This document shows, in pieces, positions 1 through 48,303 of a stretch of 48,303 nucleotides of DNA (positions are counted from its first letter, which is position 1; every line of letters begins with the position of its first letter). The stretch spans positions 1 to 48,303 of the forward strand of contig WRAD01000004.1 of NCBI GenBank assembly GCA_009780375.1, given 5' to 3'. Position numbers and translations under genes: made by a program. The notes beneath the pieces were generated by a model. The model saw only the letters and a list, made by a program, of their open reading frames with translations. It did not search any database and was not told the origin of the DNA. The stretch is from Bacillota bacterium. Lineage in GTDB: Bacteria; Bacillota; Clostridia; Christensenellales; UBA1242.

Positions 1-108
1 AAATACTGTCGTATTCCCGTTAAACACAAATCACCATTTCCAAATCCGAAACTCCGCAAATTTCGTTATCCTAATCGTTCAATCATTCACTTTGTTCAAA
101 GACACTAG
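1..108 (+). CDS. possible 3' end of an upstream gene (partial)
   Basis: Frame 1 is open from base 1 to TAG at 106-108 (KYCRIPVKHK...FVQRH*); no recognisable motif. Confidence 0.3.
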   Translation, partial: KYCRIPVKHKSPFPNPKLRKFRYPNRSIIHFVQRH

Positions 109-135
109 TTGGGCACTCCTGTATTGCATATGTAC

Positions 136-165
136 TTGCATGATTAGGTTAATTTGTGGTATCCT
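136..165 (+). promoter_or_regulatory. sigma-A type promoter, probably leaderless transcript
   Basis: TTGCAT (136-141), 18 nt, TGgTATCCT (-10 at 160-165), 8 nt before ATG 174; no SD. Confidence 0.5.
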
Positions 166-173
166 AATCAGAT

Positions 174-3100
174 ATGATATACAGAAGATATAGAGGTGTC
201 TTGGCATTTGGTATTGCGATGGTATTCATGCTTGCAAGTATGCCTTTTGTGCTTGGGTTTATCACTTCCCCAATTTCACGGGTTCTTGCAAATTCTTCAA
301 GTGATTTTTATCATACTGCCCCATCACAGAATGTTAATCCGTTCTCAAGTGCATTGCTTGACATTTCAAATTCGGACTTTACCGAAACAACCACAAATCA
401 TTTTACCGAAGGTGTTGCAAATTGGTCGACCGTTACAAATTCCGAAGGCGAACTTGTAAATTCGGGACCAGCACTTGCGGGTACACTTAATACCTTTGGA
501 TTTGAAACATTCAGAGAACAAAATAATCTTACCGAAGTTCCTTTTATGACATATAACCCTAATTTACAAAATCCAAGCCTTGGTAATATTATGGCTATTG
601 CGAATCCAACGGTTGCAAGTCAATCTGTTGCAGGTTTTCAAAGTAATGAATTTAATTTTGCGGCAAACAGTTTTTTTGCAGTTGAAATCGGATTTTATGC
701 GGTACACAGTGTAAGTTCGGTTTACCTTTTACCATCAAATCCAGATGATTTGCCTCTTGGTATGCGTAATGATATTGAAATTAGACAAGTTGTTTTTCAA
801 ACAGGTGATAACAGTAATCTTGAAATCGCAAGTAACAGAAGTCAATGGAGAACGGCGACATTCTTTGTGAGAACCTGTCCAATGCAAGATTTGAATATGC
901 GTATAGGTTTGTTTTTAGGTGCATTTGGTCGCCCAAGTGCCGGTGTAGTTTATTACGACAGTGTCCGTGTATATGAAATGAATGAACAACAATTTAATTC
1001 ACGCCGTAACAGTCGTTTGCAAGACAACAATCTTCGTGGATTTGTTCGTGATATGGATTTACGAGGACACACCGAGAGTCAACATTTTGCCCTTGTCCGT
1101 GATGGAGATAACCATCATAATATAAGCACTTCGAGTTTCAGTCCTGCTTTCGGAGACAGAAACAATGCACAACTTGAGATGCAAAGTCTTATGAGAACAA
1201 GTATTGGTACATCAAGTGTTGTAAATTTGCTTGGTTTTAATCAAAGCGAGGATAACCCCGTTTATCATTTTCACCCTCATACCCCAAATCTTGCAGGTAC
1301 AGGACAAAGAAACGTTATGTTAATGGCGACACGTAATAACCATGCAGAAATGCGAATGAATGGCACAGTTCGAATCGATAGGAATCTTATCTATATGGTT
1401 ACTTTCTATTCCATATCAAGTGGTGGTGTTGGCTCGTTCAGGATTCAAGACACGCGCATAAATGACAATAACCTTGGTGATCACATTAATCCTTTTACAA
1501 CAGGAACGGTTGGTATTATGGAAGAAGGTCCTATGGCATCAAGAAATAATTGGGTTCGAAATACAATATTTCTTCGCGGTGAGGCATTTAATGACGTTAA
1601 TATAGAATTTGCGTTTTTCCTTGGCTCGGAAGATGCACCTGTTACCGCAGGTTGGATTGCTATTGATGATTTTTCTATACGTCGTGTAAGTCAAGAATTT
1701 TATAGTGAACACAACGAGGCTACAAATGTTCAAAGTTTTGATATGGGATTTCAGGAACCTACCCCTAATATTGCGAACTCGTTTTTTAACTTGGGAAATC
1801 CAAGAAGTGCGGATAATCCATTCCCTCTTGTTGCAAGAGACTGGATACATTCATATGAAAACGAAGCATATACACGAAGTGGGATTGTTAATACACAACA
1901 GGCACATTGGAACAGATATGCACGTAACATAAGTGCAGGTCAACTAGGACGTCCTGATGCACATCGTATAGGAAGTAACTATGGCATGGCTGTTTCACCA
2001 GGGTCAATTAATGGACAAAGTATCAATAATAACGTTTTCATGCTACAGAACACAAGACAAACTCATCAACGCATACAAAGTAACCCATTTCAATTGGGTT
2101 CTGGAATTCATACTGTCATTTCATTTGATGTGCGTACTCAAAGAATTGAAAATCGCGATATGAATTTTTATGCAACAATCATGATGGGCGAGCGTGAACT
2201 TCGTCGTATAAACCTCAGTAATCTTAATCCAACACGTTGGCATAGTTTCAGTTTTGCTGTTCTACCACCTGCGATAATCAATTCTGATGCACCACCTGAA
2301 GTAAGTATTGCTTTTGTAATGGGCACAGAACATACTCCAAGTGCGGCGGCCGTTGCCTTTATTGATAATGTAATTGCAGAAGAAATTGCGGACTTTAATA
2401 CTAATCAATCTGGTGTGACTTTTATTGATATGCGTAATATTGCTGGGTTCTCGAATCCTGATGGATCCGCCATGTTTTTCTCTGTAGGAGATGGCATGAG
2501 ATCAAATGTTATTCAATCGGGTAATTTTGCAGGACATATTGAGATTGAATCTATTGGTTTTAGAAATGGTGCGACCGTATCTACGTTGTTTGACACTCAT
2601 GTTCAAAGTGGTATTTTCTATGAATACACGGTTACTCTTTCTATTGGCAATTTGATGCGTTCACGTGCGGCAGAACCAGAACGTGACCTAGAAACCGGTG
2701 CATTGCTTAATAATCGCCCAAGTGACGCGGACTTTGGTATTAATTTTGGGTTCTACAACTTTGAAGGTGGGCTTGAAAACATTCAGCCTTTGCATACCAA
2801 TAGATTGAATCCTGATCGCGATGGTTTCGTTGATTTAAGATTTTTTGTAAGAACAGACGTTTCACAGGACCTTACATTTGAAATTACATTCGGAAATAGA
2901 TGGTATTTTGTTGAAGGATTTATTGTCGTTCGTTCAATTAATGTACGCGAAATTGACGAAGGCGATTGGCGTACGGCATATAACGATGTACGTGAAGCAC
3001 GTGAAGCAGGCGAAATGACAAATATGGCTATTGTTACCGAACGTGGGTATGTTCATACACCAGACGATAGGCCTGAGGGTGGCGGAAGAGGCATTGGAGA

Positions 3101-3323
3101 ACTTAGTATGTTTATCATACCTTCGGTTATTATGGGTGTTGCCCTCATATTTGCAATTGTCATGATATGTATCCGTAAAGTAAAAATTAAACGTCGAGTA
3201 GCATATGGTGCAGCAAGTTATGCCAAAGATGATGCTGGGATTGGTGGTTCTGAGGCTTTGGTTGCAAAGCGTCTAAACTTGAAGGCAAAACCTATATCTC
3301 CGACCGAAGATGAAATTCTATAA
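174..3323 (+). CDS. large membrane-anchored surface protein with about four CBM/galactose-binding-like beta-sandwich repeats
   Basis: N-terminal hydrophobic signal; recurring W..(T/S)FF...(I/F).F.LG.....G....D.V.V motif; C-terminal TM helix (FIIPSVIMGVALIFAIVMICI) plus basic residues and a short cytoplasmic tail. Confidence 0.75.
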   Translation: MIYRRYRGVLAFGIAMVFMLASMPFVLGFITSPISRVLANSSSDFYHTAPSQNVNPFSSALLDISNSDFTETTTNHFTEGVANWSTVTNSEGELVNSGPALAGTLNTFGFETFREQNNLTEVPFMTYNPNLQNPSLGNIMAIANPTVASQSVAGFQSNEFNFAANSFFAVEIGFYAVHSVSSVYLLPSNPDDLPLGMRNDIEIRQVVFQTGDNSNLEIASNRSQWRTATFFVRTCPMQDLNMRIGLFLGAFGRPSAGVVYYDSVRVYEMNEQQFNSRRNSRLQDNNLRGFVRDMDLRGHTESQHFALVRDGDNHHNISTSSFSPAFGDRNNAQLEMQSLMRTSIGTSSVVNLLGFNQSEDNPVYHFHPHTPNLAGTGQRNVMLMATRNNHAEMRMNGTVRIDRNLIYMVTFYSISSGGVGSFRIQDTRINDNNLGDHINPFTTGTVGIMEEGPMASRNNWVRNTIFLRGEAFNDVNIEFAFFLGSEDAPVTAGWIAIDDFSIRRVSQEFYSEHNEATNVQSFDMGFQEPTPNIANSFFNLGNPRSADNPFPLVARDWIHSYENEAYTRSGIVNTQQAHWNRYARNISAGQLGRPDAHRIGSNYGMAVSPGSINGQSINNNVFMLQNTRQTHQRIQSNPFQLGSGIHTVISFDVRTQRIENRDMNFYATIMMGERELRRINLSNLNPTRWHSFSFAVLPPAIINSDAPPEVSIAFVMGTEHTPSAAAVAFIDNVIAEEIADFNTNQSGVTFIDMRNIAGFSNPDGSAMFFSVGDGMRSNVIQSGNFAGHIEIESIGFRNGATVSTLFDTHVQSGIFYEYTVTLSIGNLMRSRAAEPERDLETGALLNNRPSDADFGINFGFYNFEGGLENIQPLHTNRLNPDRDGFVDLRFFVRTDVSQDLTFEITFGNRWYFVEGFIVVRSINVREIDEGDWRTAYNDVREAREAGEMTNMAIVTERGYVHTPDDRPEGGGRGIGELSMFIIPSVIMGVALIFAIVMICIRKVKIKRRVAYGAASYAKDDAGIGGSEALVAKRLNLKAKPISPTEDEIL

Positions 3324-3407
3324 TATTATGTTTTACCAGTTTTGCTTTGTAGGTGTTACTTATGAAAACAGTTTGGGTAATTTCGTCTCTATTGGTATAC
3401 TGGAAAT

Positions 3408-3926
3408 GTGAAGAAAAAATTTATTCTTGTTGTTTTGGGTTTAATTCTTTTGACTGGTGCAGGCATCGCAATTTATTTTGCGGTCAGTGGCGGTCCTGGG
3501 CGAAATACACTTCGATATGGAAATCCATATATTCTATACCAGATGCGTCACAATATGTTCTTTGATAGTGGTGGTAATGAATTGAACATGCAACTTGACG
3601 GAGCAAGAAATTCTTTCGCGGTTTTTGATGAAAATTTTACAAGTCTTACTTTTAACTTTGCCACCCTTGCTTCGCCGATAAATCATACTGTAAATTTTGT
3701 AATTACAAATTCGCGTTTAAACGGTACCACTTTTCGTGCAACAATGAACGCAATAATCGGAGGCGAGCTTGTTTGGTTTAATCTAAGAACCTCTGCTGAT
3801 CTTATTACTATTCGCACTTCCCCATCACAAACGGTTGTGAATGAAGGAGAGGTCCATAACTCTAGAAATGACAGTGTCATTGCTCTTGTATTCAGACGAA
3901 GTTATTATAGCGGAGGTAATGGATGA
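3408..3926 (+). CDS. hypothetical protein, N-terminal membrane anchor, beta-rich
   Basis: GTG start 6 nt after TGgTATACT; MKKK plus hydrophobic helix; ATGA overlap with next gene. Confidence 0.75.
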   Translation: MKKKFILVVLGLILLTGAGIAIYFAVSGGPGRNTLRYGNPYILYQMRHNMFFDSGGNELNMQLDGARNSFAVFDENFTSLTFNFATLASPINHTVNFVITNSRLNGTTFRATMNAIIGGELVWFNLRTSADLITIRTSPSQTVVNEGEVHNSRNDSVIALVFRRSYYSGGNG

Positions 3927-4384
3927 TGACGCGACGCAAAAAGTTCTTTCTGTGGTTATTTGTTTTAATTTTAATTGGGGTAGGCATTTGGCTTGTTGTT
4001 CACTTTACTACAAGACCAAATAGAGACTATAATGTGGTTGGGTTAGGTTCTGATAACATTGGAAATTTTACTGTTTCACAGTTTTCACAAAGCCGATTAC
4101 AACTTCATACCAGTGGTGCGTTTAATCTAGAAATTATTGTAAACTTAGATGAAAATTTATACAGAACAATTTTTGTGGCAACCGGATATTTTGAACGAGC
4201 ACGCAGGCAAATTACCTTTAGTTTTGTTGACGCATGGATGTATGTTGTCGGGCAAGGCACGGTTCGCGATGGAACAGGCGGATTTGAGCAGCGATATATC
4301 GGAGAATCTCATATTTTTAATATTTCAAGCAGTGGTATTATTTTTTATGACCACGATGGGCAACGATATTATTTGCGAAGATAG
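3923..4384 (+). CDS. hypothetical protein, N-terminal membrane anchor, beta-rich
   Basis: GGAGG SD upstream, ATGA coupling, RRKK plus TM helix; abuts convergent suhB stop. Confidence 0.75.
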   Translation: MMTRRKKFFLWLFVLILIGVGIWLVVHFTTRPNRDYNVVGLGSDNIGNFTVSQFSQSRLQLHTSGAFNLEIIVNLDENLYRTIFVATGYFERARRQITFSFVDAWMYVVGQGTVRDGTGGFEQRYIGESHIFNISSSGIIFYDHDGQRYYLRR

Positions 4385-5215
4385 TCAATTATCTGTTAAT
4401 CTGGCATTCTTCAGTAAAAGTTTGCCAAGTTCCTTTGTATTTGTTGCTATGTGTGCACCCTTTTTATTGATTATATAACCTCCGGCTTGTTGTATAAGAT
4501 ATTGTCCAGGAAGGTAATCCCAAATATTATCTTTACGGAGAATACTTCCCCCAAGCCTTCCGCATGCGGTCCATGCGGAATTAACCGCAGTACAGCAAAT
4601 ATACCGCCAGTGACGGGTTAAGTCATTCATTCGTGTTAATGCCGGAAATTTGTTACCGCCTTCAACAAGATATATTGCACGATCACAGGGAGTATCACTC
4701 ACCGAAATTTTTTTGGATTCTTTGATTATTTGCTTTGTCCAAAATTCATATTGAGGTATAGTCTCTATTTGCTCTTGGTAAGTCCTTTTCAAAGCTTTTG
4801 GTCTAACATTTGTCATGTATGCCCCACTTTGATTTGCATAAAAAATTTCAAAAAGTTTTGGTAAATATATTACTGAGCAAACTACCTTTCCTTTTTTCAC
4901 CATCGCAACCTGGATGCCAAACAAAGGAAGACCATGTGCAAAGTTAATAGTGCCATCAAGCGGATCAATGATAAAACAATTATCGGTAAGTTTATTTGTT
5001 GGATTAAATTCTTCACTTATAATATCAAAATTTTTGTATTTTTCTTTAATTTTATCTATGATAAAACGTTCAATTTCAAAATCGAAACTTGTTACAAGAT
5101 CACCATTTGCGTCTTTTACCGCAATGAAGAAATCATCATTAATCATTTCGGCGGCCTCAAGGGCACATGCTATTAAAAATTCTGTGTCTTGTTGTGATAC
5201 TTGTGATTTGGTCAT
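4385..5215 (-). CDS. suhB: inositol monophosphatase family protein (SuhB-like)
   Basis: DLVT..D, SEE, IIDPLDGTINFAHG and WD motifs. Confidence 0.85.
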   Translation of the reverse strand: MTKSQVSQQDTEFLIACALEAAEMINDDFFIAVKDANGDLVTSFDFEIERFIIDKIKEKYKNFDIISEEFNPTNKLTDNCFIIDPLDGTINFAHGLPLFGIQVAMVKKGKVVCSVIYLPKLFEIFYANQSGAYMTNVRPKALKRTYQEQIETIPQYEFWTKQIIKESKKISVSDTPCDRAIYLVEGGNKFPALTRMNDLTRHWRYICCTAVNSAWTACGRLGGSILRKDNIWDYLPGQYLIQQAGGYIINKKGAHIATNTKELGKLLLKNARLTDN

Positions 5216-5250
5216 GACTTGATATATGTAATTTTATTCATAAGTGATAA

Positions 5251-5371
5251 GGGAGTGTGGGAACAAAAGCACGCATACGGTGCGTTTCAGTCGAGATCCT
5301 AGCATAAAAAATTTAGCAGAAGACCAGTTCGCTCAAGCGAACCTTTATTCTTTTCCTTAATGTCCACGCAT
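5251..5371. other. structured intergenic element (candidate ncRNA or interspersed repeat)
   Basis: Closing stem GTGTGG/CCACGC enclosing hairpins ACGCA-tacgg-TGCGT and GTTCGC-tcaa-GCGAAC. Confidence 0.4.
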
Positions 5372-5391
5372 GTATAATTCCTAGATTGTAA

Positions 5392-5417
5392 AAAAGTTCC
5401 TGCACGGAGGAACTTTT
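5392..5417 (-). terminator. intrinsic terminator of the S10-spc-secY cluster
   Basis: AAAAGTTCCT-gcacgg-AGGAACTTTT directly after the secY stop, T-run on minus strand. Confidence 0.8.
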
Positions 5418-5425
5418 GTATTGTT

Positions 5426-6754
5426 TCATTTTAGAAAACCTTTGTATTGTTTCATAAGCATTTGTGCCTGGAGTTGCTTGTCAAATTCCAGAGCAACAGA
5501 AACCGTTATAAGGATACCGATAGAAGTGAACGCATTAGTCAAACCTTCACCTATACCAATAGCCATGAATATGAGAGATGGTATAAGTGCCATAAACATC
5601 AAGAACAACGCACCGAATAATGTTATTCGTCGATGTACCCTTTTAAGGTAAAGTTGGGTTGGCATGCCTGGCCTGAAACCAAGTATGAATCCACCGTTTT
5701 GTTGAATTTGTCTTGCAACGTCTTCTGGATTGAAACTCAGTGATGCATAAAAGTAACTGAAACCCAAGATTAGCAATGCTGTTAATACTATGTTTGCCCA
5801 CGAGCCTGCACCAAGGTTCTGAGCATACCACATATATGCACCACTTTGAGGGGCAACCATGCTCATGATAAGTTGTGGAAAATTTAGAAGTGCGAATGCG
5901 AATATTATAGGGATAACACCAACCGCATTAATTTTGATCGGGATGTTTGCCGACTGTCCGCCATACATTTTATTGCCTTTGATTTGCTTTGCATAGGTCA
6001 CAGGGATTCGACGTTCGGCAAGATCTACAAAAACAACCAAGAAGAAGACAAGTATAAGAAGCAATGCAAATACTATAAGCTCGACACCTGCGGTATTAAA
6101 ACTTGCAAGTCCATTTGCCATCGCACTTATGTTTTGATATACACCACCAATACCAGTTGATATGATACCTACAAAAATAAGCATACTCATACCATTACCT
6201 ACACCAAGTTCAGTAATTTTATCACCAATCCAAACGGTAAACATAGATCCAGCAACAAGTACTATGGTGATTACCATTCCTACAACGGCAACGTGAAGGT
6301 TTCCACCAAAAAGATTAGATTCAATGTGTCCAGCAGATCCAAGCGATGCAACGATTGCTATTGCTTGGGCAAGTGCCATAACAAGTGCGACATAACGAGT
6401 TATTACAGCCATTTTACGTCGCCCTTCATCACCTTGTTCACTTAGTCGCTTTAATGATGGGATTGCAACGGTCAAAAGCTGCATGACTATGGAACTTGTA
6501 ATATATGGACCAACACCAAGAGCAAGAATTGCCCCATTTGCAAGTGCACCACCTGCAAGACTGTTAAGTAATCCTAGGAAACCTGCCGCACCAACCCCCG
6601 AATCAGGATCAATAGTTGCACCGAACATCATTGGGTCAATACCAGGGATTGGAATGAATGCACCTAGCCTGTATACGAAAATAAGTGCGAGGGTTATTAA
6701 AACCTTTTTTCGCACATCTTTCATTTTCATGGCTTGAATCATTGTTTTGAACAT
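5426..6754 (-). CDS. secY: preprotein translocase subunit SecY
   Basis: RLGAFIPIPG, LGVGPYITSSI, GVGNGMS, GVIPIIFA, GFRPG motifs; last gene of spc cluster. Confidence 0.98.
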   Translation of the reverse strand: MFKTMIQAMKMKDVRKKVLITLALIFVYRLGAFIPIPGIDPMMFGATIDPDSGVGAAGFLGLLNSLAGGALANGAILALGVGPYITSSIVMQLLTVAIPSLKRLSEQGDEGRRKMAVITRYVALVMALAQAIAIVASLGSAGHIESNLFGGNLHVAVVGMVITIVLVAGSMFTVWIGDKITELGVGNGMSMLIFVGIISTGIGGVYQNISAMANGLASFNTAGVELIVFALLLILVFFLVVFVDLAERRIPVTYAKQIKGNKMYGGQSANIPIKINAVGVIPIIFAFALLNFPQLIMSMVAPQSGAYMWYAQNLGAGSWANIVLTALLILGFSYFYASLSFNPEDVARQIQQNGGFILGFRPGMPTQLYLKRVHRRITLFGALFLMFMALIPSLIFMAIGIGEGLTNAFTSIGILITVSVALEFDKQLQAQMLMKQYKGFLK

Positions 6755-6827
6755 AGTTCGAACTCCTAGTTTTGTATGGCATTTCCAGCGAGTGGCGGAG
6801 TGCCACCCCTCACACCAATTTTATAAA

Positions 6828-7346
6828 TTATTTCTTTGTCGCAGGTTTAGCAGTGCTTTTTGGTTTTACCGCAACTTTGAGTGTTTCTTCTTTTGGCGTG
6901 GCTATGAGTTGGACGACATTACCGCCTGCTTTTTCAATTTTTTCTTTTGCGGATGCGGTGAATTTCGTTGCTCTTACTGTCAAAGCAACAGTAAGTTCGC
7001 CATCGCCTAGAATTTTCAAACCATATGGTTCAATTTTTGAAAGAAGTCCAAAGTCTTTGAGGAATTCTGCGGTGATTTCTGTGCCTTTTTTGAATTGGTT
7101 AAGATCACCTACGTTAATTTGAGAGTATTCCTTTCTGAAATTATTGGTAAAACCACGCTTTGGCAAACGTCTGATTAATGGCATTTGTCCACCTTCAAAC
7201 CCAGGACGTACCCCGCCACCGCTTCTTGCCCATTGACCTTTGTGTCCTTTACCTGCGGTTTTTCCTTTACCACTTCCAATACCACGTCCAAGTCGCTTTG
7301 ATTTGGTTTTTGCCCCAGGATGTGGGTTAAGTTCATTAATTAACAT
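6828..7346 (-). CDS. rplO: 50S ribosomal protein uL15, with C-terminal basic extension
   Basis: [36 protein letters not shown]. Confidence 0.98.
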
Positions 7347-7421
7347 TTTCGCTATCTCCTTTTATAACTCGCTTTCGCTTGCAGCATGTATACTTATCTG
7401 GTTCATATGCAACATGCAAAT

Positions 7422-7757
7422 TTAAATCTTTTCTACTTTCACCAAGTGTTCACTTAGGCGACACATTCCACGGATTGCAGGGTTATCTTTGTGAATTTTC
7501 GTATCACCGATTTTCTTAAGACCAAGTGCGGTAATCGTACGAATTTGACGTTTTGTACACCCTTGAAGACCACCAATCATTATCACTCTTATCTCGCCAT
7601 TGGTTACATATGGGGCTTTGCCAGCAGATTTTTTGGCAGATGTTACAGGTTTTTTTTCAACTTTAGCATCTGTTGTCTCCACCTTAGCCTTAACAGTGGT
7701 GGATTTTTTAACAGTAACCTTTGATGTTGAAGTAGTTTTCTTTGTTTCTTCGGACAT
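7422..7757 (-). CDS. rpmD: 50S ribosomal protein uL30, with about 50 aa N-terminal K/T-rich extension
   Basis: T..ALGLKKIG......DNPAIRGM core; GGAGG SD before the upstream ATG; synteny. Confidence 0.93.
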   Translation of the reverse strand: MSEETKKTTSTSKVTVKKSTTVKAKVETTDAKVEKKPVTSAKKSAGKAPYVTNGEIRVIMIGGLQGCTKRQIRTITALGLKKIGDTKIHKDNPAIRGMCRLSEHLVKVEKI

Positions 7758-7788
7758 TATGTTCCTCCTTGATTATGGACTTTTTATG

Positions 7789-7817
7789 ATTATAGCATAT
7801 AAATACAAGTTTATCAA
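7789..7817 (-). promoter_or_regulatory. internal sigma-A promoter for rpmD-rplO-secY
   Basis: Minus strand TTGATA, 17 nt, TGcTATAAT in the rpsE-rpmD spacer. Confidence 0.7.
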
Positions 7818-7832
7818 TTTACATATTTGACA

Positions 7833-8531
7833 TTAAAGTTTTTCTTTGCCACGTAAAAAAGCAATTTCTTCACGTGTACGTAATTGAGCAAGTGCATCCA
7901 TAGTTGCTTTTACCACGTTTGTAGAATTTGTAGAGCCATAGCATTTTGTTGTTATGTCTTTATAACCAGCAAGTTCAAGAACAGCTCTAACGGAAACACC
8001 TGCAACAAGACCATTACCTTCCTTTGCCGGAAGCATCTTAACTTTTGAAGTACCAAAACGACCAATAATCTCGTGTGGAATAGTTGTTCCACGAATTGGA
8101 ACGGTTTTAAATTGCTTCTTTGCATCTTGCTCTGCTTTACGAATAGCTTCGGTTACTTCACGAGCTTTTCCAGATCCTATCGCAACTTTACCTTGCTTGT
8201 CGCCTACGATAACAACCGCGTTGAAACGAAGAGTACGCCCACCTTTAACAACCTTTGTGATGCGGTTCACACCAATAAGTTTGCTTTGAAGTTCACCAAC
8301 GGCAAGTTCCTCTTTACGCTCGCGAGGCTTTGCTTTGTTGTACATCGCTTTTTTCATCGATTCCTTCGCATCTTCACGCATATCCTTTGAACTTGTGGAA
8401 AGAAGTTCGTTGGCCCCAACAAGTGTTGTTCCAGGTTTACCGTGTTCTAAAACACCGTCTACCCCGTCCGCGATTACTCGGTTTGTGATGTCTTCTACGA
8501 CTTCATTGATTTCTTTGTTTTCTTCGCTCAT
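7833..8531 (-). CDS. rpsE: 30S ribosomal protein uS5, with N-terminal extension
   Basis: VNRITKVVKGGR..RF...V.VGD, GTTIPHEI.G.FG; AGGAG SD. Confidence 0.98.
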   Translation of the reverse strand: MSEENKEINEVVEDITNRVIADGVDGVLEHGKPGTTLVGANELLSTSSKDMREDAKESMKKAMYNKAKPRERKEELAVGELQSKLIGVNRITKVVKGGRTLRFNAVVIVGDKQGKVAIGSGKAREVTEAIRKAEQDAKKQFKTVPIRGTTIPHEIIGRFGTSKVKMLPAKEGNGLVAGVSVRAVLELAGYKDITTKCYGSTNSTNVVKATMDALAQLRTREEIAFLRGKEKL

Positions 8532-8569
8532 GTTATCTCCTTAATCTGATTTATAGGTTAGGTATGCTT

Positions 8570-8935
8570 TTAGAATTTAAGACCTGCGGCACGTGCACCT
8601 TCTGCTATTTGAGCAATTCGACCGTGATATACGTAACCGTTTCTGTCAAAGACAACCTCTTTTACTTTCTTAGCCATTGCAAGTTTAGCAACTTGCTCTC
8701 CTATTATGAAAGCCGCCTCTTTCTTTGTTTTGCCTGCGACAAGTTTAGCAACACTTTCTTGTAAAGTATTGCTTGCAGCCAATGTTATTCCTTTATCGTC
8801 ATCTATGATTTGTGCATAAATATTACCAAGGCTTCGGTACACGCTTAGACGAGGGCGGGCGGCCGTTCCATGGATACCCGATGTACGTTTTGCTCTTTGG
8901 CGACGAGCTTTGTTTTTGTCTTCTTTGATTAACAT
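8570..8935 (-). CDS. rplR: 50S ribosomal protein uL18
   Basis: [32 protein letters not shown]. Confidence 0.98.
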
Positions 8936-8999
8936 TATTGTGGTTCTCCTTCTGATTCAAGTATTTTTTTCTATCGAAATCTTTCTATTTTGTTAGATT

Positions 9000-9587
9000 T
9001 TATTTCTTTTTTGCACCTGATTTTGATTCTTTACGTTGAATGCGTTCAGTGCTGTAACGAATACCGTATAAGTGATATGGTTCAACCGGACGAAGATCAC
9101 GAATCTTTGATGCAACTGCACCTACACGTTCCTTTGATGCACCAATTACTTGGATAACTTGCCCTATACCATCACGACCAAGGTTAAGTGCGGAAATTTC
9201 CTGTGGGGTAAGAACTTTGAACTTGATACCCTCTTCGGCCTTGACTTCGCATGGGTGACTGTAACCAATATTTAGAAGAAGTCCATCCCCTTTCATTGCC
9301 GCTTTGTACCCAACACCATTCAAGATTACCGTTTTTGTAAATCCTTGCGATACACCAGTTATCATGTTTTGTATAAGACGGTTATAAAGACCATGTAATG
9401 CACGTGATTTTCCATCTTCTTTTGATCTTTCGACACGAACGGTTGCATTTTCAATAATCACACTTATTGGTGATTTAATTTCCTGTTTAAGTTCTCCTCC
9501 ACTGCCTTTTACCATACAAATGCCTTCGTTAAATTCGACAGTTACGCCTGCTGGGATTTGGATAATGGTTTTTCCGACTCTGCTCAT
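9000..9587 (-). CDS. rplF: 50S ribosomal protein uL6, with short internal insertion
   Basis: MSRVGK, ALHGL, GVGYKA, IGYSHP, R.VEPY..GI.Y. Confidence 0.97.
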   Translation of the reverse strand: MSRVGKTIIQIPAGVTVEFNEGICMVKGSGGELKQEIKSPISVIIENATVRVERSKEDGKSRALHGLYNRLIQNMITGVSQGFTKTVILNGVGYKAAMKGDGLLLNIGYSHPCEVKAEEGIKFKVLTPQEISALNLGRDGIGQVIQVIGASKERVGAVASKIRDLRPVEPYHLYGIRYSTERIQRKESKSGAKKK

Positions 9588-9660
9588 AGGTTTTCTCCTT
9601 TTTCTATGATGTACAATTCACAGTTCCAGTTTGTACGGACTGGGTCCAACTTTATGTTGT

Positions 9661-10095
9661 TTAGTAGATATATGCAAGTACTTCTCCGCCAAGGTTTGCA
9701 CTTCGTGCGGCACGATCAGTCATAATGCCTTTAGAAGTACTTATAACAGCGATACCCAAGCCAGACATAACACGTGGAAGCTCTTCGACTTTTGCGTAAA
9801 CACGCAAACCTGGTTTTGAGATACGGCGAAGTCCTTGGATAACACGTTGTTTGCCATCATGAAGTTTAAAATTAACTTTGATGAATGGACGACCGATGCT
9901 GTCTTCTATATTTTCAATACTGTCAATATAACCTTCCTCAATTAGAATCTTTGCGATTTCCGCCTTGATTTTTGAGTGAGGCACAAGGCAGTTCTCGTGA
10001 CGTGCCTGGATAGCATTACGAATACGGGTAAGCATATCCGCAATTGGGTCAGTTACGACTGTGTTTTTAGGCTTTTTGTTTTCATTGTTTTTCAT
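9661..10095 (-). CDS. rpsH: 30S ribosomal protein uS8
   Basis: [36 protein letters not shown]. Confidence 0.98.
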
Positions 10096-10187
10096 TCAAG
10101 TAGCTCCTTTTTACTATGTAGCAGTGGTTAGCTTTTAATTTTTGCTTGTCATGGCTTTGTTGCCAGTGTGTTTTTCTTGGGTTTTTA

Positions 10188-10388
10188 TTACCAACTTGAT
10201 TTTTTTACGCCTGGAAGTTCACCTTTAAGTGCCTTTTCGCGGAAACAAACACGGCAAATTCCGTATTTTTTAAGTACGGCTTTTGGTCTGCCGCAGATAT
10301 TACAACGCGTGTAATCCCTGACCGCACACGGCTTGCCATTAAGACGTCCTCCACGTTTTTGTTTTTCTTTCATTGCTGCTTTTGCCAT
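10188..10388 (-). CDS. rpsZ: 30S ribosomal protein uS14, zinc-binding type Z
   Basis: RC.ICGRP...[19 protein letters not shown]. Confidence 0.97.
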
Positions 10389-10411
10389 ATCATATTCTCC
10401 TTATAATTACA

Positions 10412-11056
10412 TTACTTGTTATCTTTTCTGAATGGAAAGCCTAGTGCTTTAAGTAATTCCATACTGTCTTCTCTTGTATTTGCTGTTGTTACTATCGCGA
10501 TATCAAAACCTCGAACTTTTTCAACTTTATCGTAAATGATTTCTGGGAATACAAGTTGTTCTTTGATACCCATTGCATAGTTACCAAATTTGTCGAACGA
10601 TTTTGTTGAACAACCTGCGAAATCACGCACACGTGGCAAGGCAACACTTATAAGTTTGTCAAGAAAGAGGTACATATATTTGCCACGAAGTGTAACTTTT
10701 GCACCGATTCGTTGACCTTCACGAAGTTTAAAGTTAGAAATCGATTTTTTTGCTTTTGTTACAACCGCTTTTTGGTTTGTAATAATGCCAAGTTCATCGA
10801 CCGCAGCGTTGAATTTCTTTGTGTCGTCCTTTACATCGCCTAAACCCATGTTAAGGATGATTTTTTCAAGCCTAGGAACCGCATTTACGTTTCCGAATTT
10901 TTCTGTTAATGCGGGTACAATTTCTGTTATGTATTTTTCGTGTAGACGATTGTGGAATACACGTTTTGGTGCAGAACCTTTTGGTTTTGACGCACTAGAT
11001 TTTGCTACGGGTTTCGCCGTAGTCTTAGTGCTTGCTTTCACTTTTACTTCTTCCAT
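10412..11056 (-). CDS. rplE: 50S ribosomal protein uL5, with N-terminal extension
   Basis: [37 protein letters not shown]. Confidence 0.98.
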
Positions 11057-11104
11057 GATTTCTCCTTGTTAATTTCGGTGGTCTGGTATTTTGTTATTTA
11101 ATCG

Positions 11105-11614
11105 TTAACTTCCGCCTGTTTTTCGTGGAAGTGCAACACTTGACGAACCTTGTGCCTTTGCAGGGGCTTTTACTTTACTGTCGGCTGTTGCCTTAACTTC
11201 ACGACGGACAAGTGGTTTTTTGTCTACCTTTTTCTCTTCTTTTTCCTCGTTGATTTCTTTTTTCTTTTCTTCTTTTACTTTAACATATTTTCTGTCAAGA
11301 ACTTCGTCACATTTTTTACAGTAACGAACACGTTTATCGCCGATCACTTTGGTGCTTATTCTTGTTGGCTTGCCACACTTGCAAAGAATCATTACATTTG
11401 AAATATCAATTGCTCCTGCTTTCTTTTCACGTGCAGATTTTTGCTGGGCCGACCTTGCCTTTTTGTGTTTAATAACAACATTTACACCATCAACAATACA
11501 TGAATTGTCTTCTGGATTTACCATAAGGACTTTACCTTTTTTCCCACGATCTTTGCCAGAAACAACCATAACGGTATCTCCGCGACGAATATTTGTGTTA
11601 ATCTTTTTTTCCAT
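11105..11614 (-). CDS. rplX: 50S ribosomal protein uL24, with long C-terminal extension
   Basis: KOW motif IRRGDTVMVVSGKDRGKKG, IDISNV; CKC...CKKC. Confidence 0.97.
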   Translation of the reverse strand: MEKKINTNIRRGDTVMVVSGKDRGKKGKVLMVNPEDNSCIVDGVNVVIKHKKARSAQQKSAREKKAGAIDISNVMILCKCGKPTRISTKVIGDKRVRYCKKCDEVLDRKYVKVKEEKKKEINEEKEEKKVDKKPLVRREVKATADSKVKAPAKAQGSSSVALPRKTGGS

Positions 11615-11983
11615 TTAAAGTACCTCCGGTGCCAATGACACGATTTTCATAAATCCTTTTTCACGAAGTTCCCTTGCAACAGGTCCGAAAATACGTGTGC
11701 CAATTGGATTATTTTCCTTGTTGATAATGACAGCAGCGTTGTCGTCAAAACGAATATGCGTACCATCGACACGTTTTTTGTCTTTTTTTGTGCGGACAAT
11801 AACGGCCTTGATAACATCACCTTTTTTAACCGAGCCATTTGGTTCGGCTTTCTTGACACTCGCGACAATTATATCACCTATGCCCCCGTTTTTGCGAACA
11901 CTGCCGCCCAAAACTCGGATAACACCTATTTCTTTGGCTCCCGTGTTGTCTGCTACTTTTAATCTTGTTTCGGTTTGTACCAT
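11615..11983 (-). CDS. rplN: 50S ribosomal protein uL14
   Basis: [37 protein letters not shown]. Confidence 0.99.
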
Positions 11984-12014
11984 GATTGGTCTCCCTTAGT
12001 GAATTTTGTGTAAA

Positions 12015-12290
12015 TTATTTTGCTTTTTCAACGATTCGAAGCAATCTAAAGTATTTATCCTTTGAAAGCTTTCTTGTTTCCATGATTTCAACTGTGTCGC
12101 CAACGCCACATTCGTTATTCTCGTCATGAGCTTTGAATTTTTTAGAACGAGTAACGGTTTTCTTGTAAAGTGGATGAGGTTTCTTTTCAGAAATAAGAAC
12201 AACGATTGTTTTATCCATTTTATCGGAAACGACTTTGCCAGTTCTTATTTTCCGAAGGTTACGTTCGACTTTTTGTTCAATTGCTGTCAT
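12015..12290 (-). CDS. rpsQ: 30S ribosomal protein uS17
   Basis: [27 protein letters not shown]. Confidence 0.98.
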
Positions 12291-12586
12291 TTGTTACCTC
12301 CTTCTTCATCTTTCTTATCTGCTTTTTTAGGTGCAGGTTTTTCGTCCTTCTTTACAGGTGTGACTTTTGTTGTCTTACCTTTGTTTTTAATGACACCATA
12401 TTCACGTTCTTTCAAAATTGTCATTACCCTTGCTATATCTTTTTTAACAACATTTATTGCAATTGGGTTTTTCAGTTGCCCTGTAGAGTTTTGAAATCTT
12501 AGGTTAAAGAGTTCATTTTTTAGATTGTTGAACTTGTCTTTAAGTTCTTGGGTTGTCATGTCGTGGTATAGTCTTGCTCTGTCCAT
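12287..12586 (-). CDS. rpmC: 50S ribosomal protein uL29, with C-terminal extension
   Basis: [14 protein letters not shown]....VKKDIAR..T.L.E. Confidence 0.97.
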
Positions 12587-13110
12587 TATGCTGCACCTCC
12601 TTCTGCGGTTTCAGTTGTTTCGACTTCTGTTGGCTGACCAGTTTCTGCTTTTGCTTCGTCCAGATATACAACTTTTCCTTTTACATATCTCTTTTCACGA
12701 ATCACATCCCGTTTAACAAATTTACATTTGCATGGAAGTTTATGCATACCAAGTCTAAGCGCCTCTCTTGCCATTTCCTCGGAAACACCGGCGAGTTCGT
12801 ATAAAACTCTGCCTGGTTTTATAACCGCAACCCATTTGTCTGGTGAACCTTTACCTCCACCCATTCGAACTTCGGCAGGTTTTTTGGTAACAGGCTTGTG
12901 TGGGAATATATTTATCCAAACTTTACCACCACGTTTTGTGTAACGAGTCATTGCAATACGAGCAGCCTCTATTTGGTTGCTTGTAATCCAACATGGTTCG
13001 GTTGCGACCAACCCATAGTCTCCGTATGCAAGTTGATTACCACGTGTGGCTTTACCCGTCATACGTCCACGGTGTAATTTTCGTCGCTTAACTCTTCTTG
13101 GCATTAACAT
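12586..13110 (-). CDS. rplP: 50S ribosomal protein uL16, with C-terminal extension
   Basis: [34 protein letters not shown]. Confidence 0.98.
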
Positions 13111-13150
13111 TTTGGTTTCTCCTTATATCTAGTTAGAAGTTCTTGTAATT

Positions 13151-14080
13151 TTATTGTTGCCCTTGAGGCGGTTTCGATGTAAATGATTTACGAACAAATT
13201 CTGGTTTTGGACGGTTTGGATCAAATTGTCTTTGTCCGCCTTCTGGCCTTGGTCTGTTCGGATCATATGGTGGACGAGGTTTTGACGAATCAAATGCAGG
13301 TCTTGGACGGTTTGGATCAAACGGTCTTTTATCACGATCTCCAAATGGTTTTCTGTCACCGAATGGTTTTCTTGGACCACTGTCACGTTCTGTTCTTGAT
13401 GCACGTGTTACTTCACCTGTACGACGTGATTTACCTTTAATTTCTCCGTGGCAAATCCAACATTTAACACCGATAACACCAAATGTTGTGTGAGCCTCTG
13501 CAAAACCATATTCAATATCAGAACGAAGCGTATGGAGTGGTAGAATTCCTGTTTGATAGTGTTCGGAACGAGCGATGTCTGCCCCATCTAAACGACCACC
13601 AACCATGACTTTTATACCTTTTACACCGGCTTTCATTGCTTTTTGCATTGCCATTTTCATTGCACGACGCCAAGCGACACGTTTTTCAAGTTGAATCGCA
13701 ATTGATTGAGCCACAAGTACCGCATCCGCATCAATGTTTTTAACTTCACGCACATTAACGTCAAGAGTTTTCGTACCAACGATTTTCTGAAGGTCTTTTT
13801 TTACTTTGTCAATTCCTGAACCTTTTTGACCGATAAAGATACCTGGTTTTGCGGTATAAACATTAACCGAGACACGAGCAACGGTACGATCAATGGTAAT
13901 TTTTGAAATTGAACAATTATTAAGACCAGCTTTGTTGCTGTAATTATTCATTATATATGTACGGACATCGTGATCTTCCTTGATAAATGCCGCCATATCT
14001 TTTTTAGGTGCAACCCATGTAGAGCTCCAATCCTTATTAACCCCTACTCTAAAACCGTGTGGATTTACTTTCTGTCCCAT
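13151..14080 (-). CDS. rpsC: 30S ribosomal protein uS3, with repeat-containing C-terminal extension
   Basis: MGQKVNPHGFRVG, GRL.GA.IARSE, PLHTLRSDI.YG. Confidence 0.98.
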   Translation of the reverse strand: MGQKVNPHGFRVGVNKDWSSTWVAPKKDMAAFIKEDHDVRTYIMNNYSNKAGLNNCSISKITIDRTVARVSVNVYTAKPGIFIGQKGSGIDKVKKDLQKIVGTKTLDVNVREVKNIDADAVLVAQSIAIQLEKRVAWRRAMKMAMQKAMKAGVKGIKVMVGGRLDGADIARSEHYQTGILPLHTLRSDIEYGFAEAHTTFGVIGVKCWICHGEIKGKSRRTGEVTRASRTERDSGPRKPFGDRKPFGDRDKRPFDPNRPRPAFDSSKPRPPYDPNRPRPEGGQRQFDPNRPKPEFVRKSFTSKPPQGQQ

Positions 14081-14706
14081 TAGTTACCCTCCTTTTTAAC
14101 AACTTCTTTCTTTGTGCCAAGTGGCTTTTTAGCGTTAGGTGTTTCTGTTATCGGGTTTTCCGCACCTTTACCTGGAGTTGATTTTGGTTTTGGAGTAGTT
14201 GTTGTTTTTTTCACTGTTGCACCTTCTGATTTTTTTTCTGGTTTCTTTGGTGCTTCTGGTTTCTTTTCTGCTGATGCTGCGGTTTTTGATGGTTTTGCTT
14301 TTGCAATTGTTTTAGCAACATCTTGCTTTTCATCAAGAATTACGCGTATATGACTTGTTCTTTTAAGAATTCTGTCACCACGTCCTTTTGCACGAGGCAT
14401 CATGCGCTTGTATGTTGGACCTTGAGTTGCGTAACATTCTGCAACAAATAAAGTATCTTTTGACATGTTAAGATTGTTTTCTGCATTTGCGGCGGCAGAA
14501 TTAAGAACTTTTAGGATTAGAGGACTTGCACTCTTATTTGTGTTAGACAAAATATTAACCGCATCTTCATAACGCTTGCCACGAATCAAATCAAGTACTA
14601 TTATAACCTTGCTTGATGAAATACGCAAATATTTCGCAATTGCCTGTGGACGTTTGTCACGATTTTCTGCATTTTTCTTTGCACGTTCTCTTGTATTTGT
14701 TGCCAT
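14080..14706 (-). CDS. rplV: 50S ribosomal protein uL22, with N- and C-terminal extensions
   Basis: SAAANAENN, GPT.KR..PRAKGR...ILKRTSHI. Confidence 0.98.
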   Translation of the reverse strand: MATNTRERAKKNAENRDKRPQAIAKYLRISSSKVIIVLDLIRGKRYEDAVNILSNTNKSASPLILKVLNSAAANAENNLNMSKDTLFVAECYATQGPTYKRMMPRAKGRGDRILKRTSHIRVILDEKQDVAKTIAKAKPSKTAASAEKKPEAPKKPEKKSEGATVKKTTTTPKPKSTPGKGAENPITETPNAKKPLGTKKEVVKKEGN

Positions 14707-14796
14707 TTTTTACTCCTTAGTCAAGTACTCTCTGATGATTTCCCTGTAATTTTTGTTGCATAGCAGGCTCGCCCCTACATATGTTTTTTACTTTTA

Positions 14797-15087
14797 TTAT
14801 CCTTTCTTGCCTTTTGCCTTGATTGCTTTGACGCCTCCGTGACCTGGGAATGTTCTTGTTGCACTGAATTCGCCAAGTTTGTGCCCAACCATTTCTGATT
14901 TCACATAAACCGGAATATGCTTTTTACCATTGTAAACAGCAATGGTATGACCTACGAATGAAGGCAAGATAGTACATGAACGTGCCCATGTTTTAATAAT
15001 ACGCTTTTCATTTTTTTCGTTCATTGCATCAATCTTTTTTTCAAGATTTTCAACAACGTATGGTCCTTTTTTTATACTTCTGCTCAT
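14797..15087 (-). CDS. rpsS: 30S ribosomal protein uS19
   Basis: [24 protein letters not shown]. Confidence 0.98.
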
Positions 15088-15116
15088 TATGTTTCTCCTA
15101 GTTTTTAGTCTTGCAT

Positions 15117-15956
15117 TTATTTCGATGGTCTGCGTTTTACAATAAATCGTGAACTTGGTTTTTTATCTTTTCTGGTCTTCTTACCCATAGTTGGTTTACC
15201 CCAAGGTGTAACAGGTGTTGCACGTCCAATTGGCGATTTTCCTTCACCACCACCATGTGGGTGATCACAAGGATTCATGACCGAACCGCGAACAGTTGGT
15301 TTGATTCCCATGTGGCGTTTACGACCAGCCTTTCCAAGGGAAATGAGTTCATGGTCAATATTTCCAACACGTCCAAGTGTTGCAAAACATTTTTCTGGAA
15401 TTCGACGCATTTCGCCAGACGGCATTTTAAGTGTTGCATATCCGTTGTCGCGTCCAGCAAGTGTTGCATAATTTCCGGCACTTCGTGCTATTTGCCCACC
15501 TTTTCCCGGTTGCATTTCGATGTTATGAATTGTTGAACCAATCGGCATTGCACTAAGTGGCATTGCATTACCTATTTTGACTTCGACAGATGGACCACTT
15601 ATAACAGTGTCACCTTTTGAGAGTCCTAGAGGGGCAAGAATGTATGCCTTTGAACCATCAACATAGTATAATAATGCAATATTTGCGGTGCGATTTGGAT
15701 CATATTCAATTGCCTCAACCTTTGCAGGTACATTGTGCTTGAGACGCTTAAAGTCAATGATACGATATTTTTGCTTTGCACCACCACCAATATGTCGTGT
15801 TGTTATTTTACCTTGAAAATTTCGTCCGCCTGTTTTTGATTTTTTGGCGAGAAGGCTCTTCTCGGGTGCCTTTCTTTTATCGGTTATTTCGTCAAAGGTA
15901 GACATAGTTTTATGTCTTGACCCTGGCGATGTTGGATTAAACCTTTTGATTCCCAT
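15117..15956 (-). CDS. rplB: 50S ribosomal protein uL2
   Basis: [30 protein letters not shown]. Confidence 0.99.
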
Positions 15957-16002
15957 AATTTTCCTCTTTATAATAGATTTTTCTTTTAGATTATTTAAGC
16001 CA

Positions 16003-16296
16003 TTATTTCAAGCCTTCAAAGAATTCGATTGGCTTTGATTTTGGTGTAAGTGTCACATAAGCCTTTTTCCATGATGATGTATAACCACTTGTTCTTCCTT
16101 GACGTTTTGGTTTTCCATCATAACGGATTGTGTTTACTTTTTCAACTTTTGCACCTTTGAAGACTTGTTCAATTGCCGCTTTGATTTGTGGTTTTGTTGC
16201 ACTCTTGGCAACCTCGAAGACATATTTTTTGTCTTGTGTTTCTGCCATGCCTTTTTCACTGATGATTGGGCGAATGATTATATCGTATGCGTTCAT
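16003..16296 (-). CDS. rplW: 50S ribosomal protein uL23
   Basis: II.PIISEK, YVFEV...[17 protein letters not shown]. Confidence 0.97.
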
Positions 16297-16982
16297 GCTG
16301 TTACCTCCTTAGCCACTGTCTTTTTGGCAACTGGTTTTTCTTCGGCGATTGGTTCATCTTTGTACTGGGCATCGATTGCTTTGATGGCATCAACACTTGC
16401 AACGATGTATTTAAAGTTAACAATATCCATGACACTTAGTTGTGCTGCGGTTGTAATTTCGACTTTTGGCAAGTTATTTGCAGAGCGAAGAAATTGTTCA
16501 TCTTTGCCGTTGGTTACAAATAATATACGTTTGCCAGCAAGTTTGATATTTTCAAGGATATCCGCAACAAGCTTTGTTTTAGCTTCTTTGAGATCCATTG
16601 TTTTAAGGACAAGAAGTTCATTATCGCCCAGTTTTGCACTTATAGCAGAAACAAAAGCACCGAATTTTTTCTTTTTGTTGATCTTTGTTGTAAAGTCACG
16701 TGGTTTTGGTGCAAATGCAACCCCACCACCGACATGGTGCACGGATTTTGTCGACCCCTGACGTGCACGTCCAGTACCTTTTTGACGATAAGGTTTTGCC
16801 GCATGTCCACGAACATCTTGCCTTGCGAGTGTTGACTTTGTTCCTTGGCGTTGATTATTCATCTGAGCAATCGCAACTTCGTGAATGAGACTGTCATTAC
16901 GTTCTGCCCCAAATACACTAGGTGACACATCAACTGTTCCGCTTGCTTTGCCTTGTTGGTCTATTACTTTGATTTTAATCAT
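16293..16982 (-). CDS. rplD: 50S ribosomal protein uL4
   Basis: RQGT, KPYRQKGTGRARQGS, GGGVAFAPKPRD. Confidence 0.98.
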   Translation of the reverse strand: MIKIKVIDQQGKASGTVDVSPSVFGAERNDSLIHEVAIAQMNNQRQGTKSTLARQDVRGHAAKPYRQKGTGRARQGSTKSVHHVGGGVAFAPKPRDFTTKINKKKKFGAFVSAISAKLGDNELLVLKTMDLKEAKTKLVADILENIKLAGKRILFVTNGKDEQFLRSANNLPKVEITTAAQLSVMDIVNFKYIVASVDAIKAIDAQYKDEPIAEEKPVAKKTVAKEVTA

Positions 16983-17629
16983 TACCTAGCACCTCCTTGT
17001 TTCTTTACGGCACTCTTTACAACTACAAGTGAACCGTCTGGCCCAGGTATTCCGCCCTTTATAAGGAGACAGTTTTTATCAACGTCAACACCAACAATGG
17101 TGAGGTTTTGAATTGTTACCTGTTCATTACCATACTGACCAGCCATGTGTTTGTTTTTAAAAACACGACTTGGGCAACTGTTTGCACCCATAGAACCAAC
17201 GTGTCTGTGCACAGGGCCTGTACCGTGAGACATTGGACCTACACGAGCCTGGTTCCAACGCTTGATAACACCTGTGAAACCGCGACCTTTTGTTTTTGCG
17301 GTTACGTCAACAATATCACCAATTGAAAAAACGTCTGCCTTGAATTCGCCTCCAACTTTGTGGTCGTGTCCGGCCTCAACGCGGAATTCTTTAAGGTAAC
17401 GTTTTGGAGAAATACCAGCTTTTTTAAATTGACCTGTCATAGGTTTATTTACAAGGGATTTTCGTTTTTCACCGAATCCAACAACAACAGCCTCATAGCC
17501 ATCTGTTTCTTTTGTTTTCACTTGTACGATTTGGCAAGGTCCGGCTTCGACCACTGTTACAGGAATAACAATGCCTTTGTCGCCAAAGACTTGTGTCATT
17601 CCTCGCTTAATTCCTAATACGCCTTTCAT
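16982..17629 (-). CDS. rplC: 50S ribosomal protein uL3
   Basis: G.K.GMTQVF, DGYEAV, KGRGF.GVIKRW, KGGIPGP. Confidence 0.98.
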
Positions 17630-17681
17630 GATGTTCTCCTAAATTTTTCTTTGCTGTGCTTTGAAATATTATTTAAAGTGT

Positions 17682-17996
17682 TTATGCAGTAAGTTTGATT
17701 TGGATTTCTACCCCAGCGGGCATCTCAAGTCGGGTAAGTGCTTCTACTACTTTTTGATTTGGATTATAAATATCAAGCAGACGTTTGTGAGTTCTTTTTT
17801 CGAACTGTTCACGACTGTCTTTATATTTGTGTGGACTTCGGATGACGGTTACAACTTCTTTAATTGTTGGAAGTGGCACAGGTCCACTTATCTTTGCACC
17901 GTTTTTTGTAACGATGTCAATGATGCGTACAAGTGCACTCTCTACGAGGCTGTGGTCATAGCCTGATAGTTTTACTCTGATTTTTGAAGTCGACAT
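17682..17996 (-). CDS. rpsJ: 30S ribosomal protein uS10 (start moved to ATG 17996)
   Basis: GPVPLPT, RSPHKYKDSREQFE.RTHKRL; AGGAGG SD lies just upstream of ATG 17996, not the GTG at 18020. Confidence 0.97.
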   Translation of the reverse strand: MSTSKIRVKLSGYDHSLVESALVRIIDIVTKNGAKISGPVPLPTIKEVVTVIRSPHKYKDSREQFEKRTHKRLLDIYNPNQKVVEALTRLEMPAGVEIQIKLTA

Positions 17997-18077
17997 ATCC
18001 TTCCTCCTGTTGTCTTCCACTTATCCGTGCGTTTCTTTTTTTGTTTAATACACAAAAAGACTGCACACAAGTCATCT

Positions 18078-18105
18078 ATTATATCATGTAGAAAAATCTT
18101 GTCAA
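18078..18105 (-). promoter_or_regulatory. S10 operon promoter
   Basis: TTGACA, 16 nt, TGaTATAAT on minus strand. Confidence 0.8.
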
Positions 18106-18124
18106 GAGGTTTTATTAAAAAAAT

Positions 18125-18859
18125 TTAAAACTCGAGTCCAAAACAGAATTTACCAAAATTTTGTTTTTCTGGTATATCCAGGGTTCGCATTTTTTCTTCA
18201 AAGCGTTTTCGATTATACTTAACATTTATACGATAAATATCAAAGTTCAAATCCACACAGTGATGGTCGCAGATGTCAAAGTAGGTATAGAATGTTTTAT
18301 CGCCTTTAACGCAACCACTGCTTCCATTACATATGTAACTTTTACTGTGCTCATTGATAATAATCTTACGAGAATGTATATGTCCAAAAAAAACCACATC
18401 AGCATTTTTATCGCCAAATAAACCGTGCAGGTGACTTTCCGAGAATTCATCATAATCATCCCTTACTACCCCACTTTGGTCATGTGCATAATGGGCGAAT
18501 AATATATTAAATCCCTTGAAATTAATCTTGATTTCGTTTGGCATTGTTTTAATAAATCTCAGATCATCGTTATCAAGACTCTTATATATATACTCCATGT
18601 GTTTGATTCCGGCATAGGTCATTGTCGAGACGCTGCTGTCATATCTTACCATTCGTTGTTCGTGGTTACCTATTACACATTTTATTTTGTCTTTATGTTT
18701 GGCAAGGAGTTTCAAACACTCGGAACTGTCTGGACCAAATGTGATTGCATCACCCAAGAAGAATGCCTGTTTAATTTTTCTGTTTTTCTTTATATCTTTG
18801 ATAATGGCTTCCAAAGCCTCAAGGTTTCCATGTATGTCTCCAAATACTGCGATTGCCAT
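18125..18859 (-). CDS. calcineurin-like metallophosphoesterase
   Basis: GDIHGN, LGD, GNHE, FAH, FGHIH motifs. Confidence 0.92.
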   Translation of the reverse strand: MAIAVFGDIHGNLEALEAIIKDIKKNRKIKQAFFLGDAITFGPDSSECLKLLAKHKDKIKCVIGNHEQRMVRYDSSVSTMTYAGIKHMEYIYKSLDNDDLRFIKTMPNEIKINFKGFNILFAHYAHDQSGVVRDDYDEFSESHLHGLFGDKNADVVFFGHIHSRKIIINEHSKSYICNGSSGCVKGDKTFYTYFDICDHHCVDLNFDIYRINVKYNRKRFEEKMRTLDIPEKQNFGKFCFGLEF

Positions 18860-18862
18860 AAT

Positions 18863-18890
18863 AAAAAGTATAACCTAAGTTATACTTTTT
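18863..18890 (-). terminator. terminator hairpin overlapping the phosphoesterase promoter
   Basis: Perfect inverted repeat AAAAAGTATAAC-ctaa-GTTATACTTTTT; contains TATACT 7 nt before ATG 18859. Confidence 0.6.
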
Positions 18891-18912
18891 TCAAAATATT
18901 TATGACACTTTT

Positions 18913-20874
18913 TTAACTTGCAATATTTTTCTTGCGTTTACGAATCATAACCACGGCAAGTATACCAAGTGCACCAACAACAAGTGCAATACCAATTGCA
19001 ATAAACACCCATTCAAGAACAGGGGTGGAATCATCAGGTTCTTGTCCATAATATCCATTGTCGTCATTACCGCCACCGTTGTTATTACCATTATCTTCTT
19101 CTTGAACAATGTATATTGCATAATCGGTGCTTAACCCAGATTGAATATAACGATCTGTTGCGTGATCAAGATCACCTAATGCGCGAACACGAATATAATG
19201 TGTGCCAACATCGAGACTTTCTAGGAATTCAGAAATATCAAATTCATCATAATTTTCGCCTGCAGTCGCCACAAGGTTTCCGTTAATATAAATACCATAA
19301 CCAAATGAAACGGCATTTGGATTATTCCATGAAAGCATTCCATAGCCATCGAGAGTGATGTAGGTCGGTGCAAGCAAGCTTGTATAGTTAGGTGGTGTCG
19401 GAACATATAATTCGACGGTTACAGGTTCAGAATCAAGCCACAAGTCATCATCACCTATTGCAATAACACGAATCAGATGTGTGCCATACCCAAGCCCAAG
19501 ATAATCAATAAGTGCGGCTGTGAATTCGAAATATGTTTGTACAACAGGAACAGTTGCAACAGGATCATATCCGACATAAATTCTGAAACCAGTTGCATTT
19601 TCTACCGTATTCCAAGAAACAGTGTTATCTGTAACGTCTATTTCTATATCCTCTGGGGTTGGAAGCTGCTCTGGCTCTGGTGCCTGTGGTGCGGCAATTA
19701 AAACTCCACCATTTGCCGCAAAAACGTTACCTGAGGCAAGACCATCACCAAGACCACCTGATGTTCTTGCACCCCATGCCCATGTTTCACCAAGGTCATT
19801 AATTGCAAACCAACGGACATTGCGCCCAGTCGATGCATAAATCCAATTATCTTCCATGCCAAATTGTCTCTGTATTACATCCATTGGCCATGCCAAGTGA
19901 ACAGGCCATGCCCAAAGTGTTCCATCATCCCTTATACCTATTGACGCATCTTCATTTCTTGTACAAATAGAAGTCCAACTTCCTTGTGCCCTGAAAGGTG
20001 TTTGTCTTCTGGTTGTTGTTCCATCTCCTATCGCTCCACCTGCGTTATTTCCCCATCCATACATATAACCATCTGTTGTCAATGCATTGCCCCCATTGCC
20101 TCGACCACTTACACTTGCCCAATCTGTCCTTGCACCAATTCGTGTAGGAACGGTACGATTTGCACCGTCTGGAAGTCCAAGATTAAAATTCCCAGTTGCC
20201 CCAGAAGTATGTTGCCCCCATCCGTACAGTAATCCTTCTGCCCTGATTCCAAATGATGTCGTTTGCCCAGCAGAAATAATTGTCCAATCTGCATGACCGC
20301 CAATTCTTATAGGCGCAGATACCACAGCTGTTCCACCGTTTCCAAGTCTTCCATGTGTACCAAGTCCCCATGCCCAAAGTTCACCCGAACCTCGAAGAGC
20401 AATTGCATGAGCCGCCCCACCAGAAACATGGGTCCAGTTATTACCTTCGCCAACTCGTGTTGGAACAAGTGTATTTCCGGCGGTCAATCCAAGACCTGTT
20501 CGTCCTTCTACGTTATTTCCCCATGTCCAAAGCGTACCATCTTCCCTTAGCCCAATTGAAAAATCATTTCCCATGGAGACATCTTTCCAATTACCATCAT
20601 CGTTTATTAGAACGGGTATGTTTCTGTTTGTGGTTGTTCCATCCCCTAACTGGCCATTGCTGTTTGCACCCCATGCCCAGAGGTTACCATTTATATCAAT
20701 TGCAAGAGACGATGCAGACCCACCCTCAATTTTTACAAAATGTGCATTTACCGGTCCGGTTGCCGCATCGGAACTGCCGCGTGTGCCAAGCATTACACCG
20801 CCACTTATAACAAGTGCAGATCCAAGCATAAATGCCATAACAAACCCAAGCATTCTCGTACTCGCTTTCTTCAT
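18913..20874 (-). CDS. RCC1/BLIP-II repeat surface protein with two FN3-like domains and C-terminal TM anchor
   Basis: Signal peptide; repeated G.LW.WG.N..G.LG.G; two P....(SW)...(F/Y).IY......I.V.A.GD modules; TM helix plus RKRKK. Confidence 0.88.
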   Translation of the reverse strand: MKKASTRMLGFVMAFMLGSALVISGGVMLGTRGSSDAATGPVNAHFVKIEGGSASSLAIDINGNLWAWGANSNGQLGDGTTTNRNIPVLINDDGNWKDVSMGNDFSIGLREDGTLWTWGNNVEGRTGLGLTAGNTLVPTRVGEGNNWTHVSGGAAHAIALRGSGELWAWGLGTHGRLGNGGTAVVSAPIRIGGHADWTIISAGQTTSFGIRAEGLLYGWGQHTSGATGNFNLGLPDGANRTVPTRIGARTDWASVSGRGNGGNALTTDGYMYGWGNNAGGAIGDGTTTRRQTPFRAQGSWTSICTRNEDASIGIRDDGTLWAWPVHLAWPMDVIQRQFGMEDNWIYASTGRNVRWFAINDLGETWAWGARTSGGLGDGLASGNVFAANGGVLIAAPQAPEPEQLPTPEDIEIDVTDNTVSWNTVENATGFRIYVGYDPVATVPVVQTYFEFTAALIDYLGLGYGTHLIRVIAIGDDDLWLDSEPVTVELYVPTPPNYTSLLAPTYITLDGYGMLSWNNPNAVSFGYGIYINGNLVATAGENYDEFDISEFLESLDVGTHYIRVRALGDLDHATDRYIQSGLSTDYAIYIVQEEDNGNNNGGGNDDNGYYGQEPDDSTPVLEWVFIAIGIALVVGALGILAVVMIRKRKKNIAS

Positions 20875-20980
20875 TAAATTGTCTCCTTAGTAATTTCGAT
20901 AATATTTATTATGCACATTTTATCAATATCCACCAAAGACTTTATTTTGTAATTACATAGTAATTTTACATAATAAAAAT

Positions 20981-22780
20981 TTAATTAAGGACCGCTTTTA
21001 TCCGTCTTACTCCTGCGGACACACTTTCTTCTTTTTGAATTTTAAAAGCACCAAGTTCAGAGGTTTTATTTACATGTGGCCCACCACAGAATTCAACAGA
21101 AGAAAATTGAGGTGACGTGATTGAATAGATTTTAACAACGTCACCGTATTTTGAATTGAAAACACCAATTGCACCTTTTAATCGGGCATTTTCTACATTC
21201 ATTTCCTCAACAATAATATCAAGATCTTGTGCAATGATTTCATTGACACGTACTTCAACAACATTCAATTCATCCGCCGTCATTTTATGATCAAGATTGA
21301 AATCGAAACGAAGCCGTTCAGGCGTTATATTAGATCCTTTTTGATGAAGGTCGAATCCATATATTGAACGAAGAACGGAATGCAATATATGTGTTGCGGT
21401 ATGTAATTTAGTTGTTGCACCTGTTGTATCGGCAAGACCACCTTTGAATGCACCTGTGTTTGCGGTTTGACTTGCCAAGGTATGTTTTTGTTTTGCAATT
21501 GTAAATTCTTCCATGTTAATTGAGAGACCTTTTTCTTCACAGAGTTCTTTTGTAAGTTCTATTGGAAAACCATATGTCTCGTATAACCTGAATGCGGTTT
21601 TTCCAGAGAACACCGAATTTTGAGATATATCTTTGTGTACGAATTTAATAACTTTTTCAAATTCTTTAACACCTTGGTTTACAGTTTTAAAAAACTTGTC
21701 CTTTTCTTGGTTAAATACAAATTTTATATTCTCGACGCCGGTCGCAACTTGTTCATAATATTCTCCAAGATAGCCACAAAAAAAATCAATCAAGTTATCA
21801 AAGATTGTTTCAAGGTGACAATTTATTTCAAGTCTTTTAAGAACCGCCCTTCGTACAAGTCTTCTTAGAACATAACCTTGGCCTTTATTAGACGGAATTA
21901 TACCATCGGCTATCATAATAACCGCCGCACGAGTATGTTCGCAAATTATTCTGGCCGCCTGTTCGTTGTAAAAACCTGGATCGGCACTTGCCTTTACCTT
22001 ATCTATTGCAGGGGCGAATAGTTCAGTTTCGTAAACACTCTTATGACCGTTTACAAGACACAGGTTTCTTTCAAGGCCAAAGCCTGTATCGACATTACGT
22101 TGTTTGTTAAGTTTTGGTTTTTCACCTACATTTTCAATGATGTATTCCATAAACACATCGTTGCCAATTTCTACAAAGCGACCACAATTACAAGACGGAT
22201 TACAATTATCATTACACGAGTCTTTACCTGTATCATAAAAACTCTCGGTGCATGGCCCACATGGTCCTGTGCCTGAGGGAAGTTGCCACCAATTTTCACT
22301 CTTTGGTAAAAAATATATATGATCTTTGCCAACACCTTGATTAAGCCAGTACTCTGCACTCTCTGTATCTTTTGGAGAAACTTCGTCACCTTCAAAACAG
22401 GTTACATAAAGACGATTCGGATCAATATTAAGCCACTCCTTCCCCGTCATGAATTCCCAACTCCATGCGATTTTTTCTTTTTTAAAATAATCCCCAAGTG
22501 ACCAATTGCCCATCATTTCAAAAAAAGTCAAATGGTTTGGGTTCCCTACCTCTTCGATGTCACCCGTACGAATACATTTCTGTATATTACAAAGACGTTT
22601 GCCTTGTGGGTGACTTTCACCCATTAAATATGGAACAAGAGGGTGCATGCCACTGTTGATAAATAATACACTTGCATCGTTTTCTGGTACAACGGAAGCA
22701 GATGGAATCTGTGCATGGGTTTTTGCTTTGTAAAAGTCAATCCAAAGACTCTTAAGTTCTTTATAATTAAGTTTTTTCAT
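20981..22780 (-). CDS. alaS: alanyl-tRNA synthetase, short form without C-Ala (start moved to ATG 22780)
   Basis: LFINSGM, QKCIRTGD, HLTFFEMMGNWS.GDYFK, DTG.GLER, GYVLRRL.RRA, HTATH, CGGPHV, GVRRI.A. Confidence 0.96.
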   Translation of the reverse strand: MKKLNYKELKSLWIDFYKAKTHAQIPSASVVPENDASVLFINSGMHPLVPYLMGESHPQGKRLCNIQKCIRTGDIEEVGNPNHLTFFEMMGNWSLGDYFKKEKIAWSWEFMTGKEWLNIDPNRLYVTCFEGDEVSPKDTESAEYWLNQGVGKDHIYFLPKSENWWQLPSGTGPCGPCTESFYDTGKDSCNDNCNPSCNCGRFVEIGNDVFMEYIIENVGEKPKLNKQRNVDTGFGLERNLCLVNGHKSVYETELFAPAIDKVKASADPGFYNEQAARIICEHTRAAVIMIADGIIPSNKGQGYVLRRLVRRAVLKRLEINCHLETIFDNLIDFFCGYLGEYYEQVATGVENIKFVFNQEKDKFFKTVNQGVKEFEKVIKFVHKDISQNSVFSGKTAFRLYETYGFPIELTKELCEEKGLSINMEEFTIAKQKHTLASQTANTGAFKGGLADTTGATTKLHTATHILHSVLRSIYGFDLHQKGSNITPERLRFDFNLDHKMTADELNVVEVRVNEIIAQDLDIIVEEMNVENARLKGAIGVFNSKYGDVVKIYSITSPQFSSVEFCGGPHVNKTSELGAFKIQKEESVSAGVRRIKAVLN

Positions 22781-22924
22781 GCAAATATAATAACACATTT
22801 ACATGTGGTAACACAAAAAAATTTCAAGAATACACTGACGTAAGATGTGGCCGCATCCCAAGTACATACCGAACAAAGGGCCCGTTTGGCCTGTACTTTT
22901 TAACCAACATAAGGAGATTTTAAA

Positions 22925-23170
22925 ATGTTTCAAGAATTCATGGGTCGTATGACCGGAAGTGGCTGTGGATGTAATCCTTGCCGCCCAAGAGAAAGAAAAT
23001 GTATGCCTCAACTTAAAAGTTGTGACTTGCTTTGGATTATTATACTTTTAATGCTTGTACTTAATGGAAGTTTGTTTGGTATTGACCTTTGTACAATCGC
23101 AATCCTAGGACTTATCTTTGGACCACAACTTCTTTGCAGATTCCGTTGCCGTCCAGAGCCACGTTGCTAG
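22925..23170 (+). CDS. small Cys-rich membrane protein, possibly sporulation-related
   Basis: AAGGAG SD, GCGCNPC, two hydrophobic segments (LLWIIILLMLV), own terminator. Confidence 0.75.
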   Translation: MFQEFMGRMTGSGCGCNPCRPRERKCMPQLKSCDLLWIIILLMLVLNGSLFGIDLCTIAILGLIFGPQLLCRFRCRPEPRC

Positions 23171-23196
23171 GACACCCTATACACTTAAGAAATTTT

Positions 23197-23220
23197 AAAA
23201 GTGGCTTTAAAGCCACTTTT
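23197..23220. terminator. bidirectional intrinsic terminator
   Basis: AAAAGTGGCT-ttaa-AGCCACTTTT between convergent genes. Confidence 0.85.
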
Positions 23221-23255
23221 TAGTATTCAAGAAAATATATATGGACGTAAAACAT

Positions 23256-24371
23256 TTAACCACTATAATTCAATGCAACATCTGTAAATATTTTTGCACC
23301 TAGAGAAAGTGCCGAAAGGTCAAGTTTGAATATAGGTGTATGAATTGCATTGGTGCCAATATATTCAGAAGGTGTACAACCCAAGAGCACAAATGATGAT
23401 ACCGCCCCATTTTGTGCATAGTTAGAAAAATCTTCGCATCCAAAACTTGGATTTTCTATCCATTTTATTGCCATATATGGCAATGTAATTTGATTTATTA
23501 ATTCATTCATTCCCTTATTATTTACTACACTTGGGTACTCTTTCGCGATTTGGAAGTCAAATTTAACCACAAGCCCTGTCTCGTTTCCAACTTTCACACA
23601 TATGTTTCTCAGAGTTGTTATAAAATTATCGGCATCACTTGCACAAAGCACCCGTGCTTCGCCTGTCATTACACACTTTGTGTCAATGATATTGCCACTT
23701 CCTATACCTGATTTAATTTTACTTATATGTATACGTGCATCTTTTCGCCAAAGCTTTTCTACCTCGGTCAAAATTTTACTTGCCACATATATAGGATTTT
23801 TATTTGGTTTAACTTCTGCTATGTGACCGCCTGGTGCAGAAATTTCAATTGTAAATCTTGTACCAAGTGCGGTTAACACACCGTTTTTTAAACCTAATGT
23901 ACCTGCTGCAAGGCTTGGCCATACATGCATCGCAAAACATGCATCGACTCTAGGATTTTCAAGCACACCTTCATTCACAAGTTTTGATGCACCGCCTGCA
24001 CGCTCTTCACCTGGCTGGAATATAAATTTTACGTTGCAATTCAGTTTACTTTTATTACTGAAAATCTCTTTACTTGCGGCAAGCAACATTGCAACATGGG
24101 CATCATGTCCACAGGCATGCATATTATCATTTTTGGAACTGTATTCAAGTTCGGTTTTTTCCTTGATCGGCAATGCATCAATATCCGCACGAAGCAAAAT
24201 TGTTTTGTCTTTACCAACGTCAATTAACCCGACGACTCCTGTACCACAAATCACTTTGAATGGAATTCCTATTTTACAAAGTTCTTGTTGAATTAATTTA
24301 GATGTTTCGAATTCTTCAAATGCAAGTTCTGGGATTTGATGAAGTCTTTTATAAAGTTGTTCAACACTCAT
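23256..24371 (-). CDS. M20D family amidohydrolase
   Basis: LHQIPEL.FEE, LRADIDALP, MHACGHDAH, FQPGEE, EDF, H.P.F. Confidence 0.93.
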   Translation of the reverse strand: MSVEQLYKRLHQIPELAFEEFETSKLIQQELCKIGIPFKVICGTGVVGLIDVGKDKTILLRADIDALPIKEKTELEYSSKNDNMHACGHDAHVAMLLAASKEIFSNKSKLNCNVKFIFQPGEERAGGASKLVNEGVLENPRVDACFAMHVWPSLAAGTLGLKNGVLTALGTRFTIEISAPGGHIAEVKPNKNPIYVASKILTEVEKLWRKDARIHISKIKSGIGSGNIIDTKCVMTGEARVLCASDADNFITTLRNICVKVGNETGLVVKFDFQIAKEYPSVVNNKGMNELINQITLPYMAIKWIENPSFGCEDFSNYAQNGAVSSFVLLGCTPSEYIGTNAIHTPIFKLDLSALSLGAKIFTDVALNYSG

Positions 24372-24946
24372 ATTATCACCTCTTGTTCTATTTTATCATA
24401 ATTTGCCAATTGAATAAAACCGTCATCAGTTAAACATGTTATAATCTCTTCGGCAAAGTTATCATATATATCGCCCAAATATTTCGCATTTGGATAAACT
24501 TGTTGGTATTCTTCTGAGAGTGGCGTAAAATCATAATATTTTTGATATCCAAGTGTATTTAAAAACAATCCTTGGGATTCGGTGTTGGTTTGAAATACAT
24601 TGGCAATTATATGTGTCATGCCAAGTTCGGTTGCCCTTTGTTTTAAAATATGTTCAAGTTGTCCACCATAGCCTTTTCTTCGTTCATTCTTTTGCACCAT
24701 TACTTTGCCTACTTCGCCAACGCTCTCGGAATGTTTCATTAACACGGCGGTTGCAATCGCATGTTCATCTTTGAACATAAGTGCAACATCAACAACTTTT
24801 TCAAGGCCATCAAATGGTCCCACTACACCTTGTGCTCTTGCTCTATTATCTTTTTTTGATTCCTGATAAAATTCATAAAGTAATCTTAAAAACTCGGGGT
24901 CATTTGTATCTGTTAATACTATGTAAGGTTCTTCATATTGTTTCAT
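24368..24946 (-). CDS. GNAT family N-acetyltransferase
   Basis: V....RRKGYG acetyl-CoA motif A, N..S..LF...LGY; ATGA overlap with M20 gene. Confidence 0.85.
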   Translation of the reverse strand: MKQYEEPYIVLTDTNDPEFLRLLYEFYQESKKDNRARAQGVVGPFDGLEKVVDVALMFKDEHAIATAVLMKHSESVGEVGKVMVQKNERRKGYGGQLEHILKQRATELGMTHIIANVFQTNTESQGLFLNTLGYQKYYDFTPLSEEYQQVYPNAKYLGDIYDNFAEEIITCLTDDGFIQLANYDKIEQEVII

Positions 24947-25017
24947 TCTTATTTCTCCTATTAATCATTTTATTTTTTGTTTTGTTTTTATGTTATTCTG
25001 ATGGGTAAACCAGATAC

Positions 25018-25059
25018 AAAAAAAATCCGACTTTCTGCTTAGTGTTAGAGAAAGTCGGA
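25018..25059 (-). terminator. attenuator terminator in the GNAT 5' leader
   Basis: TCCGACTTTCT-12 nt-AGAAAGTCGGA followed by T8 on minus strand, about 70 nt upstream of the GNAT start. Confidence 0.8.
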
Positions 25060-25096
25060 ATTAATTAATTTAATATTACTTATGAAGTATATTCAT

Positions 25097-25177
25097 TCAC
25101 ATGCATAACAAATTACATTCGAATTTCTCTCGAATGTAATTATTATTTGTAATTCTTGCAAATGATTTACCCATCAT
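25097..25177 (-). CDS. putative 26-aa leader peptide MMGKSFARITNNNYIREKFECNLLCM
   Basis: ATGATG 5-8 nt after a TATAAT; overlaps a 12-bp hairpin; ends just before the attenuator terminator. Confidence 0.55.
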   Translation of the reverse strand: MMGKSFARITNNNYIREKFECNLLCM

Positions 25178-25182
25178 AGATG

Positions 25183-25220
25183 ATTATATGATAAAACCCC
25201 TGCAATTGCAAGGGTTTTAT
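25183..25220 (-). promoter_or_regulatory. sigma-A promoter embedded in the terminator of the 1849-aa gene
   Basis: TTGCAA, 17 nt, TATAAT overlapping hairpin AAAACCCTTGCA/TGCAGGGGTTTT. Confidence 0.7.
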
Positions 25221-25249
25221 ATGATTCATTGAAAATTCAATAAATTGTT

Positions 25250-28200
25250 TTAAAATGCACGGCGTCTTCCAAAGATTTTTTTAAGTGGATAGCACGCAGC
25301 CCCAGCAACACCCGCGGCTCCTGCGGTCGCCACCCCAGCCATTGCTCCGGTTGACATTCCTCCATTAGATGAAGATGCGACAGCGGTTGCAATTTCGCCC
25401 ATATTTCTGTACTGGCCCGCGGTATTATTTGCATCTGCCATTCTTCGCACAAAAATCCTGTACATTGTAGGTGCGGTTAGATTTTCAAATACAAGGTTTG
25501 TTGTCCAATTATCATCATTAACTGTTTGTCCGTAACCAACAACCTGGAATTCAAGTTCACCACCAGTATTGTTACTTAGAACTGTTAACGTTATTGTGTT
25601 GTAGATTTGTTTGAAATCAACGTCAAATGCAAAATCAACTGGGGTAACCGTTATGGTTATTTGTCTGCGAACCGTTTCAAAATTCGCGTTTCCTGAATTA
25701 AAGATTGCAAAGAATTGACGTGTGCCAACAGTCCCAACCTGCAGTCCCGCATTTTCCCATGTCCAACCATTTGGAAGTGTAATTGCACTTAACAGACGGC
25801 CTGTGTGAAATGCCTGAGACGTAATAGATGGGATTGTATATTCAGGGATTGCCTTTGTAATAGTAAATGTTACAGGACGTGTAATTGGATTAAAGTTTGA
25901 ACCACGATTATAAACCGCATAAAATGTGTGTGTGCTTGCATCAAGTTCTTGGTCATTTGCAACCCAAGTCCAGTTAATTCCAAGTTCAATTGTGTGAAGC
26001 ATAAGTCCTTGCGTAAATATTCTTGAAACAGGAGTTGGTATAACAAAGTCTGTTGGATCGGTTGGAATAATGTCAAGGTAAACACGTCTTATCACTTCAT
26101 GAAATGTGTCATTTATGTCTGTATGCGAGAACCTTATAAGGAATACACGCATTATGCCTACATTACCAACCGCTTGAGCATTTCCTGCGACCCATGTCCA
26201 TCCATTAGTCAAATTGATTTGACCAAGTGTTGTGTTGTATTCAACGGTTGAAGGCATAAGTGGAAGTGTTGGGTAGACAAATACAGAAACTTCTCTTTCT
26301 CTTATTGAACCAAAGCCACTTTCGGTTGAATCAAACCTTATAAGAAATGTTCTTATTCCTGGATTACCGATTGCCCTATCCTGCTCGTCAAGTGACCAAC
26401 CACCACCAATTCCCGATGCGATATCAGAAATCATTGTTCCTGTTATAACAGGTGCGATTGTTGGTGTATTTACATTAGGATCCGCATAAGTTACATTTAC
26501 ATAAATTCTGCGTGTCACTGTTGTAAAGTTGTGCGTATCTTTTGGGGTATAGATAGCATAAAAGTAATTTGTTCCAATGTTACCAACCTGTTGGTCGCCG
26601 TCTTTCCATTCCCAACCTTCAGGCAATTTAACTGTGTAAAGCATTGTACCGAATTCTACAGGGTCTTCAAGAACAGGAAGATCATAGCCAGGTTCGATTT
26701 GCTTGACGGTGATTTGGATTTCTCTTACTACCGTTTCACCAGCGTATGTAAATGTAATACGGAAAGTATGTGCACCAACATTTCCAACAAGTTGATCGTT
26801 GCCCGCAAACCATATCCAACCGTTGATAAGGTGTTCAAGTTGTCCAAGTGTTGTGTTGAAATCCGCAGTCAAAGTTGTTGGGAAACTTGGGAATACAAGA
26901 ACAGTTACAGAAAATGTAACAGGTGCAAAGTTTGCATTTGATGGAGTGAATCTTATTTCAAAAGTTTCAAGTCCAATACGAAGTGTGCGATTTGAAGATA
27001 CAAGTTCCCAACCTTTTGCAAGTTTAATTCTTTCAAGTTCTGTGCCTTCCAACACTGGTTGGAATGTTGGTGAAACAATGTCTGGTGTTGCCTGGTTAAT
27101 TGTTATCGTTACAGGAACACGGACGGTCACATAATTAATCCCTAGACTCTTTACAAGTTCGGCATAAATTATATGCGTACCTGCATCAAGGAGAAGTTGC
27201 GTATATTCTGCCCATTGCCATTCACTTGGTAAAAGATGTGCAATGTCTTCAAGCGTAAGTCCGTCCTTGAACGTGTATGTGATTGCATCTGGCGGTGTAT
27301 AGTCATTAATTATCATTGGCAATACGGTAATCATAATGTTGCGTGTCGCAGGAAGATAATTTCCACATGGTGAAATAAAAGTTGCAGCAAAACCTCGTGG
27401 AGTCGTTGTTGCATCTCCAACGTTCCTATTTGGATTTATCCATGTCCAACCTGTGTCAAGTTCAATTTCGCGAAGGTACGTTCCTACCATAACTTCGAAA
27501 GATGGTGCAACAACTGTTGAAATTGCAGGTCTTACATATATCTCTATTTGAATTCTTACAGTTGTAAAGTTTTCTATATCACTTGGAGTGTAGATTGCCC
27601 AAAAACTGTTTGTACCTACGTTGCCTACAGGGAGATTTACATTTTCCCATTGCCATCCATCACCCAGAGCAATTGAACCAACAAGCCTTCCTTGTTCAAA
27701 TGTTTGGTTAGCAATAACAGGTGGAGTGTAAGAAGGCGTTGCACGCGTTATTGTTACAGATACCAATCGAGATACGGTAACAAAGTTTATACTTAGGCTT
27801 TGTTCGAGGTCGGCATAGAAACTGTGCGTGCCTACACTTAATATTTGATTTTCATTTTGCCAAACCCATCCGTCGGGAAGTTCAATGTCACCAAGTACAA
27901 GACCTGCACTGATTTCATATGTTATTGGCTCTGGGGTTTGATATTCAAGTGCTGCCGGAGTAACCGCAATTGATATATTGCGTTCAATTGTTAAGAAATT
28001 TCCATCAAGTGGTGTAAAGCGTGCAAGGAACAAGCGTGAAGATATTACACCACCAACAGATTGATTTGGGTTAACAAATGTCCAACCTGGGGATAGGGTT
28101 ATTTCACTTAACATTGTTCCGTACTGGACAGAAATGCCTGTTGGAATTATGTATGGTGGCTTGACTTGGGCAACGGTAATTTGAATTGTGCGTGTTACAG

Positions 28201-30799
28201 GATAATAATTAACAAGGTCTGATGGGGTATAAATTGCTTGGTGGTTGTTGACACCTGCGTTTCCAACAGAAGCGGTTGGTGTTACCCATGCCCATCCACT
28301 TGGAAGTTGGGCCTCGATGTCAATTAATCTTTGACCGAATGTTGCATTAATTCCTGTTGGAATTGTATAGTTTGGGGTCGCCCTTAATACATTTATTGTT
28401 AATGTAAAAGTACGTGGACGTATGTTTGTGTTTGATGGTGTATAGATTGCATCAAATGCAGTTGACCCAACCAGAGTTAATATATCATCATTGTTAACCC
28501 ATGCCCAACCATTTGGCAATATAATTGACCCAAGTGTGTCATTAATTCTTCCCTCAAGATTCGAAGGCATTAGCGATGGGGCAATTGTACTTATTGCAAA
28601 GCCATTGTTTGCATAAACACCTGCTTCGAATTCATCATTTTCAAGTGTTCTTACAAACACGTAGTAATTTTCATTTACACGAAGGTCATCAAATACCGGT
28701 GAAGTTTGCCAGTTAAGGTTTGACCAATTATTGTAACGGGATATTGCGTACTGGACCATTTGGTCGTTATCTATACTCATAGTACGATTTGTTATTGTCA
28801 ATCTGTCAAGTTCTTGGTGAAATTCAAGATTTGTTGCGATTGCACCAACACCTCTTGCAACATTCATTGGAAAAGTTACAAAACGTCCTCCACCAACATA
28901 ATGCGTTAAATTTGTTGCACCCGCAACAGAAGGTGTGAATGGTTGGATGCCAAGCTGCTGCAAGAGACCTGCTGGATTAAATTCTTGTCCGATTCTTCCG
29001 TTTACTTGGGTTGTTGAAAAGAAGAAACCTGCACCACGTAATGGATTGGACGCATTCCATTGACCACCGGTAATGTTTGGGGTTGTTACGGTAATCTCAC
29101 CATCACTAAAAACACGCAGATTTCTTATCATCATATGGTTGCTGCTTAACTGTCTTATCCTTAGTGCAATGAAACGTGTTCTTACCGGCTCTATAAATGC
29201 GGTTCTTTCGTTATTGTCGGTTCCTGCGGTCCAAACAATATCGGCAGGGGTTTGATTTGTCCATACACTTGATGCGGCATTAAAGTCTGCTCTCATATAT
29301 GTACTGTTAATTGCAATACTTGCCGCGTCTCTTGTTTCACAAAGTGTCCAAATTTGTGCACGTGTGATACGCCCATCACTTGTACTTGTTCTGTTATGTA
29401 ATCCAAGCCCTGTAACAGTTCTTACTTCTCCAAGGTCAATAATAATTCTGTCCATAGTAGTTCCAGTTGTAGCAACTGCACCAGTCGTCGATACACCTAT
29501 AATTGCATTTCCCGCGTTTGTTGCGGTGTTATTAACATTGCCGTGCCCACCAACACCATCTATACCTTGGCTCCATATCGAATTATTTGCTCTTGTAGTA
29601 CCCCATACCGAGTGAAAATGATTAACTGTATTACCATTATTCAAGAAAGTTACTGTTCCGTCGTTGCCTGTGTTAGACGAGTCTGGTGCAAATGCAACAC
29701 GATAGTTAATCAAACCACCATGACCGACATAACGACTGTCATTTGCTTCTGCGACCGCGGCACGAACACCACTGTTATATAAATAGCGACTTCCATCGGT
29801 TGGTGTTTCGACGGCATTTATACGCACACCTTCAAGAACAATAGCAACTTGGGTCCATCTTGAACTCCACCATGTGGATGTTGCACCAAAGAGTCGCAAC
29901 CAAAGTCCACCGTTGTCCGCAATTTGTGCAAAATCAGATGGACTTATGGCAAGTGTTTGTGTGCGGAATTGCCAACTGTTGTTGCTTCCATCGAAACTGT
30001 TTCTTGAACCAGTTAACCCACTTGTTATGCCGATACTTCGTGCGGTTTGACCTGATTGCAATACTCCGCGTGGACCAGACGCTATTGTTCCTGCACCCAT
30101 TATCGAACCATCGTTACTTCTTGGCAAGCTGTCTGCCCAATTATCATTGAATCCACCTGATCCTGTGCCGTCACCATTTGCTGTGCTTCGTAAATTATGA
30201 CCTCTGTTTTGATCAACCCTGTGGATTCTTGTATCCATGACCTGATTAAAGTTAAGATCGATAAGGGAAATTGTCGAACCTGCCGCATTTGCACCACCAG
30301 GCAACCAATCCCGACTTGCATCGGCAAGCACACCAATCCCGAAAAAGAATTCAAAAGAAAGGCTTTGAATTTGACCTGAGTTTCGAAGTGCGTCTTGAAG
30401 ATCACCACCAATTGTTATGTGTTCTTGCAAAGTTGCATGGCGATCGGTATAACCGGAACTTCCATCACGCTGAAGAGATTGAAAGGATGTATATGAGATA
30501 GGTGCGGTTGCGTTATCATTGATTTGGTTTCTGTTTTCTGGACCACGTTGACGCAAATTATAATTACCACCTATTGGATTTGCGGTATGACCTATCGAGT
30601 GAGTGCCTAAACCATTAAAACCAAGTGCACCCTGTCCAACAACATGATTTTGTCTAAGATTGACTTCGCGTGCCGCCTCGACAGTGGTTCCATCATTTGA
30701 TTTTCCATTTTGTATAAAGACAAGTGCCCCTGTGATTGCGAATGCAAACATAGCACAAAATGCCACTGCAACACGCATACGCTTAAAAACTTTATTCAT
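25250..30799 (-). CDS. 1849-aa surface protein: discoidin/F5-8C-like domain, 14 Ig-like repeats, FN3-like modules, C-terminal anchor
   Basis: Signal peptide; IIIDLGEVRTVTG...PVRTRFIALRI (F5/8C-like); L..I.LP.GW.W repeats about 70 aa; F.(D/N)L....(Y).(V/I)FVR; G/A-rich hydrophobic tail plus KK..RRR. Confidence 0.85.
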   Translation of the reverse strand: MNKVFKRMRVAVAFCAMFAFAITGALVFIQNGKSNDGTTVEAAREVNLRQNHVVGQGALGFNGLGTHSIGHTANPIGGNYNLRQRGPENRNQINDNATAPISYTSFQSLQRDGSSGYTDRHATLQEHITIGGDLQDALRNSGQIQSLSFEFFFGIGVLADASRDWLPGGANAAGSTISLIDLNFNQVMDTRIHRVDQNRGHNLRSTANGDGTGSGGFNDNWADSLPRSNDGSIMGAGTIASGPRGVLQSGQTARSIGITSGLTGSRNSFDGSNNSWQFRTQTLAISPSDFAQIADNGGLWLRLFGATSTWWSSRWTQVAIVLEGVRINAVETPTDGSRYLYNSGVRAAVAEANDSRYVGHGGLINYRVAFAPDSSNTGNDGTVTFLNNGNTVNHFHSVWGTTRANNSIWSQGIDGVGGHGNVNNTATNAGNAIIGVSTTGAVATTGTTMDRIIIDLGEVRTVTGLGLHNRTSTSDGRITRAQIWTLCETRDAASIAINSTYMRADFNAASSVWTNQTPADIVWTAGTDNNERTAFIEPVRTRFIALRIRQLSSNHMMIRNLRVFSDGEITVTTPNITGGQWNASNPLRGAGFFFSTTQVNGRIGQEFNPAGLLQQLGIQPFTPSVAGATNLTHYVGGGRFVTFPMNVARGVGAIATNLEFHQELDRLTITNRTMSIDNDQMVQYAISRYNNWSNLNWQTSPVFDDLRVNENYYVFVRTLENDEFEAGVYANNGFAISTIAPSLMPSNLEGRINDTLGSIILPNGWAWVNNDDILTLVGSTAFDAIYTPSNTNIRPRTFTLTINVLRATPNYTIPTGINATFGQRLIDIEAQLPSGWAWVTPTASVGNAGVNNHQAIYTPSDLVNYYPVTRTIQITVAQVKPPYIIPTGISVQYGTMLSEITLSPGWTFVNPNQSVGGVISSRLFLARFTPLDGNFLTIERNISIAVTPAALEYQTPEPITYEISAGLVLGDIELPDGWVWQNENQILSVGTHSFYADLEQSLSINFVTVSRLVSVTITRATPSYTPPVIANQTFEQGRLVGSIALGDGWQWENVNLPVGNVGTNSFWAIYTPSDIENFTTVRIQIEIYVRPAISTVVAPSFEVMVGTYLREIELDTGWTWINPNRNVGDATTTPRGFAATFISPCGNYLPATRNIMITVLPMIINDYTPPDAITYTFKDGLTLEDIAHLLPSEWQWAEYTQLLLDAGTHIIYAELVKSLGINYVTVRVPVTITINQATPDIVSPTFQPVLEGTELERIKLAKGWELVSSNRTLRIGLETFEIRFTPSNANFAPVTFSVTVLVFPSFPTTLTADFNTTLGQLEHLINGWIWFAGNDQLVGNVGAHTFRITFTYAGETVVREIQITVKQIEPGYDLPVLEDPVEFGTMLYTVKLPEGWEWKDGDQQVGNIGTNYFYAIYTPKDTHNFTTVTRRIYVNVTYADPNVNTPTIAPVITGTMISDIASGIGGGWSLDEQDRAIGNPGIRTFLIRFDSTESGFGSIREREVSVFVYPTLPLMPSTVEYNTTLGQINLTNGWTWVAGNAQAVGNVGIMRVFLIRFSHTDINDTFHEVIRRVYLDIIPTDPTDFVIPTPVSRIFTQGLMLHTIELGINWTWVANDQELDASTHTFYAVYNRGSNFNPITRPVTFTITKAIPEYTIPSITSQAFHTGRLLSAITLPNGWTWENAGLQVGTVGTRQFFAIFNSGNANFETVRRQITITVTPVDFAFDVDFKQIYNTITLTVLSNNTGGELEFQVVGYGQTVNDDNWTTNLVFENLTAPTMYRIFVRRMADANNTAGQYRNMGEIATAVASSSNGGMSTGAMAGVATAGAAGVAGAACYPLKKIFGRRRAF
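25650..28560 (-). repeat. 14 tandem ~70-aa Ig-like coding repeats
   Basis: Counted 14 copies of the GW.W-type core with VG..G...F.A.(Y/F)TP...N(F/Y)..V; limits approximate. Confidence 0.8.
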
Positions 30800-30923
30800 G
30801 TATAAACCTCGTTATTGATTAAATTAAATCCGCAAGAAAGATGCGGGAGAATTTCTGTTAAATTTTATATGTATATATATTGCAAGTGCCATGGCACATT
30901 AATCTATATGCCAACACTGGCCG

Positions 30924-30952
30924 AGTGTACCATATATTTAAAAACTTGTCAA
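30924..30952 (-). promoter_or_regulatory. promoter of the 1849-aa gene
   Basis: TTGACA, 17 nt, TGgTACACT. Confidence 0.75.
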
Positions 30953-31115
30953 GACTTGGCCATGTAGAATATTTATATTTAATCTAAACTGCTCCAACCT
31001 AGAAGCAATGATAAAATTTAATATTCCACTTAAATGCATTCCTGATGAATTTTATTAATTGTGGACTTGTTTAAAACACTTATAGAAATCTTTGATTATG
31101 TGATAATCTGGTGAT

Positions 31116-32405
31116 ATGCAATGCAGCGTTTGTAACAAGAATCCTTCATTAAAAAAACTTCAGACCCCTAAAGGTGAGGTTAGCATATGTGGCGAATGTC
31201 TGGGGCGACTTGAGGCAATGAAAGAACAAAAGCACCTAACGGTGCGTTTAAGCCGAGATCCTAGTACAAAAAATTTAACGATAATTCCTAGATTATCAAA
31301 AACATCTGCGAACAGTATTATTAAAAGGTCGGGACTTCCTGCCCCATCGGAAATTCGGGCACATTTGGATGAATATGTTATTGGGCAATTTGATGCGAAA
31401 AAGGTTTTGTCTGTTGCGGTGTACAATCATTATAAAAGAGTTAATTATACCAATTCAGATGATAATAACGAACGTGTAGAGCTTGGCAAAAGTAACGTAT
31501 TAATGTTGGGCCCAACGGGTTCGGGAAAAACACTTGTTGCAAGAACACTTGCACGTGCGCTTGACGTGCCATTTGCATCTGCCGACGCGACTTCGCTTTT
31601 GTCTGGAGGTGGACGAGGCTTAGAAGAGAAAGTTATTATCCCACTCGCACAAGCATGTAACTATGATTCAAAAAAAGCCGAGCGTGGGATTATATATATT
31701 GACGAAATTGATAAAATTTCAAAACGTGGACATAACCACGCCCTTGGAGAGAGTATCCAACAATCATTGTTAAAGATTATCGAGGGTACGGTTTCTACAA
31801 TTATGGTTCAAGGCGAGAAACGGTCAATTCAAATTGATACAAGCAATATTCTATTTATTGTTGGTGGTGCGTTCGTTGGAATCGAGGACCAAGTACTTAT
31901 GCGTTTTGGCGGTGGGGCAAGCGTAGGCGAAGTTAAAACAACAAATGAACTTCTTAAGGAAGTTACTCCAAGTGATATAATAAAATTTGGACTTATACCT
32001 GAATTTGTTGGGCGACTTCCTGTGATTGTAACGCTTGATGAACTTGATCACTCTGCCCTTATTAAAATTTTGACCGAGCCAAAGAATGCACTTGTCAAAC
32101 AATATAAGAAAAAATTTGCACTTGATGGAATTGACCTTGAATTTGACAAACAAAGCCTTGTGACAATTGCGGATATGGCACTTAAACTTAAAACAGGTGC
32201 AAGAGGGCTTCGAACTGTTATGGAAGAAAGTATGCTTGATATTATGTACAATGCACCAAGTGAAACAAATCTTAACCGCATAACAATCACAAGTGATGTC
32301 ATTACAAAAAGCGGGAAAGCAACGTTTCAATATATTGAGGCCGCGGCGGCGACAAAACTTGATGAACTCTTACCAAAGCGACCACGAGGCAAGGCGGCAC
32401 CTTAA
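31116..32405 (+). CDS. clpX: ClpX-like AAA+ ATPase, divergent (pore, RKH and IGF loops lost)
   Basis: C4 zinc finger, LDEYVIGQ..AKK.LSVAVYNHYKR, GPTGSGKT, IIYIDEIDKI, GLIPEFVGRLP, TGARGLR. Confidence 0.88.
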   Translation: MQCSVCNKNPSLKKLQTPKGEVSICGECLGRLEAMKEQKHLTVRLSRDPSTKNLTIIPRLSKTSANSIIKRSGLPAPSEIRAHLDEYVIGQFDAKKVLSVAVYNHYKRVNYTNSDDNNERVELGKSNVLMLGPTGSGKTLVARTLARALDVPFASADATSLLSGGGRGLEEKVIIPLAQACNYDSKKAERGIIYIDEIDKISKRGHNHALGESIQQSLLKIIEGTVSTIMVQGEKRSIQIDTSNILFIVGGAFVGIEDQVLMRFGGGASVGEVKTTNELLKEVTPSDIIKFGLIPEFVGRLPVIVTLDELDHSALIKILTEPKNALVKQYKKKFALDGIDLEFDKQSLVTIADMALKLKTGARGLRTVMEESMLDIMYNAPSETNLNRITITSDVITKSGKATFQYIEAAAATKLDELLPKRPRGKAAP

Positions 32406-32424
32406 TATAAGGAGGATTATATAA

Positions 32425-33186
32425 ATGCAAACGGTTAAATATGACAATGGGGACAGTTATGTTGGACATATTCAAAATGGAAGACGTAATGGCAAAGGTG
32501 CCTATTTTTTTGCAGACGGTAACAAATATGAAGGCGATTGGGTTGACAGTAAAAAACACGGACAAGGTACCTATATTTTTAAAGATGGAAGTAACTATAA
32601 GGGTGATTGGAAAGATGATAATCGTCATGGCAATGGCATATATCTTTTTCCAAAAGGCGGTGGCTATGATGGCGAATGGATGAACGGAAAGCAACATGGG
32701 CAAGGCATTTACATGTACTTTAATGACGACAAATATATTGGCGAATGGAAAGAAGGCAAGCAACACGGCAAAGGCACTTACATTTATGCAAATGGCAACC
32801 AGTATCATGGCGAATGGGTTGAGGGAAAAAAGAACGGCAAGGGTTTATTTACCTTTGCACTTAAAGACAGATACGAAGGAGAATTCAAGGATGATATGAT
32901 GCATGGAAAAGGCATCCTTGTATATGCGACAGGTAAACGATACGAAGGGGAATTCAAGGATGATAGAATACACGGCAAAGGTTCCTTTTTATACGTAGGA
33001 GGCGATGAGTATTCTGGAGAATGGGTTGATGGAAAGAAAAATGGCAAAGGAACAAAACATTATCGTTCAGGCGACAAATTTAACGGCACGTGGGTAAATG
33101 ATAAACGCCATGGTAAGGGCATATATATTTACGCCAATGGCACACAAGAGGCACGCGAGTATCGCGATGATGAACGCGTCAGTTAG
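32425..33186 (+). CDS. MORN-repeat protein (about 10 repeats of 23 aa)
   Basis: Repeated Y.GEW..GK.HG.G.Y....G; AAGGAGG SD; no signal peptide. Confidence 0.93.
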   Translation: MQTVKYDNGDSYVGHIQNGRRNGKGAYFFADGNKYEGDWVDSKKHGQGTYIFKDGSNYKGDWKDDNRHGNGIYLFPKGGGYDGEWMNGKQHGQGIYMYFNDDKYIGEWKEGKQHGKGTYIYANGNQYHGEWVEGKKNGKGLFTFALKDRYEGEFKDDMMHGKGILVYATGKRYEGEFKDDRIHGKGSFLYVGGDEYSGEWVDGKKNGKGTKHYRSGDKFNGTWVNDKRHGKGIYIYANGTQEAREYRDDERVS

Positions 33187-33189
33187 TTC

Positions 33190-33218
33190 TTTACATTTAA
33201 CACTGTAACTGGTATTAT
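33190..33218 (+). promoter_or_regulatory. tRNA promoter
   Basis: TTTACA, 17 nt, TGgTATTAT. Confidence 0.6.
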
Positions 33219-33229
33219 AGAATTAATTC

Positions 33230-33304
33230 GCTCCCTTAGTTAAATGGATATAACATATCCCTCCTAAGGATAGGTTGTAGGTTCGATTCCTGCAGGGAGC
33301 GCCA
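33230..33304 (+). tRNA. tRNA-Arg (anticodon CCT)
   Basis: Acceptor GCTCCCT/AGGGAGC, D arm GTTA/TAAC, anticodon arm TATCC-CTCCTAA-GGATA, T loop TTCGATT, encoded CCA. Confidence 0.97.
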
Positions 33305-33305
33305 G

Positions 33306-33551
33306 TTATATTTTTTCAAGGTCTTGGTAAATTTCGTTTGGAATATTAGTTTTAAACGAGCGATTGAGTGCACGTTTTTTTATAGCGATTGGAATGCATT
33401 GTGGGCATAGATATGCACCGCGTCCATTTGCGTTTCCCTTATGGTCAATTTGAAAGATATGTGTACCATCTGCATTTGTTTGGCGACATACACGGATACG
33501 ATTTGCTGCCAAATCTTTTTTGCGACAGACACAACAGATTCGTTCTTTCAC
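33306..33551 (-). CDS. ylxR: YlxR/DUF448 family RNA-binding protein
   Basis: R.C.VCR, GRGAYLC..C, L.RSFK..I; follows nusA; GGAGG plus GTG. Confidence 0.92.
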   Translation of the reverse strand: MKERICCVCRKKDLAANRIRVCRQTNADGTHIFQIDHKGNANGRGAYLCPQCIPIAIKKRALNRSFKTNIPNEIYQDLEKI

Positions 33552-33620
33552 TATGACCTCCTGGAAAATTTATTCGGGTGAAATGTTCACACTGGCTTCA
33601 TTTGTTCTAGCATGCAAATA

Positions 33621-34718
33621 TCATGCCTGTCCACCCAGAAAGAATTCTTCGGAAAAAGAGGCATCTTCGGCGGCCGCCTTTTCTTCGGAAAGAACGTCAA
33701 TTTTCCATCCAGTAAGTTTTGCGGCCAAACGTACGTTAAGACCTGAACGCCCGATTGCAAGAGAAAGTTTGTCATTTGGTACGACAACACGTGCACGTTT
33801 TTGTTCTTCGTCCGCCTCTACACGAAGAACAGGTGATGGTGCAAGTGCGGCGGCAATAAATTCAAGCGGGTCCTCGAACCATGGTATAAGATCGACTTTT
33901 TCTGGTCCGATTTCTGAAAGAATTGTGTTAATACGACTTCCCTTTGGTCCAACACAGGCACCGATTGGGTCAATATTTGCAACATCAGAATGAACACATA
34001 TCTTTGTACGATAACCACATTCACGGGCAATTGCCTTGACGGCAACTTCGCCACGACCAATTTCTGGAACCTCGAGATCAAATAATGCACGCACAAATTG
34101 TGGGGTACTTCGTGTTACATAAATTTCGCCACGACGGTCATCATGTACCGCATTGACATATACCTTTATAAAGTCACCGGCACGATGAACCTGGCCAGGG
34201 ATTTGACCACGCACATTAAGAATACCTTCGATTTTTGAACCAGGAATTTCCAAAGTATAAATATCACGTTCAATCTTTGTAATTTTTGCGGTAACGATTT
34301 GCTCTGCCCTTGCGTTAATTTCTTCAAGTGCGGCCGTACGTGTACGTTCGCGATTTTTTTGTGCCATAACTTGTTTGATTGTGATGGCTGCCACTCGTCC
34401 AAAGTCTTTGAGGTTAAGTTCATTGATAACCTCGTCGCCAACTTTGACTTTTGGGTTGGTTTTTTGTGCCTCTTCAAGCGAGATATGTGTATCCCAATCC
34501 CAATCTTCCGCATCTTCATCGGCAACAATTTTTAATGAATATGCACGAATTTTTTTCTTTTCATAATCAAGGTTTACACGCACCAAACTTCCCTCACCAT
34601 GAAGTTTTTTAAGGGCAGGTACCATCGCCTCTTCAAAGTCACGGATAATTTCCTCTTTTGTCATGTTGCGTTCGGCCGCCACTTGATCAAGTGCGGCAAA
34701 GAATTCTTTGCTTATCAT
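33621..34718 (-). CDS. nusA: transcription termination/antitermination factor NusA
   Basis: FGRVAA...KQ, EVPEI..G, ARE.G.RTK, DPIGACVG.KGSR, LSLAIGR.GLNVRLAAKLTGWKID. Confidence 0.98.
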   Translation of the reverse strand: MISKEFFAALDQVAAERNMTKEEIIRDFEEAMVPALKKLHGEGSLVRVNLDYEKKKIRAYSLKIVADEDAEDWDWDTHISLEEAQKTNPKVKVGDEVINELNLKDFGRVAAITIKQVMAQKNRERTRTAALEEINARAEQIVTAKITKIERDIYTLEIPGSKIEGILNVRGQIPGQVHRAGDFIKVYVNAVHDDRRGEIYVTRSTPQFVRALFDLEVPEIGRGEVAVKAIARECGYRTKICVHSDVANIDPIGACVGPKGSRINTILSEIGPEKVDLIPWFEDPLEFIAAALAPSPVLRVEADEEQKRARVVVPNDKLSLAIGRSGLNVRLAAKLTGWKIDVLSEEKAAAEDASFSEEFFLGGQA

Positions 34719-34748
34719 ATTTATTCTCCTTGTTATTTTTAAATTATT

Positions 34749-35033
34749 TTAGAAATCTGCATCAAGAGACGCAGGCCAATCGGCACCAAGCGACGAGACA
34801 TTTAAATTATGTTCTTCGTCTCCCATTATTCCACTTGTCTCGATTATTGGGTCAATGGCAAGTGATATACGCTCACAGTCGTCAAGTGTAACGCCTCCGT
34901 CTTTGTTAACGTACAATGTCAGATCCATTTCACCGAACTTGTTTTTGCGGTATGTTACTTCGACAAGTTCACAGCCAAGGTTTGCAATGTTTTGCATGCA
35001 CAGATCTTTGATTTGTTTTGCTTTGTCTATTAT
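34749..35033 (-). CDS. rimP: ribosome maturation factor RimP, N-terminal domain only; probable ATA start (ATG alternative 34997)
   Basis: LG.ELVEV.Y, L.LY....GGVTLDDCE.IS, L.VSS.G; directly upstream of nusA. Confidence 0.8.
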   Translation of the reverse strand: MIDKAKQIKDLCMQNIANLGCELVEVTYRKNKFGEMDLTLYVNKDGGVTLDDCERISLAIDPIIETSGIMGDEEHNLNVSSLGADWPASLDADF

Positions 35034-35056
35034 GCCCTCCCTATACCTCTTTCAAT

Positions 35057-35086
35057 AAAAACGGGTTCGCTTTGGAACCCATTCTT
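35057..35086 (-). promoter_or_regulatory. rimP leader terminator-like hairpin
   Basis: AAGAATGGGTTC-caaagc-GAACCCGTTTTT between promoter and rimP, as in rimP-nusA leaders. Confidence 0.7.
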
Positions 35087-35103
35087 AAATTAATGGTACA
35101 TTT

Positions 35104-35133
35104 ATTATACCGCATCAAAGTTTTGATTGTCAA
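35104..35133 (-). promoter_or_regulatory. rimP-nusA promoter
   Basis: TTGACA, 18 nt, TATAAT; -35 overlaps the stop codon of the upstream 72-aa gene. Confidence 0.8.
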
Positions 35134-35348
35134 GCGTTTATCTCAGGAATTTCCCCGATGACATCCATGATGATGTCAACAGCGTCAAGCATTTCATTAA
35201 CGCGGTAAAGAACTTTTGCCCGATATGTGCCATCGCTGTCATTTTTCAATTTGTTGCGAAGATTATCAAGAAGTAGAGTCTTGAGTCTTTGTAAGGCATT
35301 TAACTCTTTCTCTGCAGTTTTATTATATGTTTGCTTTTCGTTTTTCAT
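35130..35348 (-). CDS. hypothetical helical protein (72 aa)
   Basis: AAGGAG SD and consensus promoter; divergent from Xre gene. Confidence 0.75.
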   Translation of the reverse strand: MKNEKQTYNKTAEKELNALQRLKTLLLDNLRNKLKNDSDGTYRAKVLYRVNEMLDAVDIIMDVIGEIPEINA

Positions 35349-35381
35349 TTTGCTCTCCTTTTGTATTATTCGGACAATTTA

Positions 35382-35410
35382 ATTGTATCCCGATAATCTC
35401 GGGATTGTCA
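35382..35410 (-). promoter_or_regulatory. promoter with palindromic operator
   Basis: TTGACA and TACAAT on minus strand flanking ATCCCGA-taatc-TCGGGAT (35387-35405). Confidence 0.75.
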
Positions 35411-35442
35411 ACTAAAAAATTTATATTGTCTATTATTTAATT

Positions 35443-35664
35443 ATGGAAGAACGTGAACAATTTACAAAGAATTTTGCAGAACAAGTTAGACTTTTAAGAT
35501 TAGCAGGTCACACACAACGAGAACTTGCACGTGAATTAGGCATTGACGAGAATTCTATTGGTGATTATTGCAACGGACGCTCATTTCCTAAAATTTGGCT
35601 AGCAAGAAAAATTTGTGTTGCACTCAATTGTAGTTATGAAGAACTTTTTGGAGAATTAAAATGA
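35443..35664 (+). CDS. Xre/Cro-CI family HTH regulator
   Basis: LR...G.TQRELA..LGI....I..Y..G...P......I..AL.CS..ELF. Confidence 0.92.
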   Translation: MEEREQFTKNFAEQVRLLRLAGHTQRELARELGIDENSIGDYCNGRSFPKIWLARKICVALNCSYEELFGELK

Positions 35665-35740
35665 TATGAAATCAAACAAAGCATTGTAGAAAGATTAGAG
35701 CAATACTTGAAAGAACTAAGTTCAAGGGATGAGAAGAGAA

Positions 35741-36907
35741 TTACCGCAAGTCATTTAGAATTGATTGAAGTTCGACAAGAAATATATTGATTTCATCAAG
35801 CGTATTGTATTGCCCAAGAGATATACGAAGCACCGACTTTGATTTTGCCTCACTTATACCCATCGCAAGAAGTGTTCTATTCTTTGCACTCTTTGACGCA
35901 CACGCAGACCCAATACCGACAAAAATATTTCTTTGTGACAATGCATTCATAACGGTGTTACCAAGGATACCGTTTGGCAAGACAATGTTTGTTATATAAG
36001 GAGATTGGGCTGTCTGGGGAAAATTACCAAGTTGCGGTTGCGGGATTGAATTTAGGAAACTGTTCAAAGTACAACCGTTTGGCAAGTTATTTACAAGGTG
36101 GTTGCGAAGTGTTGTTATATGGTTAAAAGAGTCTTGTGTATTGAAAGATGCAACCGCCGACGCGAAACCTATGATTGACGGATTGTTTTCGGTTCCAGGG
36201 CGAAAATCTTGTTGACTTCCACCATACATGATTGGTTTGATTGTTGTACCTTGTCTAAGCCACAATGCACCGATACCTTTCGGACCATAGATTTTGTGTG
36301 CGGATACAACGACACTGTCGATACCTAAATCTTGTACATCAAAATCAAATGTACAAAAGCCTTGGACCGCATCACAATGAATGTGAGTTATAGGGTTGAT
36401 TTGGCGGATAGTACGAACGATTTCCGACGCGTTTTGTATTATACCTATGTCACTGTTGACAAGTCCGAAAACCACCAAAGCGGTTGTGGGACGTATAAGA
36501 CGTGCAAGTGCATTTATGTCTGCCTCACCGTTACTTTTAAGTGGTACGTAATCCACATCAAAATCCGCGTTTTTTAAATAGACACTTGGTGCATAAACGG
36601 AACTGTGTTCACCTGCAAGAACGACAAGATGGTTACGCACACTTGTAATTTTCCCAAGGATTACCATATTGTTGCCTTCGGTCGCACCACTTGTAAATAT
36701 TAATTGTCCCAAACCAGATTTTGCAAGGCGAGATTTAATAACCATTGTTGCTTGTTCAATTGCATGTCTTGCAACAAGCGAGCCATTGTAAACGGCGGCA
36801 GAATTATAATAAAATTCCTGTTCGGCATTATTGATTGCATCAAGGACATTCGGACGAATGCGAGTTGTCGCCGCATTATCAAGATAGATCACACTGGTGG
36901 TTTTCAT
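35741..36907 (-). CDS. cysteine desulfurase (IscS/NifS group I)
   Basis: IYLDNAATT, FTSGATE.NN, H.DAVQ, SAHKIYGPKGIG, RPGTEN, GSACAS. Confidence 0.93.
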   Translation of the reverse strand: MKTTSVIYLDNAATTRIRPNVLDAINNAEQEFYYNSAAVYNGSLVARHAIEQATMVIKSRLAKSGLGQLIFTSGATEGNNMVILGKITSVRNHLVVLAGEHSSVYAPSVYLKNADFDVDYVPLKSNGEADINALARLIRPTTALVVFGLVNSDIGIIQNASEIVRTIRQINPITHIHCDAVQGFCTFDFDVQDLGIDSVVVSAHKIYGPKGIGALWLRQGTTIKPIMYGGSQQDFRPGTENNPSIIGFASAVASFNTQDSFNHITTLRNHLVNNLPNGCTLNSFLNSIPQPQLGNFPQTAQSPYITNIVLPNGILGNTVMNALSQRNIFVGIGSACASKSAKNRTLLAMGISEAKSKSVLRISLGQYNTLDEINIFLVELQSILNDLR

Positions 36908-36959
36908 ATATTATAGTATAGCCACACAAGAGGATATTAGTGCCGAAAAATATTGATAT

Positions 36960-37835
36960 TTATTCAAGATCATCTTTGACCGCTTTGAGACTTTGTGCAA
37001 TATCCTTTAACATTACATCCATTGGATCGGGACCAGAGTCTTTTGTTATTGAGACAGGCTGGGGCGTTGAGGCTTGATTATAATGTTGTAAAGGCGGTGA
37101 CGGCGGAGATTGGTGATGTAAAGCGGACGGTTGCATAGAAATTTCTTTGCGTTCATGTTGTGGAACATTATTAATTATAACAGGTTGTGCACTATCTCTT
37201 AGATATTGTGGGATTACAGGAGGGTTTGCATTATGATTGATGTAACTTCCTATCGAATACATTTTAAAATGTCCAACAAGTTCTGCAAGCATAGATTTCA
37301 TATCTATGATGTCATCATTAGCACGTTCTATCTTGTCATCAAGTTTTGACATATAACCTTTAATCATTTCCGCCTGGCCACCATTTGTTTGTATCCGAAC
37401 CTCAATAAAATTTTCCATTAATTTGTCAAGTTTGTTTTCTACCTTATCAAATTGTTTTTGAAAATCACCACCTGACTGGTTATGAACGGTGCGTTTAATT
37501 TCGCATATGTCACTTATGCCCTCTTTAAATGCCTGGTGAATTTTTTCAAGCATTTCTTGTTTTTGTCGCTGTTTACTTTTAATCTCTTCTTGGTTTTCTT
37601 TAAGTTCGGTAAAAATCTTTTGTGTAACTTCGTTCATCACTGCCCCCTCTTTTTTTATTGTTCCAATGTGCGTATTCGAATTCATTTTCAATGCATTAAG
37701 TTCCATAAGTTCACGACGAACCGCAGAATTTGTCTCTTTTCGTTTATTCTCAAGTTCTTTGATACGGGCTTTTCGCAATTCCTCATCCTTTAAATATTGA
37801 GGTTGAACACCACCAGGCATTATTTTGTTACTCAT
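36960..37835 (-). CDS. cytoplasmic coiled-coil protein with Pro/Gln-rich linker
   Basis: K/E/Q-rich helical N-terminal two thirds, no TM or signal; GGAGG SD and ATGA overlap with upstream gene. Confidence 0.8.
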   Translation of the reverse strand: MSNKIMPGGVQPQYLKDEELRKARIKELENKRKETNSAVRRELMELNALKMNSNTHIGTIKKEGAVMNEVTQKIFTELKENQEEIKSKQRQKQEMLEKIHQAFKEGISDICEIKRTVHNQSGGDFQKQFDKVENKLDKLMENFIEVRIQTNGGQAEMIKGYMSKLDDKIERANDDIIDMKSMLAELVGHFKMYSIGSYINHNANPPVIPQYLRDSAQPVIINNVPQHERKEISMQPSALHHQSPPSPPLQHYNQASTPQPVSITKDSGPDPMDVMLKDIAQSLKAVKDDLE

Positions 37836-40800
37836 TTTTTACCTCCTTTTTTCGCCGTTTTGTATTCTTTTGCCAAGCGAACGGCTTTTTGTGCAGAATC
37901 TCCTGCATTTTGTATTGCATCCATCGCGGTCTCACGCATTTTAGATTCCTGCTTTGCAATTGAGGCTTGGCCTGTTGCAAATCTGAGATCATTCATCGCT
38001 TTATCAAGTGCCTGTGTTGCCGAGTTCTTAAGTTCATTTAGGGTATTCATTTTTATCTTTGCTTTGCGTTTACGTAAATATAGGAATGTGCTTGCCAATA
38101 TCACCGCCGCAAGCGTGCCAACACCAATTAAAATCCAATGCAGATTATCCATAAAAAAGTTTCTGTCATCGTCATCCAAATCTGGCGATGGAAAATCTTG
38201 CTTTTCCTCAAGTGCGGCAAAAGTATTGGTCAGTGCATTGAATGCGGTTTCATAGGAATAACTTCCGTTTGCATCCCATTCCATGAGAAGGAAAATAGAA
38301 ATTCCAAGCCATTCTAAAAATGGTTCAACCGTTTCTTCAGAATAAAGATTTCTAAAATGCAATGTTATTACATCTAGGCTGTCGTCTGGTTCTATTGATT
38401 GCCAATCAAAGTCTCCAAGTATAAATGATACAAGAAGATGTAACTTTGATCGATAAGGATCTATATCACTTTCATCCAATTCATTTACTGTGATTACAAC
38501 CGAATAAGTTTGTGTGTTTCCTGCCGGAGACACCACAACAATATTAAACGTTGATACACCAACAGGTAATATTGGAAGAGTTTGCCCATTTCTGTTAACG
38601 CCATCTACGACAAGTTCAACACTTGCATCAGGATTAGTTGAGATTGCATTTATTACAACGGCATGACGCAAATGAAACGAAATAGGCATAGGTTCGAAAA
38701 TCCTCTCACCATTCCATGGTTTCATGATACCCGCGACGGTTAAAACCAAATCATCAAGAGCACGATAGTCTGGGTCTTCGGTTGGATCGGTTATTATATC
38801 GGATGGCAAGACTATTATATTGAATTGCGTAATTGTATCTTGATAAGTTATTGTTAATACACGCAACATCCCTGGCCCAGTAGGCGTTGCAACCACCTCG
38901 TTCCAAGCAAGTGCCCCACCAAGCATTGCAAGTGTTACGTCAACTTGACGTTGTTCTGTGTCTGACATTGTGACCAAAATACGAATTTCCCCGGTTACAT
39001 ACGACTGCCCAACTATCCAGCCAACTCGGCTTCCTGCCATTACAGATATAGATTCAACCGTAGGGATTTCTGGTGCTGCATTCACAGTAATTTGGAAAGT
39101 AGTTGTTGTATCAAGATATGTAATCACAAGTGTCTGTATTCCAGGCGTAGAGATAATACCATTCCACGTTGAAATACCACCTATCATTGCAAGAGTTACC
39201 GACGTATTATATATGTAAGTATCATTGATGTTTACTTGTATTACAATTGCCTCTTGGTCAAATGCCTCACCTATCATCCATGTGTTTCGGCTTTGATTAT
39301 TTATAACAAAAATATTTACATTGTTCGGATTCGCAGGTGCAATGACGGTAATTTGCCTTGTTGAGGTAAAGCCAAGATGTGATATGGTCACATTTACATT
39401 CCCCAAATCATTCGTATTAAATGAATCACCCATCATTGCAAGTGTTACCGCATGCCCTGTGTCAGGTGTTTCACGCCAATTCCATATGAATTCAAATTGC
39501 CAACTGTTGTCATATGCCGATCCTCTTGTAAAAGTGGTTGTTCCGACATTCATAATTCGAATTTCGGTTATCTGAGCCACAATGACAGAAACAACAAAAG
39601 GATAATTATGCGCAAGATGTGTCAGGTTCAAAATCATTTGCCCTTGGGAAGAAGTATCAAAACCTGCGGTCATCGCCATAGCGGTTGTTACAGGAATTCT
39701 TGTTGGGACGCGATCATCTGTCCAATGTGCAATAATTTCAATCGCATTATTTTGATAAGGTTCGCCTTGCACAAAGTTATGCCTGTCGCGGATTGTTGCC
39801 CATTCCGCACTTATGCGATAAATGACGGCAACAGGAGCAACGACATTTATATCAACGGTTAAAGAAAATCCTGCGTACTCTATTACAAGTTGACGTGGAC
39901 CCAGGACAGATACAGAGGTATTAAAGCCAGTAATCATTGATGCCGTCACAGGAATAGAATTTGTCAAATTGTTTGCACCAGACCAATTATGAGTAAAGAA
40001 AACAGAAAACCTGTTATCATAAGGTGCATTTTGTGTAAATGTTAGATTTGCACCAGGAACAAGTTCAATACCATTTATTATTGGGGCAACAACCTTTGCA
40101 GACATTGTAACAGGTTCAGTCACATTTGCATGAGTGAATTGCAAAGTTGTAATACCTGGGATTGATGTATTAAAACCTGCATTATTTGCCATTGATGCGG
40201 TAACAGGAATAGGTGCAGAAGATGATCCGTCGGTATAATGATGGACGATTTGAATGGCACCACTTGGGAATGATTCACCAACGAAAAAGAATGGTTCAGG
40301 AATTCTTTCTGGTGCAGAAAAGATAAACCCAGGTGTCCATTGTGCACTTATGCCATTTACAATTGCGTTTGCCGCAATAACTGTGATTGGAACATCAATT
40401 GTAAAACCTTGGTAATAAATTACAAGCTGACGCGAACCATGAACAGAAACCGCATTTTCAAATGCTTCCAGACCACCAAGCATATCAATTGTCACCGTGA
40501 TTGGATTTTGCGAATTATTTGCCCCTGGCCAATCATGTGTTATATAGATTTGAAATCGGTTATCATATGCCGCGAATTGATTAAATGTAGTATTTGTGGC
40601 AAGTAAATTAATCCCACTTGGATTTGGTATAACAACATCAACGATGAATTCAACAGAGTGTGGCAGTCCTGTTGTCGGGTTAACAGAATGTTCAAAATTC
40701 AACGTATATGTTCCAGGTGTTGCAAAACCTGTTACAGGAAAACCGGCGGTAATTGCCATAGCCTGACTTACATTTACCACAGTTGTTGTGTTGTCGCTGT

Positions 40801-42832
40801 TATGTAATACCAGTCTTATTGCGTTCGTATGATATGTCTCGCCTACAAAAAAGAAAGGCTCAGGACTTCTGGAAGGTGACGGGAATATAAATCCCGCAGT
40901 CCACTCTGCGGTCATATCTATTACCGCAACCGCAACGGTAACATTCAAATCAATATTACGAAAAGTGCCATCTTCGCCATCTATCCTGATGATTATCGGC
41001 GTTGTTACGCCAGGCAAAACATCTATATTATGTGTTCCAAGACCAGATGTAATTGATGCCTCTTGTATATTTACCACACTTGCGGCAATTGTGAAATTAT
41101 CTGTACCATGTGGCAGAATTACATTTATCGGCACAGGGGTACTGAATTGATTTGCAAGAAGTCCGACAGGTGGAAATACAGACGGAGTTGTCGGAGTTGG
41201 TGTAATTGTCAAGTAGGTTAACCCAAGATCTGCGGTTCGAACAAAAAATTGTATTGTACGTACAACCGAATTTCCAAATTGTGGGGTTGTTGTTATTACA
41301 AGCACATTATTAGAACCGGGTTGAATATCTTCAAGTGGATTTATATTTTGGTCTATAGGCATGCCATTTAATGTTATCGCAACAGATGATAAAGATGATT
41401 CAGGTGAAACAGTCAATGTGATTGCATCTGCATGACTTAGTGGAATTTCTTCGAGAATGTTCCAGATTGCATTTGTACCTGTTGGATTTAGCCATTGGCT
41501 CGAAGCGGTTTGCACAGCACCTCCAATTTCAAAATTGAATCCAGTTATATTTGTATTCGAATCTCCCCCATTTCTTATAACATTAATTGTATGCGTGGCA
41601 AAAAAGTTTCCACTTGCCGATGTTATTGTAAATGTTATAGGTGTTGTTGAATAATTTGGCAATGCAACGCTTTGCAGGCTGACGGTACTTTGTTCAAACG
41701 AGACGGTTGCACCACTTGTTGCGACAATTTCAAAGTCCATCACTTCAATTTGTGTAGTTGTAAATGGCAATGTTATTGTATTCCATATATTTGTTCCTCC
41801 ATCACGATTAATCACCAACTCGGCATGGATTATATCATATATCTCGACCGAATCAAGAGGATTTACCGGTGCATCAAGGGTTATTGCCACCGTATAAATT
41901 TCTGTTGTTATTTGGTCCTGTGCAACAATTTCGATTTGAACAATTGTAGTTGTACCTGTACTCAGCGAAAGAAAATCATCAAAATAAGACGCATGCGGAC
42001 CACCATCAATACTTATTGTTGCAACATTTGATTCAGGTGATGCACGAAGACGAAAGTCATTCGCATATATATATTGAAATTCGTATGGCAGAACAAGCGT
42101 TGTTGCACTTGTCCACATTGATGGACTTATATTAAATGCCTCTTCTGCTATTTCAATTACCAGATTATCTCGATCCAGTTTTGCATTATTGCAAAATATT
42201 GTCGTTTCACCCTCAAATACTATATCAAGATTACCAAGTGCCAATCGGCCATTCGCATAGTCATGTTGAATTGCAATATCTGCGTGTGGGTTGACACTTG
42301 TGAACGCGGGACCTGTTTCAAAATTTATGCTGTATGTACCTGGCATTACATCGTCTCTAAGTCTGAAAATAATATCACCAAGATAATATTCATTACCAGG
42401 GGCGAATATTGGCATCGCGTTGACGTTACTGAATCCTTTGTTAATTTGTCCTAGTGTATTATTAAAGGTATAATTTTGACTTATCGGCATTTCAAAGACA
42501 CCTGGGATACCTACTATTAATGTGTTTACCTCTATCCTGTCAACCTGAAAAACATTAGGATCAAATAATATACGTGCATCAGCCATAGCAAGTTCCGCAT
42601 TTCCAAAAATCCACAGTGAAACAGGTAACTCGAAAGTTGTGGTATTTATAACTGACAAGTCAATTGTTATTGTGGCATCTGTGCTTAATACCATTATTGC
42701 CTCTGAATCGGCAGGTATCTGGTGACCTGCAACGGTTAAAACCGGTAAAGTTTGAAATTGCATGATTAATAAAGCGATTGCCGTGACTATCACTGTTATT
42801 ATCATGCCTGATAAAGTTTTGTTTTTTTTCAT
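37832..42832 (-). CDS. membrane-anchored scaffold: cohesin-like domain, cadherin-like and Ig-like (Big_3-type) repeats, TM helix, ~80-aa cytoplasmic tail
   Basis: Signal helix; TFELPVSL...ARILFDPNVFQV...LGDIIFRLR....PGTYSINF (cohesin-like); I.V.A.D.....Y.V.I; VGE.F....I......G...L.I.Y; WILIGVGTLAAVILASTFLYL-RKRK. Confidence 0.8.
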   Translation of the reverse strand: MKKNKTLSGMIITVIVTAIALLIMQFQTLPVLTVAGHQIPADSEAIMVLSTDATITIDLSVINTTTFELPVSLWIFGNAELAMADARILFDPNVFQVDRIEVNTLIVGIPGVFEMPISQNYTFNNTLGQINKGFSNVNAMPIFAPGNEYYLGDIIFRLRDDVMPGTYSINFETGPAFTSVNPHADIAIQHDYANGRLALGNLDIVFEGETTIFCNNAKLDRDNLVIEIAEEAFNISPSMWTSATTLVLPYEFQYIYANDFRLRASPESNVATISIDGGPHASYFDDFLSLSTGTTTIVQIEIVAQDQITTEIYTVAITLDAPVNPLDSVEIYDIIHAELVINRDGGTNIWNTITLPFTTTQIEVMDFEIVATSGATVSFEQSTVSLQSVALPNYSTTPITFTITSASGNFFATHTINVIRNGGDSNTNITGFNFEIGGAVQTASSQWLNPTGTNAIWNILEEIPLSHADAITLTVSPESSLSSVAITLNGMPIDQNINPLEDIQPGSNNVLVITTTPQFGNSVVRTIQFFVRTADLGLTYLTITPTPTTPSVFPPVGLLANQFSTPVPINVILPHGTDNFTIAASVVNIQEASITSGLGTHNIDVLPGVTTPIIIRIDGEDGTFRNIDLNVTVAVAVIDMTAEWTAGFIFPSPSRSPEPFFFVGETYHTNAIRLVLHNSDNTTTVVNVSQAMAITAGFPVTGFATPGTYTLNFEHSVNPTTGLPHSVEFIVDVVIPNPSGINLLATNTTFNQFAAYDNRFQIYITHDWPGANNSQNPITVTIDMLGGLEAFENAVSVHGSRQLVIYYQGFTIDVPITVIAANAIVNGISAQWTPGFIFSAPERIPEPFFFVGESFPSGAIQIVHHYTDGSSSAPIPVTASMANNAGFNTSIPGITTLQFTHANVTEPVTMSAKVVAPIINGIELVPGANLTFTQNAPYDNRFSVFFTHNWSGANNLTNSIPVTASMITGFNTSVSVLGPRQLVIEYAGFSLTVDINVVAPVAVIYRISAEWATIRDRHNFVQGEPYQNNAIEIIAHWTDDRVPTRIPVTTAMAMTAGFDTSSQGQMILNLTHLAHNYPFVVSVIVAQITEIRIMNVGTTTFTRGSAYDNSWQFEFIWNWRETPDTGHAVTLAMMGDSFNTNDLGNVNVTISHLGFTSTRQITVIAPANPNNVNIFVINNQSRNTWMIGEAFDQEAIVIQVNINDTYIYNTSVTLAMIGGISTWNGIISTPGIQTLVITYLDTTTTFQITVNAAPEIPTVESISVMAGSRVGWIVGQSYVTGEIRILVTMSDTEQRQVDVTLAMLGGALAWNEVVATPTGPGMLRVLTITYQDTITQFNIIVLPSDIITDPTEDPDYRALDDLVLTVAGIMKPWNGERIFEPMPISFHLRHAVVINAISTNPDASVELVVDGVNRNGQTLPILPVGVSTFNIVVVSPAGNTQTYSVVITVNELDESDIDPYRSKLHLLVSFILGDFDWQSIEPDDSLDVITLHFRNLYSEETVEPFLEWLGISIFLLMEWDANGSYSYETAFNALTNTFAALEEKQDFPSPDLDDDDRNFFMDNLHWILIGVGTLAAVILASTFLYLRKRKAKIKMNTLNELKNSATQALDKAMNDLRFATGQASIAKQESKMRETAMDAIQNAGDSAQKAVRLAKEYKTAKKGGKK

Positions 42833-45800
42833 GCTGCCTCCCCTTGTTCTTGTTGAAGTCTCAAACCATCAAAAATATCCACAGACCCTCTTACATGACT
42901 TTGTAATAACCCAACGTCAGAGTTATTTGGATTATTAAGTCCTCTTATATCTGCGGCAAGAAAGTTCGCACTTTCAAGCAATTGTCCTCGCACATGAGCC
43001 TGTAATCTTCCTACATCGGCGTTGTTTGGATTACCAAGACCACGAACGTCACCAATGACGACAATTGTTACTTTATCAATCACAGATTCGCCATTAAAAA
43101 GTTTTATTTGCATTCCTGTTGCCACCGTAGTGTTTAGATCAATAATTTCTTGCTCGCCTTGATTTAATGATTCAAAAACTCTAAGCCCTTTATTTATAAA
43201 CTGTGCAAGTAACGTTTCCAATAATTCGCCCGCAGCAAAGTTTGCAAGAAACACATCGCCTTGATGGTGGCCGTCTATTGCATTTCCCGCAGCATCGATA
43301 AATCTCAGAATCTGATAACCAGGCATCAAAGGATTCAAAGCAATGTGCAACAAAGTATCTGCAAGTATGTTATTAAGTGCATTGCGCAAGGCAACAACGT
43401 GATCATCTATTTCTTGCCGGGTACCTTCATTCAATAAAACATCGTTATATTCCATAAGTTGAAGCAATATTAACCACTCGGGTGTTGTATCTTGGGCAAG
43501 CTGTTCTATTTCTGATATTATTCTTACAAGATTACCAACATAAACAAGGTTATCAAGTACTTGACGAAGTTCATGTTGATTACCATTAATTGCATTTACA
43601 AGTTGCACCTGAAAAGCGTTCCATGACAATATTGTAAAGTAATGGTATTCGGTCAATGCATCCTCGACGGCATTTCGTGTTGCTATTGTTGCATTTAAAA
43701 CCGCTTGTTCCGAACCATTGATAAAAAGTTGCTCGTTATTATGAATAACGGTAACAAGTTCATCCCAACGTATATCATCACGAATATCATATTTTTGGAA
43801 AATTCGAGCAATTTCATGATAGTGACGAAGATTGCGGATACTTATCAGCCGTGCCAAAGCATCAAGCAAATTTTGTGCTGCGGAAATCCATCCACTGTCA
43901 TTTGATGGCAAACCTTGTGCAATTACGTCGTTTGCAAATGTTACCGCATCGATAAGTGCCATAAAACTCTCAAGTGTGTAATAACGTGCATATGGTAAAT
44001 GATATTGTGCTTTTGCAAGAAGTTCGTCCAACGTTCCAGATTGAAAAGCAAGATTGTATATTGCATAAAGCAAGTTTTCAATATATGTTTCAAGTGCAGT
44101 AACATCACTTGAGTCAATTTCAATAAAGCTCCTTGCGGCGTTTAATTGTGTAATCAAAGCGTTCCAACTTGTTGTTGTGTATAAAGATGGGTCTTTGGCT
44201 TCGACTTGGGCGATAAGTGCCTTAAGTTCAGATTTTTCAACCACCATTGCACTCATTGCCTCTTCAAGTTTTCTGATTGCCTCAAAAACTTCTCTTATCG
44301 ATGGTGGTGGCGGTTCAAGGACACCTGTTGCAAAGTTTATTGCATTTGTCAATTGTGCAGAAGTTTCTTGTGTAAATTGTGATCTGTCAAATTCAAATGC
44401 ATCACCCAATAAATTTGAAAGTGGCTCCAAATCAGGCAAGAGATTTGCATGCATTATGCGTAACTCATCATAAATTTCCATAAGATCAAAAACGTTTATA
44501 TTGACATTTGCAGCAGCAGTAACCCCGGCGTTGCGTGAAGCAAGAAAAGCGGTCCAAGAGTCAGTAAGAAAATTTATGGCTATTGTATAATAAGGTGCAA
44601 TCGATACGTCATTAACAAGGCCTTGCAAAGGGATACGATTGGCAACAAGTTCCTCCATCGCATTTTCCAAATCTGCATATGCATTTTGAACTTCTGTAAC
44701 AGTTAAACGACCCTGGTAATTCAAAATTGCAACAGCAGCTGAGCGTGCGATTTGAAATGGTTCCCAAGTTTCTTCGGTAACAAAATTTTGGCGAACCCGC
44801 CCGGCTATGTTTACAAGTGCGGTAAGTGCAGATGTATCTGCTTCAAGTGCATTAAATGCATCAAGAAGCATTTGATATTGAACAACAAGGTGGTCTGTGG
44901 TATGTGTTTCTGGATTAAATGTCAAATCAAGAAAGTCCTTACTTCGACTAATCTGTTCTTGTAACAGTTCCCAAGTGGCCTGCGTATAATCTGTGGAACT
45001 TTGATTTTGCAGCCACGTTATCAAATCACGTACATGTATATCATCAACAACAAGCCCAACATATGTAACAGAGTTATATGTCCCGCCATAAACCGAAAGC
45101 AAGAGCCTTTCTATTATATCAAGCATTTGATTCAGATTTGTTCCAGAATTCAAACGCATTGCATTCGCCTGGTCAAGATATCCTTGTAAAATGCCAAGTT
45201 CCGTCGCACGATAAAAATGGCGAGGAGGTGTTTCATTCGGCCTTGGAACACGTGCACGCAAAAGTCGTTGTTCAATTTGATCAACCACATCATCAAGTGC
45301 ATTGAAATTTAATAAAAGCGAGCCAAGTGCGTCTTGCAGATTTTGAATTGTATTGCGAAGTGTTTGTATAGTTGGGTTTGTACCAAATAATATTGTATTT
45401 GCATAGCTTATCGCATTTTCCAAATTTGCCCAAGAAAGGTATGTAAAGTATGCAGGATTAAGCGTACCTGTGTATAACATAAGTTCCTCAAGTTCTGACA
45501 AATCGGTCAGCAACATTGATATTGAGTTTCTTAATTCATGCAATATTACAACAAGTCTTTCATATTCACGAGTATCAAGTACTCCGTTAATATATGTATC
45601 GTATTCAGCAACCGCATTATCAAGGCTTTGTGTAAATGTTGCAAAGGATTCGATGGTAAAGTATTCTTCATGGATTGAAAACTCATTGGTCGCTTTGTTG
45701 ATTTCATAATGCAACAATTGCATATTAAATCGCAACATACCTATTGCGTTTTGAAGAATTTCACGTTGTGCACGAAGTCCTGCGAGCGTTGGCCGTGCCG

Positions 45801-48303
45801 GATATGTGCCATTCAGATAATCCAAAGCAACATCAATAGCAATTTGTAATTCATCCCTTGTATCATCGGTAAGATAATGAGTCGGAGCGGTTCCGAATCT
45901 GCGGATGATTTCTTGGGCCTCTTCTATACGAAGTTCAAGCATTCTCTGGTTAACAATTATATTGTCAATTCTTAATGCAAGATCATGTGCCATTGCGGCA
46001 ACCTGAACCGCGGTTGGAAATCGTGTTGGCTGCATATTTGGTGTATAAATTTCTGCCAACATTTGGTTTGCGTTACTTGGATGTGTTCCAAGTTCCTCAG
46101 ATGTTGTACCTGTAAGCAAGTTACGCATATATTCTATACGCACGGAAAAATCTTCCCACTCTTCTATATCCCATTCTTGCGATTCTTTGAATAAATCAAG
46201 AAAATCTGGATGCGGTGGGTATGGCAAAGATCCGGCGGAATATGGCAAGTTTGTATTCGGATCGTTTCTCCATCCTATATAAATATCATTAAGTATATTT
46301 GCTTGGTCTACAATTTCACCGAACCTTGCTCCATCAACTTGAAGTAAAAAATATGTCGAATTCAAATTATCCTTGGCAAGACGAACAGTTGTTGGGGTTG
46401 AATCTCCACGCATAAATTCTGCTTGAGCGGCATCCCTTGCCTCAATAAATGCATCACCTGTAATCGTTGTATATCCTGCGGTTTGTACAAGCAACATAGA
46501 GTTTATAAGATCAATAAGTTTAGATTTATCAACATCAAGTGTGTTAAGTGCAAATTGCAAATTAAATGTTGCACTTGCGACTTCTGCCCCTGTTACCGAA
46601 CCTCGTTGATATCCAAGTTCTTCACATATTGGACAATGATAACTTGGATCGATTACTGTTATTGTGATTCCGTTTTCCTCTCTTGTAATGGTTACACCAT
46701 ACCTTATCAATACACAACGTGCTTCGTTATACGCGATAACAAAACGTTCCCATGTGTGATGGAAAAAGGCTATATCTGGATACCAGTTATTTGGGTAATT
46801 AGTATAAATTTCGTGGGCACGTCTTATATATTCGGTCAATCCTTGTATATCAAAACGAAGATTGTTCATAGCGTTGTACAAATTGTCAAAAGCGGTTTGT
46901 ACCTGGTTCCTTGTTGAAAATGCATTTCCAAGAATAAGCATTGCCTCTAGACGACTTTGTGCAAATGGGAGCCATGTTTCCATGGAATAATGTATTTGGT
47001 TTCGCTGATTTGCAAGTTGTACAAGTTGGCGCAAATATGTCATATCAAGAAGCAAGCTTTCATATGCAAGCTCAAGTGCGGCAAGTGCATTTTGAATCAT
47101 TGGATTTGTTACACGATTATGTCCAAGAGGTGCAAGCCTTGTTGATTCTATTAATCTGCTTGCATTTTCAATCATCGCATTCATGTGTGCGAATGAAAGA
47201 AACTGGTCTTGCATATAAAATACTCCGCTTGGATAATGCATTATGTGTGCAAGTTTTGCCTCAAGTGCGGAAGAATCTGCACGCAAACCATTCAAAGCAG
47301 ATTCCAGATGTATAAGCCACAAGGCAACATGGTCGTTTGTAATATTGGCGGTTGTGGCAATTCTTTGTTCAACATATTCTACCGCATCATCAAGAATTCC
47401 CAATGTGTGTTCAGAGAATAAACTTCGGTCAATGTCTCTTGCGTTATCTATTGCAACAAACAGCATATCAATAACAACAGGCATATCTTGTAAATTAGGA
47501 AGCCCTTCGTTTAACACAGGGTTAATTGCCCATGTCGATGCAAAATTCCATCCAAGATCATTTTCATAGTTTGTTTGCGCGTCGACCCCTCTGAAGAACA
47601 TTGGATCTTCTATTGGTTCTTGTGCCCCTGTTAATGCAGGAGAAATCCATGCAAGGGCTTGGGTTCCTGCGGTCAAGGTATGTGCAAAAGACTGGATTCG
47701 ATTTGAATTTGTGGCAACGGTACCTGTTGGTAAATTTGTTATTGCGGCGGCCGCAACTGTTCCAATACCAATTGGATGAGCTCGAATAGCATGTCTTACA
47801 TCTACCGCATTTGATCTAATTTGAATTCCTACCACCGCACTGTTTCTTATAACCATTGGTGTGGTTGTTTCACCAACAATACCCATTGCAACAGAACGGC
47901 GCGCACTTGAAGTAACTTGTGTTGCTGATGCCTCTATCGTTGCATTGACAAGCACACGCTCTACAACGGTTCGTCCGCCCTGAAGCACGGTGTCTGCACG
48001 TTCATTTCGCCCAATTATGCCGGATGCGGTTGCATTTGGTCCACTGTCACGAATCACCCCCATTACCATAACATCTTGGACAAGTGGTGCCCAAACATTG
48101 GCATTATTAGTAATTCGTCCAACGATACCTGCCATATATCCAGGCGTTGTTGATGTGTTGGTTCCATGCATTGTTCCGCGAAAATAACTGTGCCTTACTG
48201 TGCCACTTTCCATAGATCCGACAAGCCCACCTGCATAAAGACTTGTCGTTTCAATCCTTACATTATCAACGAACGAGTGAGTAATTGAATTATTAGAAAG
48301 CAA
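42829..48303 (-). CDS. giant protein, 5' end outside window: GLUG/beta-helix-like region, about 19 FIVAR-like repeats, C-terminal dockerin-like domain
   Basis: YAGGLVG, MAGIVG, ASGIIG repeats and LGWNF...W.....N.G.P.L; (Y/F)T..(S/T)W..(F/L)..A...A repeats; duplicated (G/A)D(V/I)RGL.NPNN.DVG.LQ.HVRG. Frame is open to the window edge. Confidence 0.85.
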   Translation of the reverse strand: MLSNNSITHSFVDNVRIETTSLYAGGLVGSMESGTVRHSYFRGTMHGTNTSTTPGYMAGIVGRITNNANVWAPLVQDVMVMGVIRDSGPNATASGIIGRNERADTVLQGGRTVVERVLVNATIEASATQVTSSARRSVAMGIVGETTTPMVIRNSAVVGIQIRSNAVDVRHAIRAHPIGIGTVAAAAITNLPTGTVATNSNRIQSFAHTLTAGTQALAWISPALTGAQEPIEDPMFFRGVDAQTNYENDLGWNFASTWAINPVLNEGLPNLQDMPVVIDMLFVAIDNARDIDRSLFSEHTLGILDDAVEYVEQRIATTANITNDHVALWLIHLESALNGLRADSSALEAKLAHIMHYPSGVFYMQDQFLSFAHMNAMIENASRLIESTRLAPLGHNRVTNPMIQNALAALELAYESLLLDMTYLRQLVQLANQRNQIHYSMETWLPFAQSRLEAMLILGNAFSTRNQVQTAFDNLYNAMNNLRFDIQGLTEYIRRAHEIYTNYPNNWYPDIAFFHHTWERFVIAYNEARCVLIRYGVTITREENGITITVIDPSYHCPICEELGYQRGSVTGAEVASATFNLQFALNTLDVDKSKLIDLINSMLLVQTAGYTTITGDAFIEARDAAQAEFMRGDSTPTTVRLAKDNLNSTYFLLQVDGARFGEIVDQANILNDIYIGWRNDPNTNLPYSAGSLPYPPHPDFLDLFKESQEWDIEEWEDFSVRIEYMRNLLTGTTSEELGTHPSNANQMLAEIYTPNMQPTRFPTAVQVAAMAHDLALRIDNIIVNQRMLELRIEEAQEIIRRFGTAPTHYLTDDTRDELQIAIDVALDYLNGTYPARPTLAGLRAQREILQNAIGMLRFNMQLLHYEINKATNEFSIHEEYFTIESFATFTQSLDNAVAEYDTYINGVLDTREYERLVVILHELRNSISMLLTDLSELEELMLYTGTLNPAYFTYLSWANLENAISYANTILFGTNPTIQTLRNTIQNLQDALGSLLLNFNALDDVVDQIEQRLLRARVPRPNETPPRHFYRATELGILQGYLDQANAMRLNSGTNLNQMLDIIERLLLSVYGGTYNSVTYVGLVVDDIHVRDLITWLQNQSSTDYTQATWELLQEQISRSKDFLDLTFNPETHTTDHLVVQYQMLLDAFNALEADTSALTALVNIAGRVRQNFVTEETWEPFQIARSAAVAILNYQGRLTVTEVQNAYADLENAMEELVANRIPLQGLVNDVSIAPYYTIAINFLTDSWTAFLASRNAGVTAAANVNINVFDLMEIYDELRIMHANLLPDLEPLSNLLGDAFEFDRSQFTQETSAQLTNAINFATGVLEPPPPSIREVFEAIRKLEEAMSAMVVEKSELKALIAQVEAKDPSLYTTTSWNALITQLNAARSFIEIDSSDVTALETYIENLLYAIYNLAFQSGTLDELLAKAQYHLPYARYYTLESFMALIDAVTFANDVIAQGLPSNDSGWISAAQNLLDALARLISIRNLRHYHEIARIFQKYDIRDDIRWDELVTVIHNNEQLFINGSEQAVLNATIATRNAVEDALTEYHYFTILSWNAFQVQLVNAINGNQHELRQVLDNLVYVGNLVRIISEIEQLAQDTTPEWLILLQLMEYNDVLLNEGTRQEIDDHVVALRNALNNILADTLLHIALNPLMPGYQILRFIDAAGNAIDGHHQGDVFLANFAAGELLETLLAQFINKGLRVFESLNQGEQEIIDLNTTVATGMQIKLFNGESVIDKVTIVVIGDVRGLGNPNNADVGRLQAHVRGQLLESANFLAADIRGLNNPNNSDVGLLQSHVRGSVDIFDGLRLQQEQGEAA

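Follow-up and report, generated by a model that had tools for sequence, protein, structure and literature searches.

What becomes of a ClpX when the parts with which it holds, selects and delivers its substrates have been replaced? ClpX is among the best-studied AAA+ machines, and four of its loops have been dissected by mutagenesis: the GYVG motif and the pore-2 loop grip and translocate the polypeptide, the RKH loop recognises tags, and the IGF loop docks ClpP. The window analysed here, a stretch of 48,303 nucleotides from a Bacillota genome (contig WRAD01000004.1), encodes a protein of ClpX descent in which all four loops are altered, and behind it a protein built of MORN repeats. The question raised by this locus is whether such a protein can still act as an unfoldase for ClpP and, if it does not, for what purpose its motor has been kept.

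The 429-aa product of the first gene scores, as a whole protein, 449 and 432.7 bits against the NCBIfam ClpX equivalogs NF003745 and TIGR00382 (cut-offs 359 and 370.75, respectively), and therefore annotation pipelines would call it ClpX. Its AAA+ body matches solved ClpX in the PDB with an E-value of 7e-107. Like the E. coli ClpX chains (PDB 6po1, 3hws, 8e91), to which it is ~50% identical over residues 70-401, it has the scaffold of a large and a small AAA+ domain, and both possess Walker A and B, the arginine finger and sensor-2; the four Cys of the N-terminal ribbon are also common to E. coli ClpX and to the clade to which this copy belongs. The preliminary description, made from the sequence of the locus, had already recognised the ClpX scaffold and two open reading frames, and both frames were found on the forward strand (Table 1). 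An assembly artefact is excluded for the loop-stripped gene and for the gene junction, because contigs from a run of a different study are identical to the window, with zero differences, over positions 31408-31936, a stretch running from Walker A to the region of the IGF loop, and over positions 32179-32605, which span the junction. Among the matches listed, the sequencing runs that match the window are termite-gut metagenomes, and none is an RNA run.

Table 1. Features of the locus, in window coordinates; residue numbers refer to the 429-aa protein
Feature	Position	Residues	Strand	Evidence
ClpX-derived AAA+ ATPase gene, loop-stripped paralogue type, 429 aa	31116..32405		+	ORF; NCBIfam; PDB ClpX match
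N-terminal four-Cys zinc ribbon (C3, C6, C25, C28)	31122..31199		+	sequence; AlphaFold2
In-frame copy of ~75-nt genome-wide dispersed repeat, in disordered linker	31223..31302		+	repeat copies, depth
Walker A, GPTGSGKT	31509..31532	132-139	+	G132, P133, T134, G135, G137, K138, T139 invariant in 30/30 paralogues
Pore-1 position without aromatic GYVG: LSGGGRGLE	31599..31625	162-170	+	alignment to solved ClpX chains
Walker B, IIYIDEIDK	31689..31715	192-200	+	D196, E197 invariant in 30/30 paralogues
Shortened pore-2 loop	31728..31763	205-216	+	5-residue deletion relative to solved ClpX chains
Shortened RKH loop, without RKH	31806..31826	231-237	+	5-residue deletion relative to solved ClpX chains
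Shortened ClpP-docking (IGF) loop, without IGF tripeptide	31905..31934	264-273	+	alignment to solved ClpX chains
EFVGRLP motif	32001..32021	296-302	+	E296, F297, G299, R300 invariant in 30/30 paralogues
TGARGLR motif	32193..32213	360-366	+	T360, G361, A362, R363, L365 invariant in 30/30 paralogues
Paralogue-specific C-terminal tail, predicted MORN-docking peptide	32331..32402	406-429	+	conservation; complex prediction
Intergenic spacer of 19 nt, containing the ribosome-binding site AAGGAGG (32409-32415)	32406..32424		+	sequence
MORN-repeat partner gene, 253 aa	32425..33186		+	Pfam MORN; PDB MORN1; repeat periodicity; neighbour counts

The motor of this protein is intact. Walker A, Walker B, GRLP and GARGLR had been listed as preserved, and all of them are present here, with their key residues invariant throughout the collected paralogues (Table 1); R300 of EFVGRLP we take to be the arginine finger, and R363 of TGARGLR is presumably sensor-2. 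The zinc finger, which had also been reported as preserved, stands in part: its four Cys residues are kept and the region (about residues 1-39) is modelled by AlphaFold2 with a pLDDT of 93-96, but the Pfam family zf-C4_ClpX is not reported for the 429-aa protein at E<=0.01. This domain is kept in five of the 30 paralogues and absent from the remaining 25, one of which (P0154) is possibly a cut reading frame. Since the ribbon has been retained in this clade, some ClpX-like contacts with adaptors or substrates may persist in it.

The loops, on the other hand, depart from the canonical pattern in every one of the four places indicated by the preliminary description, and each change was recovered in the alignment to solved ClpX chains. 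When the 30 paralogues were compared with 40 canonical ClpX sequences, the motif G[YFW][VIL]G of pore-1, the motif RDVSGE of pore-2 and the RKH-type tripeptide were each found in 0/30 of the former and 40/40 of the latter, and the tripeptide [ILMV]GF in 0/30 and 39/40, respectively. The segments are also shorter, by ~6 residues for pore-2 (median 11, range 10-12, versus 17 in canonical ClpX), by ~7 for RKH (median 11, range 3-13, versus 18) and by ~9 for IGF (median 33, range 29-37, versus 42, range 41-45). Because the same loop state is present in all 30 paralogues and in none of the 40 canonical sequences, it is not a matter of chance. With such loops, the paralogue is very likely unable to serve ClpP. 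Its equivalog scores, by which it would be annotated as ClpX, might be taken to mean that it is a ClpP-dependent unfoldase still, with unusually divergent loops; we regard this as highly improbable, given that the IGF-type tripeptide and the pore-1 aromatic motif are missing from every member, that the docking loop is so much reduced, and that the paralogue never adjoins clpP in the six relatives compared. The loops that replaced the canonical ones are themselves conserved inside the paralogue clades, and for this reason the pore loops may still make contact with substrates in some non-canonical form.

A tree calculated from the alignment without its loop columns places a single branch (SH-aLRT 99) between the 30 paralogues and the 40 canonical ClpX sequences, and the paralogues are attached next to the canonical ClpX of their own genera. 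Within the collected set they are confined to four genera of one uncultured, small-genome Bacillota family. Outside the inspected set, two ClpX matches each occur in five further genomes of the family (G159, G161, G193, G231 and G275), and weaker MORN matches in twelve. In a library of representatives at 50% identity, only P0002 and P0005 are clearly of the paralogue type; such a library is unable to resolve the family, because the paralogues are 50-64% identical to canonical ClpX and cluster with it.

In all six relatives compared (G001-G004, G006 and G019) the paralogue resides on a contig other than that of canonical clpP-clpX. The canonical clpX adjoins clpP in five of them, and in G019 the two genes lie on separate contigs. 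The search for a canonical pair proposed in the preliminary description thus succeeded in the relatives and not in the genome under study, which is 65% complete and in which neither a clpP over the cut-off nor a second ClpX was found; hence the label "paralogue" rests on the relatives. As had been noted, neither clpP nor tig lies near the locus: tig is on another contig, in a mid-contig position, where it is followed not by clpP-clpX but by a copy of the dispersed repeat described below, small unannotated reading frames and a 419-aa reading frame. The clpP gene of G001 likewise lacks an adjoining tig. Nor did the assembly yield the gene that follows clpX in the relatives (putative engB). If canonical clpX and clpP were truly absent here, the genome would have no ClpX relative other than the loop-stripped protein.

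It is conceivable, but in our opinion rather unlikely, that the paralogue enters mixed hexamers with canonical ClpX, either weakening ClpP docking or translocation, or recruiting the MORN protein through its tail as an adaptor of ClpXP. Such rings would be in keeping with the co-existence of the paralogue and canonical clpP-clpX in every sufficiently complete related genome examined, with the ~50% identity between the AAA+ bodies of the paralogue and of the canonical copy from the same genus, and with the position of the two forms side by side in the tree. However, a poison subunit would have no obvious need for intact and invariant ATPase motifs, the N-domain has been lost from most members, the two genes are not co-located, and the present (incomplete) assembly has yielded no canonical partner with which a ring could be shared.

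Both the paralogue and its MORN neighbour are under strong purifying selection, with pairwise dN/dS of 0.02-0.12 overall. The least saturated pairs of paralogues give 0.09 (dS 0.30) and 0.07 (dS 0.87), and pairs of MORN genes with dS near 1 give 0.06-0.11. The loss of four functional loops could superficially suggest a decaying, functionless duplicate, the more so as a dispersed repeat has been inserted into the linker of this copy. The repeat, present in this genome in more than 40 complete or partial copies on 15 or more contigs (summed contig depth of 191-630 at the repeat, compared with 3-8 elsewhere), corresponds to a 31-aa gap relative to the nearest kin, P0152. Yet it is in frame, and it falls within a linker that is predicted to be disordered (pLDDT <50 in the AlphaFold2 model). 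With dN/dS of 0.02-0.09 for the paralogue, intact reading frames in all 30 aligned members, invariant ATPase motifs and an identical sequence in a sequencing run of another study, decay is hardly credible as an explanation.

The second gene begins 19 nt downstream of the first, as the preliminary description had stated. Its product consists entirely of eleven consecutive units of 23 residues each, in which Pfam MORN (PF02493) recognises ten stretches (218.8 bits against a gathering score of 22.5) and no other Pfam family is found at E<=0.01. The nearest solved relatives are MORN1 structures (PDB, E-value 1e-52), and all 31 solved MORN relatives found are eukaryotic. A MORN gene lies directly downstream of the paralogue in all 26 loci that could be judged (7/7, 15/15 and 4/4 in the three sets), while it was found beside none of 160 canonical clpX loci, which come from collection scans with a single protein and all encode canonical ClpX. 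Conversely, ClpX-like neighbours occur at 0/7 MORN loci of other families. Matches to the partner-type MORN protein are present in 27 of 401 genomes of the family, in the same genera as the paralogue (5/5 in g1, 2/2 in g3, 1/1 in g16 and 19/19 in g66). We found no description of this pairing in the literature searched, supplementary files being outside the search. A scan of the locus gave promoter-like matches at about the frequency expected from shuffled sequence, and it showed the forward strand to carry no terminator-like site.

The loop-less form is therefore a conserved clade under purifying selection and linked to MORN, as is revealed by the comparison of orthologues suggested in the preliminary description; neutral decay and absence of MORN linkage, which had been named there as outcomes contrary to a new function, are contradicted by the dN/dS values and by the 26 pairings, respectively.

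Two other identities were considered and not supported. A phage origin, for which a language-model atlas provided the lead, finds no support in the listed phage-collection matches, which are 44-53% identical to the protein and no nearer to it than bacterial ClpX. For an anti-phage defence system, PADLOC gives the ATPase only weak generic AAA matches (the best to IetA, 3.3e-08, over the P-loop region) and the MORN protein no match to a defence model.

How the two proteins could be connected is suggested by structure prediction. Modelled together, the paralogue and the MORN protein reached ipSAE values of 0.76, 0.77 and 0.75 in three runs, with 0.01 for the best control, a contact agreement of at least 83% and a partner pLDDT of at least 91; in the calibration, which holds approximately because the complex score was computed with our own alignments, 58 of 80 solved complexes and 2 of 110 mismatched pairs attained the ipSAE mark. 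The C-terminal tail of the paralogue, the end of which has the majority consensus ELxPLxPxxxRxxxA in the 30 sequences, is predicted to run along the groove that the aromatic residues line in the MORN solenoid, the interface being formed by residues 385 and 406-429 on one side and by the repeat aromatics Y12, Y27, Y35, Y50, Y58, Y73, Y81, Y96 and Y119 on the other.

This arrangement has precedents: the MORN groove of junctophilin-2 (JPH2) binds a C-terminal peptide of CaV1.1 (PMC8916002), and that of MORN4 binds the tail of myosin-3a (Myo3a; cited in PMC7725318). In both, an extended segment occupies the concave or longitudinal groove and meets conserved repeat aromatics, and the predicted contacts of the paralogue fall at equivalent Tyr/Phe positions of repeats 1-8. 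In contrast to these complexes, the ligand here would be the tail of an AAA+ ATPase and the complex is a predicted one; since peptide-in-groove MORN complexes have already been solved, part of the ipSAE score could reflect likeness to them. Tethering to ClpX is also known from SspB-type adaptors (PMC9963277). There, too, a short tail joins a ClpX-family ring to an accessory protein, but with the opposite polarity: in the predicted complex it is the ATPase that provides the tail and the MORN protein that provides the groove, and no delivery directed to ClpP is expected.

The obligate pairing and the resemblance of the partner to MORN1 proteins, which form tail-to-tail dimers and higher oligomers (PMC7725318), raise the possibility that the MORN protein is a client, whose oligomeric state or turnover the ATPase would control, e.g. 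by dismantling MORN assemblies. We find this improbable: the usual threading route to dismantling is missing together with the pore-1 aromatic residue, and the predicted contact looks like a stable tether of a tail in a groove rather than engagement by the pore.

We consider it likely that a lineage-specific duplicate of clpX has become a ClpP-independent, non-threading AAA+ ATPase, which constitutes a two-gene module with the MORN protein. It differs from canonical ClpX in not lying next to clpP, in the extra tail conserved at its C-terminus and in the MORN gene that invariably adjoins it. The suggestion of the preliminary description that selective loss of the loops from an otherwise preserved ATPase points to a new, MORN-linked function is supported by the distinctness of the clade, the selection acting on it, the invariable pairing and the complex prediction. 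According to the scenario we envisage, the ATPase would form a ClpX-like hexameric ring, the rim of which could be occupied by as many as six MORN proteins, and the binding and hydrolysis of ATP would act as a switch, through which the MORN scaffold, or whatever it binds, would be assembled, put in place or remodelled, instead of proteins being fed to a protease. It is tempting to go one step further and regard the ring, tentatively, as an ATP-driven organiser of a MORN scaffold, in which six tails would clamp six solenoids at the rim and the nucleotide state would set the assembly or placement of an intracellular structure.

Members of the ClpX family are able to work without ClpP, as exemplified by the ring of yeast mitochondrial Mcx1, which activates ALAS. 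In ClpP-independent ClpX of this type the pore loops still unfold part of the client, whereas the paralogue is devoid of the pore-1 motif. A close analogy by description is ClpX3 of Myxococcus xanthus (PMC11423568), an extra and dispensable ClpX copy encoded, like the paralogue, away from clpP, and lacking the N-terminal domain and the RKH motif; the term "IGF" does not appear in the text of that paper, and the passages compared mention neither the state of GYVG nor a MORN neighbour. The same passages state that study of the ClpX3 protein in vitro was not possible (PMC11423568).

With all four loops gone and the motor under strong selection, the paralogue is in effect nature's own test of what remains possible for a ClpX ring without threading and without ClpP. 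The obligate and predicted tail-in-groove link offers, at the same time, a way of approaching bacterial MORN proteins by experiment. On the practical side, the paralogue will be annotated as a subunit of the Clp protease, and metabolic and proteostasis reconstructions of these small-genome gut bacteria may count it as a ClpX. If the ring is indeed an organiser of a MORN scaffold, this would be the first function assigned to any bacterial MORN protein, and a natural case of an unfoldase of the HCLR clade having turned into a non-threading switch.

By sequence, the first of the two linked genes belongs to the ClpX family, as its product scores over the cut-off of both ClpX equivalog models of NCBI (449 and 432.7 bits) and aligns with the chains of solved ClpX structures at E 7e-107. 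The preliminary description had claimed that the GYVG, pore-2, RKH and IGF loops are altered and that the ATPase motifs are preserved, and both statements hold: all four changes are visible in the alignment to solved ClpX (see the table), and Walker A, Walker B, EFVGRLP and TGARGLR are all intact. Judged from its amino acids, the protein lacks the four tested features that define a ClpP-partnered unfoldase (GYVG, pore-2, RKH and IGF). As for the zinc finger, also described as preserved, all four Cys residues of the N-terminal ribbon are retained, and residues 1-39 are folded in the AlphaFold2 model (pLDDT 93-96); no match of the Pfam ClpX zinc-finger model was reported on this protein. The model continues with a disordered linker (residues 41-71) and a confident AAA+ body (mean pLDDT 79.7). 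The linker is 31 aa longer than in P0152, the nearest kin of the protein (68% identical), a difference due to a dispersed repeat, one copy of which sits there in frame. This repeat occurs more than 40 times, complete or in part, at 85-96% identity on at least 15 contigs of the assembly, and the summed contig depth is 191-630 over the copy versus 3-8 over the remaining ClpX-like gene. The repeat resembles a REP or MITE element able to sit within coding sequence.

Coordinates of the features discussed (window positions unless a contig, a locus or aa is indicated)
Feature	Position	Strand	Size	Remarks
ClpX-like ORF	31116..32405	+	429 aa	
Dispersed-repeat copy	31223-31302		~72-80 nt	in frame, codons ~37-62 of the ClpX-like ORF; small hairpin
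Pore-1 position	aa 162-170			without GYVG (alignment to solved ClpX)
Pore-2	aa 205-216			5-residue deletion (same alignment)
RKH loop	aa 231-237			5-residue deletion (same alignment)
IGF loop	aa 264-273			shortened (same alignment)
Spacer between the ClpX-like and MORN ORFs		+	19 nt	contains AAGGAGG
MORN ORF	32425..33186	+	253 aa	
Match to contigs of a different study	31408-31936			spans Walker A and all four loops
Match to contigs of a different study	32179-32605			spans the gene junction
Large ORF	25250-30799	-	1849 aa	
Large ORF	37832-42832	-	1666 aa	
tig region, same genome (G000)	contig C2, 36736-40715			
ORF between clpP and clpX, G001	contig C21, L038, 2281-3378		365 aa	hydrophobic N-terminus
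ORF after the MORN gene, G004	contig C17, L035, 3240-4370		376 aa	same strand as the pair
MORN partner, genus g66 (example)	L049, 1916-2539		~209 aa	

The genome assembly comprises 689 kb in 21 contigs and is 65% complete, and the window is its contig C4. An assembly artefact as the source of the loop-less ORF and of its junction with the MORN gene is ruled out by contigs from a run of a different study, which match two segments of the region with zero differences. The datasets listed as holding the window sequence are termite-gut metagenomes. Since the pair is flanked on both sides by genes on the opposite strand (upstream the 1849-aa ORF, downstream three ORFs on the minus strand), it looks like a self-contained bicistron; a scan for promoters and terminators established no transcript ends. 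No third gene is conserved alongside the pair across the genomes compared. In G004, a genome of the same genus, the 376-aa ORF starts 3 nt past the end of the MORN gene and may be an addition to the operon restricted to that species. In each of the two large ORFs of the window, many internal repeats of a ~90-100-aa module lie between an N-terminal hydrophobic segment and a hydrophobic anchor at the C-terminus; their products are probably cell-surface proteins, and they represent a large fraction of the ~1 Mb genome.

The loop-less form is a family confined to a narrow uncultured lineage. Across 401 scanned genomes from the taxonomic family, second ClpX copies are concentrated in four genera (g1, g3, g16 and g66). 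Loop motifs and lengths were scored between fixed anchor columns in 30 paralogues (22 taken from loci in the genomes, 8 from the protein database, the latter all metagenome proteins) and in 40 canonical ClpX sequences. The GYVG-type, pore-2 and RKH motifs are absent from all paralogues and present in all canonical sequences, and the IGF-type tripeptide is found in 0/30 and 39/40, respectively; the median lengths of the pore-2, RKH and IGF loops are 11, 11 and 33 residues in the paralogues versus 17, 18 and 42 in the canonical proteins. Thus, the same loop-less state, whose conservation in orthologues was to be checked, recurs in 30/30 paralogues, in all of which the ATPase motifs are invariant. 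The zinc ribbon is kept in only 5/30, and this domain is therefore non-essential to the function of the family. Another library protein from outside the window, P0001 (1238 aa), contains three tandem ClpX-like AAA+ modules, each with shortened pore-2, RKH and IGF regions and with the pore-1 motifs GYHG, GYIG and SYRG; such a protein would amount to half a ring of loop-reduced ClpX modules joined covalently.

In a maximum-likelihood tree of 267 columns of the AAA+ body (four loops removed, quick search, root not inferred), a single branch divides the 30 paralogues from the 40 canonical sequences (SH-aLRT 99). A further branch (SH-aLRT 93) sets the paralogues, together with the canonical copies from genera g1, g3, g16 and g66, apart from the remaining 29 canonical ClpX, which include other families and phyla. 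With a root among the distant sequences, the most parsimonious reading would be a duplication within the family, in the ancestor of the four genera. A language-model search for look-alikes had pointed to phages, but the listed matches from phage collections, at 44-53% identity, stand no nearer than bacterial ClpX does and do not support such an origin. Pairs of g66 paralogues exhibit dN/dS of 0.09 (dS 0.30) and 0.07 (dS 0.87), more diverged pairs 0.02-0.05 with dS saturated, and the MORN genes 0.06 (dS 0.96) and 0.11 (dS 1.0). The replaced loops differ from clade to clade and are conserved inside clades. Together with the low dN/dS, this rules out neutral decay of the paralogue.

The product of the second gene consists purely of MORN repeats, exactly eleven units of 23 residues each (Pfam: 10 stretches, 218.8 bits), and among solved structures its nearest relatives are MORN1 proteins of eukaryotes (E 1e-52). 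Its close position downstream of the ClpX-like gene, as originally described, is confirmed, and the linkage extends to the orthologues: the paralogue is directly followed by a co-oriented MORN gene, which abuts or overlaps it, in 26/26 loci (7/7, 15/15 and 4/4; the set of 15 includes one MORN gene cut by a contig end, and that of G319, also at a contig end, is outside this count). The flanking genes vary between genomes, so only the pair itself is conserved. No MORN neighbour was found at 160 canonical clpX loci (flanks up to 4 kb), and no ClpX-like neighbour at seven MORN loci of the same order but of other families. Partner-type MORN matches (at least 174 bits, plus one cut copy) occur in 27 of the 401 genomes, namely all those sampled from the four genera with the paralogue; weaker matches, from ORFs of other lengths, occur in 12 genomes of other genera. 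The g66 partners are about two repeats shorter than those of g1 and g3 and are devoid of the C-terminal EPxEY...R motif, and the g66 ATPases possess a longer acidic tail, mostly ending GK[GNS]Y; tail and partner length may co-vary. PADLOC assigned the pair to no defence system. No description of a ClpX-MORN pairing was found in the literature searched, and the sole paper with both words is unrelated. The nearest described case found is ClpX3 of M. xanthus (PMC11423568), a biochemically unstudied protein that has neither the N-domain nor an RKH motif.

The paralogues share a C-terminal extension, the majority consensus of which ends ELxPLxPxxxRxxxA; inspection by eye, uncounted, of the canonical copies in one alignment revealed no shared tail of this kind. 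The complex of ATPase residues 70-429 with the whole MORN protein was predicted with a family alignment for each and with controls. It scored 0.76, 0.77 and 0.75 in three runs versus 0.01 for the best control, a mark reached by 58/80 solved complexes and 2/110 mismatched pairs; this calibration is rough for the alignments used here. The runs agree in at least 83% of contacts, with partner pLDDT of at least 91. The predicted confident interface is nearly all tail (residue 385 and residues 406-429), laid along MORN repeats 1-8, where it contacts the conserved repeat aromatics Y12, Y35, Y58 and Y81, as well as Y27/F29, Y50/F52, Y73/F75, Y96/Y98 and Y119/Y121. The predicted site is the same groove in which MORN4 binds the tail of myosin-3a (as cited in PMC7725318) and junctophilin-2 binds a CaV1.1 peptide (PMC8916002). 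Groove-peptide complexes of this type are among the solved structures, so the score may in part be due to this likeness, and the prediction is support, not proof, for placing the paralogue tail in the MORN groove.

Related genomes retain the canonical machinery: clpP is found over the Pfam cut-off in 40/40 relatives, and four genomes of the same genus and two from other genera of the family each contain two ClpX-like genes. The canonical clpX adjoins clpP in 5/6 of them, and the second copy lies on a separate contig, with the same loop losses as the window ORF. In G002-G004, of the same genus, clpP and clpX abut; in G001, tig does not precede clpP, and the 365-aa ORF lies between canonical clpP and clpX. 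In the genome of the window, tig is located mid-contig on the 91-kb contig C2. After it come a 1.4-kb stretch (a dispersed-repeat copy directly after tig, and small unannotated ORFs, among them two near-duplicates) and a 419-aa ORF; clpP-clpX is absent from this site, unlike in G002-G004. Neither a second ClpX nor a ClpP over the cut-off was found in the 65%-complete assembly, nor was the ORF that follows clpX in the relatives, which we take to be engB. As 35% of the marker genes are missing, loss of clpP and canonical clpX is indistinguishable here from their non-assembly. The co-existence of paralogue and canonical copies in the relatives fits the main rival explanation, a mixed ring in which the paralogue would act as an antagonist of canonical ClpX or as a docking subunit bringing the MORN protein as an adaptor; we regard it as rather unlikely.

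In canonical ClpX, the GYVG loop takes hold of the polypeptide and pulls it, the pore-2 and RKH loops help to engage tagged substrates, and the IGF loops dock on ClpP. The loss of all four, together with the conserved nucleotide site, argues for an ATPase that neither threads proteins nor serves ClpP. The proposal that selective loop loss with a kept ATPase points to a new, MORN-linked function is supported by the loop counts, selection, the invariable linkage and the complex prediction. The paralogue would form a hexamer and hydrolyse ATP, presumably without binding ClpP. We therefore consider it probable that the pair constitutes an AAA+ switch or remodeller that acts independently of ClpP and is attached through its tail to a MORN scaffold.
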